Shown: in pieces, positions 1 to 64,000 of the stretch
Layout: every line of letters starts with the position of its first letter
How positions within the stretch are numbered: the first letter of the stretch is position 1
Assembly (NCBI GenBank): GCA_035654455.1
Contig: DASRWT010000033.1
Span: 3,975 to 67,974 of the forward strand
DNA: 64,000 nt
Origin: Candidatus Nitrosocosmicus sp.
Lineage (GTDB): Bacteria > Methylomirabilota > Methylomirabilia > Rokubacteriales > CSP1-6
Direction: 5' to 3'
Made by a program: the position numbers and the translations under genes
The notes under the pieces: generated by a model
Database searches by the model: none
What the model was told of the DNA's origin: nothing
Seen by the model: the letters and a program-made list of their open reading frames with translations, nothing else

Positions 1-671
1 AGCACCACCGTCACCGGGCTCTGGCTCGCTCGCGGCGCGGAGTGCAGCAGGGTGTCGAGGAGCAGGCTGGGGTAGTCCTTGATCGGCCGCACCGGATAGG
101 AGGCGAAGAACTCCGGAAACACCCGATTGAGCAGGGTGCGGTTCTCCAGGACATAGGAGACGCCGCTGGGCACCCGGCAATTGTCCTCCAGCACGAGGTA
201 GCGGCCCTTCCCGTCCCGGATGATGTCGGTGCCGACCACGTGGGTGAAGATCTTCCGCGGCGGCGCCACCCCGCGCAGCTCGCGCTTGTATTCCTTGCGC
301 GAGAGCACGAGCTCGGGAGGAATGACCTTGTCGTGGAGGCACTTCTGGTCGCCGTAGATGTCGAGGAGGAAGAGGTTCAGCGCGGTGATGCGCTGGACGA
401 GGCCGTCCTGGATCTGCTTCCACTCCGGGGCGGGGATGATGCGGGGCACGAAGTCGAAGGGAAAGATGCGCTCGAGCCCCTCCTTCTCGCCGTAGACGGT
501 GAAGGTGATGCCCTGGTTCATGAGGGCCAGGCGCTGGAGGCGCTCGCGGCGCGCCACGTCCTCGAGGGTGAAGGACTCGAGGATGGAGATGAGCGAGGCG
601 TAGTGCGGGCGCGGACTCTGGCCCCGCCCGAACACCTCGTCGAAGCCCGACTTCGCCGCCACCCACTTCAT
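1..671 (-). CDS. circularly permuted type-2 ATP-grasp protein (COG2308-like), N-terminal part; gene runs off the window
   Basis: Absent from the ORF track because it has no stop in the window. Reverse-strand ATG at 671 opens MKWVAAKSGFDEVFGRGQSPRPHYASLISILESF...GITFTVYGEKEGLERIFPFDFVPRIIPAPEWKQIQDGLVQRITALNLFLLDIYG...RVPSGVSYVLENR. I recognise this pattern from CP_ATPgrasp_2 proteins. Third positions are G/C-rich throughout. Confidence 0.75.
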   Translation of the reverse strand, partial: MKWVAAKSGFDEVFGRGQSPRPHYASLISILESFTLEDVARRERLQRLALMNQGITFTVYGEKEGLERIFPFDFVPRIIPAPEWKQIQDGLVQRITALNLFLLDIYGDQKCLHDKVIPPELVLSRKEYKRELRGVAPPRKIFTHVVGTDIIRDGKGRYLVLEDNCRVPSGVSYVLENRTLLNRVFPEFFASYPVRPIKDYPSLLLDTLLHSAPRASQSPVTVV

Positions 672-701
672 AACAATTGGCAGATGGTAGACTGCCCGCA
701 G

Positions 702-1238
702 ATGAGCGTCAACGAATCCCTCCGTCTGCTCACGCCGGACGGCGTGCGCTTCTGCCCGCTCTGCGGCGGCGCGCTGGAGCGCCGGCCCGTCCCGCCCGAG
801 GGCCGGCACGAGCCCGTGTGCACGGGCTGCGGATTCGTCTTCTATCTCAACCACAAGGTAGTCGCGGGAACCATTCCGGAGTCCGACGGCCGGATCCTGC
901 TCACGAGGCGGGCAATCAATCCGTCCTACGGGAAGTGGACCTTTCCGGGCGGCTTCGTGGACTGGGGTGAGCCGGTCGAGACGGCGGCGGTGCGCGAGAC
1001 CTGGGAGGAGACGGGACTTCGCGTGAGCCTCGGGGGCCTGGTGGGCGTCTACTCCTATCCCGGGTCACCCATCGTGATCGTGGTGTACCGCGCCGCCGTC
1101 ACCGGCGGCACCCTGGCCACCTGTCACGAGAACGATCGGGTGGAGTGGGTGGCTCCGGCGGACATCCCATGGGAGGAGCTGGCCTTCCCCTCCACCCACG
1201 AGGCGCTGCGGGAATTCCTGGCCGCCCCGCGCGCCTAG
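702..1238 (+). CDS. NUDIX hydrolase with N-terminal zinc ribbon
   Basis: C-terminal part of ORF 42..1238. Nudix box GGFVDWGEPVETAAVRETWEETGL; CPLCGG...CTGCG zinc ribbon. Start set at ATG 702 (MSVNESL), with TAGACT at 688-693 lying 8 nt upstream. ATG 684 is the alternative. The ORF upstream of 684 is antisense to the ATP-grasp gene. Confidence 0.85.
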   Translation: MSVNESLRLLTPDGVRFCPLCGGALERRPVPPEGRHEPVCTGCGFVFYLNHKVVAGTIPESDGRILLTRRAINPSYGKWTFPGGFVDWGEPVETAAVRETWEETGLRVSLGGLVGVYSYPGSPIVIVVYRAAVTGGTLATCHENDRVEWVAPADIPWEELAFPSTHEALREFLAAPRA

Positions 1239-1264
1239 CGGATTCGCTTCCGTCCGCGGGCGCC

Positions 1265-1714
1265 TCAGTCCTCGCGCGAGGCCAGGGCGGCGGTGGCGCG
1301 CCCGGTGACGACCTTTTCCCCCTTCTGATTCTCCGCCCAGAGCTCGAGATCGACCTGGCCCGCCCCGTGGCCCGCCTCCTTCGCGGGCCGCTTCGCGACG
1401 ACCTTGCCGCGGCAGGTGATGACATCGCCCAGGCGCACCAGGCCGGCGAAGCGCACGCCGACTTTCTGCGGGGTGCCCACGCCCAGCCAATCCGTCACCG
1501 ACTGAGCCACGAAGCCCATGGAGAGCATGCCGTGACCGAAGACGTCGCCCATGCCCGCGGCGCGGGCGAAGGCGGCGTCCTGGTGAATGGGATTGAAGTC
1601 GCCGGAGGCGCCCGCATAGCGCGTGAGCTGGATCTGCTCGATGGGCCCCTTGACCAGCGGGGGCATCTCGCTGCCGACCTCGACGTCCTCGAAGTAGACC
1701 TTGGCGTATTTCAT
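1265..1714 (-). CDS. MaoC-like (R)-specific enoyl-CoA hydratase/dehydratase, hotdog fold
   Basis: 149 aa. YAGASGDFNPIHQD...FGHGMLSMG is the MaoC dehydratase signature region. It lies 7 nt downstream of its partner gene 1722..2177. Confidence 0.85.
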   Translation of the reverse strand: MKYAKVYFEDVEVGSEMPPLVKGPIEQIQLTRYAGASGDFNPIHQDAAFARAAGMGDVFGHGMLSMGFVAQSVTDWLGVGTPQKVGVRFAGLVRLGDVITCRGKVVAKRPAKEAGHGAGQVDLELWAENQKGEKVVTGRATAALASRED

Positions 1715-1721
1715 GGCGTCC

Positions 1722-2177
1722 TCACAGGCGAACGACGGTGATGCCGCGGACCTTGGCCACCACGTCGTTGTCGGCGTCGGTGATGGTGGTCTCGCGCACC
1801 ACGAAGGCCATGGGGCCGGACTTGCCGGATTTCTCGTAGATGTCGGAGATCCGCGCGCGGCACAGCAGGGTGTCGCCGGGCCGGATGGGCTTCCACTGCT
1901 CGAACTCCTGCTCTCCGTGGAGGATGCGGGAGATGTCGGTGCCCAGATCCTTCAAGAGAGAGCCCGTATCCGCCTTCTCGTCCTTGAAGGTGATGGCGAA
2001 GGTGGGGGGGGCGATGATGTCGCCCCACGGAGACGCGCGCCCCACCTCGTCGTCGAGGTAGAAGGGGGAGAGGTCGCCGATGGCGCGCGCGAACTCCTTG
2101 ATCTTGCCCCGCTCCACGTGAACCACATAGGGCGCGTACTCCTTGCCCTTGATGCTCGTATTGATCTGGATGGGCAT
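1722..2177 (-). CDS. MaoC N-terminal-like hotdog subunit (HadA / FAS1-dehydratase-type partner)
   Basis: 151 aa (MPIQINTSIKGKEYAPYVVHVERGKIKEFARAIGD...HGEQEFEQWKPIRPGD). This is the pattern of the non-catalytic partner in heterodimeric MaoC hydratases. It is adjacent to and co-directional with 1265..1714. Confidence 0.75.
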   Translation of the reverse strand: MPIQINTSIKGKEYAPYVVHVERGKIKEFARAIGDLSPFYLDDEVGRASPWGDIIAPPTFAITFKDEKADTGSLLKDLGTDISRILHGEQEFEQWKPIRPGDTLLCRARISDIYEKSGKSGPMAFVVRETTITDADNDVVAKVRGITVVRL

Positions 2178-2186
2178 GGGATCTCC

Positions 2187-2594
2187 TCAGCGGGCGGGGC
2201 TGCCCTTGGCCATGGCGCGCTCGAGGAAGCGCGCGAGATTTCCGACGATGAAGCGCTCGTGACGGCCCTCGACGATCTTCTCCACCTCGTCCCAGGCTTC
2301 CACCGTGAAGAGCACGCGCTTGCCGTCGGTCTCGACGATGGTCGCGCGGGCCCGCACCGTCATCCCCAGCGGGGTGGCGGCGAGATGCCTCATCTCCACC
2401 ATGGTGCCCACCGACCCGCCGCCGGCGGGGAGGTGAGGCCTGAGGACCGCGCTGGACGTGCTCTCGAGCAAGGCGATCACGCAGGGAGTGGCATAGACGA
2501 GGACGCCCGGATTCCCCAGGCTGTCCGCCGTGAGCTCGCGGGTGACGGTGAGGGAAGTCTCGGCGGACATGCCCGGCGCCAGCGTCGAGGTCAT
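2187..2594 (-). CDS. thioesterase-superfamily hotdog protein (FlK-like acyl-CoA thioesterase)
   Basis: 135 aa. The layout ...VYATPCVIALLESTSS...GSVGTMVEMRHLAATPLGMTV...GRHERFIV resembles fluoroacetyl-CoA-thioesterase-type hotdog proteins. Same operon as the MaoC pair. Confidence 0.65.
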   Translation of the reverse strand: MTSTLAPGMSAETSLTVTRELTADSLGNPGVLVYATPCVIALLESTSSAVLRPHLPAGGGSVGTMVEMRHLAATPLGMTVRARATIVETDGKRVLFTVEAWDEVEKIVEGRHERFIVGNLARFLERAMAKGSPAR

Positions 2595-2628
2595 GGGTCT
2601 CTCTTCTACCGCGACCGGCGCGCCGGGG

Positions 2629-3363
2629 TCAACGGGCGGGGAAGAGGACCATCTGCAGGCCGCAGAGCACGAGCAGGGTCTCGATCAGGCGCAGGAAGGT
2701 CCGCTCGGTCATCCGGTCGAGGAGCCGGCGGCCGATCCACGCCCCCGCGATCATGATGACGCCGATGTAGATCCCCACCGTGACGGTGGATTCCGTCAGC
2801 AGGTGATAGCGCTGGAACACGACGCCCCGGGTGAAGTAGGAGCCGACGGTGCAGAGGGCATCCGTGGAGACATAGGCCCCGCGAAGGAGGCCATAGCCCA
2901 GGAAGAATGGGCTCAGGATCGGGCCCACCCCGCCCACCAGGGAGGACAGGAAGCCGAACACCCCGCCGATGAGGGGAAAGTGGGCCAGGCGCACCCGCAT
3001 GCCGCGAGCCTTGAGCCACCGGCGGCCAGGGACGGCGACGAGGAGGAAGCCGCCCAGCAGGCGGCTGATCCACGCGCCCTCGATGGACGAGTAGAGGATG
3101 GCGCCCACCACGCCCATGGGGATGGCGCCCACCAGGTAAGCCCCCACCACGCGATAGTCGATCTCGCGGCGGCTGAACCAGACGCGCGCGCCATTGCCGA
3201 TGAACATGCCGATGGTGAGCACGGGCACGGTGGCCTTGGCGCCGAGGGTCCACGCGATGACGGGAATCATCATGGCGCCGGTGCCGAAGCCGGCCACGCC
3301 GCCGATGGAGGAGGCGACCATGGCGGCCACGCCCAGCGCGAGCCAGCCGGACGGCTCCGGCAC
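2629..3363 (-). CDS. TauE/SafE family anion (sulfite/organosulfonate) exporter
   Basis: 244 aa, multi-pass hydrophobic protein with repeated GxGGG-type motifs (SSIGGVAGFGTGAMMIPV, SLVGGVGPILSPF) typical of TauE/SafE permeases. Confidence 0.8.
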   Translation of the reverse strand: MPEPSGWLALGVAAMVASSIGGVAGFGTGAMMIPVIAWTLGAKATVPVLTIGMFIGNGARVWFSRREIDYRVVGAYLVGAIPMGVVGAILYSSIEGAWISRLLGGFLLVAVPGRRWLKARGMRVRLAHFPLIGGVFGFLSSLVGGVGPILSPFFLGYGLLRGAYVSTDALCTVGSYFTRGVVFQRYHLLTESTVTVGIYIGVIMIAGAWIGRRLLDRMTERTFLRLIETLLVLCGLQMVLFPAR

Positions 3364-3364
3364 C

Positions 3365-4156
3365 CTAGCGGCGAGCCGGGCGGGGTCGCGATCCCTTGAG
3401 CGGCATGAGGCCGTTCAGCGCGAGCCGGCCTCCGTCCACGTACACGGTGGTCCCGGTCATGTAGGAGGACGCGTCGGTGGCGAGGAACAGCGCCACGGAG
3501 GCGATCTCCCGGGGGTCGGCCACCCGCTGCATGGGCGTGCGCGAGTACACGGCGTCGCGCCAGGCCTTCTTGCGGAGGAGATGCCGGGTGAGGCCTGTCA
3601 CCACGGTACCGGGGCCGATGGCGTTCACGCGGATGCCGTACGGCGCCAGCGAGATCGCCATGGCCTTGGTGAGCTGGCGCACCGCGCCCTTGGCGGCGCC
3701 GTAGGCTGCGGATTCCGGCCGCACCACCTCCGCGTTCACGGAAGAGAGCGTGATGATGACGCCGCGCCGGCGGGGGACCATCCGCCGCGCCGCCGCCTGC
3801 GCGACGAGAAAGGTGCCCTTGAGGTTGGTATCGAGCACGCGGTCCCAGGTTTCCTCGGACAGCTCCAGGAAGGGCACGATGGGCTCGATGGCGGCGTTGG
3901 TCACCGCGATGTCGAGCCGCTTCCACCTGCGCTCGATGGCGGCGAAGCCCGCCGCCACCGACGCGGAGTCGGCCACGTCCATGTGCAGCGCGAGCCCGCG
4001 CCCCGGGCCCAGCCCGCGCGCGGTGGTGGCGGCGGTGCGTGGGTCGATGTCCGCCACCGCGACGCGCGCGCCCTCGCGGGCGAAGGCGCGCGCGATGGCC
4101 TCCCCGATGCCGCGCCCGGCGCCGGTGACGAGCGCGACCTGATTTCGTAATCGCAT
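3365..4156 (-). CDS. SDR family oxidoreductase (FabG-like)
   Basis: 263 aa. Cofactor motif VALVTGAGRGIGEAIA, NAA and YGAAK catalytic motifs. SD GAGGAGG lies 10 nt upstream of ATG 4156. Confidence 0.9.
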   Translation of the reverse strand: MRLRNQVALVTGAGRGIGEAIARAFAREGARVAVADIDPRTAATTARGLGPGRGLALHMDVADSASVAAGFAAIERRWKRLDIAVTNAAIEPIVPFLELSEETWDRVLDTNLKGTFLVAQAAARRMVPRRRGVIITLSSVNAEVVRPESAAYGAAKGAVRQLTKAMAISLAPYGIRVNAIGPGTVVTGLTRHLLRKKAWRDAVYSRTPMQRVADPREIASVALFLATDASSYMTGTTVYVDGGRLALNGLMPLKGSRPRPARR

Positions 4157-4206
4157 TCGACGAAAACCTCCTCGATATTGCTGAACAGCCCGGCTAGTAT
4201 ACTCTG

Positions 4207-5391
4207 GTGTCCGTCGCCCTCGCCGCGCTTGGCGCGCTGGTGGTCTCGCTCGACGCCTCGGTGAACATCGCGTTTCCCGCCATGTCGGCGGCCTTCGGGG
4301 TGGGCCCGGTCTCGATTCGCTGGGTGATCGTCTGCTACGTGCTCACCTACGCGCTCACCGCCTTTGGCGCCGGCCTGCTCGCCGATCGCTTCGGGCCGGG
4401 CCCGGTGTTCACGGCCGGACTCTGGATCTCCGCCGCCGCCTTCGCGGGCTATCTCGCGGTGGGGTCCTTCGGCTTCCTCCTCGCCGCTCGCGTCCTGCAG
4501 GGTGTAGGCGGCGGCCTCATCTACGGCACCGCGCCTGCGCTGATCACGCTGGCGCTGCCGCGGGAGCGCCACGGATTCGGGCTCGGCCGCCTCGCGCTCG
4601 GCATGGGGATCGGGCTGGCGGCGGGGCCCATCATCGGGGGCGCCCTGGTGGACGCGTCCGGCTGGCGCGCGGTCTTTCTCTATCGCGCGCCGCTCGCCCT
4701 CACGGTGGGCGCGGCTTCGCTGCTGCTCCTGCCGCGCGGCGGCCGAGGCGGCGCGTGGCGCCTGCCGCCGCGGGAAGAATGGCTGCGCGGCCGCGTGCTG
4801 GGCGCGCTGCTCCTCGCCGCCCTCGCGAACTGGGCGCAGTTCGCCGTGTGGCTCCTGGTGCCGTACTACCTCGTGGGCGTGCTCGGTCTGCCCGCTGCCC
4901 GCGCGGGGTTCCTCTTCATGATGACGCCGCTGAGCACCGCCGCCATGGCGCCGCTGGCCGGCCGCATCACCGATCGCGCGGGTCCGCGGCTGCCCATCAC
5001 GCTGGGGCTGACCGTCGAGGCCGCCGGGCTCCTTCTCATCAGCCGTCTCGACGCGTCCTCGTCGTGGCCCGTGGTCGGCATGGCGCTGGCGCTGGTGGGC
5101 CTGGGCCTCGGCTTCTTCCAGGTGCCCAATCTCGCCCAGGTGATGCGGGCCTTCCCCGCCGCGCGGCAGGGCGCGGCGGGCGGCCTGGCGTTCATGAGCC
5201 GCACGCTGGGCATCGTCGCCGGCGTCCAGGTCTCCGCGTCGGTGTTCGGCGGCCTCGAGCGCGTGCTGGGCTGGAGCGGAGCGTTCACCGCCGCCTTCGC
5301 GGTCGCCGGCGGCGTGTGCGCCCTCGCGGCGGCGTTCGCGCTGATCTCGATTCGACCCGCGCCCGCGGGGGGGTTGCGGGGGGCGCTATGA
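4207..5391 (+). CDS. MFS transporter
   Basis: 394 aa, about 12 hydrophobic segments. The N-terminus LGALVVSLDASVNIAFPAM and the GRITDRAGPR loop are typical of the drug:H+ antiporter-type MFS group. GTG start, with TAGTAT/TATACT directly upstream. Confidence 0.85.
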   Translation: MSVALAALGALVVSLDASVNIAFPAMSAAFGVGPVSIRWVIVCYVLTYALTAFGAGLLADRFGPGPVFTAGLWISAAAFAGYLAVGSFGFLLAARVLQGVGGGLIYGTAPALITLALPRERHGFGLGRLALGMGIGLAAGPIIGGALVDASGWRAVFLYRAPLALTVGAASLLLLPRGGRGGAWRLPPREEWLRGRVLGALLLAALANWAQFAVWLLVPYYLVGVLGLPAARAGFLFMMTPLSTAAMAPLAGRITDRAGPRLPITLGLTVEAAGLLLISRLDASSSWPVVGMALALVGLGLGFFQVPNLAQVMRAFPAARQGAAGGLAFMSRTLGIVAGVQVSASVFGGLERVLGWSGAFTAAFAVAGGVCALAAAFALISIRPAPAGGLRGAL

Positions 5392-5440
5392 TGGTCCCGT
5401 CATGCCGGCCCGACCACTCCCGCTCTCGAACGGAGGCGCC

Positions 5441-5896
5441 ATGTCGATGCTGATCGCGCTCGCTCTCGCCCTGATCGTGGCCGCGCCGGCGGTCGCGGCC
5501 GCCGCCGAGCCCACGCCGTCGCCGGCCAGCCGCGGTCCCCTGCAGACACCCGCGGAGGAGGAGTATGGCAAGGGCATGCGCGCCAAGCGCGCGAAGGAAT
5601 GGTCGGTGGCGGTGGCGTCCTTCCAGAAGGCGACCGAGCTCAAGCCCGACTTCCCGGAAGCGTGGAACGAGCTGGGCTATGCGCTCCGCAACGTGGGCAA
5701 CTATCCCCAGTCGGTGAAGGCCTATGACGAGGCGCTGCGCCTCAAGCCCCGCTTCCCGGAGGCGCTCGAGTATCTCGGCGAAGCCTACGTGAAGATGGGC
5801 CAGGTCGAGGAGGCGCGGAAGGTGCTGGAGCGTCTCAAGCCCATGGACCGCAAGCGCGCCCAGGAGCTGGCGGACGAGATCGCCAAGGCGAAATAG
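5441..5896 (+). CDS. secreted TPR-repeat protein
   Basis: Signal peptide MSMLIALALALIVAAPAVAAAA followed by TPR units (AWNELGYALRNVGNYPQSVKAYDEALRLKPRFPEALEYLGEAY). SD GGAGG lies 4 nt before ATG 5441. The track start at 5402 is an upstream in-frame alternative. Confidence 0.75.
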   Translation: MSMLIALALALIVAAPAVAAAAEPTPSPASRGPLQTPAEEEYGKGMRAKRAKEWSVAVASFQKATELKPDFPEAWNELGYALRNVGNYPQSVKAYDEALRLKPRFPEALEYLGEAYVKMGQVEEARKVLERLKPMDRKRAQELADEIAKAK

Positions 5897-5902
5897 GGCC
5901 GG

Positions 5903-7480
5903 CTACACGTAGAGCCGCTCGAAGTACTCGCGCACCATCCGGTCGGAGGAGAAGCGCTCCACGCCCATCCTGATGGAGGCGCGCATCATCCGCGTCCACC
6001 GCGCGGGGTCCGCCCAGGCCGGAAGCACCTCTCCTTCCAGGGTGTCGTACAGCGCGGCGAGATCCCGGCTGTCGGCGTCGGGCGGCTCGGTGGCGTCCCC
6101 GATGGCCCAGCCGGTGACCCCGTGCTCACAGCCCTCCGGCCACCAGCCGTCCAGCACCGAGAGATTGAGCACGCCGTTCATGGCCGCCTTCATCCCCGAC
6201 GTGCCCGAGGCCTCGAGTGGCCGGCGCGGATTGTTGAGCCACACGTCGCAGCCGCGCGTGAGCAGCCGCCCCAGCCCCATGTCGTAGTTCTCGAGGAAGG
6301 CGATGGACTCCGGCCACTGGCGGATGGTGCGGACCAGATTCGCGATCACCGCCTTGCCTTCCCCGTCCGCCGGGTGCGCCTTGCCCGCGAAGAGCACCTG
6401 CACGCGCCCTTCCTTGAGGAGGCGGGCGAGGCGCTGGGGCTCGCGGAGGAGCAGATCCGGGCGCTTGTAGGTGGCGGCGCGCCGGGCGAAGCCGATGGTC
6501 AGGGCGTCCGGATCCATGCGCACGCCGGTGCGGCGCGCCACCTCCGCGAGGAGCTCTTCCTTCAGCTCGCGCCGGGTGGCGCGGAGCGCGCCGTCGCTGG
6601 ACAGGGCCGAGGGCACGCGCGGGTCCTGCCAGGTGCCCACGTGCACGCCGTTGGTGATGGCGATGATGGGCGCGGCGCCCTCCACGCCCGCCCACATCTT
6701 GCGCGAGGTCTCCCCGTGGAGCTGGGCCACTGCATTGGACCGATGCGCGAGGCGCAGCCCCGCCACCGTCATGTTGAAGGGATCGCCGCCCAGCGCGTGC
6801 AGCTCGGCGGGCACGAGGCCGCAGTCGGCGCCGAGCCGGTGGAGATCGGCGAGCGGATGCGCCTCGTTGCCGGCCGGCACCGGCGTGTGGGTGGTGAAGA
6901 CCATGGCGGGACGCACCGCCGCCCACGCCTCCTCGAACTGGCGCCCGGCCTCCATCCGGTCGGCGATGAGCTCGAGGCCGGCGAACACCGCATGTCCCTC
7001 GTTGAAGTGGTAGAGATCCACCGGCTGGTGCATGGCCTGGAGCGCGCGCACGCCGCCGATGCCGAGCAGCATCTCCTGGGCGATGCGGCAGTCGGGGCGG
7101 GGATCGTAGAGGCGCCGGGTGATCCAGAGGTCGCGCGGATCGGTGGGCTCGAGGAGAAAGAGCGGCGCGATCTGGTAGCGCGCCACCCGCCACACGCGGC
7201 ACTCGACTTCACGGGTGGCCACCCGCACCCGCACCCGGGTGCCGGTGTCGGTGAGGAAGTCGGGCTTGTGCTCGTGCCATTCGTCCACGGGCTGGCCGTC
7301 CTCGCCGATGCGCTGGGCGGTATAGCCCTGCGCCCAGCGCAGCCCGATGCCGACCACCGGCATGCCGAGATCGCCCGCCGACTTCATGAAGTCCCCGGCG
7401 AGGACGCCGAGCCCGCCGGCGTAGGAGGGGAACTCCTCGTGCAATCCGTACTCCATGGAAAAATACGCGACAAGGGGCAT
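5903..7480 (-). CDS. alpha-glucan (glycogen/maltodextrin) phosphorylase, short form
   Basis: N-terminus MPLVAYFSMEYGLHEEFPSYAGGLGVLAGD, FNEGHA, and the PLP-lysine region EASGTSGMKAAMNG. The 139 codons upstream in ORF 5903..7900 are RPG-rich and not protein-like, so the start is placed at ATG 7480. Confidence 0.85.
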   Translation of the reverse strand: MPLVAYFSMEYGLHEEFPSYAGGLGVLAGDFMKSAGDLGMPVVGIGLRWAQGYTAQRIGEDGQPVDEWHEHKPDFLTDTGTRVRVRVATREVECRVWRVARYQIAPLFLLEPTDPRDLWITRRLYDPRPDCRIAQEMLLGIGGVRALQAMHQPVDLYHFNEGHAVFAGLELIADRMEAGRQFEEAWAAVRPAMVFTTHTPVPAGNEAHPLADLHRLGADCGLVPAELHALGGDPFNMTVAGLRLAHRSNAVAQLHGETSRKMWAGVEGAAPIIAITNGVHVGTWQDPRVPSALSSDGALRATRRELKEELLAEVARRTGVRMDPDALTIGFARRAATYKRPDLLLREPQRLARLLKEGRVQVLFAGKAHPADGEGKAVIANLVRTIRQWPESIAFLENYDMGLGRLLTRGCDVWLNNPRRPLEASGTSGMKAAMNGVLNLSVLDGWWPEGCEHGVTGWAIGDATEPPDADSRDLAALYDTLEGEVLPAWADPARWTRMMRASIRMGVERFSSDRMVREYFERLYV

Positions 7481-7542
7481 GGACGGTCGAATCCTCCGGT
7501 TCAGTGTGCCGGCGCATCGAACAGGCCGGTCGTCCCAGTGTA

Positions 7543-8805
7543 CTAGGCCGGACCGCGCCAGCAGCCGGTGATCAGGCGGGCGCCCCGCTTCCAGGTGGTA
7601 TAGGCCCATGCCCACTCGAAGAGGACGAGGAAGCGGTTCCGGAAGCCGATGAGAAACGCGATGTGCACTCCAAGCCAGGCCAGCCAGGCAGGCAAGCCCG
7701 AAAGCCGGAGGGGGCCGACCACGGCGACCGCGGAGGCGCGGCCCACGGTCGCCATGCTGCCGCGGTCGCGATAGCGGAAGGGCAGCGTGGTCTCGCCGGC
7801 AAGGCGGCGCCAGGCATTGACGGCGGCCGCCCGTCCCTGCTGGATCGCCACCGGCGCCACGCCGGGCAGTGGTCCCTCCGTCCCGTGGCTGAAGGCGCAC
7901 AGATCGCCGGCCACGAAGATCTCCGGATGCCCCGGCACCGAGAGGTCGGGAGCGACGGGAATGCGACCGGCGCGATCCAGCGGGACGCCGAGGGTGCGGG
8001 CCAGCGGCGCCGCCGCCACGCCGGCCGCCCAGAGCACCGCGCGGGAGCGGATCTGTTCGCCGCCCACCCAGACCGCGTCGGGCGTGATGCGGGTGACGAG
8101 GGCGCCCGTGCGCACCTCCACGCCGATGCGCTCGAGGCTCTTCGCCGCCGAGCGGGCCAGGGGCTCCGGAAACGAGGCCAGGATCCGGGCGCCGCCCTCG
8201 AGGAGGACCACGCGCGCCTGGGTGGGGTCGATGGCGCGGAAGTCCCGGGCGATGGTGTGGCGCGCGATCTCGGCCAGCGCGCCCGCCAGCTCCACGCCGG
8301 TGGGGCCGCCGCCGATGACCACGAGGGTCAGGAGCGCGCGGCGCTCGGCGCCGTCCTCAGCCCGCTCGGCGGCCTCGAAGGCCAGCAGCACGCGCCGGCG
8401 GATCTCCAGCGCGTCCTCGAGCGTCTTGAGGCCCGGCGCCAGCGCCTCCCAGTCGTCGTGGCCGAAGTAGGAGTGGGTGGCGCCGGCGGCGAGAATGAGC
8501 GCGTCATAGGCCAGCTCGCCGTCGTCGAGCACCACGCGGCGCGCGTGGGGCTCGACGCGCTCGGCGGCGGCGAGGATCACGCGCGTGTCGAGCGCCTTGC
8601 GAAGGACGGAGCGGAGCGGCGTGGCGATGTCGGCGGGGGAGAGCCCCGCGGTGGCGACCTGGTACAGCAAGGGCTGGAAGAGATGATGGTTGCGGCGGTC
8701 CACCAGGGTCACGCGCGCGGCACGCCGCGCGAGGACACGCGCCGCGTTGAGCCCGGCGAAGCCGCCTCCCACGATCACCACGTGCGGCTTCGCGGTCCCG
8801 GGCAT
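7543..8805 (-). CDS. ndh: type II NADH dehydrogenase (NDH-2) / FAD-dependent pyridine nucleotide-disulfide oxidoreductase
   Basis: PHVVIVGGGFAGL and VVIGGGPTGVELAGAL dinucleotide folds, FVAGD motif, hydrophobic C-terminal tail. The upstream in-frame codons (ATT ATA TCC CAA GAT) have atypical third positions, so the start is set at ATG 8805. Confidence 0.85.
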   Translation of the reverse strand: MPGTAKPHVVIVGGGFAGLNAARVLARRAARVTLVDRRNHHLFQPLLYQVATAGLSPADIATPLRSVLRKALDTRVILAAAERVEPHARRVVLDDGELAYDALILAAGATHSYFGHDDWEALAPGLKTLEDALEIRRRVLLAFEAAERAEDGAERRALLTLVVIGGGPTGVELAGALAEIARHTIARDFRAIDPTQARVVLLEGGARILASFPEPLARSAAKSLERIGVEVRTGALVTRITPDAVWVGGEQIRSRAVLWAAGVAAAPLARTLGVPLDRAGRIPVAPDLSVPGHPEIFVAGDLCAFSHGTEGPLPGVAPVAIQQGRAAAVNAWRRLAGETTLPFRYRDRGSMATVGRASAVAVVGPLRLSGLPAWLAWLGVHIAFLIGFRNRFLVLFEWAWAYTTWKRGARLITGCWRGPA

Positions 8806-8833
8806 GTCCGCATCTTGGGATATAATCCCCTCC

Positions 8834-9883
8834 ATGACAACGGCACTCGTCTCCAAGCGTCATGTCGTCGCGGACATCAGCCTGGCCATGGAGCTCTGCT
8901 ACGAGCGCGGCTGGACGGACGGCCTCCCGGTGGTGCCTCCCACCGAGCCGGCGGTGCGGGCCATGCTCGCGGCGGCCGAGCTCGAGCCGGACCATCAGAT
9001 CGCGTTCATCACCAATCGCCAGGTGGCGGTGACGGCCGAGAAGGTCGCCATCAACGCGGTGATGGCGGGGTGCCTGCCCGAGTACATGCCCATCGTGGTC
9101 TCGGCGGTGGAGGGCATCGCGGAGCCCGTGTGGGGCTATCACGGGCCCGCCACCTCCACCGGTGGCGCCGCCGTCTTCATGATCATCAACGGCCCCATCG
9201 GTCCCCGCCTGGGCTTCAACTGCGAGGACAATCTCTTCGGGCCGGGCTGGCGCGCCAATGCCACGGTGGGGCGCGCGGTGCGCCTGGTGATGCGCAATGT
9301 CATCGGGACCCTGCCGGGCCTCCTCGACCGCGGCACCATCGGGAATCCCGGAAAGTACACCTATGTGATCGCGGAGAACGAGGCGGAGAGTCCCTGGACG
9401 CCGCTGCACGTCGAACGCGGCTTCGCCGCCGGCGAGAGCACGGTGACGGTGATGTCCGCGGAGGGTCCGCGGCAGTTCTACAACCAGCTCTCGAGCACGC
9501 CGGAGGGCATCCTCAAGACGCTCTGCGACGACATGCGCCACCACAACAGCACGGGGGGCCAGCCCCAGTACGTGGTGGTGCTGGCCGGCGAGCACATGCG
9601 GACCATCGCGGCCGGGGGCTGGAGCAAGTCCGACATCCGGAAGTACGTGTTCGACAATACCCAGGTCAGCATCGCCCACTTCAAGCGCACGGAGCGGCTG
9701 CCCGGGTCGGTGACCCCGCAGGACGAGACCACGTACAAGTCATTGCTGGCCGAGCCGGAGGACGTGCTCGTGGTCGCCGCGGGCGGTCGCGCGGGCGCGT
9801 TCTCGTGCTATATCCCGGGCTGGGCGGGCGGCCGCCGCTCCTCCCGGTCGGTAACGAAGCTCATTCGTGAGAGGAGAGCCTGA
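8834..9883 (+). CDS. conserved hypothetical protein (349 aa), upstream partner of the UGSC selenoprotein gene
   Basis: ATG 8834 lies 7 nt after TATAAT (8821-8826). Consistent G/C third positions. MTTALVSKRHVVADISLAMELCYERGWTDGLPVVPPTEP... has no TM segment or signal peptide. Its stop TGA 9881-9883 overlaps the next ATG. I cannot assign a named family. Confidence 0.75.
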   Translation: MTTALVSKRHVVADISLAMELCYERGWTDGLPVVPPTEPAVRAMLAAAELEPDHQIAFITNRQVAVTAEKVAINAVMAGCLPEYMPIVVSAVEGIAEPVWGYHGPATSTGGAAVFMIINGPIGPRLGFNCEDNLFGPGWRANATVGRAVRLVMRNVIGTLPGLLDRGTIGNPGKYTYVIAENEAESPWTPLHVERGFAAGESTVTVMSAEGPRQFYNQLSSTPEGILKTLCDDMRHHNSTGGQPQYVVVLAGEHMRTIAAGGWSKSDIRKYVFDNTQVSIAHFKRTERLPGSVTPQDETTYKSLLAEPEDVLVVAAGGRAGAFSCYIPGWAGGRRSSRSVTKLIRERRA

Positions 9884-10419
9884 TGGCACCTATCGAAATT
9901 CTCGACCCCACCGTGGAGCCCCGCCGCCAGCCGCTGACCTTCGTGGCGCGCCCCGACTCGCTCAAGGGCAAGCGCGTGGGTCTGGTGGAGAACACCAAGT
10001 TCAACTCCGACCGGCTGCTGCACCGGATCGGCGAGATCCTCATCAACGACTACGGGGCGGCGGAGTGCCGCATGTGGCGGAAGCACAATGCCAGCGTGCC
10101 CGCGCACGTGGAGATCCTCGAGGAGGCCAAGCGCACCGTCGACGTCGTCGTCGCCGGCATCGGCGACTGAGGGTCGTGCTCGTCGGGCAGTGTGCTCGAC
10201 GGAATCCTGATGGAGAAGAACGGCATTCCCGCGGCGTCCATCGTCACCGACGTCTTCGAGAGCACCGGGCGGGCCATGGCCCAGTCGTGGGGGCTGCCCG
10301 CGTACAAGTTCCTGTCCATGCCCCATCCCATCGCCAACCTCTCCGAGGCTCAGCTGGATGAGCGCGCGCGCGCGATGGCGCCGCACGTGGTGAAGCTCAT
10401 CCTCGAGGGTCAGGAGTAG
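9883..10419 (+). CDS. UGSC-motif selenoprotein (in-frame UGA at 10168-10170 read as selenocysteine), 178 aa
   Basis: Track ORFs 9883..10170 and 10192..10419 share one frame. The 21 nt between them keep coding-like third positions. Read-through gives ...VDVVVAGIGD-U-GSCSSGSVLDGILMEKNGIP... A SECIS-like hairpin lies just downstream of the UGA. SD GAGGAG at 9869-9874. Confidence 0.75.
10181..10201 (+). promoter_or_regulatory. candidate bacterial SECIS hairpin
   Basis: CGUCGGGC-AGUGU-GCUCGACG: 8 bp including one G.U pair, with a 5-nt apical loop containing GU. The stem starts 11 nt after the UGA and the loop lies 19-23 nt downstream. This fits the usual bacterial SECIS geometry. Confidence 0.55.
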
Positions 10420-10438
10420 CCGCGCCGCCGCCCCACGC

Positions 10439-11425
10439 GTGACCGAGACCAAGGACTACCGGTCGCCGTGGTGGCTGCGGGGGCGGCATCTCCAGAGCCT
10501 CTGGGGCCCGCTCGTGCGCCGTCCCTCGCGTCCCGCCCTCCGGCGGGAGCGATGGGACACGCCCGACGGCGATTTTCTCGATCTCGACTGGCTCGCGGGA
10601 GATCCCCCCCGCGCCGGCGCGCCCTGCGTGGTGGTGCTCCACGGGCTCGAGGGCTCCTCCGAGTCGCACTATGCCCTTGGTCTCCTTGCCCTCGCCGCCG
10701 AGGCCGGCTGGGCGGGAGTGGTCGTCCACTTCCGCTCCTGCAGCGGCGAGCTGAACCGGCTGCCGCGGCTCTATCACTCCGGGGAGACGTCCGACCTCGA
10801 CTGGGTGATCGGCCGACTCCTGGCCGCGATGCCCCCGCGCCGGCTCGGCCTGGTCGGCGTCTCGCTGGGGGGCAATGTCGCTCTCAAGTGGCTGGGTGAG
10901 CGGGGGGAGGCGGTGCCCGCGGGCGTGGCCGCCGCGGTGGCCATCTCGGTGCCGTTCGACCTCGAAGCCTGCGCCAAGGTGCTGGACCGCGGCGTCAACC
11001 GGGCGCTCTACACCGCGCATTTCCTCCGCACCATGAAGGCCAAGCTCCGCGCCAAGGCTGCGCTCTACGCGGGCCGGGTCGACCTGGCGGGCGCGCTCGC
11101 CGCGCGGACATTCAAGGAATACGACCGGCTGGTCACCGCGCGCATCTTCGGATTCGCCGACGAGCGCGACTACTGGAGCCGCTCCAGCAGCGGGCCGTTT
11201 CTCTCGGCCATCCGCCGGCCCACGCTCCTCATCAACGCGGTGAACGACCCCTTCGTCCCGCCGGAAACCCTGCCGCGGGCCGAGGTGGAGCGCTCCCCCT
11301 GGCTGGAGGCCCACTTTCCGGCCGAGGGCGGGCATGCCGGGTTTCTCGAGGGCGGCGCGGGACCCTCCTGGGCCGAGCGACGCGCGGTGGCGTTTCTCGC
11401 GCGGCATCTCGGCGAAGCCGCGTGA
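10439..11425 (+). CDS. alpha/beta-fold hydrolase (YheT/ABHD1-3-like)
   Basis: 328 aa. N-terminus YRSPWWLRGRHLQSLWGPL, VVLHGLEGSSES, nucleophile elbow GVSLGGN. GTG start. Confidence 0.85.
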   Translation: MTETKDYRSPWWLRGRHLQSLWGPLVRRPSRPALRRERWDTPDGDFLDLDWLAGDPPRAGAPCVVVLHGLEGSSESHYALGLLALAAEAGWAGVVVHFRSCSGELNRLPRLYHSGETSDLDWVIGRLLAAMPPRRLGLVGVSLGGNVALKWLGERGEAVPAGVAAAVAISVPFDLEACAKVLDRGVNRALYTAHFLRTMKAKLRAKAALYAGRVDLAGALAARTFKEYDRLVTARIFGFADERDYWSRSSSGPFLSAIRRPTLLINAVNDPFVPPETLPRAEVERSPWLEAHFPAEGGHAGFLEGGAGPSWAERRAVAFLARHLGEAA

Positions 11426-11625
11426 TGGATCTGGCACGGCCGCTCCGGCGCTCCCGGCGGCACCGCATGATCGCCGGGGTCTGCGGCGGCATCGCGGAGT
11501 GGCTGGGCTGGGATCCCACGCTCGTGCGGGTGCTCTACGTCGTCGGCTCCATCCTCTCGGTGGCCTTCCCCGGCATCCTCGTCTACGTCATCCTCTGGAT
11601 CATCGTGCCCAAGACGGCGGAGTAA
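11422..11625 (+). CDS. PspC-domain membrane protein
   Basis: 67 aa. RMIAGVCGGIAEWLGWDPTLVRVLYVV followed by a TM segment. The start (GTG ATG) overlaps the stop of the hydrolase gene. Confidence 0.8.
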   Translation: MMDLARPLRRSRRHRMIAGVCGGIAEWLGWDPTLVRVLYVVGSILSVAFPGILVYVILWIIVPKTAE

Positions 11626-11679
11626 CGCGCGCCGTGAGGGCGCGGGCGCCGTCGACAGCCCGCGGCTCCGTCTGCTAGG

Positions 11680-12975
11680 ATGGCCGCCGTGCTGCGCGAC
11701 GCCTACGGGCTGACCGTCTCCACCGACTCCCGGGCCGCCGTGGACGACTACGATCGCGGGGTTCGCGCCCTCCTCGGCTTCGGCGCCGACACCGTGGCCG
11801 CGTTCGAGGCCGCGGTGTCGGCCGATCCCGAGTTCGCGCTGGCCCGGGCCGGACTGGCCGTCTCCCGCTATCTGAACGAGGAAATGGCCGAGGGGCGCGC
11901 GGAGATGGACCGCGCGGTGGCGGCGGCACAGGCGCCCGGGCTCTCCGCGCGCGAGCGCCGTCACGTGGACGCCCTCGCGCTCTGGGTGGGCGGGCGCGGC
12001 AACGACGCCATCCCGCTCATCCGGGAGATCCTCGCCGAGCATCCGCGCGACATGATGCTCATCCAGCGCCTCTACTACATCCACTTCTGGCAGGGGCGCT
12101 CCGCGGAGATGCTGGAGCTGATCGAGTCGGTCCGGGGTGGCGCCCTCGACGGCGATTCCTACATGCTGGGGCTCCACGCCTTCAGCCTGGAGGAGAATGG
12201 GCGCTACGCCGAGGCGCTGCCCCTGGCGGAGCGCGCGGTGGGGATGAATCCGAAGGACGCGTGGGCGGTGCACGCCATCGCGCACGTGCTGTACGAGACG
12301 GGGGAGAACGACCGCGGCGCCGAGGCGCTGCCCCCCCGCATCCATCCCTGCGACCACCTGAGCTATTTCCGGAACCACCTGCTGTGGCACCTGGCCCTCA
12401 TGCATCTCGCGGAGGGGCGCTACGATCGCGCGGCGGCGCTGTTCCGGTCGGTGTTCGGCCGCCTCCCCATCGAGGTGAGCGCCGACCTTCAGGATTCGGT
12501 GTCGCTGGCGTGGCGCCTGGACCTCTTCGAGCATCCGGATCCCGAGCGCTGGCGCCACCTGGGCGCGGTGGCGCGGAACCGGCTCGCGCTGCCGCTCCTG
12601 CTCTTCCACGACCTCCACGTGGGCATGGCGCTGGCCGCGGCGGGCGACTGGGCGAGCGCGGAGGTGCAGCTCGAGCGCCTGCGCGCGCGCAGCCGGAAGT
12701 CGCGCAACCCCACCCTCGGCGACGTGGTCGTCCCGCTGCTGGAAGGCCTGCACGCCTTCGCGCGCGGCGACCATGCCGGCGCGGTGGAGCGCATCGCCCC
12801 CATCGAGTCGCGCATCATCGAGGTGGGCGGCAGCCACGCCCAGCGCGAGGTCTTTCACGACACCTTGCTGGCGGCGGCGCTGCGCGGGGGCGACATGGCT
12901 CGAAGCCGCGGCCTCCTCGAGCGCCGGCTCGCCAAGCGCCCCCGTCCCGGCCGGTTCTGGGAGAGCCGGGCGTGA
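11680..12975 (+). CDS. TPR-containing protein (TTC38-like)
   Basis: 431 aa. An all-helical, repeat-like sequence with the N-terminus YGLTVSTDSRAAVDDYDRGVRALLGF typical of TTC38-type proteins. The stop overlaps the next start (GTGATGG). Confidence 0.7.
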   Translation: MAAVLRDAYGLTVSTDSRAAVDDYDRGVRALLGFGADTVAAFEAAVSADPEFALARAGLAVSRYLNEEMAEGRAEMDRAVAAAQAPGLSARERRHVDALALWVGGRGNDAIPLIREILAEHPRDMMLIQRLYYIHFWQGRSAEMLELIESVRGGALDGDSYMLGLHAFSLEENGRYAEALPLAERAVGMNPKDAWAVHAIAHVLYETGENDRGAEALPPRIHPCDHLSYFRNHLLWHLALMHLAEGRYDRAAALFRSVFGRLPIEVSADLQDSVSLAWRLDLFEHPDPERWRHLGAVARNRLALPLLLFHDLHVGMALAAAGDWASAEVQLERLRARSRKSRNPTLGDVVVPLLEGLHAFARGDHAGAVERIAPIESRIIEVGGSHAQREVFHDTLLAAALRGGDMARSRGLLERRLAKRPRPGRFWESRA

Positions 12976-14300
12976 TGGACTGGAAGGCCCTGGGCGAGGA
13001 GACCATCGATCTCCTGCGCCGCTACCTGACCATCGACACCACCAATCCGCCCGGCCGGGAGACGGAGGGCGCGCGCTTCCTCGCCGGCGTGCTCGAGAGA
13101 GACGGAATCGCGAGCGAGTTTGCGGAGTCGGCGGAGGGGCGGGGGAATGTGGTGGCCCGCGTCAAGGGCGACGGGTCCCTGCCCGGCATCGTGCTTCACC
13201 ACCACATCGACGTGGTGTACGCGGACCGCCGCTACTGGAGCGTGGATCCCTTCGGGGGCGTCATCCAGGACGGCTTCCTCTACGGGCGCGGCGCGCTGGA
13301 CATGAAGTCGACCGGCATCCTCCAGCTCGGCGCGCTGCTCGCCATCCGGCGGGCCAAGGTGCCGCTCAAGCGCGACCTCATCTATCTCGCCACCGCCGAC
13401 GAGGAGGCGGGGAGCCGCTTCGGCGCCCAGTGGATCGCGGACCACCGCGCGCACTGGCTGGGCGGGGCGGAGTACGCCATCTCGGAGCTGGGCTTCGTGT
13501 CCACGCATCCGGGCGCGCGGGCGCCGCTCGGCACCATCGTGATCTCCGAGAAGACCGGGCTGCCCTTGCGCCTCACCGCGCGGGGCGAGCCCGGGCACGG
13601 CTCCATGCCGTGGCCGGACACCGCGCCCCACCGCCTCATCCGCGCGCTGGGCCGCCTGCTGCAGGCGGAGCGCCCGCTGCGCGTGCTGCCCGAGACGCGC
13701 GAGTACTTCCGCGCCCTGGCCTCGGTGCTGCCCGGGGACACCGGGCGGGGGCTCGAGGACGTCGAGCGGTCCCTGGGCGATCCCGCCTTCCGCGCGCGCT
13801 TCCTCGCCCATCCGCATCACGCCGCGCTGGTGCGCACCACCTTCGCGGTGAACATGCTCAAGGGGAGCGAGAAGCGGAACGTGATCCCGCCCGAGGCGGT
13901 GGCCGATCTCGACTGCCGCATGCTCGCCGGCGACGATCCCGAGGAGATCCGCGCCTGGGTGGAGCGCGTGGTGGCGGATTCCCAGGTGGCGGTGGAGATC
14001 ACCGGCGAGGCCAAGCAGCCGAATCTCTCGCCGCCCGATACCGAGCTCTACAAGCACATGGCCGACACGCTGCGTCGGCGCGCGCCGGGCGTGGTGGTGA
14101 CGCCGGAGATCCTGGTGGCCTTCACCGACAACTGGGTGTTCCGGCGCATGGGACTGCACGGCTACGGCTGGAGCCCCTTCGTCTGCGACGAGGGCGAGCT
14201 CCGCCGCATCCACGGCAACGACGAGCGGCTCTCGCTCGAGAATATCCGGGAGGGCGTGCGGGCCTATACCGAGATGCTGCTCGCGGCGGCGGCGACTTGA
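12975..14300 (+). CDS. M20 family metallopeptidase (ArgE/DapE/CPG2-like)
   Basis: Real part of ORF 12261..14300. LRRYLTIDTTNPPG, HHHIDVV, GRGALDMKS, ATADEEAGS metal-ligand motifs. ATG 12975 overlaps the preceding TGA. Confidence 0.85.
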   Translation: MDWKALGEETIDLLRRYLTIDTTNPPGRETEGARFLAGVLERDGIASEFAESAEGRGNVVARVKGDGSLPGIVLHHHIDVVYADRRYWSVDPFGGVIQDGFLYGRGALDMKSTGILQLGALLAIRRAKVPLKRDLIYLATADEEAGSRFGAQWIADHRAHWLGGAEYAISELGFVSTHPGARAPLGTIVISEKTGLPLRLTARGEPGHGSMPWPDTAPHRLIRALGRLLQAERPLRVLPETREYFRALASVLPGDTGRGLEDVERSLGDPAFRARFLAHPHHAALVRTTFAVNMLKGSEKRNVIPPEAVADLDCRMLAGDDPEEIRAWVERVVADSQVAVEITGEAKQPNLSPPDTELYKHMADTLRRRAPGVVVTPEILVAFTDNWVFRRMGLHGYGWSPFVCDEGELRRIHGNDERLSLENIREGVRAYTEMLLAAAAT

Positions 14301-14839
14301 GGGCGAAGCGATCCGCCCCGCGCGCGCGGCGGCGGCCCGCCCGCGCCGGGCGGGCGGGGGCTCTCACCATCCGCCCCGGGACCGCGCGCGACATTCCCAC
14401 CATCGTCGCCCTCATCCGCGGGCTCGCCGACTACGAGCGGCTGCGCCATGAATGCAAGGCCACCCCCGCCGGCGTGCGGCGGCACGGGTTCGGTCGCCGG
14501 CGCTACTTCGAGACGTTGATTTGCCGGCGTGACGGCCGGCCGGTCGGGATGGCGCTCTACTTCTTCACGTTCTCCACCTTTCTGGTCCGGCCCACGCTCT
14601 ACCTGGAGGATCTCTTCGTCCTCCCCGAGGAGCGGGGCGCGGGAGCGGGGAAGGCCCTGCTCGCCGCGCTGGCGCGCATCGCCGTCAAGCGCGGCTGCGG
14701 CCGGCTCGAGTGGGCGGTGCTCAACTGGAACCGTCCCGCCATCGGCTTCTACGAGCGGCTGGGCGCCCGGCTTCGCCGGGAGTGGATCCTCACGCGCCTC
14801 ACCGGCGCGCCCCTCCGGAGCCTGGGCAAGAGCGGCTAG
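14297..14839 (+). CDS. GNAT family N-acetyltransferase (diamine/SSAT-like)
   Basis: LTIRPGTARDIPTIVALIRGLADYE...LEDLFVLPEERGAGAGKALLAAL...FYERLGA. There is no ATG or GTG between the upstream stop and the conserved N-terminus. The only candidates are TTG 14297 (overlapping the M20 stop as TTGA) or CTG 14363. Confidence 0.8.
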   Translation: MRAKRSAPRARRRPARAGRAGALTIRPGTARDIPTIVALIRGLADYERLRHECKATPAGVRRHGFGRRRYFETLICRRDGRPVGMALYFFTFSTFLVRPTLYLEDLFVLPEERGAGAGKALLAALARIAVKRGCGRLEWAVLNWNRPAIGFYERLGARLRREWILTRLTGAPLRSLGKSG

Positions 14840-14867
14840 GCGAGCGGGGGCGACGCTCCGCGAAGGA

Positions 14868-17348
14868 CTAGCGCGTCGCGCCCGGCGGCGCCTCTCGCGC
14901 CGGCTCGTCGTGCAGGAGGCGGACGTCGTGGCGCCCGGAGGGAATCTCGATACCGGCCTCGCTCAGCGCGGCCAGGATGGCCAGCCCGAGCTCGCTCTTC
15001 ACCTGCGGCGCCTCCTCGAAGCGGGCCGTCCACGCCCGCAGCTCGAAGTCCAGGCCGGTGGGGATGAATCCCATGAAGAAGGCGAGCGGCGCGGGCTCGC
15101 GCAGCACGCCGGGATGCGCGGCGGCGGTCTCGCGCAGGATGGTGAGCACGCGGGCGGCGTCGCTGCCGGGGGCCGCGCTGACCCGGACGTCCACCCGGCG
15201 GAGGCGGTCCGAGAGCGTCCAGTTGGAAAGCTTCTCGGAGGTGAGGATGCCGTTGGGCACGATGACCTCGGCGCCTTCCCAGGTGCGCACCATGCTGGAG
15301 CGGATGCCGATGCGCCGGACCTCCCCCGCGAGATCGCCGATCTGGATCGCGTCGCCCACCTGGATGAAGCGCTCGAAGAGCAGGATGAATCCGGAGACGA
15401 CATTGTTCACCACCGCCTGGAGGCCGAAGCCGATGCCGACGCCGAAGGCGCCGACCAGGATGGTGACGCGATTGAGGTCCACGCCCATGGCCGCCACCGC
15501 GAAGATGAAGCCGAGGAGCAGGATGGCGTAGTGGAGCAGGGTGGACACGGTGTACGGGATCCCGCGCGCCAGGCTCACCCGCGGATACACGTCTTCCTCG
15601 AGGACGAAGCGCGCCAGCCGCGAGACCACGAAGGCGAGCCACACCGTCACCGCGAATGCCACCAGGTCGCCCACGGTCAGGCTCAGGTTGCCGCGGGCGA
15701 CCCCGGCGGCGAGAGCGGTGCCCATCGCGTCCCGCGCCCTTCCGTGTAGCCCGAGCGATCCCAGCATGGCCAGCGCCCAGCCGGCGATGGCCAGCCAGCG
15801 GAGCACCCGGCGCGTGCGCTCCTCGAGGAGCGCGCGGTGACGCTGCACGAGGCGCAGGTAGGCCAGCGGCCGGGTGCGGAGGGCATAGGCCACCAGCCCC
15901 TGCGCCACGCGAAAGCCCGCGTAGAGGACCATGGCGATATAGCCGAAGGACAGCGCGCCCGAGCCCAGGAGCCGTCCCAGCCGGAGATAGCCGATGGCGG
16001 CCAGCACCAGGGCCACCCCCATCGCGCCGAGCATGGCGAGTCCCAGCGCCCGGAAGAGCGCGGGGCGGGGGGCGGCGGACAGCGCGCCCCGCCGCGGGGA
16101 AAGCACCCAGGCGAGAAAGGCGATGCCCACCAGCATCTCGCCCAGGAAGACCAGCTGATCGAAGAGCGGCACCACCTCGGCGATGTCGTCCAGCCGCTCG
16201 AGAGCGTAGAAGAGGCCGAGCCCGATCACGCTCGCCCGCAGCGACGGCTCGGCGAGCGACGTGACCATGCGCAGGACGGGCACCAGGCCCAGGAGCCCCA
16301 CCAGGCTGCGCACCACCCGCGGCACGTCGCCGTACAGCCAGGGCGTGAGGAACAGCGCCACCAGCAGGGCGGCGGAGAACGGGAACTCGAACACACGGAC
16401 CGCGTCGGCGAGCGTGGGATCGTCGCCGCTGCGCCGCCGCGCCGGCCGGAGCAGGTAGGAGAACGCGGCCCCGAGCACGAGCCAGATCAGCAGGTGCAGC
16501 GGGATCACCGCCCGGTGGGTCTGGAAAAAGCGGCGAAGCGCGGCCCGGTCGGCCTCCATCCCCTCCCGGGCGCGGGCGGGGACTTCCCGGAGGGTTCCCA
16601 GCGAGGCCTCCATCTCCCAGAGGGGCGCCCCGTCCCGTACCAGCAGCGGCCGCTCCGCTTCCCCCCGCGTGAGCGCGATCTGGGCCAGGGTCTCTTCCAC
16701 GGACGCGGTCTGCTGCGAGACGCGCTCCTGGAGCTGCAGCACCTCCGCGCGCTGGCTCTTGATGAGCTGCTCCGTGGTGGCGATGGCGGCGAGGGTGGCG
16801 TCCGCGCGCGCGAGCACGGGGAGCGGCGCCCCGGTGCGTCGCGCCTCCGCGCGCGTGGCCTGCCAGGTGGCGCGGAGCGCGGCCAGCTCGCCCAGGTCGC
16901 GCTCGTGCTCGGTGGCGACGCGGGTGAGAAGCTCCGCCCAGCCGGTGAGCAGGACGCGCGCGGCCACGAAGGGGCTGGCGAGATTGTCGAGAATGGGGCC
17001 GCGCGGATTGTCCGCCAGCGCGCGCTCCGTCGCCTGCACGCGGACGCGCATGTCCTCGCCCAGGGCGGGAAGCCGCCGCTCGATCTCCGAGACGCCGGGC
17101 CGCGCGCGCGCCGTCTCGTCCAGGGCGCGCAGGCGCGCGGCCGTCTCGTCGGCCCGGCGCACGATGTCGGGGATGGGAATGGGCGCGGCGGCGGTGGGCA
17201 GGGGGCCCGGCTCGGGGCTGGGCGCAGCGGCCGGCGCCGGCGGAGTCGTGGGAGACGCGGCGGGGGTCTGCGCGGCGGCGGGCCGGACCAGGCACAGCGC
17301 GAGCAGGACGAGCGCGAGGGCGAGCCGTCGTCGAGGTGCCGCGCTCAT
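14868..17348 (-). CDS. mechanosensitive ion channel, large MscS/MscK-type
   Basis: Signal peptide MSAAPRRRLALALVLLALCLVRPAAA, a long coiled-coil region, multiple TM segments, and the MscS core VVNNVVSGFILLFERFIQVGDAIQIGDLAGEVRRIGIRSS. TATCAT (minus strand, 17356-17361) lies 7 nt upstream of ATG 17348. Confidence 0.85.
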   Translation of the reverse strand: MSAAPRRRLALALVLLALCLVRPAAAQTPAASPTTPPAPAAAPSPEPGPLPTAAAPIPIPDIVRRADETAARLRALDETARARPGVSEIERRLPALGEDMRVRVQATERALADNPRGPILDNLASPFVAARVLLTGWAELLTRVATEHERDLGELAALRATWQATRAEARRTGAPLPVLARADATLAAIATTEQLIKSQRAEVLQLQERVSQQTASVEETLAQIALTRGEAERPLLVRDGAPLWEMEASLGTLREVPARAREGMEADRAALRRFFQTHRAVIPLHLLIWLVLGAAFSYLLRPARRRSGDDPTLADAVRVFEFPFSAALLVALFLTPWLYGDVPRVVRSLVGLLGLVPVLRMVTSLAEPSLRASVIGLGLFYALERLDDIAEVVPLFDQLVFLGEMLVGIAFLAWVLSPRRGALSAAPRPALFRALGLAMLGAMGVALVLAAIGYLRLGRLLGSGALSFGYIAMVLYAGFRVAQGLVAYALRTRPLAYLRLVQRHRALLEERTRRVLRWLAIAGWALAMLGSLGLHGRARDAMGTALAAGVARGNLSLTVGDLVAFAVTVWLAFVVSRLARFVLEEDVYPRVSLARGIPYTVSTLLHYAILLLGFIFAVAAMGVDLNRVTILVGAFGVGIGFGLQAVVNNVVSGFILLFERFIQVGDAIQIGDLAGEVRRIGIRSSMVRTWEGAEVIVPNGILTSEKLSNWTLSDRLRRVDVRVSAAPGSDAARVLTILRETAAAHPGVLREPAPLAFFMGFIPTGLDFELRAWTARFEEAPQVKSELGLAILAALSEAGIEIPSGRHDVRLLHDEPAREAPPGATR

Positions 17349-17409
17349 GCCCTGGATGATACCGCCAGGATGGGCGAAGACGTGCGGGCCCAGACGCCAG
17401 GGTGGGGGA

Positions 17410-18858
17410 TCAGGCCCGGTGGGCGCGCTCCCGGGCGGCGACCACGGGCGGGATGCGGCCGGTCCACGGCTGCGCGGCCTCGAAGGCGGCCGCCGCCCGG
17501 AGCACCGCCGCCTCCGCATGCCAGCGCCCCACGATCTGAAGCCCCACCGGCAGCCCGCTCGCGGTGAAGCCGCAGGGGATGGAGATGACGGGCAGGGCGG
17601 TCAGCGTGATGCCGTAAGTGAGAAAGAACCACTGGGTGTAGTTGTCCAGCGGCTTGCCGTTGATCTCGGTGGGGTAGCGCTGCTCCACCGGAAACGGGGG
17701 CACCGCCACCGTGGGGAGGATGAGGTAGTCGTACCGCTCCATGAAGGCGCGCACGCGCTGCCAGAGCTCGCCGCGCGCGATCTCGGCGCGGGCGATGTCC
17801 CGGGACGTGAGCGCCAGCCCCTGCTCGATATTCCACAGGAGGCCCTTCTGCAGCTTGTCCTTCCACTGGGGCAGCTTGTCGGCGTGCCGCGCCACCATGG
17901 AGAGGCCGCGGGTGCCGAGCACGATGTCGTTGACCTCCGAGAAGTCCGGACAGGCGTGGTCCACGCGGGCGCCCAGCGAGCGGAAGACGCGGCAGGCGCC
18001 GGCGGCGATGCGGGCCACCTCCGCGTCCACCGGGATCAGACCCTCGAGGTCGGGGGTCCACGCCATGCGGAGCCCCTTCATCGACGGCGAGCGGAGCGCC
18101 TGGGTGAAGGCGCGCGTGTCCACCTCGTAGGACAGCGGCGCCCGCGCGTCGGGCCCGGCGATGGCGGCCAGCATGAGAGCGATGTCGCCCACCGTGCGCG
18201 CCATGGGTCCCGTTACCGAGAGCGTGTCCCAGGCCAGGTCCGAGGGTACCTGGGGCACCAGGCCCGGTGTGGTGCGGAAGCCGACCACCCCGCAGAAGGC
18301 GGCCGGAGTCCGGAGCGAGCCGCCCAGATCGGAGCCCTGGGCGATGGGCCCCATGCCGGTGGCGAGCGCCACGCCCGCGCCCCCGCTGGAGCCGCCGCAG
18401 GTCAGCGCGGGATCCCATGGATTCCGTGTCGCGCCGAACACGGCATTGAAGGTATTGCCGCCGGCGCCGAACTCGGGCGTATTCGTCTTGGCGAAGACGA
18501 TGGCGCCCGCCGCCTTGAGCCGCTCCACCACCAGCGCGTCTTCCTTCGGCACGTGGTGCTCGTAGATCTTCGAGCCCCAGGTGGTCCGGATGCCCTTGGT
18601 GGGGGTGAGGTCCTTGATGGACACCGGCACCCCGTGCAGTGGCGGCAGGGCCTTGGCCCGGCGCAGGGACGCGGTGGCGCGGCGCGCCTCCGCCAGGGCC
18701 GACTCGCGTGCCACCGTGACGCAGGCGTTGAGCGCGGGGTTCACCGAGTCCACACGCGCCAGCACCGCCTCCATGACCTCGAGGGGCGAAGTCTTGCGGG
18801 CGCGGTAGAGGCGGGCAAGCTCGGCGGCGGGCGTATAGCAGAGATCGCTTGGGGTCAC
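17410..18858 (-). CDS. amidase (amidase-signature family)
   Basis: 482 aa. GGSSGG signature (CGGSSGGAGVALATG) and KDLTPTKGIRTTWGS. GTG start preceded by GGGAGG. Confidence 0.9.
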   Translation of the reverse strand: MTPSDLCYTPAAELARLYRARKTSPLEVMEAVLARVDSVNPALNACVTVARESALAEARRATASLRRAKALPPLHGVPVSIKDLTPTKGIRTTWGSKIYEHHVPKEDALVVERLKAAGAIVFAKTNTPEFGAGGNTFNAVFGATRNPWDPALTCGGSSGGAGVALATGMGPIAQGSDLGGSLRTPAAFCGVVGFRTTPGLVPQVPSDLAWDTLSVTGPMARTVGDIALMLAAIAGPDARAPLSYEVDTRAFTQALRSPSMKGLRMAWTPDLEGLIPVDAEVARIAAGACRVFRSLGARVDHACPDFSEVNDIVLGTRGLSMVARHADKLPQWKDKLQKGLLWNIEQGLALTSRDIARAEIARGELWQRVRAFMERYDYLILPTVAVPPFPVEQRYPTEINGKPLDNYTQWFFLTYGITLTALPVISIPCGFTASGLPVGLQIVGRWHAEAAVLRAAAAFEAAQPWTGRIPPVVAARERAHRA

Positions 18859-18882
18859 TGCGGGCCTCCCGGTGGACTGGGT

Positions 18883-19848
18883 CTAGAGAACTTTGCGGGG
18901 ATCGAGGGCGTCCCGGAGACCGTCCCCGATGTAGTTGATCGACAGCACCGTGAGGAAGATGGCGGTACCCGGGAACAGGGCCCAGTGGGGAGCGAAGTCC
19001 AGGTTGTCCTTGGCGTCGAAGAGGATGCGGCCCCAGGTCGGGATGTCGGGCGGGAAGCCCAGCCCGAGAAAGGAGAGGGACGACTCCGCGATGATGGCCG
19101 CCGCCACGTCGATGGTGCCGGCCACGATGACGGGCCCCACCGAGTTCGGCAGGATATGGCGGAGCACCTGACGGATCGGCGCCGCGCCGAGGCCGCGCGC
19201 CGCCTCCACGAACTCCTTCTCGCGGAGTGAGAGGAACTGGGCGCGCACCAGCCGGGCCACCGGCATCCAGCGGAGCCCACCGATCACCGCCACGATCATC
19301 ACGAACACGCCCACCTCGGGCCCGAGGTGCTTCTTCAGCGCGTCGCGGAAGAGGTAGACGATGAGGAGCAGCAGCGGCAGGCCGGGGAGCGAGAGGAAAA
19401 GGTCGGTGAGCCGCATCAGCGCGTGGTCCACGACGCCGCCCGTGAAGCCGGCGATGGCGCCCACCGCGGTGCCGGCCAGGATGGCGATGAGCATGGCGCT
19501 CAGCCCTACCGCGAGCGAGATCCGGCCGCCGTAGAGCATGCGGGCGAGAAGATCCTGGCCGAGGTCGTCGGTGCCGAGCGGGTGGGCCCAGGAGGGGCCT
19601 TTCAGCTTCGCCTTGAAGTCGATCTCGTCGATGGGCACCCGATACAGGAGCGGCCCGACCAGGACCGCGACCACCAGGGCGACCAGGATGGCGGCGCCGA
19701 AGAGCGCGAGGCGGTGACGCCGGAAGCGCCGCCAGGCCTCGGCCCGCAGCGAGGTGGGGGGCCGCCGCGTCACCGCCGGGTCGGCAGCGAGCGCGGGGGC
19801 GCGGGTGACCGGACTACCGGTACGAGATGCGGGGATCGAGCCAGCCAT
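18883..19848 (-). CDS. ABC transporter permease (DppC/OppC-like)
   Basis: 321 aa. N-terminal TM segment, EAA-loop region FVEAARGLGAAPIRQVLRHILPN. Overlaps the upstream permease gene by 35 nt. Confidence 0.9.
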   Translation of the reverse strand: MAGSIPASRTGSPVTRAPALAADPAVTRRPPTSLRAEAWRRFRRHRLALFGAAILVALVVAVLVGPLLYRVPIDEIDFKAKLKGPSWAHPLGTDDLGQDLLARMLYGGRISLAVGLSAMLIAILAGTAVGAIAGFTGGVVDHALMRLTDLFLSLPGLPLLLLIVYLFRDALKKHLGPEVGVFVMIVAVIGGLRWMPVARLVRAQFLSLREKEFVEAARGLGAAPIRQVLRHILPNSVGPVIVAGTIDVAAAIIAESSLSFLGLGFPPDIPTWGRILFDAKDNLDFAPHWALFPGTAIFLTVLSINYIGDGLRDALDPRKVL

Positions 19849-20773
19849 AGAGAATGTCGGCGATGAGGTTGAAGAAGACCACCAGCGCCGAGAACACGAA
19901 CGTGATGGCCATGATCACCGGGGTGTCGTTGGCGAGGATGGAGCTGATGAGGAGCGAGCCGATCCCGGGCACCCGGAAGATCTGCTCGGTGATGAGCGCG
20001 CCCGCGAAGATGGTGGGCACCTGCAGCGCCACCAGCGTGACCACCGGGATGAGGGCGTTGCGCACCACGTGCCGCACGATGGTCACGCGCTCCGTGAGCC
20101 CCTTGGCCCGCGCGGTGCGCACATAGTCGAGCTGGATCACGTCGAGCACGGCGGAGCGCATGAACCGCGTCATGGAGGCCGCCTGGAAGAGCGCCAGGAC
20201 CGCCACCGGCATGATGGCCTGGCGGATGTGCTCCCACCACCACCGCCAGCCGGAGGCGCTGATGTCGGCGCGGTAGATGAAGGGCAGCCAGTCCAGGTAG
20301 ATGCTGAAGAAGAGAATGAAGAGGAGACCGGTGAAGAAGGTGGGCAGGGAGAAGCCCAGGAAAGCGCCGGTGGTGGCGATCTGGTCGAAGAGCGAGTAAG
20401 GGCGGGTGGCGGAGATGACGCCGATGGGGATGGCGATGAGCAGGCCCAGGATCTGCGCGGAGCCGATGACGAGGATGGTGGTGGGCAGCCGCTGCAGGAT
20501 GAGCCGGTCCACGTTGACGCGGCTCACGAAGGAGAAACCCCAGTCGCCCTTCATCATGGAGGTGAACCACCGCACGTAGCGGATGGCGATGGGGTCGTCG
20601 AGGCCGAACTGGGCGCGCAGGTTCATGCGCACCTCCGGCGGCACGTTGGGATTGGTGGCCAGCTCCTCGAAGGGGTCGCCGGGCGCCATGGCGAGGATGG
20701 TGAAGAGCACGAGGCTGATCCCCGCGAGCACCGGGATGATGATGAGGAGGCGCCGGAGCAGGTACTTGGACAT
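19814..20773 (-). CDS. ABC transporter permease (DppB/OppB-like)
   Basis: 319 aa. MSKYLLRRLLIIIPVLAGISLV N-terminus, DYVRTARAKGL EAA loop. Confidence 0.9.
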   Translation of the reverse strand: MSKYLLRRLLIIIPVLAGISLVLFTILAMAPGDPFEELATNPNVPPEVRMNLRAQFGLDDPIAIRYVRWFTSMMKGDWGFSFVSRVNVDRLILQRLPTTILVIGSAQILGLLIAIPIGVISATRPYSLFDQIATTGAFLGFSLPTFFTGLLFILFFSIYLDWLPFIYRADISASGWRWWWEHIRQAIMPVAVLALFQAASMTRFMRSAVLDVIQLDYVRTARAKGLTERVTIVRHVVRNALIPVVTLVALQVPTIFAGALITEQIFRVPGIGSLLISSILANDTPVIMAITFVFSALVVFFNLIADILYGWLDPRISYR

Positions 20774-20790
20774 GCGGTGACGCGGGCGCC

Positions 20791-20816
20791 GCGGGCCGGG
20801 TGGCTACCCCGGCCCG
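20791..20816 (-). other. intercistronic GC hairpin between the binding-protein and permease genes
   Basis: Perfect 10-bp stem GCGGGCCGGG / CCCGGCCCGC with a 6-nt loop, in the 55-nt gap between the SBP stop (20829) and the permease start (20773). Confidence 0.5.
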
Positions 20817-20828
20817 CGGACGACCGGT

Positions 20829-22619
20829 CTACCCCTCCCGATACCAGTTCTGGAGAGCCCAGAAGTCGGAGTCCCAGCCGCTCTGCTCCGCGCGGAGGGT
20901 ATTGGCGACCGCGGCCACGCGGGGGCGGAACACGACGGGGATGACGACGACGTTCTGGATCACCAGCTCGTTCATCCGGATGAACATCGCCGCGCGCTTG
21001 ACCGGGTCCAGCTCGGACTCGGAGGCCTTGTGGAGCTTGTCGAACTCGTCATTGCGCCAGCGCGTGATGTTGCGGCCCTGCCATTTGTTGTCCTTGGAGG
21101 CCACTTCCTCGGTCAGGAACTGGCGCATGAACTGCTCGGGATCGGGCTGGGTCATGGTGGTCGTGTACATCTGGATGTCGGTGTAGAAGTGGCTGTAGGT
21201 GTCGGGGTTGGCCACGTCGGACGAGAAGTAGACCGAGGCGGTCACCGACTTGATCTCCATCTCGATGCCCGCCTTGGCCGCCGCCTGCTTGACGATGGCC
21301 TGGGTCTTCTGGCGCGGGGCATTGATCGACGTCTGGTAGACGAACTTCAGCTTCTTGCCGTCCTTGGCCCGGATGCCGTCCGAGCCCTTCTTCCAGCCCG
21401 CCGCCTCCAGGATCTGGTTGGCCTTGTCGACGTTGAACTCCCACTTGGTGCTCTTCGACGCGAACCGCGAGGGCTGATTGAGGAAGTTCGCGGTGGCGAT
21501 GCCGGTGCGGCCGTAGATCTGCTCCTGCATCGAGGCGCGGTCCACCAGGAGGTTGAGCGCCTGCCGCACCGCGGGATCGCTCAGCGACGGATGCGTGGTC
21601 TTGATGCTGGCGCGCTCACCGTCCACCTCTTTCCACGGATCGGTGAAGTTGCACTGGATATGCTCGATATTGCCGCCGGCCACGATGTCGGCCTTGCCCT
21701 TGCCCCCCTGCTCCCAGCGCTTCAGCTGCTCGTCCTCGACCTGCATGTTCCAGGCATAGTCGAACTCGCCGGTCTGGAGCACCGCGCGCGCCGCCGAAGG
21801 CGCATCGCCGCCGCCCTTCATCTCGATGCTGTCGAAGAAAGGCCGGTTCGGCATGTGGTAGTTCGGATTGAGCTCGCCCCGCACCATGTCACCGGGCTTG
21901 AAGTCCGCGAACTTGTAGGGGCCGGTGCCGACGGGCTTGAGGTTGGTCGGCGCCTCGCGCGAATTGCCGCCCTTGAAGGCCTCGAAGAGGTGCTTGGGGA
22001 TGATCATGCCCCGTACGCCCACGAAGGGGTCGGCCCAGAACGGGGTGGGCTTGGGGAAGGTGATCTTGATGGTGTGGCTGTCGACCTTCTCGACCTTGAC
22101 GTCCTTGTAGGTGCCGATGGACACCGACGCGGTGGCAGGATCGGAGCAGTACTCCCAGGTGAAGACGCAGTCGTCGGCGCTGAAGGGCTTGCCGTCGTGC
22201 CAGTTGACGCCCCGCTTGAGCTTCCACGTGACCGACTTGCCGTCCCGGGCCAGCCCGCCGTTCTGCACGGTGGGGATCTCGGCGGCCAGGTTGGGCGCCA
22301 GGTTGCCGTCGGGATCCCACGAGGCCAGGGGCTCGTAGAAGATGCGGGAGCCGTCCTGATCCTTGGTGCCGGTGGCGAAGTGCGGATTCAGAAGGGTGGC
22401 GCCCTGCCACCACAGGACCTTCAGCGCCCCGCCTCCACCCCGCTTGGTGGGCTTGTAGGGTTGCTTCGACTGGGCGTGCGCGACCCCCGCCGACGCCAGC
22501 ATCTGGGCGGCGAGAGGACCGGTGAGCCCGACTCCGACCATCATCTGCACGAAAGCGCGTCGGCTGAGACGGCCGGCCTTGACCTCGCCGATCAGGCTGC
22601 GTAGCTCGCGTTCATCCAT
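20829..22619 (-). CDS. ABC transporter substrate-binding protein, family 5 (peptide/nickel/opine type), Tat signal; paralogue 1
   Basis: MDERELRSLIGEVKAGRLSRRAFVQMMVGVGL Tat-type signal. The body is roughly 70 percent identical by eye to 22788..24587. ATG 22619 matches the paralogue N-termini. TTG 22640 with a perfect AGGAGG SD is an alternative start. Confidence 0.9.
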   Translation of the reverse strand: MDERELRSLIGEVKAGRLSRRAFVQMMVGVGLTGPLAAQMLASAGVAHAQSKQPYKPTKRGGGGALKVLWWQGATLLNPHFATGTKDQDGSRIFYEPLASWDPDGNLAPNLAAEIPTVQNGGLARDGKSVTWKLKRGVNWHDGKPFSADDCVFTWEYCSDPATASVSIGTYKDVKVEKVDSHTIKITFPKPTPFWADPFVGVRGMIIPKHLFEAFKGGNSREAPTNLKPVGTGPYKFADFKPGDMVRGELNPNYHMPNRPFFDSIEMKGGGDAPSAARAVLQTGEFDYAWNMQVEDEQLKRWEQGGKGKADIVAGGNIEHIQCNFTDPWKEVDGERASIKTTHPSLSDPAVRQALNLLVDRASMQEQIYGRTGIATANFLNQPSRFASKSTKWEFNVDKANQILEAAGWKKGSDGIRAKDGKKLKFVYQTSINAPRQKTQAIVKQAAAKAGIEMEIKSVTASVYFSSDVANPDTYSHFYTDIQMYTTTMTQPDPEQFMRQFLTEEVASKDNKWQGRNITRWRNDEFDKLHKASESELDPVKRAAMFIRMNELVIQNVVVIPVVFRPRVAAVANTLRAEQSGWDSDFWALQNWYREG

Positions 22620-22699
22620 GTTCGTGTGCTCCTCCTGCAATGTGGTCCTCCTGGGTGGGTCGACGGTGGCCGGCCAAGGTGAATTTGGACGGCCCCATT

Positions 22700-22728
22700 C
22701 TTATATGCTGCACGAGGGAAACTGTCAA
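22700..22728 (-). promoter_or_regulatory. sigma70-type promoter for SBP paralogue 1
   Basis: Minus strand TTGACA (22728-22723), 17-nt spacer, TATAAG (22705-22700). About 75 nt upstream of ATG 22619. Confidence 0.6.
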
Positions 22729-22754
22729 GGGCGGCGGGGGGTTCCGCCGCCCTT
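22727..22754 (-). terminator. hairpin terminator after SBP paralogue 2
   Basis: 11-bp perfect stem AAGGGCGGCGG / CCGCCGCCCTT with a 6-nt loop, 34 nt after the stop at 22788. It overlaps the -35 box of the next promoter. Only a short T-run (TTT, interrupted) follows. Confidence 0.55.
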
Positions 22755-22787
22755 GGAATGGACGGGCGTGAGGTCGGCGCCGGACTG

Positions 22788-24587
22788 CTACGCCTCCTTG
22801 TACCAGTAGGGCAGCCGCCAGAGCGTGCCGTCCCAGCCGGTGAGGTCCATCCCGCGAAGCTTGAGATTGGACCCCGAGACGCCGTTGCGCCACAGCACCG
22901 GGATCACCGCGACATTGCTGATCACGATGTCGTTCATCTTGATGAAGAGCGCGGCCCGCTTGATCGGGTCCGTCTCGCCCTCGGCCGCTCGGTACGTCCG
23001 GTCGTACTCCTCGTTCCGGAACCGCGTGATATTGCGCCCCTGCCAGCTATTGGCCTTCTGCGCCACCTCCCAGGAGGTGAACTGCAGCATGAAGGGCGCC
23101 GGGTCCGGCGAGGTCATGGTGGTGTTGTACATCTGGATGTCCGAGTAGAAGTGGGGGTAGGTGTCGGGATTGGCGGGATCGGAGGAGAAGAACACCGACG
23201 CCACCACCGACTTCAGCTCGATCTCGATGCCTGCCTTGGCCGCCGCCTGCTTGACGATGGCCTGGGTCTTCTGCCGGGGCGCATTGATCGAGGTCTGGAA
23301 CACGAACTTCAGCCGCTTGCCGTCCTTGGCGCGCACGCCGTCCGCTCCCCGCTTCCAGCCGGCGGCGTCCAGGATCTGGCTCGCCTTGTCCCCGTTGAAC
23401 TCCCAGCGGTGGTTCCGGGAGTGGAAGCGCGAGGGCGCGTTGAGGAAGTTCGCGCTGGTCTGGCCGCCTCGCCCGTAGATCTGCTCGTGCACCGCCGAGC
23501 GGTCCACGAGCAGGTTGAGCGCCTGGCGCACGGCGGGATCGGACAGCGTGGGATGGGTGGTCTTGAGGCTGGAGCGCTCCCCCTCCACCTCGGTCCACGG
23601 ATCGGTGAAGTTGCACTGCATGTGCTCCGGATTCCCGGTGGGCCAGATATTGACCTTGCCCTTGCCGCCCTGCTCCATGCGCTTGAGGATGTCGTCCTCG
23701 ACCTGGAGGTTCCAGGCGTAATCGTATTCCCCCGTCTGGAGCACCGCCCGCGCCGCGGAGGCGGCATCGCCGCCACCCTTCAGCTCCAGGGTGTCGAAGA
23801 AGGGCCGGTTGGGGACGTGGTAGCCGGTGAAGGCCTCGGCCCGCACGATGTCGCCCGGCCGGAAGTCCAGGATGCGGTAGGGGCCGGTTCCCACCGGCTT
23901 GAGATTGGCCGGGGCTTCCTGCGACTTGGCGCCGCGGAAGGGCTCGAAGACGTGCTTGGGGATGATCATGCCGCGCACGCCGCAGAAGGCATCCGACCAG
24001 AAGGGCTGCGGCTTCTTGAAGGTCAGCTTCACGGTGTGGCTGTCCAGCTTCTCGATCTTCGAGATCTCGGTATAGGAGCCGGTGGTGACGGTCTTGTTCG
24101 CGGGATCCATCACGAACTCGTAGTTGAACACCACGTCGTCGGCGGTGAAGGGCTTGCCGTCGTGCCAGCTCACCCCTTTCTTGAGCTTCCAGGTCACCGC
24201 GGTGAGGTCCTTGGCGAGCCCTCCGTTGGACACGGTGGGAAGCTCGGCGGCCAGGACCGGCACCACGTTGCCGTCGGGATCGAAGCCCGCCAGCGGCTCG
24301 TAGAAGACGCGCGAGGCGTCCTGATCCTTGGTCCCGGTGGCGAAGTGCGGATTGAGCAGGGTGGGCGCCTGCCACCACAGCATCTTCAGCGCGCCCCCGC
24401 CTCCGCGCTTGGTCGGCGTGAAGGTCGAGGCCTGCGCCAGGGCGGGCCGGACCCCGGCCGACAGGAGCATCTGGGCGGCCAGCGGCGCGGTGACGCCGAC
24501 CGCCGCCATGGTGCGCATGAACGACCGGCGGCTCACGCGACCCGCCTTGACGTCCTCGATCTGTTGCCGGAGGGCCTGCTCGTCCAT
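22788..24587 (-). CDS. ABC transporter substrate-binding protein, family 5, Tat signal; paralogue 2
   Basis: MDEQALRQQIEDVKAGRVSRRSFMRTMAAVGV. Shares long identical blocks with paralogue 1 (LNPHFATGTKDQD, SINAPRQKTQAIVKQAAAKAGIE). SD GGAG upstream of ATG 24587. Confidence 0.9.
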   Translation of the reverse strand: MDEQALRQQIEDVKAGRVSRRSFMRTMAAVGVTAPLAAQMLLSAGVRPALAQASTFTPTKRGGGGALKMLWWQAPTLLNPHFATGTKDQDASRVFYEPLAGFDPDGNVVPVLAAELPTVSNGGLAKDLTAVTWKLKKGVSWHDGKPFTADDVVFNYEFVMDPANKTVTTGSYTEISKIEKLDSHTVKLTFKKPQPFWSDAFCGVRGMIIPKHVFEPFRGAKSQEAPANLKPVGTGPYRILDFRPGDIVRAEAFTGYHVPNRPFFDTLELKGGGDAASAARAVLQTGEYDYAWNLQVEDDILKRMEQGGKGKVNIWPTGNPEHMQCNFTDPWTEVEGERSSLKTTHPTLSDPAVRQALNLLVDRSAVHEQIYGRGGQTSANFLNAPSRFHSRNHRWEFNGDKASQILDAAGWKRGADGVRAKDGKRLKFVFQTSINAPRQKTQAIVKQAAAKAGIEIELKSVVASVFFSSDPANPDTYPHFYSDIQMYNTTMTSPDPAPFMLQFTSWEVAQKANSWQGRNITRFRNEEYDRTYRAAEGETDPIKRAALFIKMNDIVISNVAVIPVLWRNGVSGSNLKLRGMDLTGWDGTLWRLPYWYKEA

Positions 24588-24630
24588 GGCGACGTCTCCT
24601 GTACCGTGTGGGCGGCTAGAAGGTTGGCTC

Positions 24631-24659
24631 GTTATACGGGCGGGCTCTTCGACTGTCAA
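24631..24659 (-). promoter_or_regulatory. sigma70-type promoter for SBP paralogue 2
   Basis: Minus strand TTGACA (24659-24654), 17-nt spacer, TATAAC (24636-24631). It starts with the same CTTGACAGT as the paralogue-1 promoter. The -35 box overlaps the HAD gene stop codon. Confidence 0.55.
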
Positions 24660-25339
24660 GCGTGGGCGGGCACGGGCGCCAGCCAATCGGCCAGGGCGGC
24701 CAGGGTGGGGAACTCGCGGTCCGGCCGCGCGGCGCCCCCGGCCGCCTCACCTTTGCGGTTGATCCAGGCGCACGGAACGCCCAGGGCTCGGCACGGCGTC
24801 ACGTCGTGGAAATAGCTCGCGGCCGCGTGGAGCCAGGAGCGGCCTCCGATGCGGGCGCGCGCCTCGAGGAAGTGGCCGGGGGCCGGCTTGTAGGAGCGCA
24901 CCTGCTCCGCGGTGACGATCAGCTCGAAGGGCGCCGCGAAGTGGCGCCGCGTCCAGGCCAGGAGGTCGTTGTCCACGTTGGAGAGGATGCCGAGCTGGTA
25001 GCCGGCGCCGGCCAGGCGGCGCAGCGCGGTATTGGTGTCCGGGAAGGGCGTCCAGCCGAGGATGCTCTCGGCGAGAAAGCCGGCGCGCGCGGCGGGCAGA
25101 GGCCAGCCCATGCGCACCGCCACGCGCCGGCCGGTCTCGGCGAGCACGTCGCGGTAGCTGCGGAAGGCCTCGGCCTGCACGGCGGGCTCGATCTCGGCGA
25201 AGAGACGCAGCGCGGCCGCCGTGTCCACCGGGCGCCCGCTCGCCGCCGCCGCCGCCGCGAAGCCGTCGCGAAGGCCCCGCTCCCAGTCGATGAGAGTGCC
25301 GTAGCAGTCGAACGTGATCACGTCATAGGGTCGGTCCAT
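24656..25339 (-). CDS. HAD-superfamily hydrolase, haloacid dehalogenase type II-like
   Basis: MDRPYDVITFDCYGTLIDWE (DxYGT motif), GILSNVD, SYKPAPGHF. GTG 25354 with SD GAGGA is an alternative start. Confidence 0.85.
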   Translation of the reverse strand: MDRPYDVITFDCYGTLIDWERGLRDGFAAAAAASGRPVDTAAALRLFAEIEPAVQAEAFRSYRDVLAETGRRVAVRMGWPLPAARAGFLAESILGWTPFPDTNTALRRLAGAGYQLGILSNVDNDLLAWTRRHFAAPFELIVTAEQVRSYKPAPGHFLEARARIGGRSWLHAAASYFHDVTPCRALGVPCAWINRKGEAAGGAARPDREFPTLAALADWLAPVPAHA

Positions 25340-25368
25340 ATGGGGTAGATCCACAGGGGATTCCTCTC

Positions 25369-27150
25369 TCAGGTGGCGCGCTGCCAGAGGGCGAGATTCC
25401 AGAGATTGCCGTCCCAGGGTGAGATGGCCACCCCGCGCAGCCGGGAGGACACCGCGGTGGCCTCGTTGCGCCACACCAGCGGGATCACCACGCCCTCCCG
25501 CATCACCAGGTCATTCATCCGTATGAACAGCGCCGCCCGCTTGACGGGATCCATCTCGCGCTCCGCCGCGCGCCAGAGCCGGTCGTATTCCTCGTTGCGC
25601 CAGCGGCCGGTATTGCCCAGCGTCCACTTGTTCTCCCGCGCCGCGATCTGCCACGAGGTGAAGCGCTCCATGTAGAGCTGGGGATCCGGGCGTCCCATGA
25701 GGAGCTGGTACATCTGCAGATCCGCGAAGAAGTGCCGCACGGTATCCGGGTTGGCCTCGTCGGAGGAGAAGTAGGTGGCGGCCACCACGGACTTGAGCTC
25801 GAGCGCGATGCCGGCCCGCGCGCATGCCTGCTTCACGATGGCCTGGGTCTTCTGCCGGGGCGCGTTGATCGACGTCTGGAACACCAGGGTGAGCCGGCGC
25901 CCGTCCCGGGCGCGCACCCCGTCGGCGCCGCGGCGCCAGCCCGCCGACTCGAGGAGCTGATTGGCCCGCTCGGGGTTGAACTCCCACCGCGTGTTCGGCG
26001 ACCGGAAGCGCCCCGGCGCGACGAGGAAATTCGGCGTGGTCTGTCCCTGCCGGCCGTAGATCTCGGCCTGGATGGTCTCCCGGTCCACCAGCAGCGCGAG
26101 CGCCTGCCGGATCTCGGGGACGGACAGGACGGGGTGGCTGGACTTGGAGCTGGCGCGCTCGCCATCGACCTCGCGCCACGGGTCGGCGAAGTTGAGCTCG
26201 ATGAACTCCGTGCTGCTGCTGGGAGTGAAGACGATGCGGCCCTTGCCGCCTCCTTCGAGTCGCTTGAGGACGTCGTCCTCGACCTGCATGTTCCAGGCGA
26301 AGTCGTATTCGCCCGTCTGGAGCACCGCGCGGGCGGCGGAGGCGGCGTCCCCGCCGCCCTTCAGCTCGACCTGATCGAAGGCGGGGCGCCCGGCCACGTG
26401 ATAGCCGGGGTTGAGCTCGGCCCGGAGGGCGTCGCCGGGCCGGAAGTCGCCGTGCCGGTACGGCCCGGTGCCCACCGGCCGCAGGTTGGCGGGCGCCTCG
26501 CGTGAGGCCGCGCCGCGATACGACGCGAAGTGATGCCGCGGGAGGATCATCCCCGCGCCGCCGCAGAAGGGGCCGGCCCAGAACGGCGTGGGCTGCTTGA
26601 AGACGACCCGCACCGTCAGGTCGTCCACCTTCTCCACGTGCTCGAGGTCGCGGTAGTTCGAGATCGTGGTGGCGGCGGTGGCGGGGTCGGCGGCGTACTC
26701 CCAGTTGAACACCACGTCGTCGGCGGTGAAGGGCCGCCCGTCATGCCAGGTCACACCGCGCTTGAGCCGCCAGCGCACCCAGGTGCCATCGGGCGCGAGG
26801 CCGCCATTGTCGCGGCTGGGGATCTCGGCGGCCAGCTGGGGGACGAGGGTGCCGTCGGGATCGAAGGCGGCCAGCGGCTCGTAGTAGAGCCGGGCGGCAT
26901 GCACGTCCTTGACCCCGGTGGCGAGGTGCGGATTGAGGCTGGTCGGCGCCTGCCAGTAGAGCATCCGGAGCGCGCCCCCACCCCCGCGGCGCGCGGGCGC
27001 CTGCGCCGCCGCCCGCGGCACAGGCGGCAGGAGCTGGGCGGCGAGGGGCGCGGTGAGTCCGAGTCCCACGACCTCGCGGATGAAGCGCCGGCGGCTCAAC
27101 CGGCCGCGCGCCACCTCCCCGATGCGCTCGCGGAGGGTTGCCTCGTCCAT
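25369..27150 (-). CDS. ABC transporter substrate-binding protein, family 5, Tat signal; paralogue 3
   Basis: MDEATLRERIGEVARGRLSRRRFIREVVGLGL. Same family blocks as the other two (SINAPRQKTQAIVKQA, GGGDAASAARAVLQTGEYD). Lies 20 nt downstream of the PdxA-family gene with no promoter-like box. Confidence 0.9.
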   Translation of the reverse strand: MDEATLRERIGEVARGRLSRRRFIREVVGLGLTAPLAAQLLPPVPRAAAQAPARRGGGGALRMLYWQAPTSLNPHLATGVKDVHAARLYYEPLAAFDPDGTLVPQLAAEIPSRDNGGLAPDGTWVRWRLKRGVTWHDGRPFTADDVVFNWEYAADPATAATTISNYRDLEHVEKVDDLTVRVVFKQPTPFWAGPFCGGAGMILPRHHFASYRGAASREAPANLRPVGTGPYRHGDFRPGDALRAELNPGYHVAGRPAFDQVELKGGGDAASAARAVLQTGEYDFAWNMQVEDDVLKRLEGGGKGRIVFTPSSSTEFIELNFADPWREVDGERASSKSSHPVLSVPEIRQALALLVDRETIQAEIYGRQGQTTPNFLVAPGRFRSPNTRWEFNPERANQLLESAGWRRGADGVRARDGRRLTLVFQTSINAPRQKTQAIVKQACARAGIALELKSVVAATYFSSDEANPDTVRHFFADLQMYQLLMGRPDPQLYMERFTSWQIAARENKWTLGNTGRWRNEEYDRLWRAAEREMDPVKRAALFIRMNDLVMREGVVIPLVWRNEATAVSSRLRGVAISPWDGNLWNLALWQRAT

Positions 27151-27170
27151 GGACGGCGCGCCGGGCGCGC

Positions 27171-28208
27171 CTAGTCTCCCCGCGCGCCGAGCATGTGGGT
27201 GGCCACCGCGATGGCCTCGATCATGCTCTCGGGATTGGCGATGCCCTTCCAGGCGCGATCGAAGGCGGTGCCGTGGTCCACCGACACGCGCAGGAAGGGG
27301 AGGCCGACGGTGACGTTGACGCCGGACAGCCCCGTCCACGTGCCCGTGGCCTGATCGAACGTGAAGCCCAGCGTCTTCACCGGGACATGGCCCTGATCGT
27401 GGTACATGGCGACCACGATGTCGAACTCGCCGCCGCGCGCGCGGGAGAACAGCGTGTCGGCGGGCAACGGTCCGTACACGTCGAGGCCCTCGCGCCGCGC
27501 GGCCTCGATGGCGGGGATGATCTCGCGCCCCTCCTCGTCGCCGAACAGGCCGTCCTCGCCCGCATGCGGGTTGAGCCCGCACACCGCGATCTTCGGACGC
27601 GCCACGCCGAGAAAGTTCATGGTCTGCTGCGCGAGGCCGATCACGCGGCCCACGCGGTCGCGGGTGACCAGGTCGGGGACGCGGCGCAGCGACACGTGGG
27701 TGGTCACGTGGATGACGCGCAGCTCCTTGCCCATGAGGAGCATCGCGTAGTCGCGGGTGTCGGAGAGCTTGGCCAGGATCTCCGTATGGCCGGTGTGCTG
27801 GTGCCCGGCCGCGGCCAGCCCTTCCTTGTTGATCGGCGCGGTGACCATGGCGTCGATCGCGTGGCTCTGGCAGAGACGCACCGCCCGCTCGATGTACTCG
27901 TAGGCGGCCCGGCCCGCCTCGGCGCTGACCGCGCACCGCGGCAGGCTGCGCACGTCCACGTTCCCGAGGTCGAGGCATTCCAGCGTCCCGGCGGCGAAGC
28001 GGCACTCCGCGGGCGCCGTCACGCGGTGGAGCGTCAGCGGCGAGTGCAGGAGCTCGAGCGTGGCCGCCATCACGTCGCCGGACCCGATGACGACGGGACG
28101 ACAGGTGGAGGTCACGGCCGGCAGGGCCAGCGCCTTCGCAGTGATCTCGGGCCCCACGCCGGCCGGATCGCCCATGGTGATGCCCAGCAGCGGGATGCGC
28201 TCGCTCAT
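27171..28208 (-). CDS. PdxA-family NAD-dependent 4-hydroxy(threonate/threonine)-4-phosphate dehydrogenase (PdxA2-like)
   Basis: Real part of ORF 27171..29090. ITMGDPAGVGPEI, GHQHTGHTEIL, NPHAGEDG, HDQGH motifs. ATG 28208 overlaps the kinase stop (ATGA). Confidence 0.9.
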   Translation of the reverse strand: MSERIPLLGITMGDPAGVGPEITAKALALPAVTSTCRPVVIGSGDVMAATLELLHSPLTLHRVTAPAECRFAAGTLECLDLGNVDVRSLPRCAVSAEAGRAAYEYIERAVRLCQSHAIDAMVTAPINKEGLAAAGHQHTGHTEILAKLSDTRDYAMLLMGKELRVIHVTTHVSLRRVPDLVTRDRVGRVIGLAQQTMNFLGVARPKIAVCGLNPHAGEDGLFGDEEGREIIPAIEAARREGLDVYGPLPADTLFSRARGGEFDIVVAMYHDQGHVPVKTLGFTFDQATGTWTGLSGVNVTVGLPFLRVSVDHGTAFDRAWKGIANPESMIEAIAVATHMLGARGD

Positions 28209-29407
28209 GCGGCCCGTCCCTCCAGGAGGGTCAGAAAAAGATCCGGCGCGCCGAAGCCGCCTGCCTTCGCCAGCAGCGGCAGCGTGCCGTGGTCCGGCCG
28301 CGGAAACTTCCCGGCGGTGACGGCGCCCAGGGCGAGCCCGCTCGCGGGCGCGCCGAGCAGGTCGAGCCGCGTGGCCCCGAGCTCCTGGAGCACGTCGTAC
28401 GCGGTCTCGCCGCCGGTCACCGCGAGCACATCGGGCGCGGCCCGAGCGAGCACCCGCGCCGTGGCCGCGCCCAGCGCGCGGGAAACCTCGCGTGGCGCGA
28501 GGCGCGCTCCGGGAGCGCTGGCCAGAAAGCCGGGGCGCCCGCGCTCGAGCGCGCGCGCCACCGCCGAGATATCGAAGGCGGCGCCGCCGGCCTCGGCGCC
28601 GTCCAGGTACACGCCGACCGCGCCGGCCGCTTCGAGCGCGGCGAGCTGGGCGCGGCTCGCCGCGTGCACGCTGCCCACGACCCAGAGCCAGGCGCGACCG
28701 GGTGGGAGCGATACCACGGGGCGCGGGAAGCGGAGCGCGATGGCCACCGCCTGCCCGAGCCCCGCCGAGCCGGCGAGCAGCCAGGCCAGGGGCGGCACGG
28801 TGGCGCTGGCCAGCACGGCGAGATCCGCATCGGTCTCCGCGTCGGCCGCCACCAGCCCGCCCTCCGCCCGGCCGAGGGCCTCGCGTACGGACTGGGCGCC
28901 CGCGCGCACCGCGGCCAGTGGCAGCCGGTGGATGGCCCGCGCGGCGCCCTGGGCCAGGATGGCCGTCACCTCGGAGGTGCCACGCGGATAGTGGCGATCG
29001 GCCCCGATCGCGGTCTCGTGAGCCGGGACGCCGCCGACGCGGAGCACGCCATCGCGGACCACGCGGCCCTGCGCGGGGAAGGCGGAGCATACGAGCGCGC
29101 CGTCCCAGCCGCCCGTGTCCAGCAGCGCGGTGAGCTCGGCTCCCACCGGGCCCCGCAGCGTGGAGTCGATCTTCTTGAAGACGACACCCTCCCGCAGCCG
29201 CGAGCCAAGCCGCGCCGCGATGGCGCCCACGCGGTGGCCCGCGTCGTGAGCGGTGAGCGCGCGGCTCTCCGTGTCCACCGCCACCACGCCCGCGTCGCTG
29301 CGGGCGAGGCCGGGCTCGGCGATCACTCCCACGGGCGCCGGCCCGGCGAAGAGGCAGCCGGTGTCGCAGGCGCCGGTGAGGTCGTCCGCGATGATGGTGA
29401 GAGTCAT
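28205..29407 (-). CDS. four-carbon acid sugar kinase (DUF1537 family; DtnK/DenK/OtnK-like)
   Basis: MTLTIIADDLTGACDTG N-terminus, FKKIDSTLRG, and C-terminal VTGGETA...KAGGFG, as in DUF1537 kinases. Confidence 0.85.
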   Translation of the reverse strand: MTLTIIADDLTGACDTGCLFAGPAPVGVIAEPGLARSDAGVVAVDTESRALTAHDAGHRVGAIAARLGSRLREGVVFKKIDSTLRGPVGAELTALLDTGGWDGALVCSAFPAQGRVVRDGVLRVGGVPAHETAIGADRHYPRGTSEVTAILAQGAARAIHRLPLAAVRAGAQSVREALGRAEGGLVAADAETDADLAVLASATVPPLAWLLAGSAGLGQAVAIALRFPRPVVSLPPGRAWLWVVGSVHAASRAQLAALEAAGAVGVYLDGAEAGGAAFDISAVARALERGRPGFLASAPGARLAPREVSRALGAATARVLARAAPDVLAVTGGETAYDVLQELGATRLDLLGAPASGLALGAVTAGKFPRPDHGTLPLLAKAGGFGAPDLFLTLLEGRAA

Positions 29408-29476
29408 CCCCAGCAGCACCCTATCACAGACGGGGAGGGCGCCGGGCGCGCCGGAGGCCGCGTGTATACTGCCGTC

Positions 29477-30007
29477 GTGACACGCCCGATGCTGATTCTG
29501 GCCCTCGCGCTGGTGGCGGCGCCGGGCGTGTCCGCGCGCGCCGCGGATCCGGCGGCGCAGCTCGATCTGACCCGGCCCGCCCGGGCGCAGTCCGCCAAGC
29601 CCTTCGAGGTGCCGACACCCGACGGCGCCACCCTCACGCTCGCCGATTTTCGCGGCCGCGTGGTGCTCCTCAACTTCTGGGCGACGTGGTGCGGACCCTG
29701 CAAGGAAGAGATGCCGGCGATGGAGCGCCTCTACCAGAAGTTCCGCGAGCAGGGCCTGGTGGTGCTGGCCGTCTCCAACGACTCCGAGGGCTCCACCCGG
29801 AGCGTCGCGCGCTTCGTGAAGGAGAGCGGGTTCACGTTTCCGGTCGGGCTCGATCCGCGGCTGCGGGTGGCGAGTCTCTATGGGGTCCGCGTCTTGCCCG
29901 CCAGCCTGATCATCGACCGGAAGGGCAATATCACCCACATCGCGCTGGGGCCCCGGGAATGGGATCGTCCCGCCGCGCGCCAGCTCTTCGAGTCTCTGCT
30001 GAAATGA
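29477..30007 (+). CDS. TlpA-family thiol:disulfide oxidoreductase (periplasmic thioredoxin-like)
   Basis: Signal peptide (M)TRPMLILALALVAAPGVSARA, then WATWCGPC. GTG 29477 lies 6 nt after TATACT (29465-29470). ATG 29489 is the alternative start. Confidence 0.85.
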   Translation: MTRPMLILALALVAAPGVSARAADPAAQLDLTRPARAQSAKPFEVPTPDGATLTLADFRGRVVLLNFWATWCGPCKEEMPAMERLYQKFREQGLVVLAVSNDSEGSTRSVARFVKESGFTFPVGLDPRLRVASLYGVRVLPASLIIDRKGNITHIALGPREWDRPAARQLFESLLK

Positions 30008-30017
30008 TCGTGTCCAA

Positions 30018-30755
30018 ATGACTGATTCGGTTGGACTATCGGCGGCTGTCCTGGCCGGGATCCTGTCCTTTCTCTCGCCCTGCGTGCTCCCGCTCTTTCC
30101 GTCCTATCTCTCGTTCATCACCGGCATGTCGGTGGAGCGTCTCTCCGGCGAGGTCACCGCGGGCACGCGGGGGCGGGTGGTGCTGCACTCGCTGGCCTTC
30201 ATCGCGGGATTCACCGCGGTGTTCGTGAGCCTGGGCGTCTCCGTGAGCGCGGCCGGCCAGTTCCTCCTCGACTATCGGGACTGGATCCGCATCGCGGGCG
30301 GCATCCTCATCATCGTCTTCGGGCTCTACATCATGGGAATACTCCGGCTGGGCCTCTTCGGACGCTCGGCCCAGTTCCAGATCCAGCGGAAGCCCGCCGG
30401 CCTCATCGGATCCTTCCTGGTGGGGCTCACCTTCGCCATCGGCTGGACCCCATGCGTCGGTCCCATCCTGGGCTCCATCCTGACCCTCGCGAGCAGCGAC
30501 CGCACCGTGGGGCAGGGCACGACGCTCCTCCTCGCCTATTCGGCGGGCCTGGGCATCCCGTTCCTGCTCTTCTCGCTCGCGCTGGGCAGCTTCCTCGCAT
30601 TCTTCAAGCGCTATCGCCCGTTCATCCCCATCGTGGAGCGGGCGGCGGGAGTGCTGCTGGTGGCGGTGGGCGTGCTGGTGGTGTCCAACTACTACATCGT
30701 CCTGAACTCCTGGGCTCTGGGCCTCACGCCGGAATGGCTGCTGAAGCGGCTGTAG
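30018..30755 (+). CDS. ccdA: cytochrome c biogenesis protein CcdA (DsbD-type transmembrane thiol transfer)
   Basis: 245 aa, 6 TM segments. SPCVLPLFPSYLSF and GWTPCVGPILGSIL conserved-Cys motifs. Confidence 0.9.
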   Translation: MTDSVGLSAAVLAGILSFLSPCVLPLFPSYLSFITGMSVERLSGEVTAGTRGRVVLHSLAFIAGFTAVFVSLGVSVSAAGQFLLDYRDWIRIAGGILIIVFGLYIMGILRLGLFGRSAQFQIQRKPAGLIGSFLVGLTFAIGWTPCVGPILGSILTLASSDRTVGQGTTLLLAYSAGLGIPFLLFSLALGSFLAFFKRYRPFIPIVERAAGVLLVAVGVLVVSNYYIVLNSWALGLTPEWLLKRL

Positions 30756-30770
30756 GGTAGAGTGCCCGCC

Positions 30771-31673
30771 ATGCGCGTCCGCGTCCGCGTCCCCGCCACG
30801 TCGGCGAATCTGGGTCCGGGTTTCGACGTGCTGGGGCTGGCCCTGGCGCTGCACAACGAGATCGATGCCGAGGAGGCCGACGGCGTCTCGGTGGCCATCG
30901 AGGGCGAGGGCGCGGGCCGGCTCGAGACGGGCGCGCGCAACGTGGTCGCGCGCGCGGTGCGCATGGCCTTCGAGGCCGCCGGTCGCCCGTTCCGGGGCGT
31001 GGCCCTCCGCTGCGTGAATCGCATCCCGCCCAGCCGCGGCCTGGGCTCGAGCGCGGCGGCGTGGATGGGCGGGCTCGTGGCCGGCAATGCGCTGGCCGGC
31101 GGCGCCCTCTCGCCGGACACCCTGCTCGAGCTGGCCACGCGGGCCGAGGGCCATCCGGACAATGTGGCCGCCGCGCTCCTCGGCGGCCTCACCGTCTCGT
31201 GCGGCACCGGCGACCGAGTGGTCGCCCTGTCGCTGCCGGTGCCGCCCGCGATCCAGTGGGTGGTGCTGATCCCGGAGATCGAGGGCTCGACCAGGGAGGC
31301 CCGCGCGGTGCTGCCCGACTCGGTGTCGCGCGCGGACGCGGTCTTCAACCTCCAGCGCGTGGGCCTGCTGCTCGGCGCGCTCGCCGCGGGGCGGCTCGAT
31401 CTCCTTCCCGCCGCGCTCGATGATCGCCTGCACCAGCCGCAGCGCTGGCGCCTCTTCCCCTGGCTGCCCGCCGCGGTGGCGGCGGCGCGCGAAGCCGGTG
31501 CGCTGGGCTGCGTGCTCAGCGGCGCGGGGCCGTCGCTCCTGGCCCCCGTGGCGGGCCCCGGCGCGGCGGTGGCCGCCGCCATGGAGGCGGCGCTGCGCGA
31601 GAGCGGCACCGGCGGGCGCGCGGTGACGCTCGCGGTGGATGTCCGGGGCGCCACCTGCGAGCCCGTTGCTTGA
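30771..31673 (+). CDS. thrB: homoserine kinase
   Basis: MRVRVRVPATSANLGPGFDVLG and PPSRGLGSSAAA (GHMP kinase motif). ATG 30771 lies 7 nt after TAGAGT (30758-30763). The track start at 30762 is a GTG three codons upstream. Confidence 0.9.
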   Translation: MRVRVRVPATSANLGPGFDVLGLALALHNEIDAEEADGVSVAIEGEGAGRLETGARNVVARAVRMAFEAAGRPFRGVALRCVNRIPPSRGLGSSAAAWMGGLVAGNALAGGALSPDTLLELATRAEGHPDNVAAALLGGLTVSCGTGDRVVALSLPVPPAIQWVVLIPEIEGSTREARAVLPDSVSRADAVFNLQRVGLLLGALAAGRLDLLPAALDDRLHQPQRWRLFPWLPAAVAAAREAGALGCVLSGAGPSLLAPVAGPGAAVAAAMEAALRESGTGGRAVTLAVDVRGATCEPVA

Positions 31674-31750
31674 CTCCCTCTCGGGGGCGGCAGTACCATG
31701 ACCGTGATGAGACGCAATGGAGGCGCCGGCATGCGCGGGAGTGAGCGGCC

Positions 31751-32302
31751 GTGATCAAGAGCGATCGCTGGATCAAGCAGATGGCCCTCGAGAAGGGCAT
31801 GATCAAGCCGTTCGAGGACCGGCAGGTCCGCAAGGGCATGATCTCCTACGGCGTCTCCTCGTACGGCTACGACCTCCGGATCTCCGACGAGTTCAAGATC
31901 TTCACCAATATCAACAACACCCTCGTCGATCCCAAGGCGTTCGATCCCCGGTCCTTCGTGGATTTTCAGGGCGACGTCTGCATCATCCCCCCCAACTCAT
32001 TCGCGCTGGGACGTTCCGTGGAGTACTTCAAGATCCCCCGCAACGTCCTCACCATCTGCGTGGGGAAGTCCACCTATGCGCGCTGCGGTATCATCACCAA
32101 TGTGACGCCCTTCGAGCCGGAGTGGGAAGGCTTCGTGACGCTGGAGATCAGCAACACCACGCCGCTGCCCGCCAAGATCTACGCCAACGAGGGCATCGCC
32201 CAGGTGCTGTTCTTCGAGTCGGACGAGGCGTGCCTCACGTCGTACGCGGATCGGCAGGGGAAGTACCAGGGCCAGCAGGGGATCGTGCTCCCCACCGTCT
32301 AG
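31751..32302 (+). CDS. dcd: dCTP deaminase
   Basis: 183 aa. [25 protein letters not shown] and the [21 protein letters not shown] motifs of Dcd. GTG start. Confidence 0.9.
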
Positions 32303-32345
32303 CCCGGGTTCCGGCCTCACCCGAGGAGGCCAGGAGGTAGGTCCC

Positions 32346-32546
32346 ATGGCAGAGCAGAAGAAGAAGGAAACGAGGCCGAGCAAGCCGGCGGAAGGCGACG
32401 AGTCCGGCGCGGGAAGCGGCGAGCTCGCCAAGAAGGGCAAGAAGCTGAAGGAAGACCTCGACAATCTCCTGGACGAGATCGACGATATCCTCGAGGAGAA
32501 CGCCGAGGAATTCGTGAAGAGCTACGTCCAGCGGGGAGGGGAGTAG
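32346..32546 (+). CDS. pup: prokaryotic ubiquitin-like protein Pup (C-terminal GGE)
   Basis: 66 aa. A disordered Lys/Glu/Gly-rich N-terminus, then DNLLDEIDDILEENAEEFVKSYVQRGGE. This nearly matches the mycobacterial Pup C-terminus as I recall it (DDLLDEIDDVLEENAEDFVRAYVQKGGQ). AGGAGG lies 8 nt upstream. Confidence 0.85.
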   Translation: MAEQKKKETRPSKPAEGDESGAGSGELAKKGKKLKEDLDNLLDEIDDILEENAEEFVKSYVQRGGE

Positions 32547-32548
32547 GG

Positions 32549-32770
32549 GTGCCGATCTACGAATACACGTGCCTGACCTGCGAGCGCGAGTTCGAGAAGC
32601 TGGTCACCGGCGGCGCCGCGGTGGCCTGTCCCGCGTGCGGGGCGGAGCGGGTGATGAAGCGGCTGTCGCTCTTCCGCGCGCGCACCGCGGTGTCCGCGGG
32701 ATCCGCGCCCTCGGGGGAAGCCGCGCCCATGGGTGGCGGGTGCTGCGGCGGGGGCTGCGGGTGTCACTAG
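32549..32770 (+). CDS. FmdB-family zinc-ribbon protein (CxxC_CxxC_SSSS type)
   Basis: MPIYEYTCLTCEREFE...CPACGAERV plus a Cys/Gly-rich tail GGGCCGGGCGCH. GTG start 2 nt after the pup stop, with [11 protein letters not shown]. Confidence 0.8.
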   Translation: MPIYEYTCLTCEREFEKLVTGGAAVACPACGAERVMKRLSLFRARTAVSAGSAPSGEAAPMGGGCCGGGCGCH

Positions 32771-32796
32771 CGATCGCGCGCCGGGCCGGCTAGTCC

Positions 32797-32822
32797 GGGG
32801 CCCCCGCGGGCCCCTTTTTTTC
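32797..32822 (+). terminator. canonical rho-independent terminator
   Basis: GGGGCCC-CCGC-GGGCCCC stem-loop followed directly by TTTTTTTCTTT. It is the only hairpin-plus-long-T-tract terminator I found in the window. Confidence 0.75.
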
Positions 32823-32838
32823 TTTCCGGGAGACGTCC

Positions 32839-33981
32839 ATGCCGAGGACCAGAGTCGAGCCGCGATACGCCATCGAGCACCTGTCCGTGCTGGACAGCGA
32901 TGGCAATCTCGACGAGGCCCTCGATCCCGCGCTCCCCGCCGATGATCTCCAGCGCCTCTACCGCGCCATGTTGCTGGGCCGGCGCCTGGACGAGCGGATG
33001 GTCCGGTTGCAGCGCCAGGGGCGCATCGGCACCTTCGCGCCGATCAAGGGGCAGGAAGCCGCCCAGCTGGGCAGCATTTTCGCGCTCCGGCCCACCGACT
33101 GGATGGTGCCCTCCTTCCGGGAGACGGCCGCCATGCTGTGGCGGGGCTGGCCCATCGAGAAGCTGCTCCTCCTCTACTCGGGATACCTGGAGGGCGGCCA
33201 GCCCGCACCCGACCAGCGAGACCTTCCGGTGTGCATCCCGGTGGCCACGCAGATGCCGCATGCGGTCGGCCTCGCCTACGGAGCCCAGTATCGTGGCGAC
33301 GACGCGGTGGTCATGGCTTACTGCGGCGACGGGGCCACCTCGGAGGGCGACTTCCACGAGGCGCTGAACTTCGCCGGCGTCTGGTCGGTGCCGATTGTCT
33401 TCGTGGTCCAGAACAACCAGTGGGCGATCTCGGTGCCGCTCAAGAAGCAAACGCACTCCGCCACCATCGCCCAGAAGGCCCTCGCCTATGGCTTTCCCGG
33501 CATCCAGGTGGACGGCAACGACGTGCTCGCCACCTATGCCGCCAGCCGGGACGCGGTGGCGCGCGCGCGGGCGGGCGAAGGCCCCACTCTGATCGAGTGC
33601 GTGACCTATCGCCTCGGCGTCCACACCACCGCGGACGATCCCACCAAGTACCGCTCGCAGGAGGAAGTGGCCGCCTGGGAGCGCAAGGATCCGCTCACCC
33701 GCTTCACCGCCTATCTCGAGAAGCGGAACATCGGGGTGGCCGGGGTGGAGGCGGACGTGGATGCCGAGATCGCCGCCGCGGTGGCCCGCTTCGAGAGCGC
33801 GGGCCCGCCGGATCCCCTCGTCATGTTCGACCACGCGTATGGCGCGCCTCCGCTCCAGCTCGAGGCCCAGCGCGCCGAGGTGGCGGCGCGGCTGGCTGCC
33901 GCCGCGCCCGCGCCCGCCGCCGACGGGGCCGCGCCGCCCGCCTCCGTGCCCATGCGCGGGCAGCGGACGACCAGGCGATAG
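32839..33981 (+). CDS. 2-oxoacid (pyruvate/branched-chain) dehydrogenase E1 component, alpha subunit
   Basis: 380 aa. The TPP motif GDGATSEGDFHEALNFA...VQNNQWAIS is typical of heterotetrameric E1 alpha. Confidence 0.9.
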   Translation: MPRTRVEPRYAIEHLSVLDSDGNLDEALDPALPADDLQRLYRAMLLGRRLDERMVRLQRQGRIGTFAPIKGQEAAQLGSIFALRPTDWMVPSFRETAAMLWRGWPIEKLLLLYSGYLEGGQPAPDQRDLPVCIPVATQMPHAVGLAYGAQYRGDDAVVMAYCGDGATSEGDFHEALNFAGVWSVPIVFVVQNNQWAISVPLKKQTHSATIAQKALAYGFPGIQVDGNDVLATYAASRDAVARARAGEGPTLIECVTYRLGVHTTADDPTKYRSQEEVAAWERKDPLTRFTAYLEKRNIGVAGVEADVDAEIAAAVARFESAGPPDPLVMFDHAYGAPPLQLEAQRAEVAARLAAAAPAPAADGAAPPASVPMRGQRTTRR

Positions 33982-33991
33982 CTGGGCAGCG

Positions 33992-34972
33992 ATGACCAAG
34001 CTCAACATGGTGAAGGCGCTCAACGTGGCGCTCCAGCAGGAGATGGAGCGTGATCCCGACGTCCTCATCCTGGGCGAGGACGTGGGAGTGGACGGCGGCG
34101 TGTTCCGGGTCACCGATGATCTCCAGCGCCAGTTCGGCTCGCGGCGCGTGATCGACAGCCCGCTGGCGGAAGCCGCCATCGTCGGCACCGCGGTGGGGAT
34201 GGCGCTGTATGGGCTGCGACCGGTGTGCGAGATCCAGTTCTCCGGCTTCGCCTTCCAGTGCTTTCATCAGATCGAGAACCACGTCGCGCGCTTCCGGCAG
34301 CGCTCCCAGGGGCGCTTCCAGGTTCCGCTGGTGGTGCGCATGCCGTACGGGGGCGGCGTGCGCGCGCTCGAGCATCACTCGGAGAGCGAGGAGCAGTTCT
34401 ACGCGCATATCCCGGGCCTCAAGATGGTGGTGCCCTCGAGCCCCCGGAACGCGCGGGCGCTGCTGGCGGCGGCCATCCGCGACCCCGACCCCGTCATCTT
34501 CTTCGAGGCCAAGGCGCTCTATCACGCGGCCAAGGAGGAAGTGCCGGACGAGGCGGAGACCATGCCGCTGGGCAAGGCGCGCGTGGACCGGGAGGGAGGA
34601 GACCTCACCCTCGTGGCCTACGGCGCCATGGTGCGCGTGGCGCGGGAGGCGGCGGACCTGCTCGAGGCGGAGGACGGGGTGCAGGCCGAGATCCTCGATC
34701 TCCTCACGGTGTCGCCCCTCGATCGCGAGGCCCTGGTGGCGTCGGTGGGAAAGACGGGGCGGGCGGTGATCGTGCACGAGGCGCCCCGGAGCTTCGGCCC
34801 CGGAGCGGAGATCGCCGCCTCCATCCAGGAAGGCGCCTTTCTCTCGCTGGAGGCGCCGATCCGGCGCGTCACCGCCTACGACATCCCGTTCCCCGGCTTC
34901 GCGCGCGAGAAGGCGAATGTCCCCGACGCGGCGCGAGTGGTGGCCGCCGCGCGCGAGACGCTGGCCTTCTAG
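33992..34972 (+). CDS. 2-oxoacid dehydrogenase E1 component, beta subunit
   Basis: MTKLNMVKALNVALQQEMERDPDVLILGEDVG...VIDSPLAEAAIVG. Real part of ORF 33761..34972. Confidence 0.9.
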   Translation: MTKLNMVKALNVALQQEMERDPDVLILGEDVGVDGGVFRVTDDLQRQFGSRRVIDSPLAEAAIVGTAVGMALYGLRPVCEIQFSGFAFQCFHQIENHVARFRQRSQGRFQVPLVVRMPYGGGVRALEHHSESEEQFYAHIPGLKMVVPSSPRNARALLAAAIRDPDPVIFFEAKALYHAAKEEVPDEAETMPLGKARVDREGGDLTLVAYGAMVRVAREAADLLEAEDGVQAEILDLLTVSPLDREALVASVGKTGRAVIVHEAPRSFGPGAEIAASIQEGAFLSLEAPIRRVTAYDIPFPGFAREKANVPDAARVVAAARETLAF

Positions 34973-34990
34973 GCGACGCGGCCCCGCCCC

Positions 34991-36301
34991 ATGCCGCGCG
35001 ACTTCACGCTGCCCGATCTCGGCGAGGGGCTCACTGAAGCCGAGATCGTGAAGGTACTCGTGCGCGAGGGCGACGTGATCGCCGAGGACGCGCCGCTCCT
35101 CGAGGTCGAGACTGACAAGGCGCAGGTGGAGATCCCGTCGCCCATGGCGGGACGCGTGGAGCGGGTGCACGTGCAGCCCGGCCAGACGGTCAAGGTGGGC
35201 GCGGTGCTGGTCAGCTTCGCCGACGCGGCGGCCTCCCCCGCGGCCCCGGCGCGGGCCGCCGCGGCCCCGAAGCCCGCGCCCGCCGCTACCGCCGCGCCCG
35301 CCGCCGGCGCGCGCCGCGCGGACGGCGGGCCGGCGCCGGCGGCTCCCTCCACGCGCCGGCTCGCGCGCGAGCTAAAGGTGGATCTCGCCACCGTGGCGGG
35401 CAGCGGACCCGGCGGGCGCATCACCGACGACGATGTGCGTGCGGCGGCCGGCGGCGGGGGCTCCGCCGCCACCTCGCGCGCCGCCGCGACGCCAGCGGCG
35501 TCGAGCGCCCCCGCGGAGAGGACCGCGCCTACCGGGCCCGCGCGGCCGCTGGCCGCGGTGGGGCTGCAGCCGCCGCCCCTGCCGCGCTTCGAGCAGTGGG
35601 GTCCGGTGGAGCGCGTGCCGCTCTCGCATCTCCGCCGCACCATCGCGGAGCGCATGGCGCTCTCGGCGGCGCTCATTCCCCACGTGACGCACTTCGACCG
35701 CGCCGATATCACCGACCTGGAGGCGGTGGTGCGCGACGGCTTCGAGCCTGCCCGCGCCAAGGGTATCTACCTCACGCTCACGAGCTTTGTCCTCAAGGCC
35801 GTGACCACCGCGCTGGTCAAGCACCCCGTCTTCAACGCGAGCCTCGATCCGGGCGCGGGCGAGCTGGTCCTCAAGCGCCACTACCATCTCGGGGTGGCGG
35901 TGGCCACGGACCGCGGCCTCATCGTGCCGGTACTGCGCGACGTGGACCAAAAGCCCGTCCTCGACCTGGCCCGCGAGCTGGCGGCGCTGGCCCAGCGCGT
36001 GCGCGAGGGCAAGGCCGCGCTGGACGACCTCCGCGGCGGCACCTTCACCGTCACCAATATCGGCGCGCTGGGGGGCACCGGCGCCATCCCCATCATCAAC
36101 TATCCCGAGGTCGCGATCCTGGCGCTGGCGCGCGCGCGGCTCGAGCCGGTGGTGCGCGCCGGGGCCATCGTCCCGCGCCTCATGCTTCCGCTCACGCTGA
36201 CCTTCGACCACCGCGTCGCCGACGGCGCCGACGGGGCGCGCTTCGCCGCGGAGATCGTGGCGCTGCTCGAGAGCCCCGGCCGGCTGCTGCTCGGCCTCTG
36301 A
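34991..36301 (+). CDS. dihydrolipoamide acyltransferase E2 component
   Basis: Lipoyl domain (LLEVETDKAQVEIPSP), an Ala/Pro linker, an E3-binding region, and a catalytic domain with TFDHRVADG. Confidence 0.9.
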   Translation: MPRDFTLPDLGEGLTEAEIVKVLVREGDVIAEDAPLLEVETDKAQVEIPSPMAGRVERVHVQPGQTVKVGAVLVSFADAAASPAAPARAAAAPKPAPAATAAPAAGARRADGGPAPAAPSTRRLARELKVDLATVAGSGPGGRITDDDVRAAAGGGGSAATSRAAATPAASSAPAERTAPTGPARPLAAVGLQPPPLPRFEQWGPVERVPLSHLRRTIAERMALSAALIPHVTHFDRADITDLEAVVRDGFEPARAKGIYLTLTSFVLKAVTTALVKHPVFNASLDPGAGELVLKRHYHLGVAVATDRGLIVPVLRDVDQKPVLDLARELAALAQRVREGKAALDDLRGGTFTVTNIGALGGTGAIPIINYPEVAILALARARLEPVVRAGAIVPRLMLPLTLTFDHRVADGADGARFAAEIVALLESPGRLLLGL

Positions 36302-36312
36302 GCGAAATCGCC

Positions 36313-37692
36313 ATGGTGATGGGCGATCTGGTACGCGAGGTCGACGTGGTCGTGGTGGGCGGCGGTCCCGGCGGCTACTCCGCCGCGTTCCGCTGCGCGG
36401 ATCTGGGCCTCGAGACCCTGATCGTGGATGGCGACGGGCGTCTCGGCGGGGCCTGTCTCCACGAAGGCTGCATTCCCTCGAAGGCCCTGCTCCATGTCGC
36501 TCACGTCATCGCGGAAGCGGAGCGCGCGCGCGAGCTCGGGGTGGAGTTCGGCCCTCCGCAGGTGGCGCTCGATCCGCTGCGGAAGTGGAAGGCGGAGCGC
36601 GTGGTGGGGAAGCTCGCCAAGGGCCTGGCCGGCGTGGCGCGCGCCAAGAAGGTGGAAGTGGTCAACGGGCGGGGCGTCTTCGAGGGGGCGCGATCGCTGC
36701 GGGTGGAGGGTGAGGCGCCGCAGACCATCCGGTTCGGCCACGCCATCGTGGCCACCGGCTCCGAGCCGGCCGCCCTACGCGGTGTCACCCCGGGCGAGCG
36801 CATCATGGACTCCACCGCCGCGCTCGAGGTCCCGGACGTGCCGGAGCGGCTGCTGGTGGTGGGCGGCGGCTATATCGGGCTCGAGCTGGGGCAGGTCTAT
36901 GCCGCGCTGGGCAGCCGCGTCACCCTCGTCGAGATGGCCGACGGCCTGCTCCCCGGCGTGGACCCCGACCTCGTGCAGCCGCTGGCCCGTGCCGTCGGCA
37001 AGCAGTTCGCCGAGATTCGTCTGGGGACGCGCATCGACGGGCTCCGCGAGGTGGGCGCGGAGGTGGAGGCGGCCTTCGGCGGGCCGCCGGCGCGGTTCGA
37101 CCGTGCGCTGGTGGCGGTGGGGCGCCGCCCGCGAAGCGCGGGACTCGGGCTCGAGACCACGCGGGCGCGAGTGGACGGTCGCGGGTTCATCGCCGTGGAC
37201 GGGTCTTGCCGCACCGACGACCCGCGGATCTTCGCCATCGGCGACGTCACCGGGGAGCCGATGCTCGCTCACCGGGCCATGCGCCAGGGCAAGGTGGTCG
37301 CGGAGGTGATCGCGGGCCGGCCCGCCGCCTTCGACAATGTCGTCGTGCCCGCGGTGGTCTTCACCGATCCCGAGGTGGCGTGGTGCGGCGTGAGCGAAGC
37401 GGCGGCGCGCGCCGCCGGCCGCGAGGTCAAGGTGGCGCGCTTCGCCTGGGCCGCCTCCGGGCGCGCCGCCACGCTCGGGCGCGCGGACGGGCTGACCAAG
37501 CTGGTGGCGGAGGCTGCCACCGGGCGCCTCATCGGGGTGGGGCTCGTGGGGCCCGGGGCGGGGGAGCTCATCGCGGAGGGTGCGCTCGCGGTCGAGAACG
37601 CGCTCCTGGCGGAGGACGTGGCCGCGACCATCCACGCGCATCCCACGCTCTCGGAGGGCTTCATGGAGGCCGCCGAGTCCCTCCTCGGTTGA
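36313..37692 (+). CDS. lpdA: dihydrolipoyl dehydrogenase E3
   Basis: VVVVGGGPGGYSAA, redox-active disulfide GGACLHEGCIPSK, C-terminal HAHPTLSE. Confidence 0.9.
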   Translation: MVMGDLVREVDVVVVGGGPGGYSAAFRCADLGLETLIVDGDGRLGGACLHEGCIPSKALLHVAHVIAEAERARELGVEFGPPQVALDPLRKWKAERVVGKLAKGLAGVARAKKVEVVNGRGVFEGARSLRVEGEAPQTIRFGHAIVATGSEPAALRGVTPGERIMDSTAALEVPDVPERLLVVGGGYIGLELGQVYAALGSRVTLVEMADGLLPGVDPDLVQPLARAVGKQFAEIRLGTRIDGLREVGAEVEAAFGGPPARFDRALVAVGRRPRSAGLGLETTRARVDGRGFIAVDGSCRTDDPRIFAIGDVTGEPMLAHRAMRQGKVVAEVIAGRPAAFDNVVVPAVVFTDPEVAWCGVSEAAARAAGREVKVARFAWAASGRAATLGRADGLTKLVAEAATGRLIGVGLVGPGAGELIAEGALAVENALLAEDVAATIHAHPTLSEGFMEAAESLLG

Positions 37693-37772
37693 CGGCGTGG
37701 GGACAGATGACGCGAGGGACTGACGGCGCGGGGGGCTGAACGCGCCGGGGGCCGCGGTATACTCGCCCCGCC

Positions 37773-38666
37773 ATGGATCTCCGTCAGCTAGAGATCTTCA
37801 CCAAGGTCGCCGAGCTCGGCTCCTTCTCTCGCGCCGCCGAGGCGCTGCACCTCACCCAGCCCACGGTCTCGGAGCATATTCGCGCTCTCGAGGACGAGCT
37901 CGGCGTGCGCCTGCTGGACCGGCTCGGGCGCGGCGCCGACGTCACGCAAGCAGGCCGGCTGCTGCTCTCGTACGCGTCGCGAATGCTCGCGCTTGCGCGC
38001 GAGGCGCGTCAGGCGCTGGACGCGTTCCAGGGGCGAATGAGCGGCGAGCTCGTCGTGGGCGGGAGCACCATCCCGGGCGAGTACATCCTCCCCGCCATCC
38101 TGGGCCGCTTCAAGGAGAAGTTCCCGGACATCTCCACCATCTTGCTCATCGGCGACAGCCGTGGCGTGACGGGCTGGGTGGCGGAGGGGCGGGTCGAGCT
38201 GGCGGTGGTGGGCGCGCGGCTGCCGCAGCGCGGACTCGAGTTCCGCGAGCTCCTTCCCGACGAGGAGGTGGTGGTGGCCCCCGCGGGCCATCCCTGGACC
38301 GGACGCCGGGAGATCAAGCTGACCGAGCTGGCGCGCGAGCCCCTGCTCATCCGCGAGTCGGGATCCGGCACGCGGGCCGCGCTGGAGGCTGCGCTCGAGC
38401 GCGCCGGCGTGGACCTGAGCACGCTCCGGGTGGTCGGCGAGATGGGCTCGAGCCAGGCGGTGAAGCAGGGCGTGAAGGCGGGGATGGGCATCACCATCAT
38501 CTCTCGGCGGGCGGTGGAGGAGGAGTGCCGAGCCGGCACCCTCGTGAGCTTCCAGGTGAAGGATCTCGCCATCACCCGCGCATTCCACGTCGTCACTCGA
38601 AAAGACCGGACGCGGTCGCCGGTGGCGGAGGCGTTCCGGGTCTTTCTCGAGGCCGACGCCCGCTAG
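37773..38666 (+). CDS. LysR-family transcriptional regulator
   Basis: N-terminal HTH LRQLEIFTKVAELGSFSRAAEALHLTQPTVSEHIRALE plus a LysR substrate-binding domain. TATACT (37758-37763) lies 9 nt upstream of the ATG. Confidence 0.9.
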   Translation: MDLRQLEIFTKVAELGSFSRAAEALHLTQPTVSEHIRALEDELGVRLLDRLGRGADVTQAGRLLLSYASRMLALAREARQALDAFQGRMSGELVVGGSTIPGEYILPAILGRFKEKFPDISTILLIGDSRGVTGWVAEGRVELAVVGARLPQRGLEFRELLPDEEVVVAPAGHPWTGRREIKLTELAREPLLIRESGSGTRAALEAALERAGVDLSTLRVVGEMGSSQAVKQGVKAGMGITIISRRAVEEECRAGTLVSFQVKDLAITRAFHVVTRKDRTRSPVAEAFRVFLEADAR

Positions 38667-38694
38667 TCGCGCGTCCTCTCCGCCCGGCCCCCGA

Positions 38695-38715
38695 AGGATA
38701 GACGCTCCCTATCCT
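38695..38715. promoter_or_regulatory. candidate LysR-type (T-N11-A) operator / AT-rich palindrome
   Basis: AGGATAG-N7-CTATCCT contains ATAG-N7-CTAT, the interrupted dyad typical of LTTR boxes. It lies between the LysR stop (38666) and the transglutaminase gene. Confidence 0.4.
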
Positions 38716-38832
38716 CGGTAAGCGCCGCATCGAAACAGTCAATTGGACTTGTCCGGCCAAGCCCGTACCATGACCGCCGAGAGTCGGTCAGAGGTGATGC
38801 CGATGGAGGCCAAGTCGGTGGAGGCCATATCA

Positions 38833-39924
38833 ATGGAGCGTCGTTCGTTCTTGCGGACGGGAGTGGGCGCGACGGCGGCGCTGGCGGTCGGAACGCTCGG
38901 ATCGGGCCGCGCCCTCGCGCAGGGCGGGTCGGACGGCATCCGCTGGCGCGCGTTCGAGGTGGTCACGCGCGCGGAGATTGTCAATCCCACGGGGCCGGTG
39001 CGCGTGTGGTTGCCGCTGCCGCTCACCGCGGACACCGACTACTTCAAGAATCTCGGCCAGACCTGGACGGGCAATGCGAAGGTGGGCCGCGTGATCCGCG
39101 AGGACAAGTACGGCACGAGCATCTTCTTCGCCCAGTGGGAGGCGGGGGAGGCGACGCCGGTGGTCGAGGTGACCATGCGCTTCGCCACTCGCGATCGCGC
39201 GGTGGACTTCACCCGTCCCGGCGACGCGCGTGAGGACCGGCGGGTGCTCGCGCGGTATGTCGAGGCCACGCGGCTGATGCCCACCGACGGCATCGTCCAG
39301 AAGACCGCGCGCGAGATCACCAAGGGCCAGAAGTCCGATCTCGACAAGTCGCGCGCACTGTACGAGTGGATCGTGGACAATACTTTTCGCGATCCCAGGG
39401 TGCGCGGCTGCGGCGTGGGCGACATCCGCGCCATGCTGGAGTCCGGCAACCTGAGCGGCAAGTGCGCCGATCTCAACGCGCTCTACGTGGGGCTGGCGCG
39501 GTCGGTGGGCATCCCCTCTCGCGATGTCTACGGCGTGCGGGTGGCCGACGCGGCGGAGTTCAAGAGCCTCGGCAAGAGCGGCGACATCACCAGGGCCCAG
39601 CACTGCCGGGCGGAGTCCTATCTGACCGGCTTCGGCTGGGTGCCGGTGGACCCCGCGGACGTGCGGAAGGTGGTCCTGGAGGAGCGGGGCGGTCTGCCGC
39701 TCACCGACCCCACCGTGCTCAAGGCGCGCGGCAAGCTGTTCGGACAGTGGGAGATGAACTGGCTGGCCTACAACTACGCTCATGACGTGAAGCTGCCGGG
39801 CTCCACCGGCGACGCGGTGGGCTTCTTCATGTATCCGCAGACCGAGGTGAACGATGAGCGGCGCGACAGCCTGGATCCGGATGCGTTCATCTACAAGATG
39901 ACGGCGCGCGAGCTCGCCGCCTAG
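38833..39924 (+). CDS. transglutaminase-like cysteine-protease-fold protein, Tat-exported
   Basis: MERRSFLRTGVGATAALAVGTLGSGRALA Tat signal. Cys-His-Asp core GKCADLNALYV...HCRAE...VPVDPAD. GGAGG lies 8 nt before ATG 38833. The track start at 38743 is upstream in frame. Confidence 0.8.
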   Translation: MERRSFLRTGVGATAALAVGTLGSGRALAQGGSDGIRWRAFEVVTRAEIVNPTGPVRVWLPLPLTADTDYFKNLGQTWTGNAKVGRVIREDKYGTSIFFAQWEAGEATPVVEVTMRFATRDRAVDFTRPGDAREDRRVLARYVEATRLMPTDGIVQKTAREITKGQKSDLDKSRALYEWIVDNTFRDPRVRGCGVGDIRAMLESGNLSGKCADLNALYVGLARSVGIPSRDVYGVRVADAAEFKSLGKSGDITRAQHCRAESYLTGFGWVPVDPADVRKVVLEERGGLPLTDPTVLKARGKLFGQWEMNWLAYNYAHDVKLPGSTGDAVGFFMYPQTEVNDERRDSLDPDAFIYKMTARELAA

Positions 39925-39948
39925 GCGCCGCGGCGCCGGGGGCGGGAT

Positions 39949-40200
39949 CTAGGCGCGGGCGGAGCGCTTGAGGAAGGCGACCAGCTTCTGCTGCAGCTCG
40001 GGCGGGAGCGTCGTCTCGCGAAGCCGCCGGGCGGCGTCTACCGTCCCCTTATAGGTATTCACGAAGGCCACGCACGGCGGGCACCCCTCGAGATGCCACT
40101 CGAGGAGCTCGGCCTGGTGCTTTGGAAGGCTCCCGTCCACGAAATCGGACAGCAGATCCATGCATTCCCGGCAGTCCAGGTTCGACGGCTGCTCCGGCAT
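39949..40200 (-). CDS. zinc-binding anti-sigma factor (ZAS, zf-HC2; RsrA-like, soluble)
   Basis: CRECMDLLSDFVDGSL...HLEGCPPC gives the H-x3-C-x2-C ZAS motif plus an upstream Cys. No TM segment. ATG 40200 has GGGGAG upstream; ATG 40212 is the alternative. No sigma factor gene is adjacent. Confidence 0.7.
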   Translation of the reverse strand: MPEQPSNLDCRECMDLLSDFVDGSLPKHQAELLEWHLEGCPPCVAFVNTYKGTVDAARRLRETTLPPELQQKLVAFLKRSARA

Positions 40201-40402
40201 CGCTCTCCCCATTGAGGGTCGCGGGCCGCGATCGGCCCGTTCGCGCCCGTGTACGCGGCTGACACCTTAGCACAGGCTGCGTTCCCCGTTCCTGCCTCTT
40301 GAGACGCCCGCCGAGGGCAGGACGCTTCCGGCCTCCGAGGATTTCGCACCGCCTTCGCGCACGGTAAAGGCAGGTTTTTCTTCGCTCCCGCCCCGCGTCG
40401 GG

Positions 40403-40431
40403 TTGACGGGTCGCGGAACCACCCATATGAT
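40403..40431 (+). promoter_or_regulatory. sigma70-type promoter of the MoxR/vWA operon
   Basis: TTGACG (40403-40408), 17-nt spacer, TATGAT (40426-40431). About 50-nt leader to ATG 40485. Confidence 0.6.
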
Positions 40432-40484
40432 GGGGCAAATTTCGGTACGCGTCCTCATCATACCTGTCGGGAAAGGGGCTCTTC

Positions 40485-41522
40485 ATGGCGCAGTCCCCGC
40501 AGCCGTCCGGAACGCAGGAGCAGCGCGTCGAGGTCTTTGTCCAGGCGTTCCAGACGCTTCGCGCCGAGATGCAGAAGGTGATCGTCGGCCACGACGACGT
40601 CGTGAACCAGGTCCTGGTCGGGCTCTTCGCCGGCGGCCATGTGCTCCTCGAGGGTGTGCCGGGGCTGGGCAAGACCCTCCTCATCAAGACCCTGTCGGAG
40701 TGCCTGGATCTCACCTTCTCGCGCATCCAGTTCACCCCCGACCTCATGCCGGGCGACATCATCGGCACCAATATCATCGCGGAGGACACGGGCGGGCGGA
40801 AGCACTTCCAGTTCCAGCGGGGCCCGATCTTCGGCCACATCCTCCTCGCCGACGAGGTGAATCGCGCCACGCCCAAGACGCAGTCGGCGCTCCTCGAGGG
40901 CATGCAGGAGGGCAATGTCACCGTGTCGGGCACGGCGCATCCGCTGCCCGCCCCGTTCTTCGTCCTCGCCACCCAGAACCCCATCGAGATGGAGGGGACC
41001 TACCCCCTTCCCGAGGCCCAGCTCGACCGGTTCATCTTCAAGCTGCGGGTGCGCTATCCCGTGCTCGAGGAGCTCACCGAGATCATCGACCGCACCACCC
41101 GTCCCCGCGTGGTCGAGGTGCGGCGCGTCATGACCGGGCCCCAGGTGATGGAGTTCCGGGAGCTCGTGCGGGAGGTGCCCCTGGCCGCCCACGTGCGCGA
41201 GCTCGCCTCCTATATCGTCCTGGCGAGCCACCCGCAGTGGGACCGGGCGCCGGAGGCGGCGCGGCGGTTCGTCCGCTATGGCTCCAGTCCTCGCGGCGCG
41301 CAGGCCCTGGTGCTCGGCGCCAAGGTGCGCGCCCTGTCCGAGGGCCGCTACAACGTGAGCGTGGACGACCTCCGCGCGATGGCCCTCCCGGCCCTCCGCC
41401 ACCGCCTCATCCTCAACTTCGAGGGCGAAGCGGAGGGGGTGGACGCCGACAACCTGATCGAGCAGCTGGTCGAGGCGGCGGAGTCGCTGAGCGCCACCGG
41501 CAAGGACGCGTTCGTCCGATAA
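40485..41522 (+). CDS. MoxR-family AAA+ ATPase
   Basis: Walker A LLEGVPGLGKT, Walker B ILLADEVNRATPKTQSALLEGMQE, and ATQNPIEMEGTYPLPEAQLDRF. Confidence 0.9.
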   Translation: MAQSPQPSGTQEQRVEVFVQAFQTLRAEMQKVIVGHDDVVNQVLVGLFAGGHVLLEGVPGLGKTLLIKTLSECLDLTFSRIQFTPDLMPGDIIGTNIIAEDTGGRKHFQFQRGPIFGHILLADEVNRATPKTQSALLEGMQEGNVTVSGTAHPLPAPFFVLATQNPIEMEGTYPLPEAQLDRFIFKLRVRYPVLEELTEIIDRTTRPRVVEVRRVMTGPQVMEFRELVREVPLAAHVRELASYIVLASHPQWDRAPEAARRFVRYGSSPRGAQALVLGAKVRALSEGRYNVSVDDLRAMALPALRHRLILNFEGEAEGVDADNLIEQLVEAAESLSATGKDAFVR

Positions 41523-41568
41523 GCGCGGGACGCCCGGCGTCCATCACCATACGAGGGAGGGACGGGGA

Positions 41569-43044
41569 ATGCCCGATCCGAAGGTCCTCGAGCGGCTGGT
41601 GCAGCAGGTCATGCGCGAGGTGCGCATGCGTCGCGCCGAGTTCTGGGCGCTTCGCGGCCTGTTCGCCGGCGCGATGGCGGCCGCGGTGCCGCTGGTGTTC
41701 CGTGAGTCGCTGGGCGTGCTGGCCTTCGTCCTCGCCGGCGCGCTCCTGACCGCGGGCCTCCTCGCGGGAGGCCTCTGGGGCTTCTTCCAGAAGGTGACGC
41801 CGGCCGAGGCCGCCCGCCTCGCCGATCGCGGCTTCGGCTTCCAGGACCGCGTCGCCACCGCGATCGAGTGGGCGGAGCACCCGGACCGTACGGCGCTGGT
41901 CGACGCGCTCGTGACCGACACCATGGCGCGCGTCGAAGCGCGCGACAGACGGCGCGTGGTGCCGCGGCTCCTTCCTCGCGAAGCGAAGCTCGTGCCGCTG
42001 CCCCTCGCCCTGGGGCTGGTGCTGGCGCTGGCTCCCCCCATCCCGCTGCCCACGGGCGGCCTGCCGAATTTCACCGCGAAGTCGGAGGAGGAGGAGGCCA
42101 AGCCCGCCGACCGCGGCGGCAAGATCGAGTCGGACGAACGGAAGGTTGCGGCCCGGCGCGAGGTGCTCCCGCGAGCGGACATGCAGGAGCGGACCGTCCC
42201 GCCGCGACAGGGCGGCAGCGGTCCCACCCAGGCCGGCGATCTTGCCGCCGTGTTCAAGGACACCTCGCTGGGCAACAAGAGCCCCGACTTCAACGCCTTC
42301 CTCAAGAAGGGCGACGAACGAATCCGGATGCTCGAGCAGGTGGACCGGCTCCCCGACCTCCAGCGCGACTTCACCCAGTCCCAGAGCAAGGCGATGTTCC
42401 AGCGGGCCAAGGAGCTGCGCGGCGCCATGGGCGGCAATCAGTTCTCGCCCGACAAGATGCGCGAGCTGCTCAACGAAATGGAAAAGCTCGGCCGCAAGGG
42501 CGGCGCGCAGAACCCCTGGAGCGGCGAGATCGGCGAGGGGATGGAGGCGCTCGAGCAGGGCCAGAACGACAAGGCCATGGATGCCATGGAGCGCGCCCTG
42601 AACAAGCTCCGCTCCATGGAGGAGCGGGGCGCCGACGGGAAGGGGCTGCGCGGGGGGCGCGAGAACGAGCGGCGCGGCGCCCAGCGGGGGAATCAGCGGG
42701 GTCAGGGCCAGCCGGGAGGACCCGGTGACGAGGGTGACTTCCCCGAGGGCGAGGGGCTCTTCCCCGGCAAGGGGAAGAGCGGCAACCCGAAGGGCGATCC
42801 CACCCAGCGCCTGCGCGCGAATCCCTTCGACGTAGGCGTGGAGGGCCAGTCGCGGCCGGGCCGCAAGGAAGGCATGGACACCAACCTGATGGGCAAGGGG
42901 GCGAACACGCCCTCGCGCCTCCAGTACCTCGGGGTCGTGGGCCAGTACCGCAAGATGATGGAAGAGGCCATTGCCCGCGAGCAGGTGCCGCGCGACTACC
43001 AGAGCCAGGTCAAGCAGTACTTCCAGTCGCTGGACGAGAAGTAG
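41569..43044 (+). CDS. membrane protein with a long charged low-complexity region (Bat-operon associated, DUF4175-like)
   Basis: 491 aa. Two N-terminal TM segments, a third hydrophobic stretch, then a Glu/Lys/Arg/Gly-rich region ending in EQVPRDYQSQVKQYFQSLDEK. The family call rests on operon position and is tentative. Confidence 0.65.
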   Translation: MPDPKVLERLVQQVMREVRMRRAEFWALRGLFAGAMAAAVPLVFRESLGVLAFVLAGALLTAGLLAGGLWGFFQKVTPAEAARLADRGFGFQDRVATAIEWAEHPDRTALVDALVTDTMARVEARDRRRVVPRLLPREAKLVPLPLALGLVLALAPPIPLPTGGLPNFTAKSEEEEAKPADRGGKIESDERKVAARREVLPRADMQERTVPPRQGGSGPTQAGDLAAVFKDTSLGNKSPDFNAFLKKGDERIRMLEQVDRLPDLQRDFTQSQSKAMFQRAKELRGAMGGNQFSPDKMRELLNEMEKLGRKGGAQNPWSGEIGEGMEALEQGQNDKAMDAMERALNKLRSMEERGADGKGLRGGRENERRGAQRGNQRGQGQPGGPGDEGDFPEGEGLFPGKGKSGNPKGDPTQRLRANPFDVGVEGQSRPGRKEGMDTNLMGKGANTPSRLQYLGVVGQYRKMMEEAIAREQVPRDYQSQVKQYFQSLDEK

Positions 43045-43048
43045 CCCC

Positions 43049-43942
43049 GTGCCCATCGCCTCGCGGGGGCAAGAGCTGCTCTCGGCGGACTTCCTGGCGC
43101 AGCTCGAGCGGCTGGCGCTGCTGTCGCGGCGGTCCTTCCGCGGCCGGGTCAAGGGTGAGCGGCGCAGCCCCCGCAAGGGCATCAGCGTCGAGTTCTCCGA
43201 TTACCGGCCGTACGGCCACGGCGACGACCTCCGCTACGTGGACTGGAACATCTACGGGCGGCTCGACCGCCTCTACGTCAAGCTCTTCGTGGACGAGGAG
43301 GATCTCTGCCTGAACCTCCTGCTGGACGCCTCCGCCTCCATGAGCTTCGGCGAGCCGAGCAAGCTCGACTACGGCGCGCGGCTGGCGGCGGCGCTGGGCG
43401 TGGTCGGCCTCGTGAATCTCGAGCGCGTGGGCGTGGGGGTGGTGCGCGAGCTCATCGCCGAGGGCTGGAACCCGACCCGGGGCCGTGGGCAGGTGCTGCC
43501 GCTCCTGGACTTCCTCCGCCGCGTGCGGCCGGGCGGCGGGACCTCGCTCAATGCGGGGCTGGGCGCGTGGACCCTGCGCACGCGCGAGGCCGGGCTCGCC
43601 GTCCTCATCTCGGATCTCATGGATCCGGCCGGCTACGAGCGCGGCCTCCGGGGATTGCTGGAGCACCGGCACGACGTGCACGTGATCCACCTCCTGGCCG
43701 CGGAGGAGATGAATCCGTCCTGGGGCGGCGACCTGCGACTGGAAGACGCCGAGACGGGCGAGATGCGCGATCTCACCCTCGACACGGACGCGCTGCGCGT
43801 GTACCGGCAGCGGCTGCACGAGTTTCTCGAGAAGGCCGAGGCCTTCTGCCGCGCCAACGAGATCGGCTATCACCGGGTGGTGACCGACACCCCGGTGGAG
43901 GAGTTCATGCTTCGACAGCTCAAGGGCTTCCTGGTCGGATGA
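43049..43942 (+). CDS. DUF58 protein (vWA-like, MoxR partner)
   Basis: GERRSPRKGISVEFSDYRPYGHGDDLRYVDWN signature, MIDAS-like LDASAS. GTG 43049 lies just after the upstream stop. TTG 42971 is an overlapping alternative start. Confidence 0.85.
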   Translation: MPIASRGQELLSADFLAQLERLALLSRRSFRGRVKGERRSPRKGISVEFSDYRPYGHGDDLRYVDWNIYGRLDRLYVKLFVDEEDLCLNLLLDASASMSFGEPSKLDYGARLAAALGVVGLVNLERVGVGVVRELIAEGWNPTRGRGQVLPLLDFLRRVRPGGGTSLNAGLGAWTLRTREAGLAVLISDLMDPAGYERGLRGLLEHRHDVHVIHLLAAEEMNPSWGGDLRLEDAETGEMRDLTLDTDALRVYRQRLHEFLEKAEAFCRANEIGYHRVVTDTPVEEFMLRQLKGFLVG

Positions 43943-46900
43943 GCTTCCTCTCCCCGCTGTCGTTGCTGCTGGCGACGCTCGCCGTCCCCCTGATGCTGCT
44001 TTACTTCCTGAAGGTGCGGCGCCGGCCGCAGCGCGTGTCGAGCCTCCTCCTCTGGGATCCCGCGCTCCGCGACCGCGAAGCCTCCGCCTTCTTCCAGCGC
44101 CTCCAGCGCGACCCGCTGATGCTGCTGCAGATCCTGGCCCTCATCGCGCTGGCGGTCGCGGTGGCGCGGCCCTCGGTGACGGTGAGCGGGTACGGGGCCA
44201 AGCGGGTGGTGGTGGTGCTGGACACCTCCGCCTCCATGAAGGCAACCGACCTCTCGCCCTCGCGGTTCGCGCACGCCCAGCGCGAGGCGCTCGGGCTGGT
44301 GAGCCGCCTCGGCGAAGGCGCCGAGGTCATGGTCATCGAGTCGGGAGTGCAGCCCAAGGTGCTCGCGCCCTTCACGCGCGACCGGGCCGAGGTGGTGGGC
44401 GCGATCCGGTCCGCGCACGCCCGGGACCTGCCGAACCGGCTGGGAGACGGCATTCGCACCGCGCGGGCCCTGGTGGGGCCCGATCCGCGCGCGGAGATTC
44501 ACGTCTTCACCGACGGCGCGCACCCGGAAGCGGTGAAGGGCCAGGGGGACGACGTCCGCGTGCGCTGGACGGGGGTGGGACAGCGCGGGCGCAACGTGGC
44601 CATCACCAACCTCGCCGTCCGGCGGAACTACTTCGGGGCGTTCGACTCCCAGGCCTTCCTCTCGGTGGTGAACTTCTCCCCCGAGGTGCAGTCCTTCTCC
44701 TTCACCCTGCACCTGGACAACGACCTCATCGCCGAGAAGTCCCTCACGCTGGAGCCGAACGTCCGCCGCGCGGTGGTGCTGCCGTTCAGCCATCCCGGCG
44801 GCGGCGTGGTGCGGGCGCGCCTCAACGTCTCCGACGACCTCGAGGCCGACAATGCGGCCTATGCGGTGATCCCGCCGCCGCGCGATATCGCCGTTCTGCT
44901 GGTGAGCCCGGGCAACCTCTTCCTCGAGAAGGTGCTGAAGACCGACCCGCAGGTGAAGCTCGAGGTGCGGACGCCGGACGCGTACCAGGGCGGCATGGAG
45001 AACTTCGACGTGGTGGTGGTGGACGGCGCGAATCCGGCCCGCATCGGGAACGGGCGCTTCGTGCTGGTCAACTCCGCCCCCGGCGACGTGCCCATCGAGG
45101 TGCTGGGCCGCCTGGAGTCCCCGGTGGTGATGGACTGGGACCGCACCCATCCCATCATGCGGCAGATCGACTTCGCGAAGATCGCCATCGAGGAGGCGAT
45201 GCGCGTCCGCCCCCTGGCTCCCGGCAAGACCCTGGTGGAGGCGGTGGGCGGGCCCCTCATCTATCTGCTCGAGGAGCGCGACCGCAAGGCGGTGTTCTTC
45301 GGCTTCGACCTCTTCCGCTCGGACTTTCCGCTGCGCGTGGCGTTTCCGCTCATGCTCTCGAAGAGCCTGCGCTGGCTGCACCCCGCGGGGCTGGATCAGG
45401 CCAGCCTCCAGCTCGCCACCGGCCAGCCCATCCTGCTTCCCGTCGAGCACGGGGTGACCAGCGCCACCGTGAAGACGCCGTCGGGGCGAGTGGTGCAGGC
45501 CCAGGTCAACCGCGGCCTCGCCAGCTTCACGGAAACGGACGAGGTGGGCGTCTACCGCGTGACCACTTCCCGCGGCGAGACCCGCGTGGCCGTCAATATC
45601 GGGACCGGGGACGAGTCGGATCTCACCCCGCGGCCCGTTCCCTCCTTCGTGGAAGGGGCGCGTCCCGAGGTCGCCCCCGTGCCCGTGCAGCGCGAGCTCT
45701 GGCCGTACTTCGTCCTCTTTGCGCTGGCGGTGTTCGCGCTGGAGGGCTTCCTCTACTGGCGGCGCCAGACGGCCGGACGGCTGGTGCTGCCGTTCACCAG
45801 CGGCGAGCGCTGGGCGCTGGGCTTGCGCTGCGTGCTCCTCGCGGTGCTGGTGGTGGCGCTGGCGCGACCCACCGTGCCGCGCTGGGTGGACCGCCTGAAC
45901 GTGCTGTTTCTCCTGGACGTCTCGGACAGCGTGAGCCTGGCCGCGCGGGAGAACGCCTTCCGCTTCGCGGCCCAGGCGGCGCAGTCGCTGCAGCCCGGCG
46001 ATCAGGCCGGCCTCATCGTGTTCGGCGAGGAGGCGGTGGTCGATCAGACGCTGAAGCCCTCCGCCAAGCTCGATCGCCCGCAAGTGCAGGTGGGCGGGCG
46101 AGGCACCAATCTCGCCCAGGCGCTGCAGCTGGCGCTGGCCACCGCGCCCCCCGGCCACGCCAACCGCTTCGTGCTCCTCACCGACGGGCGCCAGAACGCG
46201 GGCAATGCCCTCGCGGTGGCGCAAGCGGCCAAGGACGCGGGCGCCGACGTGTTCTACGTTCCCGCTCCGCTCACCTTCAAGCAGGAAGTGGTGGTGGAGT
46301 CCATGGTGTTGCCGGTGGAGGTGAAGTTCGGCGAGCCGTTCCAGGCCAAGGTGGTGGCGTGGAGCCAGGCCGACACCCAGGGCCGCCTGTCGCTGTACCG
46401 GAACGGCGAGTTCCTCGGCTCGCAGGTGGTGCGCATGGCCGCGGGCAAGAACGTCTACACGTACCGGCAGGCGCTGGAGCAGAGCGGCATCCACGTCTAT
46501 CAGGCCGCCATCGAGGTCGAGGGCGACACCATCGAGGAGAACAACCGCGCGGTGGGCACGGTGGTGGTGCGCGGCCGGCCCCAGGTGCTGCTGGCCGAGA
46601 AGGACAAGGCCCAGGGCCAGACGCTGGCCGCCGCCCTGCGCGCCCAGCACGTGGACGTGGAGGTGGTGGAGCCGGACCGCATCCCCAAGGACATGGCGGG
46701 GCTGCAGAAGTACGACGGGATCATCCTCTCCAATGTCTCGTCGCTCAAGATGACCAAGAAGCAGATGGAGAACATCCGGGACTACGTCCGTGACCAGGGC
46801 GGCGGGCTCATCATGCTGGGCGGCGAGGAGAGCTTCGGACTGGGCGGCTACTACCGCACGCCCATCGAGGAAGCCCTGCCGGTGACCATGGAGGTGAAGC

Positions 46901-48336
46901 AGAAGCTCGAGATCCCGAGCCTCGCGGTGGTGCTGTCCATCGACCGCTCGGGCTCCATGGCCATGACCACCGACAGCAAGGTTACCAAGCTCGACATCGC
47001 CAAGGAAGCCTCGCACCTCGTGGTGGATCTGCTCGACGAGCGGAACGAGGTGGGCGTGATGAGCTGGGACACCGAGTTCATCTGGGACTCGCCCATGCGG
47101 GGCGCCCGCGACAAGCAGGCCATCCACAATGCCATCGCCACCATCAAGGCGGGCGGAGGGACGGACGGCTACCCCGCGCTCAAGGAGTCGTACCAGGTGC
47201 TCTTCGAGCGGTCCGCTCTCCTCAAGCACGTCATCTTCCTCTCCGACGGGCAGATGACCCGCGGGGACTTCTCGGGGCTGATCCGCCGCATGGCCAAGGA
47301 CAAGATCACGGTGTCCACGGTGGCCATCGGCAAGGACGCCGACGCCCAGCTCATGTTCGACATCGCGAAGTGGGGCCGCGGGCGCTTCTACTACACGGAA
47401 GACGACACCACCATCCCGCGCATCTTCACCCTGGAGACGCAGCTCGCCTCCAAGGCTTCGCTGGTCGAGCAGCCCTTCAAGGCCTCGGTGGGCTCGCCCG
47501 CCCATGAGGCGATCCAGGACATCGACTGGAAGGGCGCGCCGCCGCTGGGCGGCTATGTGGCCACCTCGCTCAAGGGCACCGCGGACATGGTGCTGCTCAC
47601 GCATCAGGAGGATCCGCTCCTCGCCACCTGGCGCTACGGGCTCGGCCGCACCGCGGCCTTCACGTCGGACGCCAAGGCGAAGTGGGCGGTGCTCTGGATG
47701 CGCTGGGGCGGGTTCAACAAGTTCTGGTCCCAGCTCACGCGCTGGACGTTGCGGACGGGAACGCGCAGCGACACCGTGGCCTCGGTGCAGCGCAACGACG
47801 AGACGGGCGAGATCGTGGTGGACGCGGTGGACCCCCGGGGGGAGTTCATCAACTTCCTCGACTCCCAGGTGGGCGTGGTGGCGCCGGACAAGCAGCGAAG
47901 CGTGGTGGAGCTCGAGCAGGTGGGACCGGGACGCTATCGCGGGCGCTTCCCCGCCTCGCGCGAGGGCGTGTATCTCGTCGCCATGTCGCAGCGCCGGGGC
48001 GAGCAAATGGTGGGCTCCCAGCTCGCCGGACTGGTGGTACCGTACTCCCAGGAGTTCAAGGAGCTCGGGGTGGACGAGGCGCTGCTCCGGGAGCTGTCGG
48101 AGCTGACCGGGGGAGGGGTGCTCGCCCAGCCGCGCGACGCATTCCTGCAGGCCCGGCGGCGGTCGCGGCTGTCTCTCGAGCTCTGGCCGTGGCTGGTGGG
48201 GCTGGTGGCGGTGATGTTGATCCCGGAGATCGCGCTCCGGCGCGTGGGGCCCGGCCTTCTCGGCCGGATCGTGGCGCCGGTCCGACGGCTCTGGGAACGA
48301 GGGGAGACCGGAAATGCGACTCCGCGCGATCCCTAG
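43939..48336 (+). CDS. fused BatA-N-terminal / triple-vWA / GATase1-like multi-pass membrane protein (1465 aa)
   Basis: Real part of ORF 43567..48336, with ATG 43939 overlapping the DUF58 stop. N-terminus MSFLSPLSLLLATLAVPLMLLYFLKVRRRP (aerotolerance BatA_N type). DxSxS motifs at 44221, 45916 and 46942. Internal TM pair near 45700-45860 and a C-terminal TM segment. Confidence 0.85.
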   Translation: MSFLSPLSLLLATLAVPLMLLYFLKVRRRPQRVSSLLLWDPALRDREASAFFQRLQRDPLMLLQILALIALAVAVARPSVTVSGYGAKRVVVVLDTSASMKATDLSPSRFAHAQREALGLVSRLGEGAEVMVIESGVQPKVLAPFTRDRAEVVGAIRSAHARDLPNRLGDGIRTARALVGPDPRAEIHVFTDGAHPEAVKGQGDDVRVRWTGVGQRGRNVAITNLAVRRNYFGAFDSQAFLSVVNFSPEVQSFSFTLHLDNDLIAEKSLTLEPNVRRAVVLPFSHPGGGVVRARLNVSDDLEADNAAYAVIPPPRDIAVLLVSPGNLFLEKVLKTDPQVKLEVRTPDAYQGGMENFDVVVVDGANPARIGNGRFVLVNSAPGDVPIEVLGRLESPVVMDWDRTHPIMRQIDFAKIAIEEAMRVRPLAPGKTLVEAVGGPLIYLLEERDRKAVFFGFDLFRSDFPLRVAFPLMLSKSLRWLHPAGLDQASLQLATGQPILLPVEHGVTSATVKTPSGRVVQAQVNRGLASFTETDEVGVYRVTTSRGETRVAVNIGTGDESDLTPRPVPSFVEGARPEVAPVPVQRELWPYFVLFALAVFALEGFLYWRRQTAGRLVLPFTSGERWALGLRCVLLAVLVVALARPTVPRWVDRLNVLFLLDVSDSVSLAARENAFRFAAQAAQSLQPGDQAGLIVFGEEAVVDQTLKPSAKLDRPQVQVGGRGTNLAQALQLALATAPPGHANRFVLLTDGRQNAGNALAVAQAAKDAGADVFYVPAPLTFKQEVVVESMVLPVEVKFGEPFQAKVVAWSQADTQGRLSLYRNGEFLGSQVVRMAAGKNVYTYRQALEQSGIHVYQAAIEVEGDTIEENNRAVGTVVVRGRPQVLLAEKDKAQGQTLAAALRAQHVDVEVVEPDRIPKDMAGLQKYDGIILSNVSSLKMTKKQMENIRDYVRDQGGGLIMLGGEESFGLGGYYRTPIEEALPVTMEVKQKLEIPSLAVVLSIDRSGSMAMTTDSKVTKLDIAKEASHLVVDLLDERNEVGVMSWDTEFIWDSPMRGARDKQAIHNAIATIKAGGGTDGYPALKESYQVLFERSALLKHVIFLSDGQMTRGDFSGLIRRMAKDKITVSTVAIGKDADAQLMFDIAKWGRGRFYYTEDDTTIPRIFTLETQLASKASLVEQPFKASVGSPAHEAIQDIDWKGAPPLGGYVATSLKGTADMVLLTHQEDPLLATWRYGLGRTAAFTSDAKAKWAVLWMRWGGFNKFWSQLTRWTLRTGTRSDTVASVQRNDETGEIVVDAVDPRGEFINFLDSQVGVVAPDKQRSVVELEQVGPGRYRGRFPASREGVYLVAMSQRRGEQMVGSQLAGLVVPYSQEFKELGVDEALLRELSELTGGGVLAQPRDAFLQARRRSRLSLELWPWLVGLVAVMLIPEIALRRVGPGLLGRIVAPVRRLWERGETGNATPRDP

Positions 48337-49660
48337 CCGGGCAGTAGTCGGCGCGCTCCTGGGGGGCCTGGTGCTGCTGGGCGCCTCCACGGCGATCGCC
48401 AAACCGCGTAGCGTGCTCATCCTGCCCTTCGCGCCCATGGATCTCGGGCGCGACGAGCAGTGGCTCGGCGAGGCCGTGGCGGAGAGCCTGGGGCTCGCCC
48501 TCCTGCAGGTTCCCGCGCTGGTGCAGATCGATCGCGGGCGCCTCAAGACGCTGCCCCAGCCCGAATCCTGGACCGAGCAGTCCGCGCTGTCGGCGGCCCG
48601 GGCGCTGAGCGCCGATGTCGCGCTGTACGGCGAGGTTCGCCGCAGCGCGGGGGACCTGTCCATCCTGCCGCGGTTCGTCGAGGTGAAGGGCGATCAGGGG
48701 ACGCACGGCACGCTGGAGGCGGTGGCGGTGCCGGAGGGCGCGCTCCTCGAGCGGCTCAAGACCATGCCCCTGGCCTATCTGCGCGCGCTGAAGGTGCCGG
48801 CCACCGACGCCGAGATCGCTCGCGTGCAGAAGTACGCCGCGCCGACCGGGTCCGCTCGCGCCTACGAGGCCTATATCAAGGGCCAGATCTCGGCGCAGCG
48901 GGGCACCCAGGAGGGGAACGAGGCGGCGGTGGACCTCCTCGGCCGCGCGGTGGAGCTCGACCCGCAGTTCGTGGTGTCCCAGTACGGTCTGGGCGTGGTC
49001 CACCAGACCCTGGGCAATCGGTGGAAGGCCGCCGCGCAGTTCCGCGCCTCCACCCAGCTCGATCCGACCTATCCCGAGCCCTACAAGGCCCTCGGTGACC
49101 TCTTCCTCACCGCGCCGCGGCGGCTCTTCGACCAGGCCATCGAGGCCTACAACAAGGCGCTCGAGCTGCGGCCGTACTTCGCCGACGCCTATGCGGGGCT
49201 GGGAGATGCCAGCGCCGCCAAGGGCGACGTGAACGCCGCGGTGGCGGCCTATCAGAAGGCGCTCGTGCACAACCCGCTCAATCCGCGCGTGTACGTGAGC
49301 CTGGGCAAGATCTACTACGGCGAGAAGCAGCTCTACTTCGAGGCGGTCACCGCCTACAAGAAGGCGGTGGAGCTGGACCCGCGCTATATCGAGGCCCGGA
49401 TGGGCCTGGCCGAGGTCTACGAGGACAAGGGGTTGTATCAGGACGCCATCGGGGAGTATCGCAAGGTCGTGGACCAGGACGACAAGAACACCGGCGCGCT
49501 CTACAACCTGGCCCTGGTCTACGAGAAGGTGGATCCCAAGGAGGCCATCAGCCTCTGGGAGCGGTACATCGCGCTGGCCGGGCCTCAGCCCACGGAGAAG
49601 GACTGGGTGGACGTGGCGCGGCTGCACCTGCGCAAGCTGAAGTCCCAGTACAAGGACTAG
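48314..49660 (+). CDS. secreted TPR-repeat protein (BatC/BatE-like position)
   Basis: Signal peptide AVVGALLGGLVLLGASTAIA, then about 7 TPR units (AYNKALELRPYFADAYAGLGDA...). Overlaps the previous gene by 23 nt. SD GGGGAG. Confidence 0.8.
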   Translation: MRLRAIPSRAVVGALLGGLVLLGASTAIAKPRSVLILPFAPMDLGRDEQWLGEAVAESLGLALLQVPALVQIDRGRLKTLPQPESWTEQSALSAARALSADVALYGEVRRSAGDLSILPRFVEVKGDQGTHGTLEAVAVPEGALLERLKTMPLAYLRALKVPATDAEIARVQKYAAPTGSARAYEAYIKGQISAQRGTQEGNEAAVDLLGRAVELDPQFVVSQYGLGVVHQTLGNRWKAAAQFRASTQLDPTYPEPYKALGDLFLTAPRRLFDQAIEAYNKALELRPYFADAYAGLGDASAAKGDVNAAVAAYQKALVHNPLNPRVYVSLGKIYYGEKQLYFEAVTAYKKAVELDPRYIEARMGLAEVYEDKGLYQDAIGEYRKVVDQDDKNTGALYNLALVYEKVDPKEAISLWERYIALAGPQPTEKDWVDVARLHLRKLKSQYKD

Positions 49661-49818
49661 CGCGCGGGAGCCGTCCCAGCAGCGCTCGGGCGGGGACCGC
49701 GAGCGGTCCCGTGAGGTCGATCGGCTCTTCGCGGCCGTCGACGTCCTCCCGCACGTTCACCTCGTCGCAGTCGATGCCCCTCGCCCTCGACTGCGCCATG
49801 AAAACGGGTCCCGTCTTG

Positions 49819-49847
49819 TTGACTTGCTGCGTCGCATTCTCTAATGT
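49819..49847 (+). promoter_or_regulatory. sigma70-type promoter giving a leaderless GalT-like mRNA
   Basis: TTGACT (49819-49824), 17-nt spacer, TAATGT (49842-49847). ATG 49857 is only 9 nt downstream and there is no SD. Confidence 0.6.
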
Positions 49848-49856
49848 GGCCGGGCC

Positions 49857-50849
49857 ATGAGCGAGAGCGATCTCCGTAAGGATCCAACCCGGGGCCAGTG
49901 GGTGCTCGTGCGGCCGCCCGGCGCGCCGAAGGCCGACGGGAGCGAGTGTCCCTTCTGCCCAGGAAACGAGCGGCTGACGCCGCCCGAGACCGCGTGTTAC
50001 CGAAAGGACGGGGCGCCCGCCAACGGGGCGGACTGGTCGGTGCGCGCCATCCCGGAGCGGGACCCGTATTTTCGCATCGAGCTACCGCTCCTGCGGGAGG
50101 GGGTGGGGCTCTACGACAAGATCTCGCCTCGGGGGGCTACCGAGCTCATCATCGAGAGCCCGCGCCACGAGGACACCCCCGCCACCATGCCGGAGGCGCA
50201 GTGGGAGCAGGTGCTGTGGATGTACGGGGAGCGGATCCGTGACCTGAAGCGCGATCTGGCCATCCGAGACATCCTGGTCACGCGGCGGCACCGCATCAAG
50301 GGAGCGAGGATCACGCATCCCTACTCTCGCGTCACCGCCATCCCCATCATCTTCGGCGACAACCGGCGCAAGCTCGACGAGGCGCGCGACTACTACCGCT
50401 ACAAGCATCGCTGCATCTACTGCGACATCGTCCGTCAGGAGCTGGCGGACCGCGAGCGGGTGGTGCACGAGACGGAGCGGTTCGTGGTGGTGGTGCCCTA
50501 CGCGGCGCGATCCCCGTTCGAGACCTGGATCCTGCCGCGGCAGCACGCGGCCGCCTACGAGGATGTCCTGTCCGGGGACATGGTGGCGGATCTGGCGCGG
50601 GTGCTCGCCGGCTGCTTCCGGACCTTCGGGAGCGTCCTCGGCGACCCCTCCATGGAGCTGACCCTGTTCAACGCCCCCAACCGGGCCTCCAAGGTCATGG
50701 CCGGGGAATGGGCCACCCTGGCCGACGATTATCACTGGCATTTCGATGTCTTACCGCGCCCCGAGCGCCTCAAGCGCATCGGCGGGATTTACGTGAACAC
50801 GACCCTCCCCGAGGACGCTGCGGGGCGTCTCCGGGACGCCTGGGTCTAG
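49857..50849 (+). CDS. galactose-1-phosphate uridylyltransferase-family (GalT-like, HIT superfamily) protein
   Basis: RGQWVLVRP, Zn site CPFCPGNE, second-half FVVVVPYAARSPFETWILPRQH and HWHFDVLPRP. All align by eye to E. coli GalT. Confidence 0.8.
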   Translation: MSESDLRKDPTRGQWVLVRPPGAPKADGSECPFCPGNERLTPPETACYRKDGAPANGADWSVRAIPERDPYFRIELPLLREGVGLYDKISPRGATELIIESPRHEDTPATMPEAQWEQVLWMYGERIRDLKRDLAIRDILVTRRHRIKGARITHPYSRVTAIPIIFGDNRRKLDEARDYYRYKHRCIYCDIVRQELADRERVVHETERFVVVVPYAARSPFETWILPRQHAAAYEDVLSGDMVADLARVLAGCFRTFGSVLGDPSMELTLFNAPNRASKVMAGEWATLADDYHWHFDVLPRPERLKRIGGIYVNTTLPEDAAGRLRDAWV

Positions 50850-50960
50850 AGGCAAAAATGGGTGAACGGCTTGACTTCCTGAGAGCTTGGGTGCAGACTC
50901 CGACCATTAAGGTCGCCGATCGAAACGGTCGGAGATAGGCCGGAGGCGGGGAAGACCAGG

Positions 50961-51398
50961 ATGCTGCGATTCACCAAGCGGGCGGACTACGGGCTGATGG
51001 CCATTCACTTCATCGCCGCCCATCCGGATGAAGCGGCCATGAGCGCGAAGCGGATCGCCGAGGAGTTCAAGATCCCGGCGGAGCTGCTGGCCAAGATCCT
51101 CCAGCGCCTGGCCAAGAAGAAGCTGATCGTGAGCCACAACGGGCCAAAGGGCGGCTACGTGCTGGCGCGCTCGCGGCACGACATCACGGTGGGAGAGGTG
51201 CTGCGGGCGCTCGAGGGGCCGGTGCAGATCACGAGCTGCGTGGTGGACGATCACTGTCCACAGTACTCGCGCTGCAACCTGCGGCTGCCCGTGCAGAAGA
51301 TCCAGGCCAGCATCACCTCGATGCTGGACGGCATGACCCTGGCCGAGCTGAGCGCCGACGCGGTGGTTCCGGTGGCGGCGCTGACCGCGGCCCGATAG
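50961..51398 (+). CDS. iscR: Rrf2-family regulator, IscR-like
   Basis: MLRFTKRADYGLMAIHF...GPKGGYVLAR, plus a C-x5-C-x5-C cluster-ligand spacing (SCVVDDHCPQYSRC). It is the first gene of the ISC operon. Confidence 0.85.
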   Translation: MLRFTKRADYGLMAIHFIAAHPDEAAMSAKRIAEEFKIPAELLAKILQRLAKKKLIVSHNGPKGGYVLARSRHDITVGEVLRALEGPVQITSCVVDDHCPQYSRCNLRLPVQKIQASITSMLDGMTLAELSADAVVPVAALTAAR

Positions 51399-51420
51399 AC
51401 GAGAGGGGAGACGGAGACCG

Positions 51421-52647
51421 ATGACGTTGAAGCTGCCGATCTTCATGGATAGCCAGTCCACCACGCCGGTGGATCCGCGCGTGCTGGAAGTGATGCTGCC
51501 GTATTTCACCGAGAAGTTCGGGCATCCGGCGAGCCGCAATCATCCCTTCGGGTGGGAGGCGGAAGGCGCGGTGGACCGCGCGCGCGGCGAGATCGCGAAG
51601 CTGATCGGCGCCCGCGACCCCAAGGAGCTGGTCTTCACCTCCGGGGGCACCGAGTCCATCAATCTCGCGCTGAAGGGCGTCGCCGAGATGTACCGGGAGA
51701 AGGGCAATCACATCGTGACCACCGCCATCGAGCAGCGGGCGGGTCTCGACGTGTGCAAGCGGCTCGAGCGGCAGGGATTCGAGGTGACCTATCTCGCGGT
51801 GGGCGCCGACGGCGTCGTGGACCCGGAGGCGATTCGCGCCGCCCTGACCGACAAGACCATCCTGATCTCGGTGATGCTCGCCAACAACGAGATCGGCACC
51901 GTCCAGGACGCGGCGGCCATCGGCAAGCTCGCCAAGGAAAAGGGCATCGTCTTCCACACCGACGCCACCCAGGCGGTGGGCAAGGTGCCGGTGGACGTGG
52001 AGGCGATGGGGATCGATCTGCTGTCCGCGACCTCGCACATGCTCTATGGGCCCAAGGGCGTGGGCGCCCTCTACGTCCGGCGCAAGGGGCCGCGGGTGCG
52101 GCTGGCGCCGATGATGGACGGCGGCGGCCACGAGCGGGGGATGCGCTCGGGCACGGTGCCGGTGCCGCTGGCGGTGGGTTTCGGCCGCGCCGCCGATATC
52201 TGCCGCGAGATGATGCCGGACGAGTCGAAGCGGCTGTCCGCGCTGCGCGATCGGCTCCAGGACGCCATCCTGTCGCGGGTGGACGAGGCGTTCCTCAACG
52301 GCCATCCCGAGCGCCGGCTGCCCCACAACCTGAACATCTCGTTCGCGTATGTCGAGGGCGAGTCGGTGCTGATGGGGCTCAACAAGGACGTGGCCCTGTC
52401 CTCCGGCTCCGCGTGCACGTCGTCCACCCTCGAGCCCTCCTACGTGATCTCGGCGCTGGGGGTGAACGCGGAGCTGGCGCACTCGTCCATCCGCTTCGGC
52501 TTGCACCGGTTCAGCACCCAGGAAGAGGTGGACTTCGTGGCGGCGCGCACGGTGGACGTGGTGCAGCGGCTCCGCGAGATGTCCCCGCTCTACGAGCTCG
52601 CCAAGGAAGGCGTGGACCTCAAGACCATCAAGTGGAAGGCTGAATAG
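51421..52647 (+). CDS. iscS: cysteine desulfurase IscS
   Basis: 408 aa. FTSGGTESINLA, the PLP-Lys region, the active-site loop SSGSACTSSTLEPSYV, and the C-terminal IKW. Confidence 0.92.
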   Translation: MTLKLPIFMDSQSTTPVDPRVLEVMLPYFTEKFGHPASRNHPFGWEAEGAVDRARGEIAKLIGARDPKELVFTSGGTESINLALKGVAEMYREKGNHIVTTAIEQRAGLDVCKRLERQGFEVTYLAVGADGVVDPEAIRAALTDKTILISVMLANNEIGTVQDAAAIGKLAKEKGIVFHTDATQAVGKVPVDVEAMGIDLLSATSHMLYGPKGVGALYVRRKGPRVRLAPMMDGGGHERGMRSGTVPVPLAVGFGRAADICREMMPDESKRLSALRDRLQDAILSRVDEAFLNGHPERRLPHNLNISFAYVEGESVLMGLNKDVALSSGSACTSSTLEPSYVISALGVNAELAHSSIRFGLHRFSTQEEVDFVAARTVDVVQRLREMSPLYELAKEGVDLKTIKWKAE

Positions 52648-52681
52648 CGGCGCCCGGCGCCCTTCAGGAGGCGGAGGAGTC

Positions 52682-53098
52682 ATGGCCTACAGCGAAAAGG
52701 TAGTCGACCACTACAACAACCCGCGCAACGTGGGGTCCTTCGGCAAGGACACCCCGGGAGTGGGCACGGGGCTCGTGGGGGCGCCGGAGTGCGGCGACGT
52801 CATGAAGCTCCAGATCAAGGTCAATGTCGAGACGGGGGTCATCGAGGACGCGAAGTTCAAGACCTTCGGCTGCGGCAGCGCCATCGCCTCGTCCAGCCTG
52901 GCCACCGAGTGGCTGAAGGGGCGCACGGTGGACGAGGCGGCCAAGATCAAGAACACCGACATCGTCAACGAGCTGAAGCTGCCCCCGGTGAAGATTCACT
53001 GCTCCGTGCTGGCGGAGGACGCCATCAAGGCGGCGCTCTCCGACTACAAGGAGAAGTGGGCCAAGGCGGAAGCGGGAGCGGATAGCGGCGCGTCCTAA
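52682..53098 (+). CDS. iscU: Fe-S cluster scaffold IscU
   Basis: YSEKVVDHYNNPRNVG, APECGDVMKL, FGCGSAIASSS, LPPVKIHCSVLA. All three Cys ligands are present. Confidence 0.92.
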   Translation: MAYSEKVVDHYNNPRNVGSFGKDTPGVGTGLVGAPECGDVMKLQIKVNVETGVIEDAKFKTFGCGSAIASSSLATEWLKGRTVDEAAKIKNTDIVNELKLPPVKIHCSVLAEDAIKAALSDYKEKWAKAEAGADSGAS

Positions 53099-53134
53099 GG
53101 ACGAGCCGAGTCCCATTCGAGGAGGCACCTACAC

Positions 53135-53461
53135 ATGGCGGTAACACTGACCGAGACGGCGGCGAAGCAGGTGAAGAAGCTCATGCAGGAGCAGAAGCTG
53201 GAGCAGGTGTTCCTGCGCATGGGCGTCAAGGGGGGCGGTTGCTCGGGGCTCTCCTACTCGCTGGAGTTCGACACCGAGAAGGGCAAGCACGACAAGACCT
53301 TCGAGATCGACGGCGTGCCGGTGGTGGTGGACGCCAAGAGCTATCTCTACCTCAACGGGACGACGCTGGACTACGTGACGGAAGGGCTGCAGGGCGGCTT
53401 CACCTTCGTCAACCCGCAGGCGAAATCCAGCTGCGGCTGCGGGACCTCGTTCTCGGCCTGA
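53135..53461 (+). CDS. iscA: Fe-S cluster insertion protein IscA (HesB family)
   Basis: 108 aa. C-terminal CGCGTSF motif and GGGCSGLSY. Confidence 0.9.
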   Translation: MAVTLTETAAKQVKKLMQEQKLEQVFLRMGVKGGGCSGLSYSLEFDTEKGKHDKTFEIDGVPVVVDAKSYLYLNGTTLDYVTEGLQGGFTFVNPQAKSSCGCGTSFSA

Positions 53462-53530
53462 GTGCCGGGCCCCGGGATCGACGACCAACGGGCCCCGGCG
53501 GGCCCGTTCGTATTTTAGGAGAGGCGTGAA

Positions 53531-54113
53531 GTGACGGTGATCGACGACTACTTCGCGGTGTTCGGGCTGCCGCGCAAGCTTACCGTGGACGGCGAGGCGC
53601 TCCGCGCCCGCTTCTACGAGCTGAGCCGCGCCCATCACCCGGACTTCCACCAGGGCGCGGACGCGGACGCCCAGGCGGAGACGCTCACCCGCTCGGCCCT
53701 GGTCAACCGCGCGTATCGGGCGCTCCGGGACCCGCTCGCCCGCGTGGAGTACCTGATTGCGCTGGAAGAGGGCCGCGACACCCGCGAAGGCGCCATCGCC
53801 CGGCCCGCCGCGCCCCGCGAGCTCCTGGCCGAGATGATGGAGGTGCAGGAGGCCCTCGAGGAAGCCAAGGCGGCGGGAATGGACGACGCGTCGCGCGCCC
53901 GGCTCCGGGAGGAGCGGGAGCGTCTGCAGGCGCGGAAGCGCGCGGAGGAAGACGCCATCGTGGGCCGGGCGGGGGAGTGGGATGCCGCGCTCAGCGCGAA
54001 GGCCGACCGCGGTCCGCTGCTCGAGTGGTTCAAGGCCCGGCTGGCCGCGCGAGCATTCCTGCGCACCGTCATCGACGACCTGAGCGAAGCGCTCGGAGAG
54101 GATCTGGAGAGCC

Positions 54114-54136
<23 letters not shown>
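53531..54136 (+). CDS. hscB: co-chaperone HscB (J-domain)
   Basis: DYFAVFGLPRKL...LSRAHHPD J-domain with HPD. GTG start (53531 or 53537). Overlaps hscA by 23 nt. Confidence 0.85.
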
Positions 54137-55936
<1,800 letters not shown>

Positions 55937-55937
<1 letters not shown>

Positions 55938-56260
55938 TGGCGAAGCACAAGGTGACCTTTCTGCCCCAGGACGTGACGGTGGAGGTGGACGACGAGAAGT
56001 ATCCGCTCGCCGACCACGGCCGGCCCGGCTCGCTGCTGGACATCGCGCTCGCGAACGACATCCACCTGGAGCACAACTGCGGCGGGTCCTGCGCCTGCAC
56101 AACCTGCCACGTCATCGTCCGGGAGGGCGAGGCCAACCTCTCCCCCATGGAGCCCGACGAGGAGGACCGCCTCGACACCGCCGAGGGGCTCACGCTGCAC
56201 TCGCGCCTCGGCTGCCAGGCGATCGTGAAGGGCAACGTCGTCGTGGAGATACCAAAGTGA
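55937..56260 (+). CDS. fdx: [2Fe-2S] ferredoxin of the ISC system
   Basis: 107 aa with CGGSCACTTCHV...SRLGCQ. The start overlaps the hscA stop (TGATG). Confidence 0.9.
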
Positions 56261-56457
56261 AATGGAGCGACGCGGAAGACATTGCCATCGCGCTGCTGGA
56301 GGCGCACCCGGACACGGACCCGCTCACGGTGCGATTTACCGACATGCACAAGTGGGTGATCGGGCTGGACGATTTCGACGACGACCCGAAGGGCTCCAAC
56401 GAGGGGATCCTCGAGGCCATCCAGATGAAGTGGCACGAGGAGTTTCAGGACCGATGA
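56257..56457 (+). CDS. iscX: Fe-S assembly protein IscX
   Basis: MKWSDAEDIAIALLEAHPDTDPLTVRFTDMHKWVIGLDDFDDDP closely parallels E. coli IscX as I recall it. GTG start overlaps the fdx stop (GTGA). Confidence 0.85.
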   Translation: MKWSDAEDIAIALLEAHPDTDPLTVRFTDMHKWVIGLDDFDDDPKGSNEGILEAIQMKWHEEFQDR

Positions 56458-56474
56458 CGCCCTGCCGACCGTCG

Positions 56475-56696
56475 CTACCAGCTGATGACGTGATCCGCCT
56501 CGAAGATGAGGTCGAGCAGCTCGGCATGGTCGAGCCCCTGGCCGAGGCGCAGGAGCCGCGCGCCCGGGGGCAGGTCGGGCGGGGCGCTCCCGTCCAGCAT
56601 GACCACGGTGACGGTGGCGTCGCCGGCGGGGCGGCCGATCACCGTGGGGGCCAGCGCGGACGCGTCGGCCTTGAGGAGATGGAGATAGCGCGCCAT
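56475..56696 (-). CDS. DsrH/TusB-like small sulfur-relay subunit
   Basis: 73 aa, third gene of a three-gene set. The C-terminus LDHAELLDLIFEADHVISW resembles the TusB end (...VKHSSQMAW, recalled). The start overlaps the upstream stop by 1 nt. Confidence 0.55.
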   Translation of the reverse strand: MARYLHLLKADASALAPTVIGRPAGDATVTVVMLDGSAPPDLPPGARLLRLGQGLDHAELLDLIFEADHVISW

Positions 56697-57052
56697 CAGA
56701 AGACGAGGTATCGGCTGGCGCGGGCGGCGAGCGCGGCCACGCCGCCCGCGTCGATGGGCGCCACCGGGTGGCCGTCCGCGTTCCAGTCGGGATCCGCCGG
56801 CGCCGTGCCGGCCTCGATGTGGAACACGATGCCGAGCTTCTTCAGCGCGGCGCGGAACTTGGCGATGTCGTCGCCGTCCACGAGGTCGTCGGTGTCCGCG
56901 TCGAGCAGGTGGACGGCGGGACCGCTCAGCACCACCGCCACCTCGTTCTCCCCCGCCACCACGCCCAGCGCGATGCGCATGGCTTCGTTGGCGCGGTGGG
57001 ACAGGCGCGGGTCCTCCGAGATCACCACCAGCACGGGCCGGCCGTCGGGCAC
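56696..57052 (-). CDS. DsrF/TusC-like sulfur-relay subunit
   Basis: 118 aa. DsrE/F-fold pattern VLVVISEDP...REAMRIALG...LSGPAVHLL, ending ...YLVF like TusC (...VILRF, recalled). GTG start. Confidence 0.6.
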   Translation of the reverse strand: MPDGRPVLVVISEDPRLSHRANEAMRIALGVVAGENEVAVVLSGPAVHLLDADTDDLVDGDDIAKFRAALKKLGIVFHIEAGTAPADPDWNADGHPVAPIDAGGVAALAARASRYLVF

Positions 57053-57056
57053 GCGG

Positions 57057-57374
57057 TCAGTTCAGCGCGACGAAGCGGTCGGTGCCGTTGATCACGTCGG
57101 TGAGCACGACGAGGCCGCAGTTGGTGGCGCGCTCCGACAGGGGGAGGCCGCGCTTCTGGCAGCCGAACGCGCAGACGAACAGCCGCGCGCCCCGCTCGGC
57201 GAGGGCCTGCACGCGCGGGTGGTCCACCGCGGCCACGCCGTCGTCGATGAGGTACAGATACACCTGCGCCCCACGATCAAGCGCCGCTTCGGAGAGCCCC
57301 ACCGCGGTGTCGAGATTTCCGTTTTCGGGCCCGGTGGAGAGCATCAGACCGAGCTTTTTCCCCGCGTATTGCAT
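57057..57374 (-). CDS. DsrE/TusD-like sulfur-relay subunit (conserved Cys)
   Basis: 105 aa. KLGLMLSTGP...VYLYLIDDGV...LFVCAFGCQKRGL parallels the TusD NICVAAALRRGV segment that carries the active Cys. Confidence 0.65.
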   Translation of the reverse strand: MQYAGKKLGLMLSTGPENGNLDTAVGLSEAALDRGAQVYLYLIDDGVAAVDHPRVQALAERGARLFVCAFGCQKRGLPLSERATNCGLVVLTDVINGTDRFVALN

Positions 57375-57411
57375 TGCGGGCTCAGCCTAGCATCGTGAAA
57401 GGGGACCGTCA

Positions 57412-58566
57412 ATGAACCGTCGCGTGTATCTCGATCACAACGCCTCCACCCCCGTGCACCCCGAGGTGCTGGAGGCGATGCTGCCGTATTTTGCCGATCG
57501 CTTCGGGAATCCCTCCAGCATCCACGGCTTCGGCCGCGAGGCGCGCGACGGGGTCGAGGCCGCGCGCCAGAGCGTGGCGCACTTCCTCCGGGTGGGCAAG
57601 GACGAGATCCTGTTCACCTCCGGCGGCACCGAGTCCGACAACGCGGCGGTGAAGGGCATTGCCGCCGCGCGCGGCCGCGGGCACATCGTGACCTCGGCGG
57701 TGGAGCACCACGCAGTCCTGCGCAGCGTGCAGGCCCTGGAGAAGCAGGGCTTCGAGGCCACCTATGTGCCGGTGGACGGCCACGGCATGGTGGACCCGGA
57801 CGACGTGCGCCGCGCGCTCCGCCCCGACACCATCGTGGTATCGATCATGCACGCCAACTCCGAGGTGGGCACCATCCAGCCGGTGGCGGCGATCGGACGG
57901 CTCACCCGCGAGCGCGAGATTCCCTTCCACGTCGACGCGGTGCAGACCTTCGGCAAGCTGCCGCTGGACCTCGACGCCCTCGGCATCGACGTCCTCTCCT
58001 TCTCGTCCCACAAGATCTACGGGCCCAAGGGCACCGCCGGTCTCTATATCCGCAAGGGCACCAAGATGGTGTCCGTGCAGCACGGGGGAGAGCACGAGCG
58101 GCGCCGCCGGGCGGGCACCGAGAATGTGCCCGGCATCATCGGCCTCGGGAAGGCGGTGGAGGTGCGGGCCCGCGACATGGCCGCCGAGGAGACCCGGGTG
58201 CGCGCGCTGCGGGATCGCCTGTGGGAGGGCCTCGAGCGGCGGGTGCCGGAGATGCGGCTCAATGGCCATCCCACCGAGCGGCTGCCGGGCACCTGCAATG
58301 TCTGCTTCCGGCACATCGAGTCCGAATCCATCGTGCTGGGGCTGGATCTCAAGGGCATTGCGGTATCGGCAGGGTCGGCCTGCACCTCGGGGAGCATCGA
58401 GCCCTCGCACGTGCTGGTCGCCATGGGAGTGCCGCTGGACTGGGCGATGGGCACCGTGCGCTGCTCGCTGGGGCGGACCACCACCGCCGAGGACATCGAC
58501 TATGTCCTGGACTGTGTGGAACCGCTGGCGGCCAAGCTGCGGAGCCTCTCTCCGCTCAAGGTGTGA
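57412..58566 (+). CDS. cysteine desulfurase, NifS/IscS class I (second copy)
   Basis: 384 aa. YLDHNASTP, FTSGGTESDN, SSHKIYGPKG (PLP Lys), active-site loop SAGSACTSGSIEPSHV. Confidence 0.9.
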   Translation: MNRRVYLDHNASTPVHPEVLEAMLPYFADRFGNPSSIHGFGREARDGVEAARQSVAHFLRVGKDEILFTSGGTESDNAAVKGIAAARGRGHIVTSAVEHHAVLRSVQALEKQGFEATYVPVDGHGMVDPDDVRRALRPDTIVVSIMHANSEVGTIQPVAAIGRLTREREIPFHVDAVQTFGKLPLDLDALGIDVLSFSSHKIYGPKGTAGLYIRKGTKMVSVQHGGEHERRRRAGTENVPGIIGLGKAVEVRARDMAAEETRVRALRDRLWEGLERRVPEMRLNGHPTERLPGTCNVCFRHIESESIVLGLDLKGIAVSAGSACTSGSIEPSHVLVAMGVPLDWAMGTVRCSLGRTTTAEDIDYVLDCVEPLAAKLRSLSPLKV

Positions 58567-58567
58567 G

Positions 58568-58969
58568 GTGCGCTATAGCCCGACGCTGATCGAGCACTTC
58601 CGCCACCCGCGGAACGCGGGCATGATGCGGGATCCCGACGGGGTGGGCGAGAGCGAATATCCGGAGTGCATGGATCTCGCCCGCGTGTATCTTCGAGTGC
58701 GCGACGGCCGGGTGACGGAGGCGCGGTTTCAGACGTACGGATGTGGCCCGACCATCGCGGCCTCGAGCGCGGCGACCGAGCTGATCCAGGGGCTGGCGGT
58801 GGAGGAGTTGCTGGAGCTGGCGGACGCGCGAGTGGAAGCGGCGGTGGGTGGCCTGCCCGCCGACCGGGCGCATGCCGCCCAGGTGGTGACCGCGGCCATC
58901 CGGGCGGCGGCGCGGGACGCGATGGCCCGATCGCAAGAGGCCGGCCTCAGGCCGGCAGGGGGAGCTTGA
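58568..58969 (+). CDS. IscU/NifU-N-like protein lacking the third cluster Cys
   Basis: Real part of ORF 57764..58969; GTG 58568 lies 1 nt after the desulfurase stop. [32 protein letters not shown]. The IscU IHCSVLA position reads AHAAQVV. Confidence 0.75.
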
Positions 58970-58973
58970 GCCG

Positions 58974-59642
58974 ATGTTCGAGCGGATGAAGCGCGACGTG
59001 CAGACGGTGATGGAGCGGGATCCGGCGGCGCGCTCGAAGCTCGAGGTGGTGCTGGCCTATCCGGGCGTCCACGCGATCTGGATTCACCGTGTGGCGCACC
59101 CTCTCTGGAACGCGGGCTGGTTCACCCTCGCGCGCCTCGTGGCCCACCTGGGGCGCTTCCTCACCGGCATCGAGATCCACCCCGCGGCCAGGCTGGGGTC
59201 CGGTCTCTTCATCGACCACGGCATGGGCATCGTCATCGGCGAGACGGCGGAGGTGGGTGAGAACGTGTCGCTGCTCCAGGGGGTGACCCTGGGGGGCACC
59301 AGCGTGAGGCGCGAGAAGCGTCATCCCACCCTGGGCGACAACGTCACCGTGGGCGCGGGGGCCAAGATTCTCGGCGGCTTCACCATCGGGGCGGGGAGCC
59401 GTATCGGCGCCGGCTCGGTGGTGGTGCGCGAGGTTCCCGAGAACTCGGTTGTCGTCGGCGTCCCCGGCCGGGTAACATATCGTGACGGCCGTCGCGTGCA
59501 GGGCGAGATCGACCTCAACCAGGTCGACCTGCCCGATCCGCTGGCGCGCACCGTGGAGCACCTCCTGGACCGCATCCGAGCCCTCGAGGCCGAGCTGGAG
59601 AGCCTGAAGCATCCGGCGCGCGAGCGTGAAGAGCAGGCGTGA
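58974..59642 (+). CDS. cysE: serine O-acetyltransferase
   Basis: [38 protein letters not shown], and hexapeptide repeats (GVTLGGTS...[14 protein letters not shown]). Confidence 0.9.
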
Positions 59643-59670
59643 GACCGCCGCCGAGAGAAAAGGAGACGAA

Positions 59671-59853
59671 GTGGTCCCCAAGGACACGATGACCATCAAG
59701 GAAGCGTCGCAATACCTGGCCATGGACGAGCAGACGGTGACGCGCATGGCCACCGAGCGCCGCATTCCCGCGCTGCAGCACAATGGCCAGTGGGTGCTGT
59801 CCAAGAAGTCCATCGACAAGTGGAAGGCCCGCCAGCCCGCCGCTCGCGCCTGA
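59671..59853 (+). CDS. helix-turn-helix DNA-binding protein (excisionase/MerR-like HTH_17 type)
   Basis: MTIKEASQYLAMDEQTVTRMATERRIPALQHNGQWVLSKKSIDKW. GTG 59671 is preceded by GGAG. ATG 59689 is the alternative start. Confidence 0.7.
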   Translation: MVPKDTMTIKEASQYLAMDEQTVTRMATERRIPALQHNGQWVLSKKSIDKWKARQPAARA

Positions 59854-59880
59854 CCTGGGATCGCCTTCCCCGCCTCGGCG

Positions 59881-60450
59881 ATGATCGATCGCTCCGCCGC
59901 CTGGAGTGTCCTCACGGAGTTCACGCATTCCGATAGCCTGCGCAAGCACGCCCTCGCGGTGGAAGCGGCGATGCGCGCCTATGCCGGCCGCTATGGCGCC
60001 GACGCGGAGGCCTGGGGCGTGGCCGGCATGCTCCACGACTTCGACTACGAGATGCATCCCACCGCGCCCGCGCACCCGCTCAAGGGCGCGGAGATCCTGC
60101 GCGCGCGCGGGGTACCCGAGCCCATCGTGTACGCCATCCTCGCCCATGCCGACTACTCCGGCTGCCCCCGCGTGTCGCTCCTCGACCGGGCGCTGTACGC
60201 CTGTGACGAGCCGGCCGGGTTCGTCACCGCCTGCGCCCTGGTGCGGCCCGGGCGTGCCATCGCCGGGCTCGAGCCGGCCTCCGTGCTCAGGAAGCTCAAG
60301 GACAAGGGCTTTGCCCGGACGGTGAATCGCCTCGACGTCACCCGCGGCGCCGAGGAGCTGGCGGTGCCGCTCGAGGAGCACCTCCGCTTCGTCATCGGCG
60401 CGCTCACCGCGGTGGCGCCCTCTCTCGGCCTCGGGGGCCCCGCGCAGTAG
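59881..60450 (+). CDS. HD/HDIG-domain metal-dependent phosphohydrolase
   Basis: 189 aa. LRKHALAVEAAMR...GMLHDFDYE...LAHADY, the HD-domain His/Asp pattern. Confidence 0.8.
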   Translation: MIDRSAAWSVLTEFTHSDSLRKHALAVEAAMRAYAGRYGADAEAWGVAGMLHDFDYEMHPTAPAHPLKGAEILRARGVPEPIVYAILAHADYSGCPRVSLLDRALYACDEPAGFVTACALVRPGRAIAGLEPASVLRKLKDKGFARTVNRLDVTRGAEELAVPLEEHLRFVIGALTAVAPSLGLGGPAQ

Positions 60451-60456
60451 CCGGCC

Positions 60457-61689
60457 ATGCCCGGATCCGCGCCCGCGATCCGGACGGTGATCCACGTGGA
60501 CATGGACGCGTTCTACGCGTCCGTCGAGCAGCGAGACCGGCCCGAGCTCAAGGGCCGACCGGTGGTGGTGGGCGCGCAGCCGGGCGGGCGGGGCGTGGTC
60601 TCCGCCGCCTCCTACGAGGCGCGGCGCTTCGGCATCCACTCCGCCATGCCCATCAGCCGCGCCTACCGGCTCTGTCCCGACGCCGTGTACCTGCCGGTGG
60701 CCATGGACAAGTATGCCGCGGTCTCGCGCGAGATCATGTCGCTGCTCGCCCAGTGGACGCCGCTGCTGGAGCCGGTGTCCATCGACGAGGCCTTCCTCGA
60801 CGTCACCGCGAGCCGCGCGCTGCGCGGCGACGGGCCCCGCATCGCGCGGGACATCAAGGCGAAGATCCGCGCCGAGGTGTCCCTGACCGCCTCGGTGGGC
60901 GTGGCGCCCAACAAGTTCCTCGCCAAGGTGGCGTCCGATCTCGAGAAGCCTGACGGGCTGGTGGTGGTGAAGCCCGGCGCCGAGGAGGAGTTTCTCGCGC
61001 CGCTGCCCATCGCGCGACTCTGGGGCGTGGGCAAGGTCACCGCGACGGAGCTGGAGGGCCTCGGCATCCGCACCATCGGCCAGCTTGCCCGGATGCCGCC
61101 CGCCTCACTGGAGGCGCGCTTCGGCAGCGGCGGGCTGGCCCTCGCCGAGCTTGCCCGCGGCCGGGACGATCGCCCCGTGGAGCCGTTCGGCGCGCCGAAG
61201 TCCATGGGGGCGGAGGAGACCTTCGGCGCGGATCACCGGGACCTCGACCGGCTGCGCGCCACGCTGCGCGCCCAGGCTGAGCGGGTGGCGCGCGAGCTCC
61301 GCGCCGAGGGCTATGCAGGCCGCGTGGTCACGCTGAAGATCCGCTTCGCGGACTTCTCGACCTATACGCGCGCCCATACCGGCGAGCCCACCCAGGACGG
61401 CTTGCGCATCTTCGACGAAGCCGCCGCGCTGCTCGGCCGGGTGAGGCTCACCCAGGCGGTACGGCTCATCGGACTCTCGGTGTCCGGGCTGGGGCCCGCT
61501 GGGCACGGACAGATCCCGCTCTTCGGCCCCGATCTCGCCCGGCGGGAGCGCCTGGGGCGGGCGCTGGACCAGCTCACGGAGCGCTTCGGCGAGGACACGG
61601 TGCGCCCGGCCAGTCTCCTCGGCCGGCGCCGGCGGCGCCGGGACCCCGGCGAGGAGGGGGAGGGGCCTCCAAGCGGCCGTCGGGTTTGA
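60457..61689 (+). CDS. dinB: DNA polymerase IV
   Basis: VIHVDMDAFYASVEQRD, SIDEAFLDVT, LWGVGKVT. Confidence 0.92.
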   Translation: MPGSAPAIRTVIHVDMDAFYASVEQRDRPELKGRPVVVGAQPGGRGVVSAASYEARRFGIHSAMPISRAYRLCPDAVYLPVAMDKYAAVSREIMSLLAQWTPLLEPVSIDEAFLDVTASRALRGDGPRIARDIKAKIRAEVSLTASVGVAPNKFLAKVASDLEKPDGLVVVKPGAEEEFLAPLPIARLWGVGKVTATELEGLGIRTIGQLARMPPASLEARFGSGGLALAELARGRDDRPVEPFGAPKSMGAEETFGADHRDLDRLRATLRAQAERVARELRAEGYAGRVVTLKIRFADFSTYTRAHTGEPTQDGLRIFDEAAALLGRVRLTQAVRLIGLSVSGLGPAGHGQIPLFGPDLARRERLGRALDQLTERFGEDTVRPASLLGRRRRRRDPGEEGEGPPSGRRV

Positions 61690-61714
61690 CTTTCCGGTGA
61701 CCCATTCCTATACT
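61686..61714 (+). promoter_or_regulatory. sigma70-type promoter upstream of livH
   Basis: TTGACT (61686-61691, overlapping the dinB stop), 17-nt spacer, TATACT (61709-61714). Confidence 0.6.
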
Positions 61715-61788
61715 CGGGCCACTTTTCGCCGAGACCAGGTCACATTGACGGCGCCCAGCGAAGGGCGACCGTCTCCGGAGGTCGTTCT

Positions 61789-62661
61789 CTGGATACCATT
61801 CTGCAGCTCGCCCTGAACGGTCTCGCCGTCGGCTGCATCTATGGACTGGTCGCCCTCGGCTTCGTCCTCATCTACAAGGCCACCGAGCTGGTCAACTTCG
61901 CTCAGGGCGATCTCCTCATGCTCGGCTCCTTCGTCTGCTACATGTTCGTGGTCTGGTACGGCGTCGGCTACTGGGCCGCCTTCGCCCTCGCGGTGGCGAT
62001 CGTGGCGCTGTTCGGCGCCGCCCTCGACGCCACGCTCCTGAGGCGCGTCATCGGCCAGCCTCAGTTCGCGGTCGTCATGCTCACCATCGGCCTCGGCGCC
62101 ATGTTCCGGAGCTTCGCCTCCATGGTCTGGGGCTCCGAGATCTACACGCTGCCGACCCCGTTCAGCGCCAAAACGACGCGGCTCGGGGCGGTCAGCGTGA
62201 GCCACGAGTACGTGGCCATCATCGTGGGCACGGTGCTCCTGTGCGCGCTGCTCTACGCCTTCTTCACGTATTCGCGCGTGGGGGTCGCCATGCAGGCCGC
62301 CTCCCAGAACCAGCTCGCCGCCTACTACATGGGCATCCCGGTGAAGCGAATGTTCTCGCTGATCTGGGCCATCTCGGCGGGGGTCGCCGCCATCGCCGGC
62401 GTGCTGCTCGCGCCGGTGTCGCTGATCGACATCAACCTCGGGTTCATCGGGTTGAAGTCCTTCGCGGCCGCGGTCCTGGGCGGCTTCGGCTCCATCCCGG
62501 GCGCGCTGGTCGGGGGCATCACCATCGGCCTGATCGAGCTGTTCTCGGGCGTGTACCTGCCGCAGGGGTTCAAGGACGTGGCGGCCTACATCGTGTTGCT
62601 CCTGGTGCTGGCCGTCCGCCCCCAGGGCATGTTCGGCACCGTGGGTCGGAAGAAGGTCTGA
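61789..62661 (+). CDS. livH: branched-chain amino acid ABC transporter permease LivH
   Basis: The conserved N-terminus (L)DTILQLALNGLAVGCIYGLVALGFVLIYKATELVNFAQG lies upstream of the first ATG (61918). The only start candidate is CTG 61789, 7 nt after a perfect GGAGG (61777-61781). Confidence 0.85.
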   Translation: MDTILQLALNGLAVGCIYGLVALGFVLIYKATELVNFAQGDLLMLGSFVCYMFVVWYGVGYWAAFALAVAIVALFGAALDATLLRRVIGQPQFAVVMLTIGLGAMFRSFASMVWGSEIYTLPTPFSAKTTRLGAVSVSHEYVAIIVGTVLLCALLYAFFTYSRVGVAMQAASQNQLAAYYMGIPVKRMFSLIWAISAGVAAIAGVLLAPVSLIDINLGFIGLKSFAAAVLGGFGSIPGALVGGITIGLIELFSGVYLPQGFKDVAAYIVLLLVLAVRPQGMFGTVGRKKV

Positions 62662-62668
62662 CCCGCGC

Positions 62669-63811
62669 ATGCGCTTTCCGTTCAAGACCGCGTACGACCA
62701 GGACCTGGGCCTCTTCCGCGATCCCGTCCAGCGCCGCTGGTACGGAGGCCTCCTCGCCGTCGTGCTCCTGCTGCCGCTGGCGATCCCCGCCTACCTGTCG
62801 GACATGAGCATGGTCTTCATCTACGGGCTCTGCGGCCTCTCGCTGATGGTGCTGGCCGGCTACACCGGCCTGGTCAGCCTGGGCCACGCCGCCTTCCTCG
62901 GCATCGGCGCGTACGCCCACGTGTACTTCACGCAGGACCTGGGGCTACCCTGGATCGTCGGGGTGGCGCTGGCCACGGTGGCGGCGGCCGCCTCCGGCGT
63001 GCTCGTGGGCCTGCCCGCGCTCCGCATGACCGGCGTCTACCTCACCATTGCCACGCTGGCCTTCGCGCTCATCATTCAAGAGGTCTTCACCCGGTGGGAG
63101 CGCGTGACGCATGGTCTCAAGGGCCGCCCGGTGGACAAGCCGGTGATCTTCGGCGTGTCGTTCGCCTCCGACTGGGCGTTCTACTTCCTGTGCCTGGCCA
63201 TGCTCATCGCCGGGCTCTGGCTCACCGCCAACCTGCTGCGCGCGCCCACCGGCCGGGCCTGGGTGGCCATCCGCGACAGCGAGATCGCCGCCCAGTCCAT
63301 GGGCGTGCACCTGGCGCGCTACAAGACGCTGGCCTTCGCCTACTCGGCCGCGCTCATGGGCGCGGCGGGCGCGCTCTTCGCCCACAAGATCGGCTTCATG
63401 GCCCCCGACATCTTCACCGTCCTCCTGTCCATCCAGTTCCTCTTGATGGTCGTGGTGGGCGGACTGGGGAGCCTGCACGGCGCGCTCTACGGCGCGGTCT
63501 TCGTGGCCCTGCTCCCCGTGCTCATCTCGGAGGCGCGCGATCACGTCCCCGCCTGGGCCGGCCACGCCGCGGCCGTGCTGGGCAAGGGCGTCGGCGACAC
63601 CGTCTTCCTCTCGCTCGACCGCTTCGTGAAGCAGCCGGGCCTGGAGCCCGGCGTCTTCGGCCTCATCCTGGTGCTCTTCATCCTGTTCGAGCCGCTCGGC
63701 ATCTACGGGCGCTGGCGCAAGATCTGGCTCTACTTCTCCACCTTCCCCCTCTACAAGACGGCCACCTTCCGGCGGCAGAAGACCTACATGCGATCGGAGC
63801 GCCTGCGGTGA
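62669..63811 (+). CDS. livM: branched-chain amino acid ABC transporter permease LivM
   Basis: 380 aa. Multi-pass protein with LMVLAGYTGLVSLGHAAFLGIGAY and LRMTGVYLTIATLAF motifs. Confidence 0.9.
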   Translation: MRFPFKTAYDQDLGLFRDPVQRRWYGGLLAVVLLLPLAIPAYLSDMSMVFIYGLCGLSLMVLAGYTGLVSLGHAAFLGIGAYAHVYFTQDLGLPWIVGVALATVAAAASGVLVGLPALRMTGVYLTIATLAFALIIQEVFTRWERVTHGLKGRPVDKPVIFGVSFASDWAFYFLCLAMLIAGLWLTANLLRAPTGRAWVAIRDSEIAAQSMGVHLARYKTLAFAYSAALMGAAGALFAHKIGFMAPDIFTVLLSIQFLLMVVVGGLGSLHGALYGAVFVALLPVLISEARDHVPAWAGHAAAVLGKGVGDTVFLSLDRFVKQPGLEPGVFGLILVLFILFEPLGIYGRWRKIWLYFSTFPLYKTATFRRQKTYMRSERLR

Positions 63812-64000
63812 CGACGCTCTTCGCGGCCGACGCGCTGGTGGTGAACTTCGGGGGCATCCGGGCGGTGGACGGGGTGAGCTTCGAGGTGGAGGCGGGCGAG
63901 GTCTTCACCATCATCGGACCCAACGGGGCGGGCAAGACCACGATCTTCAACCTGATCTCGCGCATCTACGATCCGACGCAGGGCCGGCTCCTGTTCCGCG
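63808..64000 (+). CDS. livG: branched-chain amino acid ABC transporter ATP-binding protein LivG, N-terminal part (runs off the window)
   Basis: The GTG start overlaps the livM stop (GTGA). LVVNFGGIRAVDGVSFEVEAGEVFTIIGPNGAGKTT (Walker A). Confidence 0.85.
   Translation, partial: MTTLFAADALVVNFGGIRAVDGVSFEVEAGEVFTIIGPNGAGKTTIFNLISRIYDPTQGRLLFR

Follow-up and report, generated by a model that had tools for sequence, protein, structure and literature searches.

A UGSC-family selenoprotein gene and its near-obligate 349-aa partner form a candidate two-subunit enzyme

The UGSC-containing proteins were described as a selenoprotein family of unknown function, 'likely Trx-like' (Zhang & Gladyshev 2008, PMC2398784). 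In aquatic metagenomes this family ranks with the most abundant selenoproteins, and it is still without a function (PMC2398784; PMC13188914, 2026). The initial annotation of our locus correctly described it as a selenoprotein family of unknown function from marine metagenomes, where it was listed as a major one (PMC2398784). Sec forms dominate environmental samples, with 255 Sec versus 21 Cys forms in GOS (PMC2398784) and 68 versus two in the sample described below. A 'UGSC/Unknown_1' domain fusion, in which UGSC is joined to a conserved domain of unknown function, was also recorded in GOS reads (PMC2398784, Fig. S1A). Comparable UGSC fusions, including a Sec form, were found here, with the 349-aa family as their second domain and a possible counterpart of Unknown_1; the paper treats the fusion as a curiosity and reports no near-universal adjacency of separate genes.

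Two further systems bear on the layout of the locus. In the GrdB/GrdE and PrdB/PrdA reductases, as here, a small or medium UxxC subunit is encoded beside a larger substrate-binding subunit, and redox resolution by a nearby Cys would, by analogy, be plausible in the UGSC pair too. The resemblance to these reductases pointed out in the initial annotation holds as an analogy only, as no homology was detected: hmmscan of 24 UGSC members (E ≤ 10) returned only UGSC and sporadic weak matches, with no relation to GRDB (PF07355) or other Pfam families, and no trait of a pyruvoyl-forming proprotein (GrdE/PrdA) was seen in the partner, which together with 67 relatives matched no Pfam or NCBIfam family. 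UGSC hosts also differ, as they belong to aerobic lineages of soil and water rather than to the Stickland fermenters. The second system comprises two-subunit class I fumarate hydratase and the Toblerone-fold cyclic amide hydrolases, which are the weak best Foldseek matches of the partner. The subunits of two-subunit fumarate hydratase have about 280 and about 190 aa, a layout similar to that of partner plus UGSC. The partner differs from the class I (Fe-S) enzyme in having one conserved Cys instead of three cluster-ligating ones, and it showed TM-scores of 0.18–0.34 and no sequence similarity to this class.

Our locus lies in a window of 64 kb, by which we mean the whole stretch of DNA analysed. 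Its UGSC protein has U-G-S-C at the invariant C-G-S-C column of the family, with a predicted SECIS just downstream, and shows no protein-level difference from the family; what the window adds is a soil-type, 70% GC host, which the named homologues suggest is probably from Methylomirabilota/Rokubacteria. The features were as follows.

7543..8805, minus strand: divergent type-II NADH dehydrogenase-like flavoprotein gene (Pyr_redox_2 and NDH2_C matches)
8821..8826, plus strand: TATAAT, -10-like box, 7 nt before the partner ATG (read directly)
8834..9883, plus strand: partner gene, 349 aa, ATG at 8834, stop TGA at 9881-9883 (ORF translation)
9871..9876, plus strand: Shine-Dalgarno sequence GAGGAG of the UGSC gene, inside the partner 3' end, 6 nt before the ATG at 9883
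9883..10419, plus strand: UGSC-family selenoprotein gene, 178 aa, ATG at 9883-9885, TAG at 10417-10419
10168..10170, plus strand: UGA, read as the codon of Sec96, at the invariant Cys column of Cys-form homologues
10177-10179, plus strand: codon of Cys99 of the UGSC protein, second half of UxxC
10181..10201, plus strand: predicted bacterial-type SECIS hairpin, stem 10181-10189 with 10193-10201, loop G10190-U10191-G10192
10439..11425, plus strand: alpha/beta-hydrolase gene, 19 nt past the UGSC stop (Abhydrolase_1 match)

The proposal that two ORFs belong to one gene was confirmed: 9883..10170 and 10171..10419 join in frame across the UGA, and read-through gives a 178-aa protein with GIGD-U-G-S-C-SSGS, the frame running on as GGG TCG TGC TCG TCG GGC AGT to the TAG. 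Neither a start codon nor a Shine-Dalgarno sequence follows the TGA, in agreement with the observation that the second piece has no such sequence of its own, and the coding signal goes on. The TGATG at 9881-9885, in which the partner stop overlaps the UGSC start, was as annotated, and the two genes are probably translationally coupled through it. The internal GAGGAG was also present, but at 9871-9876 and not at 9869-9874, where it had been placed. The suggested leaderless start was strengthened by the two closest relatives having upstream sequence (L081 and L111, with partners 72–73% identical), in which TATAAT, a 7-nt spacer and ATG recur without a Shine-Dalgarno sequence, as in the window; more distant relatives have AAGGAGG in place of this arrangement. 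The TATAAT is the probable promoter of a leaderless partner–UGSC transcript; a consensus scan gave no match to a -35 hexamer upstream of it. The hydrolase gene is possibly included in this transcript. It occurs at the same position only in L081, L082, L083, L089, and L111, and outside this clade it is not part of the conserved module. The flavoprotein gene, which starts 28 nt away from the partner ATG, had no homologue in any related locus, and its neighbourhood was not conserved. Neighbouring genes in the window are unrelated housekeeping genes and gave no clue to a substrate.

We assessed family membership with U replaced by C. The protein matched Pfam PF24696 (UGSC) with an E-value of 9.8e-57 and 192.3 bits (cut-off 25), full-length at profile positions 1–170 of 172, and NCBIfam NF041046 "UGSC family (seleno)protein" with 138.7 bits (equivalog cut-off 125). 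A profile search against PDB sequences returned only noise. Cys homologues with 40–61% identity cover 96–98% of the read-through protein and thus span both sides of the TGA, and gene callers truncated every one of its nearest relatives at ...GIGD. The codon at the Sec column was determined in 70 UGSC genes that were reached by searching for the neighbouring partner gene and therefore form an unbiased sample: it was TGA in 68 and TGC in two. The 68 TGA-bearing genes are divergent, with GC content varying from 45% to 74%. A further 83 homologues have Cys (TGC or TGT) at this column and align on both sides of it. D95, C96, G97, S98, and C99 were invariant in the alignment of unfused forms (A2). 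The selenoprotein reading put forward initially is supported both by the full-length matches to curated UGSC models and by the recurrence of TGA at one column, and the translation with U and profile search proposed along with it found homologues with Cys or TGA there that align on both sides. Judged by this comparative evidence, the in-frame TGA at 10168-10170 is a real selenocysteine codon. No other TGA in the window links two coding stretches of high GC3 into a single protein of family length; TGA is the ordinary stop of 11 of the 26 confident window genes, the partner included. On the minus strand, another pair of ORFs joined by a TGA (at 2189) turned out to be two ordinary genes. When a genome collection was scanned with the UGSC alignment, [VI]GDCGSCS[AS] was the sole pattern; the scan therefore yielded Cys forms exclusively and has no bearing on the genomic Sec-to-Cys ratio.

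What had been overstated was novelty. Pfam and NCBIfam already cover the UGSC family with models, and its members carry a name at NCBI, so the gene is an added member of a known family, and the new element is the near-obligate partner rather than the selenoprotein.

The hairpin downstream of the UGA was recovered by fold prediction at 10181-10201, either as 8 bp with the loop AGUGU, as originally described, or as 9 bp with a 3-nt loop, after a spacer of 10 nt. The same hairpin was found in 60 distinct Sec-form sequences, with 88% of cells paired. Its covariation among these sequences was 0.243 versus 0.093 in shuffles (0 of 500 shuffles reached the value), and slid controls gave at most 0.112. 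Of the 360 cells for the inner six pairs, 356 held standard pairs, and the other four all fell at the loop-closing pair. Pair 19-29 occurred as UA (37), GU (18), AU (4), and CG (1), and pair 21-27 as CG (48), GC (9), UG (2), and UA (1). The GU of the apical loop was invariant among Sec-form hairpins (G-U-N). The set of six inner pairs is complete in 62 of 68 Sec genes versus 14 of 83 Cys genes, and the hairpin is decayed in Cys forms even where the peptide is identical (CGSCSSGSVLDG). Conservation and covariation among orthologues, named as a test when the hairpin was first proposed, are therefore present and specific to TGA forms. Since the stem is compensated in Sec forms and decayed in Cys forms with the same peptide, its pattern identifies the hairpin as a bacterial-type SECIS.

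As in bacterial SECIS elements (E. coli fdhF type; bSECISearch model), the hairpin begins at the 11th nucleotide after the UGA inside the coding sequence, has an invariant G-U in its apical loop, and has a stem kept by compensatory changes. The bacterial model has a UGA-to-loop distance of 16–37 nt, and the 19 nt measured here fall inside this range. The differences are a short stem (core of 6–9 bp) and a closing loop of 3 nt (GUN); we identified no bulged U in the hairpin. Rfam gave no match over the whole window and has no family for the SECIS of the UGSC gene. The folding-energy z-score of the 71-nt region was not significant (−0.27) because of the 70% GC background, which makes comparative evidence necessary instead. 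Ligation of an Fe-S cluster by U-x-x-C-x-x-C was rejected, as the third position is not fixed, being G, C, W, S, R, or A; this variable position tracks a covarying SECIS stem base. The element offers a clean SECIS example in which coupled amino-acid substitutions in the encoded protein are dictated by RNA structure.

The 64-kb window contains no selA, selB, selC, or selD, as had been noted: it yielded no tRNA, no Rfam match, and no SelD/SelA/SelB signature in a scan with an approximate E. coli SelD query and motif patterns. No SelD homologue was detected in the window or in related loci L001–L160, which the scan covered. A literature search on Sec use in Rokubacteria was uninformative.

The partner belongs to a very large family. 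We found at least 7,980 homologues, all annotated 'hypothetical'; a search of sequences clustered at 50% identity gave 5,298 clusters (E ≤ 1e-3). The statement that the protein could not be placed in a named family proved valid for all 68 diverse members compared with Pfam and NCBIfam. Across 158 homologues, the near-invariant residues were D29, C80 (codon 9071-9073), R140, N142, R147, N155, E181, and W188; Cys80, the only conserved Cys, was 97% conserved. A profile search against PDB sequences was empty. The AF2 model of the partner had a pLDDT of 95.1, and Foldseek found no convincing match among PDB folds. The best weak matches (E about 1e-3) were class I fumarate hydratase, cyclic amide hydrolases, and iminodisuccinate epimerase, all carboxylate-handling enzymes, at TM-scores of 0.17–0.34 and rmsd above 10 Å (about 15 Å for fumarate hydratase).

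Next, we estimated how often the two genes occur together. Of 160 loci, 145 had the partner directly beside UGSC, and both gene orders were seen. Among 80 genome loci found via UGSC, it was adjacent on the same strand in 76 and within 4.5 kb in three more; among 80 metagenome loci found via the partner, UGSC was adjacent in 69 and within 2.3 kb in one more. At least seven of these 80 partner loci had no UGSC nearby, indicating that the partner can work without it. The partner comes first in Methylomirabilota-like and Burkholderiales loci, and UGSC comes first in Actinomycetota. Natural fusions also exist. Twelve full-length UGSC–partner fusion proteins all had Cys at the Sec column, the only motif Cys they retain, with the resolving Cys replaced by Ser (HCGAS). 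A Sec-containing fusion (P0495/L162) has an in-frame UGA and a hairpin; P0264 was rejected as another, as it is cut by a contig end. In fusions P0269 and P0282 the UGSC motif is devoid of Cys, and therefore the UGSC domain is not catalytic in some lineages. Coupling to the partner, for which a tabulation of gene neighbourhoods had been suggested, is thus much stronger than originally described.

To obtain a structural view of UGSC, we used the AF2 model of a fusion protein (pTM 0.79), in which the domain belongs to a fused homologue and not to the window protein. It was predicted to be flavodoxin-like alpha/beta with five beta-alpha units, in contrast to the 'likely Trx-like' fold of the literature, and the Sec/Cys-G-S-Cys motif lies between a beta-strand and a helix N-terminus. 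Foldseek with the fusion model gave generic matches (flavodoxin, lumazine synthase, PTS IIB, and catalase C-terminal domain), and the top 50 included no thioredoxin-fold protein.

Taken together, we consider it probable that 8834..10419 is a two-gene module in which a genuine UGSC selenoprotein and its partner make up one heteromeric enzyme. A ribosome at the UGA would meet the hairpin, which would recruit SelB with Sec-tRNA(Sec); Sec96 would be inserted and translation would run on to the TAG ending at 10419. The UGSC protein would then dock on the 349-aa partner instead of acting alone. The partner would supply both a substrate pocket lined by D29, R140, N142, R147, N155, E181, and W188 and the invariant Cys80, and UGSC would supply the reactive selenol. 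Sec96 may attack the substrate or a partner-bound intermediate, the resulting adduct or oxidised selenium being resolved as a selenenylsulfide by either Cys99 or the partner's Cys80, after which a cellular thiol reductant would re-reduce the selenenylsulfide. The nature of the invariant pocket residues suggests an anionic or carboxylate substrate. Whether the UGSC and 349-aa families form, throughout, a widespread and undescribed two-subunit selenol-/thiol-dependent enzyme, with a large-subunit fold lacking a solved relative, we judge to be about an even question.

Several other explanations were weighed against a shared enzyme. UGSC might be a dedicated redox carrier that re-reduces or activates Cys80 of the partner like a private thioredoxin, the partner being the actual enzyme or redox target and Prx-like or CxxC modules substituting for UGSC elsewhere. 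The partner family is indeed far larger than UGSC and pairs with other thiol modules: P0284 is a Prx(CxxC)–partner fusion, P0244 has a CxxC N-domain alongside the partner family, and in L154 a Sec-peroxiredoxin gene lies beside a UGSC-less partner paralogue. The strong conservation of Cys80 and the UxxC motif, typical of dithiol/selenolthiol exchange, point the same way. However, fusions with a single Sec-column Cys would be unusual for a pure dithiol carrier, the fold modelled in the fused homologue is flavodoxin-like and not thioredoxin-like, and for the UGSC family adjacency is near-obligate both ways; we regard this explanation as rather unlikely, if a serious one. Those same fusions, in which a lone Cys is enough, favour a non-redox enzyme in which Sec or Cys is a covalent nucleophile (e.g., a thiol-dependent cis-trans isomerase, epimerase, or lyase of an unsaturated or substituted carboxylate), Sec96 adding transiently to a substrate held in the Arg/Asn/Glu pocket of the partner. 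The position of G-D-U-G-S between strand and helix in the fused-homologue model resembles a nucleophile elbow. The carboxylate-handling character of the partner's fold matches and some of the neighbourhoods also fit: actinobacterial Cys-type loci belong to catabolic islands that also contain ALDH, Zn-ADH, Amidohydro_2, IclR, and ABC uptake genes, MmgE/PrpD genes flank L162, and some partner paralogues adjoin DinB/MDMPI-like genes. Such chemistry is nevertheless unlikely: the second Cys of UxxC does not vary among unfused forms, a sign of redox cycling, the fold matches reach TM-scores of only 0.2–0.3, and the neighbourhood of Sec-type loci is not conserved.

UGSC could be a free-standing thioredoxin-like antioxidant oxidoreductase, which is the assumption made in the literature, and could lie next to the 349-aa gene merely for the sake of co-regulation, as the UxxC motif and the fold suggested in PMC2398784 and the abundance of the family in oxic aquatic metagenomes would allow. 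We find this quite improbable given the covalent fusions, one of them a Sec form, an adjacency that outlasts inversion of gene order across phyla, and flavodoxin-like top 50 structural matches without a thioredoxin fold (fused-homologue model). Finally, the TGA could be a true stop, leaving a pseudogene or a split gene for a 95-aa and perhaps a separate 75-aa protein. Elsewhere in the window TGA is an ordinary stop, Sec machinery is absent within the window, and all gene callers truncate the protein. Yet the TGA stands exactly at the Cys column in 68 genes of widely differing GC content, coding signal and protein homology persist past it without a new translation start, and the compensated hairpin is maintained only in TGA forms, so that a true stop is hardly credible.

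For genome annotation, the result means that split UGSC ORFs should be merged, and the absence of the very large partner family from Pfam and NCBIfam is a gap in domain libraries. Since the UGSC gene hardly ever occurs without that of the partner and the two are fused in some cases, studies of the 178-aa protein by itself will probably fail; it is the pair that should be expressed, crystallised, and assayed. Tractable models are available in the Cys-type pairs of cultivable Microbacterium, Citricoccus, and Paraburkholderia. If our reading of the two genes as one enzyme is true, one of the most abundant environmental selenoprotein families would have stood in the catalogues for about 20 years with its catalytic partner missing, and its function would be testable by co-expressing the pair.

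The partner and UGSC genes lie in tandem, with the following features at the locus (all on the forward strand; read from the sequence, except for the hairpin, which comes from the fold):

8821–8826, forward strand: TATAAT, 7 nt ahead of the partner ATG at 8834
8834–9883, forward strand: partner ORF, 349 aa, from ATG 8834 to TGA 9881–9883
9871–9876, forward strand: GAGGAG
9883–10419, forward strand: UGSC ORF, with ATG 9883–9885, in-frame TGA 10168–10170, and TAG 10417–10419
10181–10201, forward strand: hairpin with arms C10181–A10189 and U10193–G10201 and loop GUG 10190–10192

The partner stop and the UGSC start overlap as TGATG. Ahead of its TGA, UGSC reads ...VDVVVAGIGD, and beyond it coding-like codons continue in the same frame until the TAG, giving a read-through product of 178 aa with GIGD-U-GSC-SSGS. 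The split ORF, the overlap, the TATAAT site, and the read-through length are all as the initial annotation described them, and its hairpin, placed 11 nt past the UGA, begins at the 11th nucleotide in the fold; the GAGGAG it reported is present but was misplaced by 2 nt. The GC content of the window is 70%, and the UGSC TGA is the only one in it whose read-through merges a pair of high-GC3 stretches to give one protein of family length. Another candidate, TGA 2189 (1722–2684, minus strand), was rejected, as its high-GC3 same-frame ORFs are two ordinary genes, for a FlK-like thioesterase and a MaoC-like dehydratase. This organism has not reassigned TGA, the ordinary stop of 11 of the 26 confident genes in the window, the partner included.

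With U replaced by C, UGSC matched Pfam family PF24696 ("UGSC family") along its whole length (E 9.8e-57) and scored above the cut-off of the NCBIfam equivalog NF041046 ("UGSC family (seleno)protein"). Searching 5.8 billion proteins brought up 162 relatives, all PF24696. The full-length ones (174–197 aa, 40–61% identity, 96–98% coverage), from hosts including Janthinobacterium, Advenella, Paraburkholderia, and Citricoccus, have GDCGSCS, and their alignment extends to either side of the TGA; they are the Cys homologues that the initial annotation had proposed looking for. A true stop codon at this position is poorly supported. The closest relatives (66–84% identity) all end at ...GIGD, and they are the same gene cut by gene callers. 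The strongest test of the Sec reading is the codon count in 80 metagenome loci for which the partner served as the query, a sampling blind to the Sec/Cys state: six-frame HMM analysis showed 68 UGSC genes with TGA in the Sec column and two with TGC, across loci spanning 45% to 74% GC. A partial, NCBI-annotated close relative from a Candidatus Rokubacteria MAG (P0179) has Arg in this column (GIGD-R-GSC). The residue, one base from TGA at the codon level (CGA or AGA), may reflect a genuine replacement, an error in sequencing, or an artefact of annotation.

The hairpin was compared across 60 distinct 42-nt segments, each starting at the TGA, and was found in the same register throughout. In its nine-pair stem, 88% of cells were paired (78.6% in shuffles) and the covariation score was 0.243, compared to 0.093 in shuffles, none of 500 of which reached the observed value; slid controls scored 0.112 at most. 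The conservation and covariation that the initial annotation asked of orthologues were thereby both found. Standard pairing held in 356 of 360 cells of the inner six pairs, with the four exceptions all at the loop-closing pair 22–26. Pair 19–29 was U-A in 37 segments, G-U in 18, A-U in four, and C-G in one; pair 21–27 was C-G in 48, G-C in nine, U-G in two, and U-A in one. The first two bases of the apical loop, G-U, were invariant. Stem compensation is strong enough to alter the UGSC protein, forcing coupled amino-acid replacements: the RNA-paired stretch (columns 14–34 of the SECIS alignment, window 10181–10201) encodes SSGSVLD, SSCSVHD, TSWSVHD, or SSRSMRD, with the coupled residues Gly/Leu, Cys/His, Trp/His, and Arg/Arg.

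Cys-type genes provided a control: the six inner pairs are all formed in 62 of 68 Sec genes versus 14 of 83 Cys genes, and the loop Ser codon is always AGU in Sec forms and TCG, ACC, or GCC in Cys forms. In two Cys-type genome loci that encode the same peptide as Sec forms, CGSCSSGSVLDG (L001 and L003), this codon is TCG instead of AGU and the hairpin is broken. Because Cys forms lose the pairing even with an identical peptide, the hairpin is kept for the UGA and not by the peptide. Its geometry fits bacterial SECIS elements (fdhF, bSECISearch): the spacer is 10 nt, the apex carries G-U, and 19 nt separate the loop from the UGA. Rfam holds no model for the UGSC hairpin, and this comparative proof of the UGSC SECIS appears to be new.

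Pairing was assessed in two locus sets, one per side of the pair; the UGSC-retrieved genome set is all Cys type owing to the search pattern. In this set (80 loci, all assessable), the partner was adjacent on the same strand in 76, nearby in three (Nesterenkonia, 4.5 kb away), and absent from one. Among the 80 partner-retrieved metagenome loci, UGSC was adjacent in 69, nearby in one (2.3 kb away), and absent from seven, while in three the contig ended the downstream flank. The co-occurrence suggested at the outset is borne out from both sides. The order is partner–UGSC, as in the window, in four adjacent genome loci (Burkholderiales, Acidimicrobiales) and UGSC–partner in the other 72 (Actinomycetota); the adjacent metagenome loci comprise 59 partner–UGSC, nine UGSC–partner, and one with a partial UGSC. 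Adjacency thus outlasts order reversal, as well as identities down to about 35%. Paralogous modules lie side by side in L082 (U-P-P-U, where U is UGSC and P the partner, with TGA in both UGSC copies) and, in Cys form, in L029 (U-P-U-P); L085 and L089 hold only fragments of such arrangements (U-P-P and P-P-U). In a Burkholderiales MAG locus (L005, 1–1205), UGSC matches only from residue 23, and 1.2 kb of upstream sequence shows no detectable partner; L002, which is nearly identical, has one, and the difference is possibly a rearrangement or misassembly.

Twelve proteins of 533–560 aa fuse a full UGSC domain through a linker to a partner domain, keeping the Sec-column Cys and replacing the second Cys with Ser. 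One locus (L162) encodes a Sec fusion with an in-frame UGA (...NGVGH-U-GASTSWSIHD...) and a cognate hairpin; this gene (2781–4290) has two MmgE/PrpD-family genes downstream and a gene for a Peripla_BP_6 solute-binding protein upstream. These fusions are probably the "UGSC/Unknown_1 fusion" mentioned in a 2008 report (PMC2398784). Two other fusions (P0269 and P0282) have no Cys in the UGSC motif (AEIGGS, GWSGVY) and keep partner Cys80, and the UGSC domain may be merely structural in some lineages. The model of a fusion homologue (pLDDT 83.7, pTM 0.79) has five beta-alpha units, with the Cys motif between a strand and a helix N-terminus. Its Foldseek matches were flavodoxin, lumazine synthase, PTS IIB, and the DJ-1-like domain of large catalases. 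The "likely Trx-like fold" proposed in the 2008 report finds no support in this model, which is of a fused homologue rather than of the window protein, because no thioredoxin-fold protein was among the top 50 matches.

The partner has at least 7980 homologues, none of them named. Exhaustive search of cluster representatives at 50% identity gave 5298 clusters with E ≤ 1e-3 and 1237 with E ≤ 1e-30. Only a few homologues have a named source organism, always a Rokubacteria, Methylomirabilota, or Binatia MAG, and therefore a host of this type is likely for the window. As initially claimed, the partner fits no named family: isolated noise apart, neither it nor 67 diverse relatives matched Pfam or NCBIfam, and a profile search of PDB sequences was empty. 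Its AlphaFold2 model (68-sequence alignment; pLDDT 95.1, pTM 0.93) had only weak Foldseek matches in the PDB, to class I fumarate hydratases and Toblerone-fold cyclic amide hydrolases (E about 1e-3, TM-scores 0.17–0.34, rmsd above 10 Å), so the predicted fold has no solved relative. Across 158 homologues from two independent locus sets, N142, N155, E181, and W188 were conserved in 100%, R147 in 99%, D29 and R140 in 98%, and C80 in 97%.

Thiol or selenol modules of various kinds seem to accompany the 349-aa family. P0284 fuses an AhpC/TSA peroxiredoxin module (CxxC) to the partner family, and L154 (1667–2144) holds an AhpC/TSA peroxiredoxin ORF whose peroxidatic position is an in-frame TGA (...FDWGSI-U-TPEL...); a partner paralogue with no UGSC nearby lies about 0.8 kb downstream. 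Downstream of UGSC-less partner paralogues, L137 and L151 carry an ORF (about 4080–4580) resembling DinB and mycothiol-maleylpyruvate-isomerase-N, another thiol-dependent enzyme family.

The window neighbours of the pair are unrelated (phosphorylase, divergent NDH-2, alpha/beta hydrolase, PspC, TPR, M20 peptidase, GNAT, MscS, amidase, MFS). The alpha/beta hydrolase, 19 nt downstream, is the sole syntenic neighbour, in five close relatives only, and no third gene is conserved across Sec-type loci. TATAAT, the 7-nt spacer, and ATG recur without a Shine–Dalgarno sequence in two further loci (L081 and L111), while more distant relatives have AAGGAGG ahead of the partner. The leaderless transcript proposed initially is plausible for the window subclade, although a consensus scan found no -35 hexamer at the window TATAAT. 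The catabolic islands that surround actinobacterial Cys-type pairs contain ALDH, Zn-ADH, SDR, Amidohydro_2, IclR, and ABC uptake genes; L006–L080 (Actinomycetota) also have AMP-binding ligases and ABC components of the NMT1 and SBP_bac_5 types close by. Of the 80 genome loci, 40 have a Zn-ADH gene and 33 an ALDH gene; where inspected, these lie immediately upstream of the pair. Because Cys-type pairs sit in such islands, a metabolic enzyme is favoured over a general antioxidant.

Comparative analysis demonstrates that UGSC has a Sec codon with its SECIS and that its partner, almost obligate and in some cases fused to it, contains an invariant Cys and a polar set of residues rich in Arg. We infer that the two would form one enzyme, in which Sec96 would be the reactive centre, the partner would bind an anionic substrate, and Cys99 (the second Cys of the motif) or Cys80 would resolve the selenium intermediate. 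UGSC acting as a redox carrier dedicated to the partner is a doubtful alternative. That the pair is a non-redox covalent catalyst, such as an isomerase, we consider improbable. A free-standing oxidoreductase is poorly supported. The likeness to Sec-dependent reductases raised in the initial annotation holds, for Grd/Prd, as an analogy of layout only, with no homology detected.

In the UGSC literature searched, the almost universal pairing of UGSC with this very large family, itself unannotated, appears not to have been reported before. The window gene is a further member of a known, curated selenoprotein family that is still without an assigned function. To a selenoprotein specialist the gene itself is no surprise, but the result offers a useful way into a long-standing question.

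Follow-up and report, generated by a model that had tools for sequence, protein, structure and literature searches.

Nearly all work on pupylation concerns Actinobacteria, in which pup resides inside the proteasome locus and, in mycobacteria, the pafBC regulators follow pafA. In the actinobacterial system, as represented by Mycobacterium tuberculosis, Pup (Rv2111c) operates together with Dop, PafA, Mpa and PrcBA, and Pups ending in GGQ constitute a variant that requires an extra deamidation step by Dop (PMC8223512). M. tuberculosis also encodes Ruc (Rv0991c), a zinc-ribbon protein whose C-terminus is disordered and which oxidation turns into a chaperone (PMC7448276); its induction depends on the Pup-proteasome system via HrcA (Becker et al., 2020, mBio, PMC7448276). 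The gene neighbourhoods described for the Ruc family name DnaK, GroEL, ClpB, HrcA and FtsH, with pup and mpa not among them (PMC7448276). Selenoproteins of the FmdB family of zinc ribbons have been predicted from Global Ocean Sampling data (Zhang and Gladyshev, 2008, PMC2398784; PMC9312934; PMC13188914), and in these published cases selenocysteine (Sec) occupies the CxxC motif of the ribbon, giving CxxU or UxxU. Here, we describe a locus at which these themes meet. In the Methylomirabilota, uncultured soil and methane-oxidising bacteria, pup is separated from the genes for its enzymes and paired tightly with a gene for a zinc-ribbon protein with a Cys/Sec tail, hereafter znr. The arrangement is a lineage-specific variant of the known Pup system; pup and znr are genuinely paired, the pairing is conserved and apparently unpublished, and its functional meaning, as judged by comparing sequences, should be taken as a lead only and not as a new system. 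The main additions of our analysis are three locus architectures, the persistence of znr in the absence of Pup, and the Cys/Sec tail.

We analysed a 64-kb stretch of DNA (hereafter the window, meaning this whole stretch) that is contained in contig C33 of a 3.08-Mb assembly of 141 contigs; the assembly is 68% complete and represents soil Rokubacteria (Methylomirabilota). The pup ORF of the window is intact and carries a Shine-Dalgarno sequence, AGGAGG, located 8 nt 5' of the ATG. The C-terminus of its product reads ...EENAEEFVKSYVQRGGE, the translation of the ORF ending in ...LEENAEEFVKSYVQRGGE. With 66 aa, the product is within the size of about 60-70 aa typical of Pups, which end in Gly-Gly-Glu or Gly-Gly-Gln. 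Aligned with Pups from species-representative genomes, it was closest to those of MAGs labelled Candidatus Rokubacteria, Rokuibacteriota or Methylomirabilota (78-85% identity); identity amounted to 65-70% within the phylum and to 50-62% against actinobacterial Pups, and the C-terminal half of Pup is invariant throughout the Methylomirabilota. The features of the locus and of the related loci discussed below are collected in the table.

Table. Positions of the genes and signals around pup, of the Pup-proteasome cluster of the same genome and of related genes at other loci.
Feature	Location	Strand	Description
Sigma-70-like promoter candidate	window 31670-31699	+	TTGACT-18-TACCAT, 5' of dcd; 9/12 positions, consensus match alone
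dcd	window 31751-32302	+	dCTP deaminase, 183 aa; Pfam DCD PF22769, 127.9 bits; upstream neighbour of pup
pup	window 32346-32546	+	66 aa, C-terminus QRGGE, then TAG
GGAGG, Shine-Dalgarno-like sequence for znr	window 32535-32539	+	read from sequence, 9 nt before znr GTG
znr	window 32549-32770	+	73 aa, FmdB/Zn_ribbon_8 family; GTG start 2 nt after pup TAG
Intrinsic terminator	window 32797-32822	+	GGGGCCC-CCGC-GGGCCCC, then TTTTTTT; 3' end of unit
E1-alpha dehydrogenase gene	window 32839-33981		downstream neighbour of znr and terminator
mpa	L006 7148-9034 (contig C64)		
dop	L006 9095-10648 (contig C64)		
prcB, then prcA	contig C64		prcB start overlaps dop stop
pafA	L006 12314-13669 (contig C64)		
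glgB and glgX	L006 13686-18102	+	glycogen branching and debranching enzymes; follow pafA
Pup-free znr	L141 1501-1722	+	between transaldolase and 2-hydroxyacid dehydrogenase genes; also L142 (G041, G042, family f6)
TGA-bearing znr homologue	L040 8243-8025	-	
TGA-bearing znr homologue	L051 8358-8570	+	
TGA-bearing znr homologue	L046 2791-3012	+	
TGA-bearing znr homologue	L048 12086-11868	-	
TGA-bearing znr homologue	L034 1670-1879	+	
Extra pup paralogue	L056 7889-8089	-	family f4
Extra pup paralogue	L058 8122-8322	+	family f4
Nitrospirales pup	L114 10007-10204	+	Pup ends QKGGE
Second FmdB-family gene of this genome	L037 1498-1908 (G000:C72)	+	136 aa

The gap between dcd and pup measures 43 nt and contains no promoter match. 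Between positions 29800 and 33300, the candidate directly 5' of dcd is the only promoter-like match, making dcd-pup-znr the likely unit. It represents the probable start of the transcript, which would probably extend, with dcd co-transcribed, to the terminator after znr. The dcd-pup-znr order is seen again in many, not all, relatives, and dcd itself is probably functionally unrelated to pup. At the junction of the two genes that concern us most, the GGAGG of znr is supplied by the Gly-Gly part of the Arg-Gly-Gly-Glu codons of pup, a placement that suggests translational coupling from pup to znr. The terminator has a 7-bp stem, all GC (32797-32814), followed by seven T, and a scan of the whole window returned it as the only perfect-GC-stem hairpin with a T7 run. 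An Rfam scan of positions 31500-33000 at E ≤ 1 gave no match.

A preliminary description of this DNA had presented the gene as a genuine pup whose product ends in GGE, lying between dcd and an FmdB-type gene that starts 2 nt past the pup stop, in a unit closed by the only textbook terminator of the window. The ORFs and the hairpin scan agree with this picture, as do the profile matches of the product, which scored 76.8 bits against Pfam Pup PF05639 (E 2.4e-21, cut-off 27) and 64.7 bits against TIGR03687 (cut-off 41.45). It was also right in placing no pupylation or proteasome genes nearby: neither a Pup-ligase nor a proteasome homologue was found on contig C33, and all matches, none of them in the 64-kb window, were on contig C64. 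However, "stand-alone" does not describe the gene: C64 of the same genome carries mpa, dop, prcB, prcA and pafA as a complete operon in the order mpa-dop-prcB-prcA-pafA, all above the NCBIfam equivalog cut-offs (TIGR03686, TIGR03688, TIGR03689, TIGR03690, TIGR03691). The impression of an orphan arises from the location of the genes for the ligase, depupylase, ATPase and proteasome on another contig. PafA and Dop, whose absence from the genome had been proposed as an argument for a decaying pup, are both encoded on C64. Regarding the terminal Glu, that a GGE end needs no deamidation stands, whereas its supposed peculiarity does not: among 119 distinct pup loci, GGE ends were found in 55/71 Methylomirabilota Pups and in 37/48 Pups of other phyla, and GGE is the commonest end in every phylum sampled. 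Dop, still encoded here, presumably is the depupylase.

Compared with the actinobacterial Pup-proteasome system, the six protein families are all encoded here above curated cut-offs, the window Pup shares the conserved C-terminal helix region and the GG[E/Q] end, and the gene order of the C64 cluster is identical. The differences concern the host, which belongs to the Methylomirabilota and not to the Actinomycetota, the lack of pafBC after pafA, and the position of pup, which is not between dop and prcB but on another contig, coupled to znr. The dop-prcB junction on C64 contains no pup ORF, and the same holds for L150, L151 and L152; a cluster of enzyme and proteasome genes devoid of pup was likewise present in families f1, f4 and f13. 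The place after pafA is taken by the glycogen genes glgB and glgX. The window pup is the single Pup match in this genome (G000). Same-genus genomes that are 99-100% complete carry exactly one pup each, in the dcd-pup-znr-E1 context, and in two near-complete same-genus genomes pup and dop were found on one contig, ~301 and 306 kb apart. The window pup is probably the sole pup of its genome, in which, at 68% completeness, a second copy is possible. Going by family membership, PafA would ligate Pup-GGE straight to substrate lysines, Mpa, with the 20S proteasome, would recognise the tagged substrates, and Dop would detach Pup; the operon elsewhere, its own pup having been lost, would supply these enzymes.

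Pup was present in 41/41 sampled genomes of the order and in 225/251 genomes of the phylum. Across the phylum, znr directly follows pup at 58 of the 71 distinct Methylomirabilota pup loci, compared to 0/48 loci of other phyla, and the gap between the paired genes ranges from -1 to 47 nt (57/58 pairs; 141 nt in the remaining one). The rest of the 71 loci comprise six with a classical dop-pup-prcB order, four extra pup paralogues of family f4, two technical cases (masked bases, contig end) and one with znr 1.8 kb downstream, beyond an inserted gene for an IorA-like oxidoreductase. When a ribbon-domain HMM was applied to the 48 loci from Actinomycetota, Nitrospirota, Myxococcota, Spirochaetota and others, an FmdB-type gene within 10 kb of pup was found at none; most of these loci showed the classical mpa-dop-pup-prcB-prcA-pafA order. 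Nitrospirales resemble our locus in that six sampled loci also have pup away from mpa-dop-prcBA-pafA (L109, L114, L115, L119, L125, L129), but differ in having no zinc-ribbon gene after their unlinked pup. One of the six, L114, reads hppA-pup-relA, with pup between genes for a proton-pumping pyrophosphatase and relA/spoT. Two further arrangements were seen on contigs labelled Saccharibacteria (L085; mpa-dop-pup-pafA without proteasome subunit genes) and Nitrospirae (L087; pafA directly after pup). Several MAG contigs bear taxon names that look doubtful, as for those named Binatia or Deferrimicrobiaceae that show a Rokubacteria-type dcd-pup-znr. An adjacency unique to this genome, according to the preliminary description, would have spoken against a functional link; the 58 of 71 loci show that it is shared. 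Its remark that the coupling of pup with a zinc-ribbon gene is undescribed accords with our literature search, in which no published pup-FmdB pairing was found.

The two partners do, however, occur without each other. The genomes G041 and G042 (family f6, 100% complete) contain no Pup, PafA or Dop and have kept a full-length Cys-tail znr, which indicates that the zinc-ribbon protein is independent of Pup. Conversely, as no znr lies near pup in the other phyla sampled, pupylation is independent of znr. From both observations it follows that znr serves an independent function and that its connection with Pup is accessory at most. An apparent loss of Pup in another genome, G064, proved to be an assembly gap, the cluster being split across two contig ends, and was discarded as evidence.

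The link of znr to the proteasome genes survives locus rearrangement. In the first of three architectures, found in families f1, f3, f4, f5, f8, f9 and f13, the pup-znr pair is remote from the cluster, which itself lacks pup, and is preceded by dcd or moaB. In the second, seen in family f7 and including a single-contig genome, all genes follow each other on one strand as pup-znr-mpa-dop-prcB-prcA-pafA. In the third, that of family f11, znr has stayed with the cluster and pup is in its classical place, giving znr-mpa-dop-pup-prcB-prcA-pafA. One genome of family f12 (G088; L049, L050) contains, besides a classical dop-pup-prcB-prcA-pafA cluster, another pup elsewhere, in the order moaB-pup-[IorA-like 2-oxoacid:ferredoxin oxidoreductase]-znr-radical SAM, and could represent an intermediate state of pup relocation. 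Because G088 carries both arrangements, it suggests that the pup-znr pair arose by duplication of pup and subsequent loss of the cluster copy, an order of events inferred without a rooted species tree. Extra pup paralogues of another kind occur in two genera of family f4 (G033, G035). Their products are 51-60% identical to the window Pup and end in RGGE; the genes are flanked by a sulfite-oxidase-like molybdoenzyme gene on the 5' side and by genes for a DUF6062 protein and a Na+/H+ exchanger on the 3' side, and have no zinc-ribbon gene.

A side result concerns the history of the enzymes. In a tree of Dop and PafA in which the paralogues root each other, and which is subject to thin sampling and possible compositional bias, the Rokubacteriales (f1, f4) grouped with Actinomycetota, and families f7, f11, f12 and f13 with one Nitrospirota sequence; the loci concerned are L006 (G000:C64), L150, L151, L152, L040 and L048. 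The AU test rejected a single Methylomirabilota clade for both proteins (PafA, p = 0.0059; Dop, p = 0.00033). Going by these trees and by the Pup identities given above, the enzyme cluster may have been exchanged by horizontal transfer in one lineage, with the resident pup-znr pair being kept.

The znr product scored above cut-off against both PF09723 Zn_ribbon_8 (49.2 bits) and the FmdB family TIGR02605 (47.8 bits). It begins with MPIYEYTC..C, so that the ribbon motif CxxC-x15-17-CxxC starts at the initiator Met; an alignment of homologues showed the ribbon cysteines C8, C11, C27 and C30 to be invariant and the ribbon to be the most conserved part of the protein. The tail is Gly/Cys-rich, ends in GGGCCGGGCGCH and has conserved cysteines at C65, C70 and C72. 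In an AlphaFold2 model, residues 1-40 reached a pLDDT of ~89, and the tail (41-73) remained at ~50 without secondary structure; as modelled, the protein is a confident zinc ribbon followed by a disordered Gly/Cys tail. Foldseek comparison of this model with the PDB returned generic zinc ribbons only, none at E < 1e-3 (the N-terminal domain of MCM, RNA polymerase subunit P/Rpb12, ribosomal eS27 and HypA), and therefore provided no functional lead. A protein homologue search with the znr product returned only close Rokubacteria relatives.

A further feature was found in the tail of the relatives. Eighteen distinct homologues, from families f3, f7, f8, f9, f11 and f13, contain an in-frame TGA exactly at the C70 column, after which 2-5 conserved codons (e.g. 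G-U-G-T-C-S-H) precede the real stop; in L051 and L052, two such TGAs are present. A G/C-rich hairpin of 5-7 bp begins 14-21 nt past the TGA, in the 3' untranslated region, and covaries, with seven different stem sequences that are all complementary and with loops that are mostly CGUGY or GGU. Moreover, full-length selA and selB were present in 4/4 checked genomes with a TGA-bearing znr. Taken from these sequence features, the TGA probably encodes selenocysteine, in a U-G-x-C motif. The window gene has Cys70 and not Sec at this position, ends with TAG and is not itself a selenoprotein gene. The exchange of Cys for Sec suggests that C70 is a reactive residue, which would fit a redox or metal role. 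These proteins resemble the published FmdB selenoproteins in belonging to TIGR02605 and in showing Cys/Sec exchange among some members; in contrast to the published cases, the Sec of the znr relatives is in the C-terminal tail, with a SECIS-like hairpin 3' of the true stop.

Like Ruc, the znr product is small and has a four-Cys ribbon starting from the initiator Met, a tail that is predicted to be disordered and a gene neighbourhood related to proteostasis. Unlike the hydrophilic tail of Ruc, that of znr is rich in Gly, Cys and Ala and contains three conserved cysteines, one of which is Sec in relatives; also, the neighbours of znr in the window are dcd, pup and the dehydrogenase E1 gene, with no chaperone or heat-shock genes. 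By analogy to Ruc, the ribbon and the Cys/Sec tail point to redox or metal chemistry. We regard it as reasonably probable, considering gene arrangement and homology, that the window contains a functional, probably sole pup and that znr encodes a co-expressed redox- or metal-sensitive accessory that is not part of core pupylation. The assignment as a redox accessory is made because the architecture of Ruc is shared and because the tail Cys alternates with a probable Sec. The gene, apparently translationally coupled to pup and a neighbour of pup or mpa phylum-wide, would supply a protein of the FmdB/Ruc type that is expressed alongside Pup and serves proteostasis under stress, e.g. as a Ruc-like holdase or sensor.

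The persistence of znr in relatives that lack pupylation (G041, G042) and its absence from the pup loci of all other phyla sampled would also be compatible with a purely historical adjacency, pup having landed once 5' of an independent redox- or metal-binding znr to form a tight pair that is hard to break. We consider this possible but on the unlikely side, as znr accompanies Pup-proteasome genes in three architectures, including one in which it lies 5' of mpa with pup elsewhere, and as the pair has been kept while its flanks vary among dcd, moaB and mpa. Going beyond the accessory role favoured above, we tentatively raise, as an idea that is more likely wrong than right, that the Methylomirabilota use the Cys/Sec-tailed protein as an accessory factor, so far overlooked, of their Pup-proteasome system: an adaptor or regulator that would sense redox state and connect oxidative or metal stress with pupylation or with Mpa-dependent degradation. 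Such a factor would explain why znr has remained beside pup or mpa however the locus was rearranged.

Somewhat more doubtful still is that znr encodes a dedicated partner of Pup, be it a protein that binds or shields disordered Pup, an adaptor delivering oxidised clients to PafA or Mpa, a priority substrate of pupylation or a regulator. The tight coupling of the genes, with gaps of -1 to 47 nt, the phylum-wide pairing and the adjacency of znr to mpa in two families would accord with this idea, as would the fact that Ruc expression in M. tuberculosis is tied to the Pup-proteasome via HrcA (PMC7448276), but znr is retained where Pup is absent, as in G041 and G042. If Pup and the zinc-ribbon protein do act together, znr would be the first accessory factor specific to one lineage to be recognised for the Pup-proteasome outside Actinobacteria, and the pair would provide a direct, testable link between redox sensing and protein tagging.

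Two further readings fare much worse. The composition of the tail ending in GGGCCGGGCGCH resembles that of heterocycle peptide precursors, which we take to be part of the TIGR02605 family description, and znr might thus specify the precursor of a ribosomally made, heterocycle-containing peptide. We judge this very improbable because no cyclodehydratase or other maturation genes flank znr; in addition, conservation is highest in the zinc ribbon, and a Cys-to-Sec exchange at one fixed position better fits a reactive site than a processed core. That pup has been orphaned by the loss of pupylation and is now decaying or without function, as the lack of pupylation genes within the 64-kb window might have implied, is scarcely credible and was rejected, given the full enzyme and proteasome set on C64, the invariant C-terminal half of Pup across the phylum, the intact ORF with its Shine-Dalgarno sequence and the single pup, in the same context, of complete same-genus genomes.

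For genome annotation, an "orphan" pup does not imply that pupylation is absent or decaying. Furthermore, many zinc-ribbon homologues in databases end early at a UGA that probably encodes selenocysteine, and gene callers would cut the probable Sec forms of these proteins 3-6 residues short. The genome under study encodes a second FmdB-family protein on contig C72, which has a long acidic low-complexity tail and is nearer to the published description of Ruc than the pup-linked copy.
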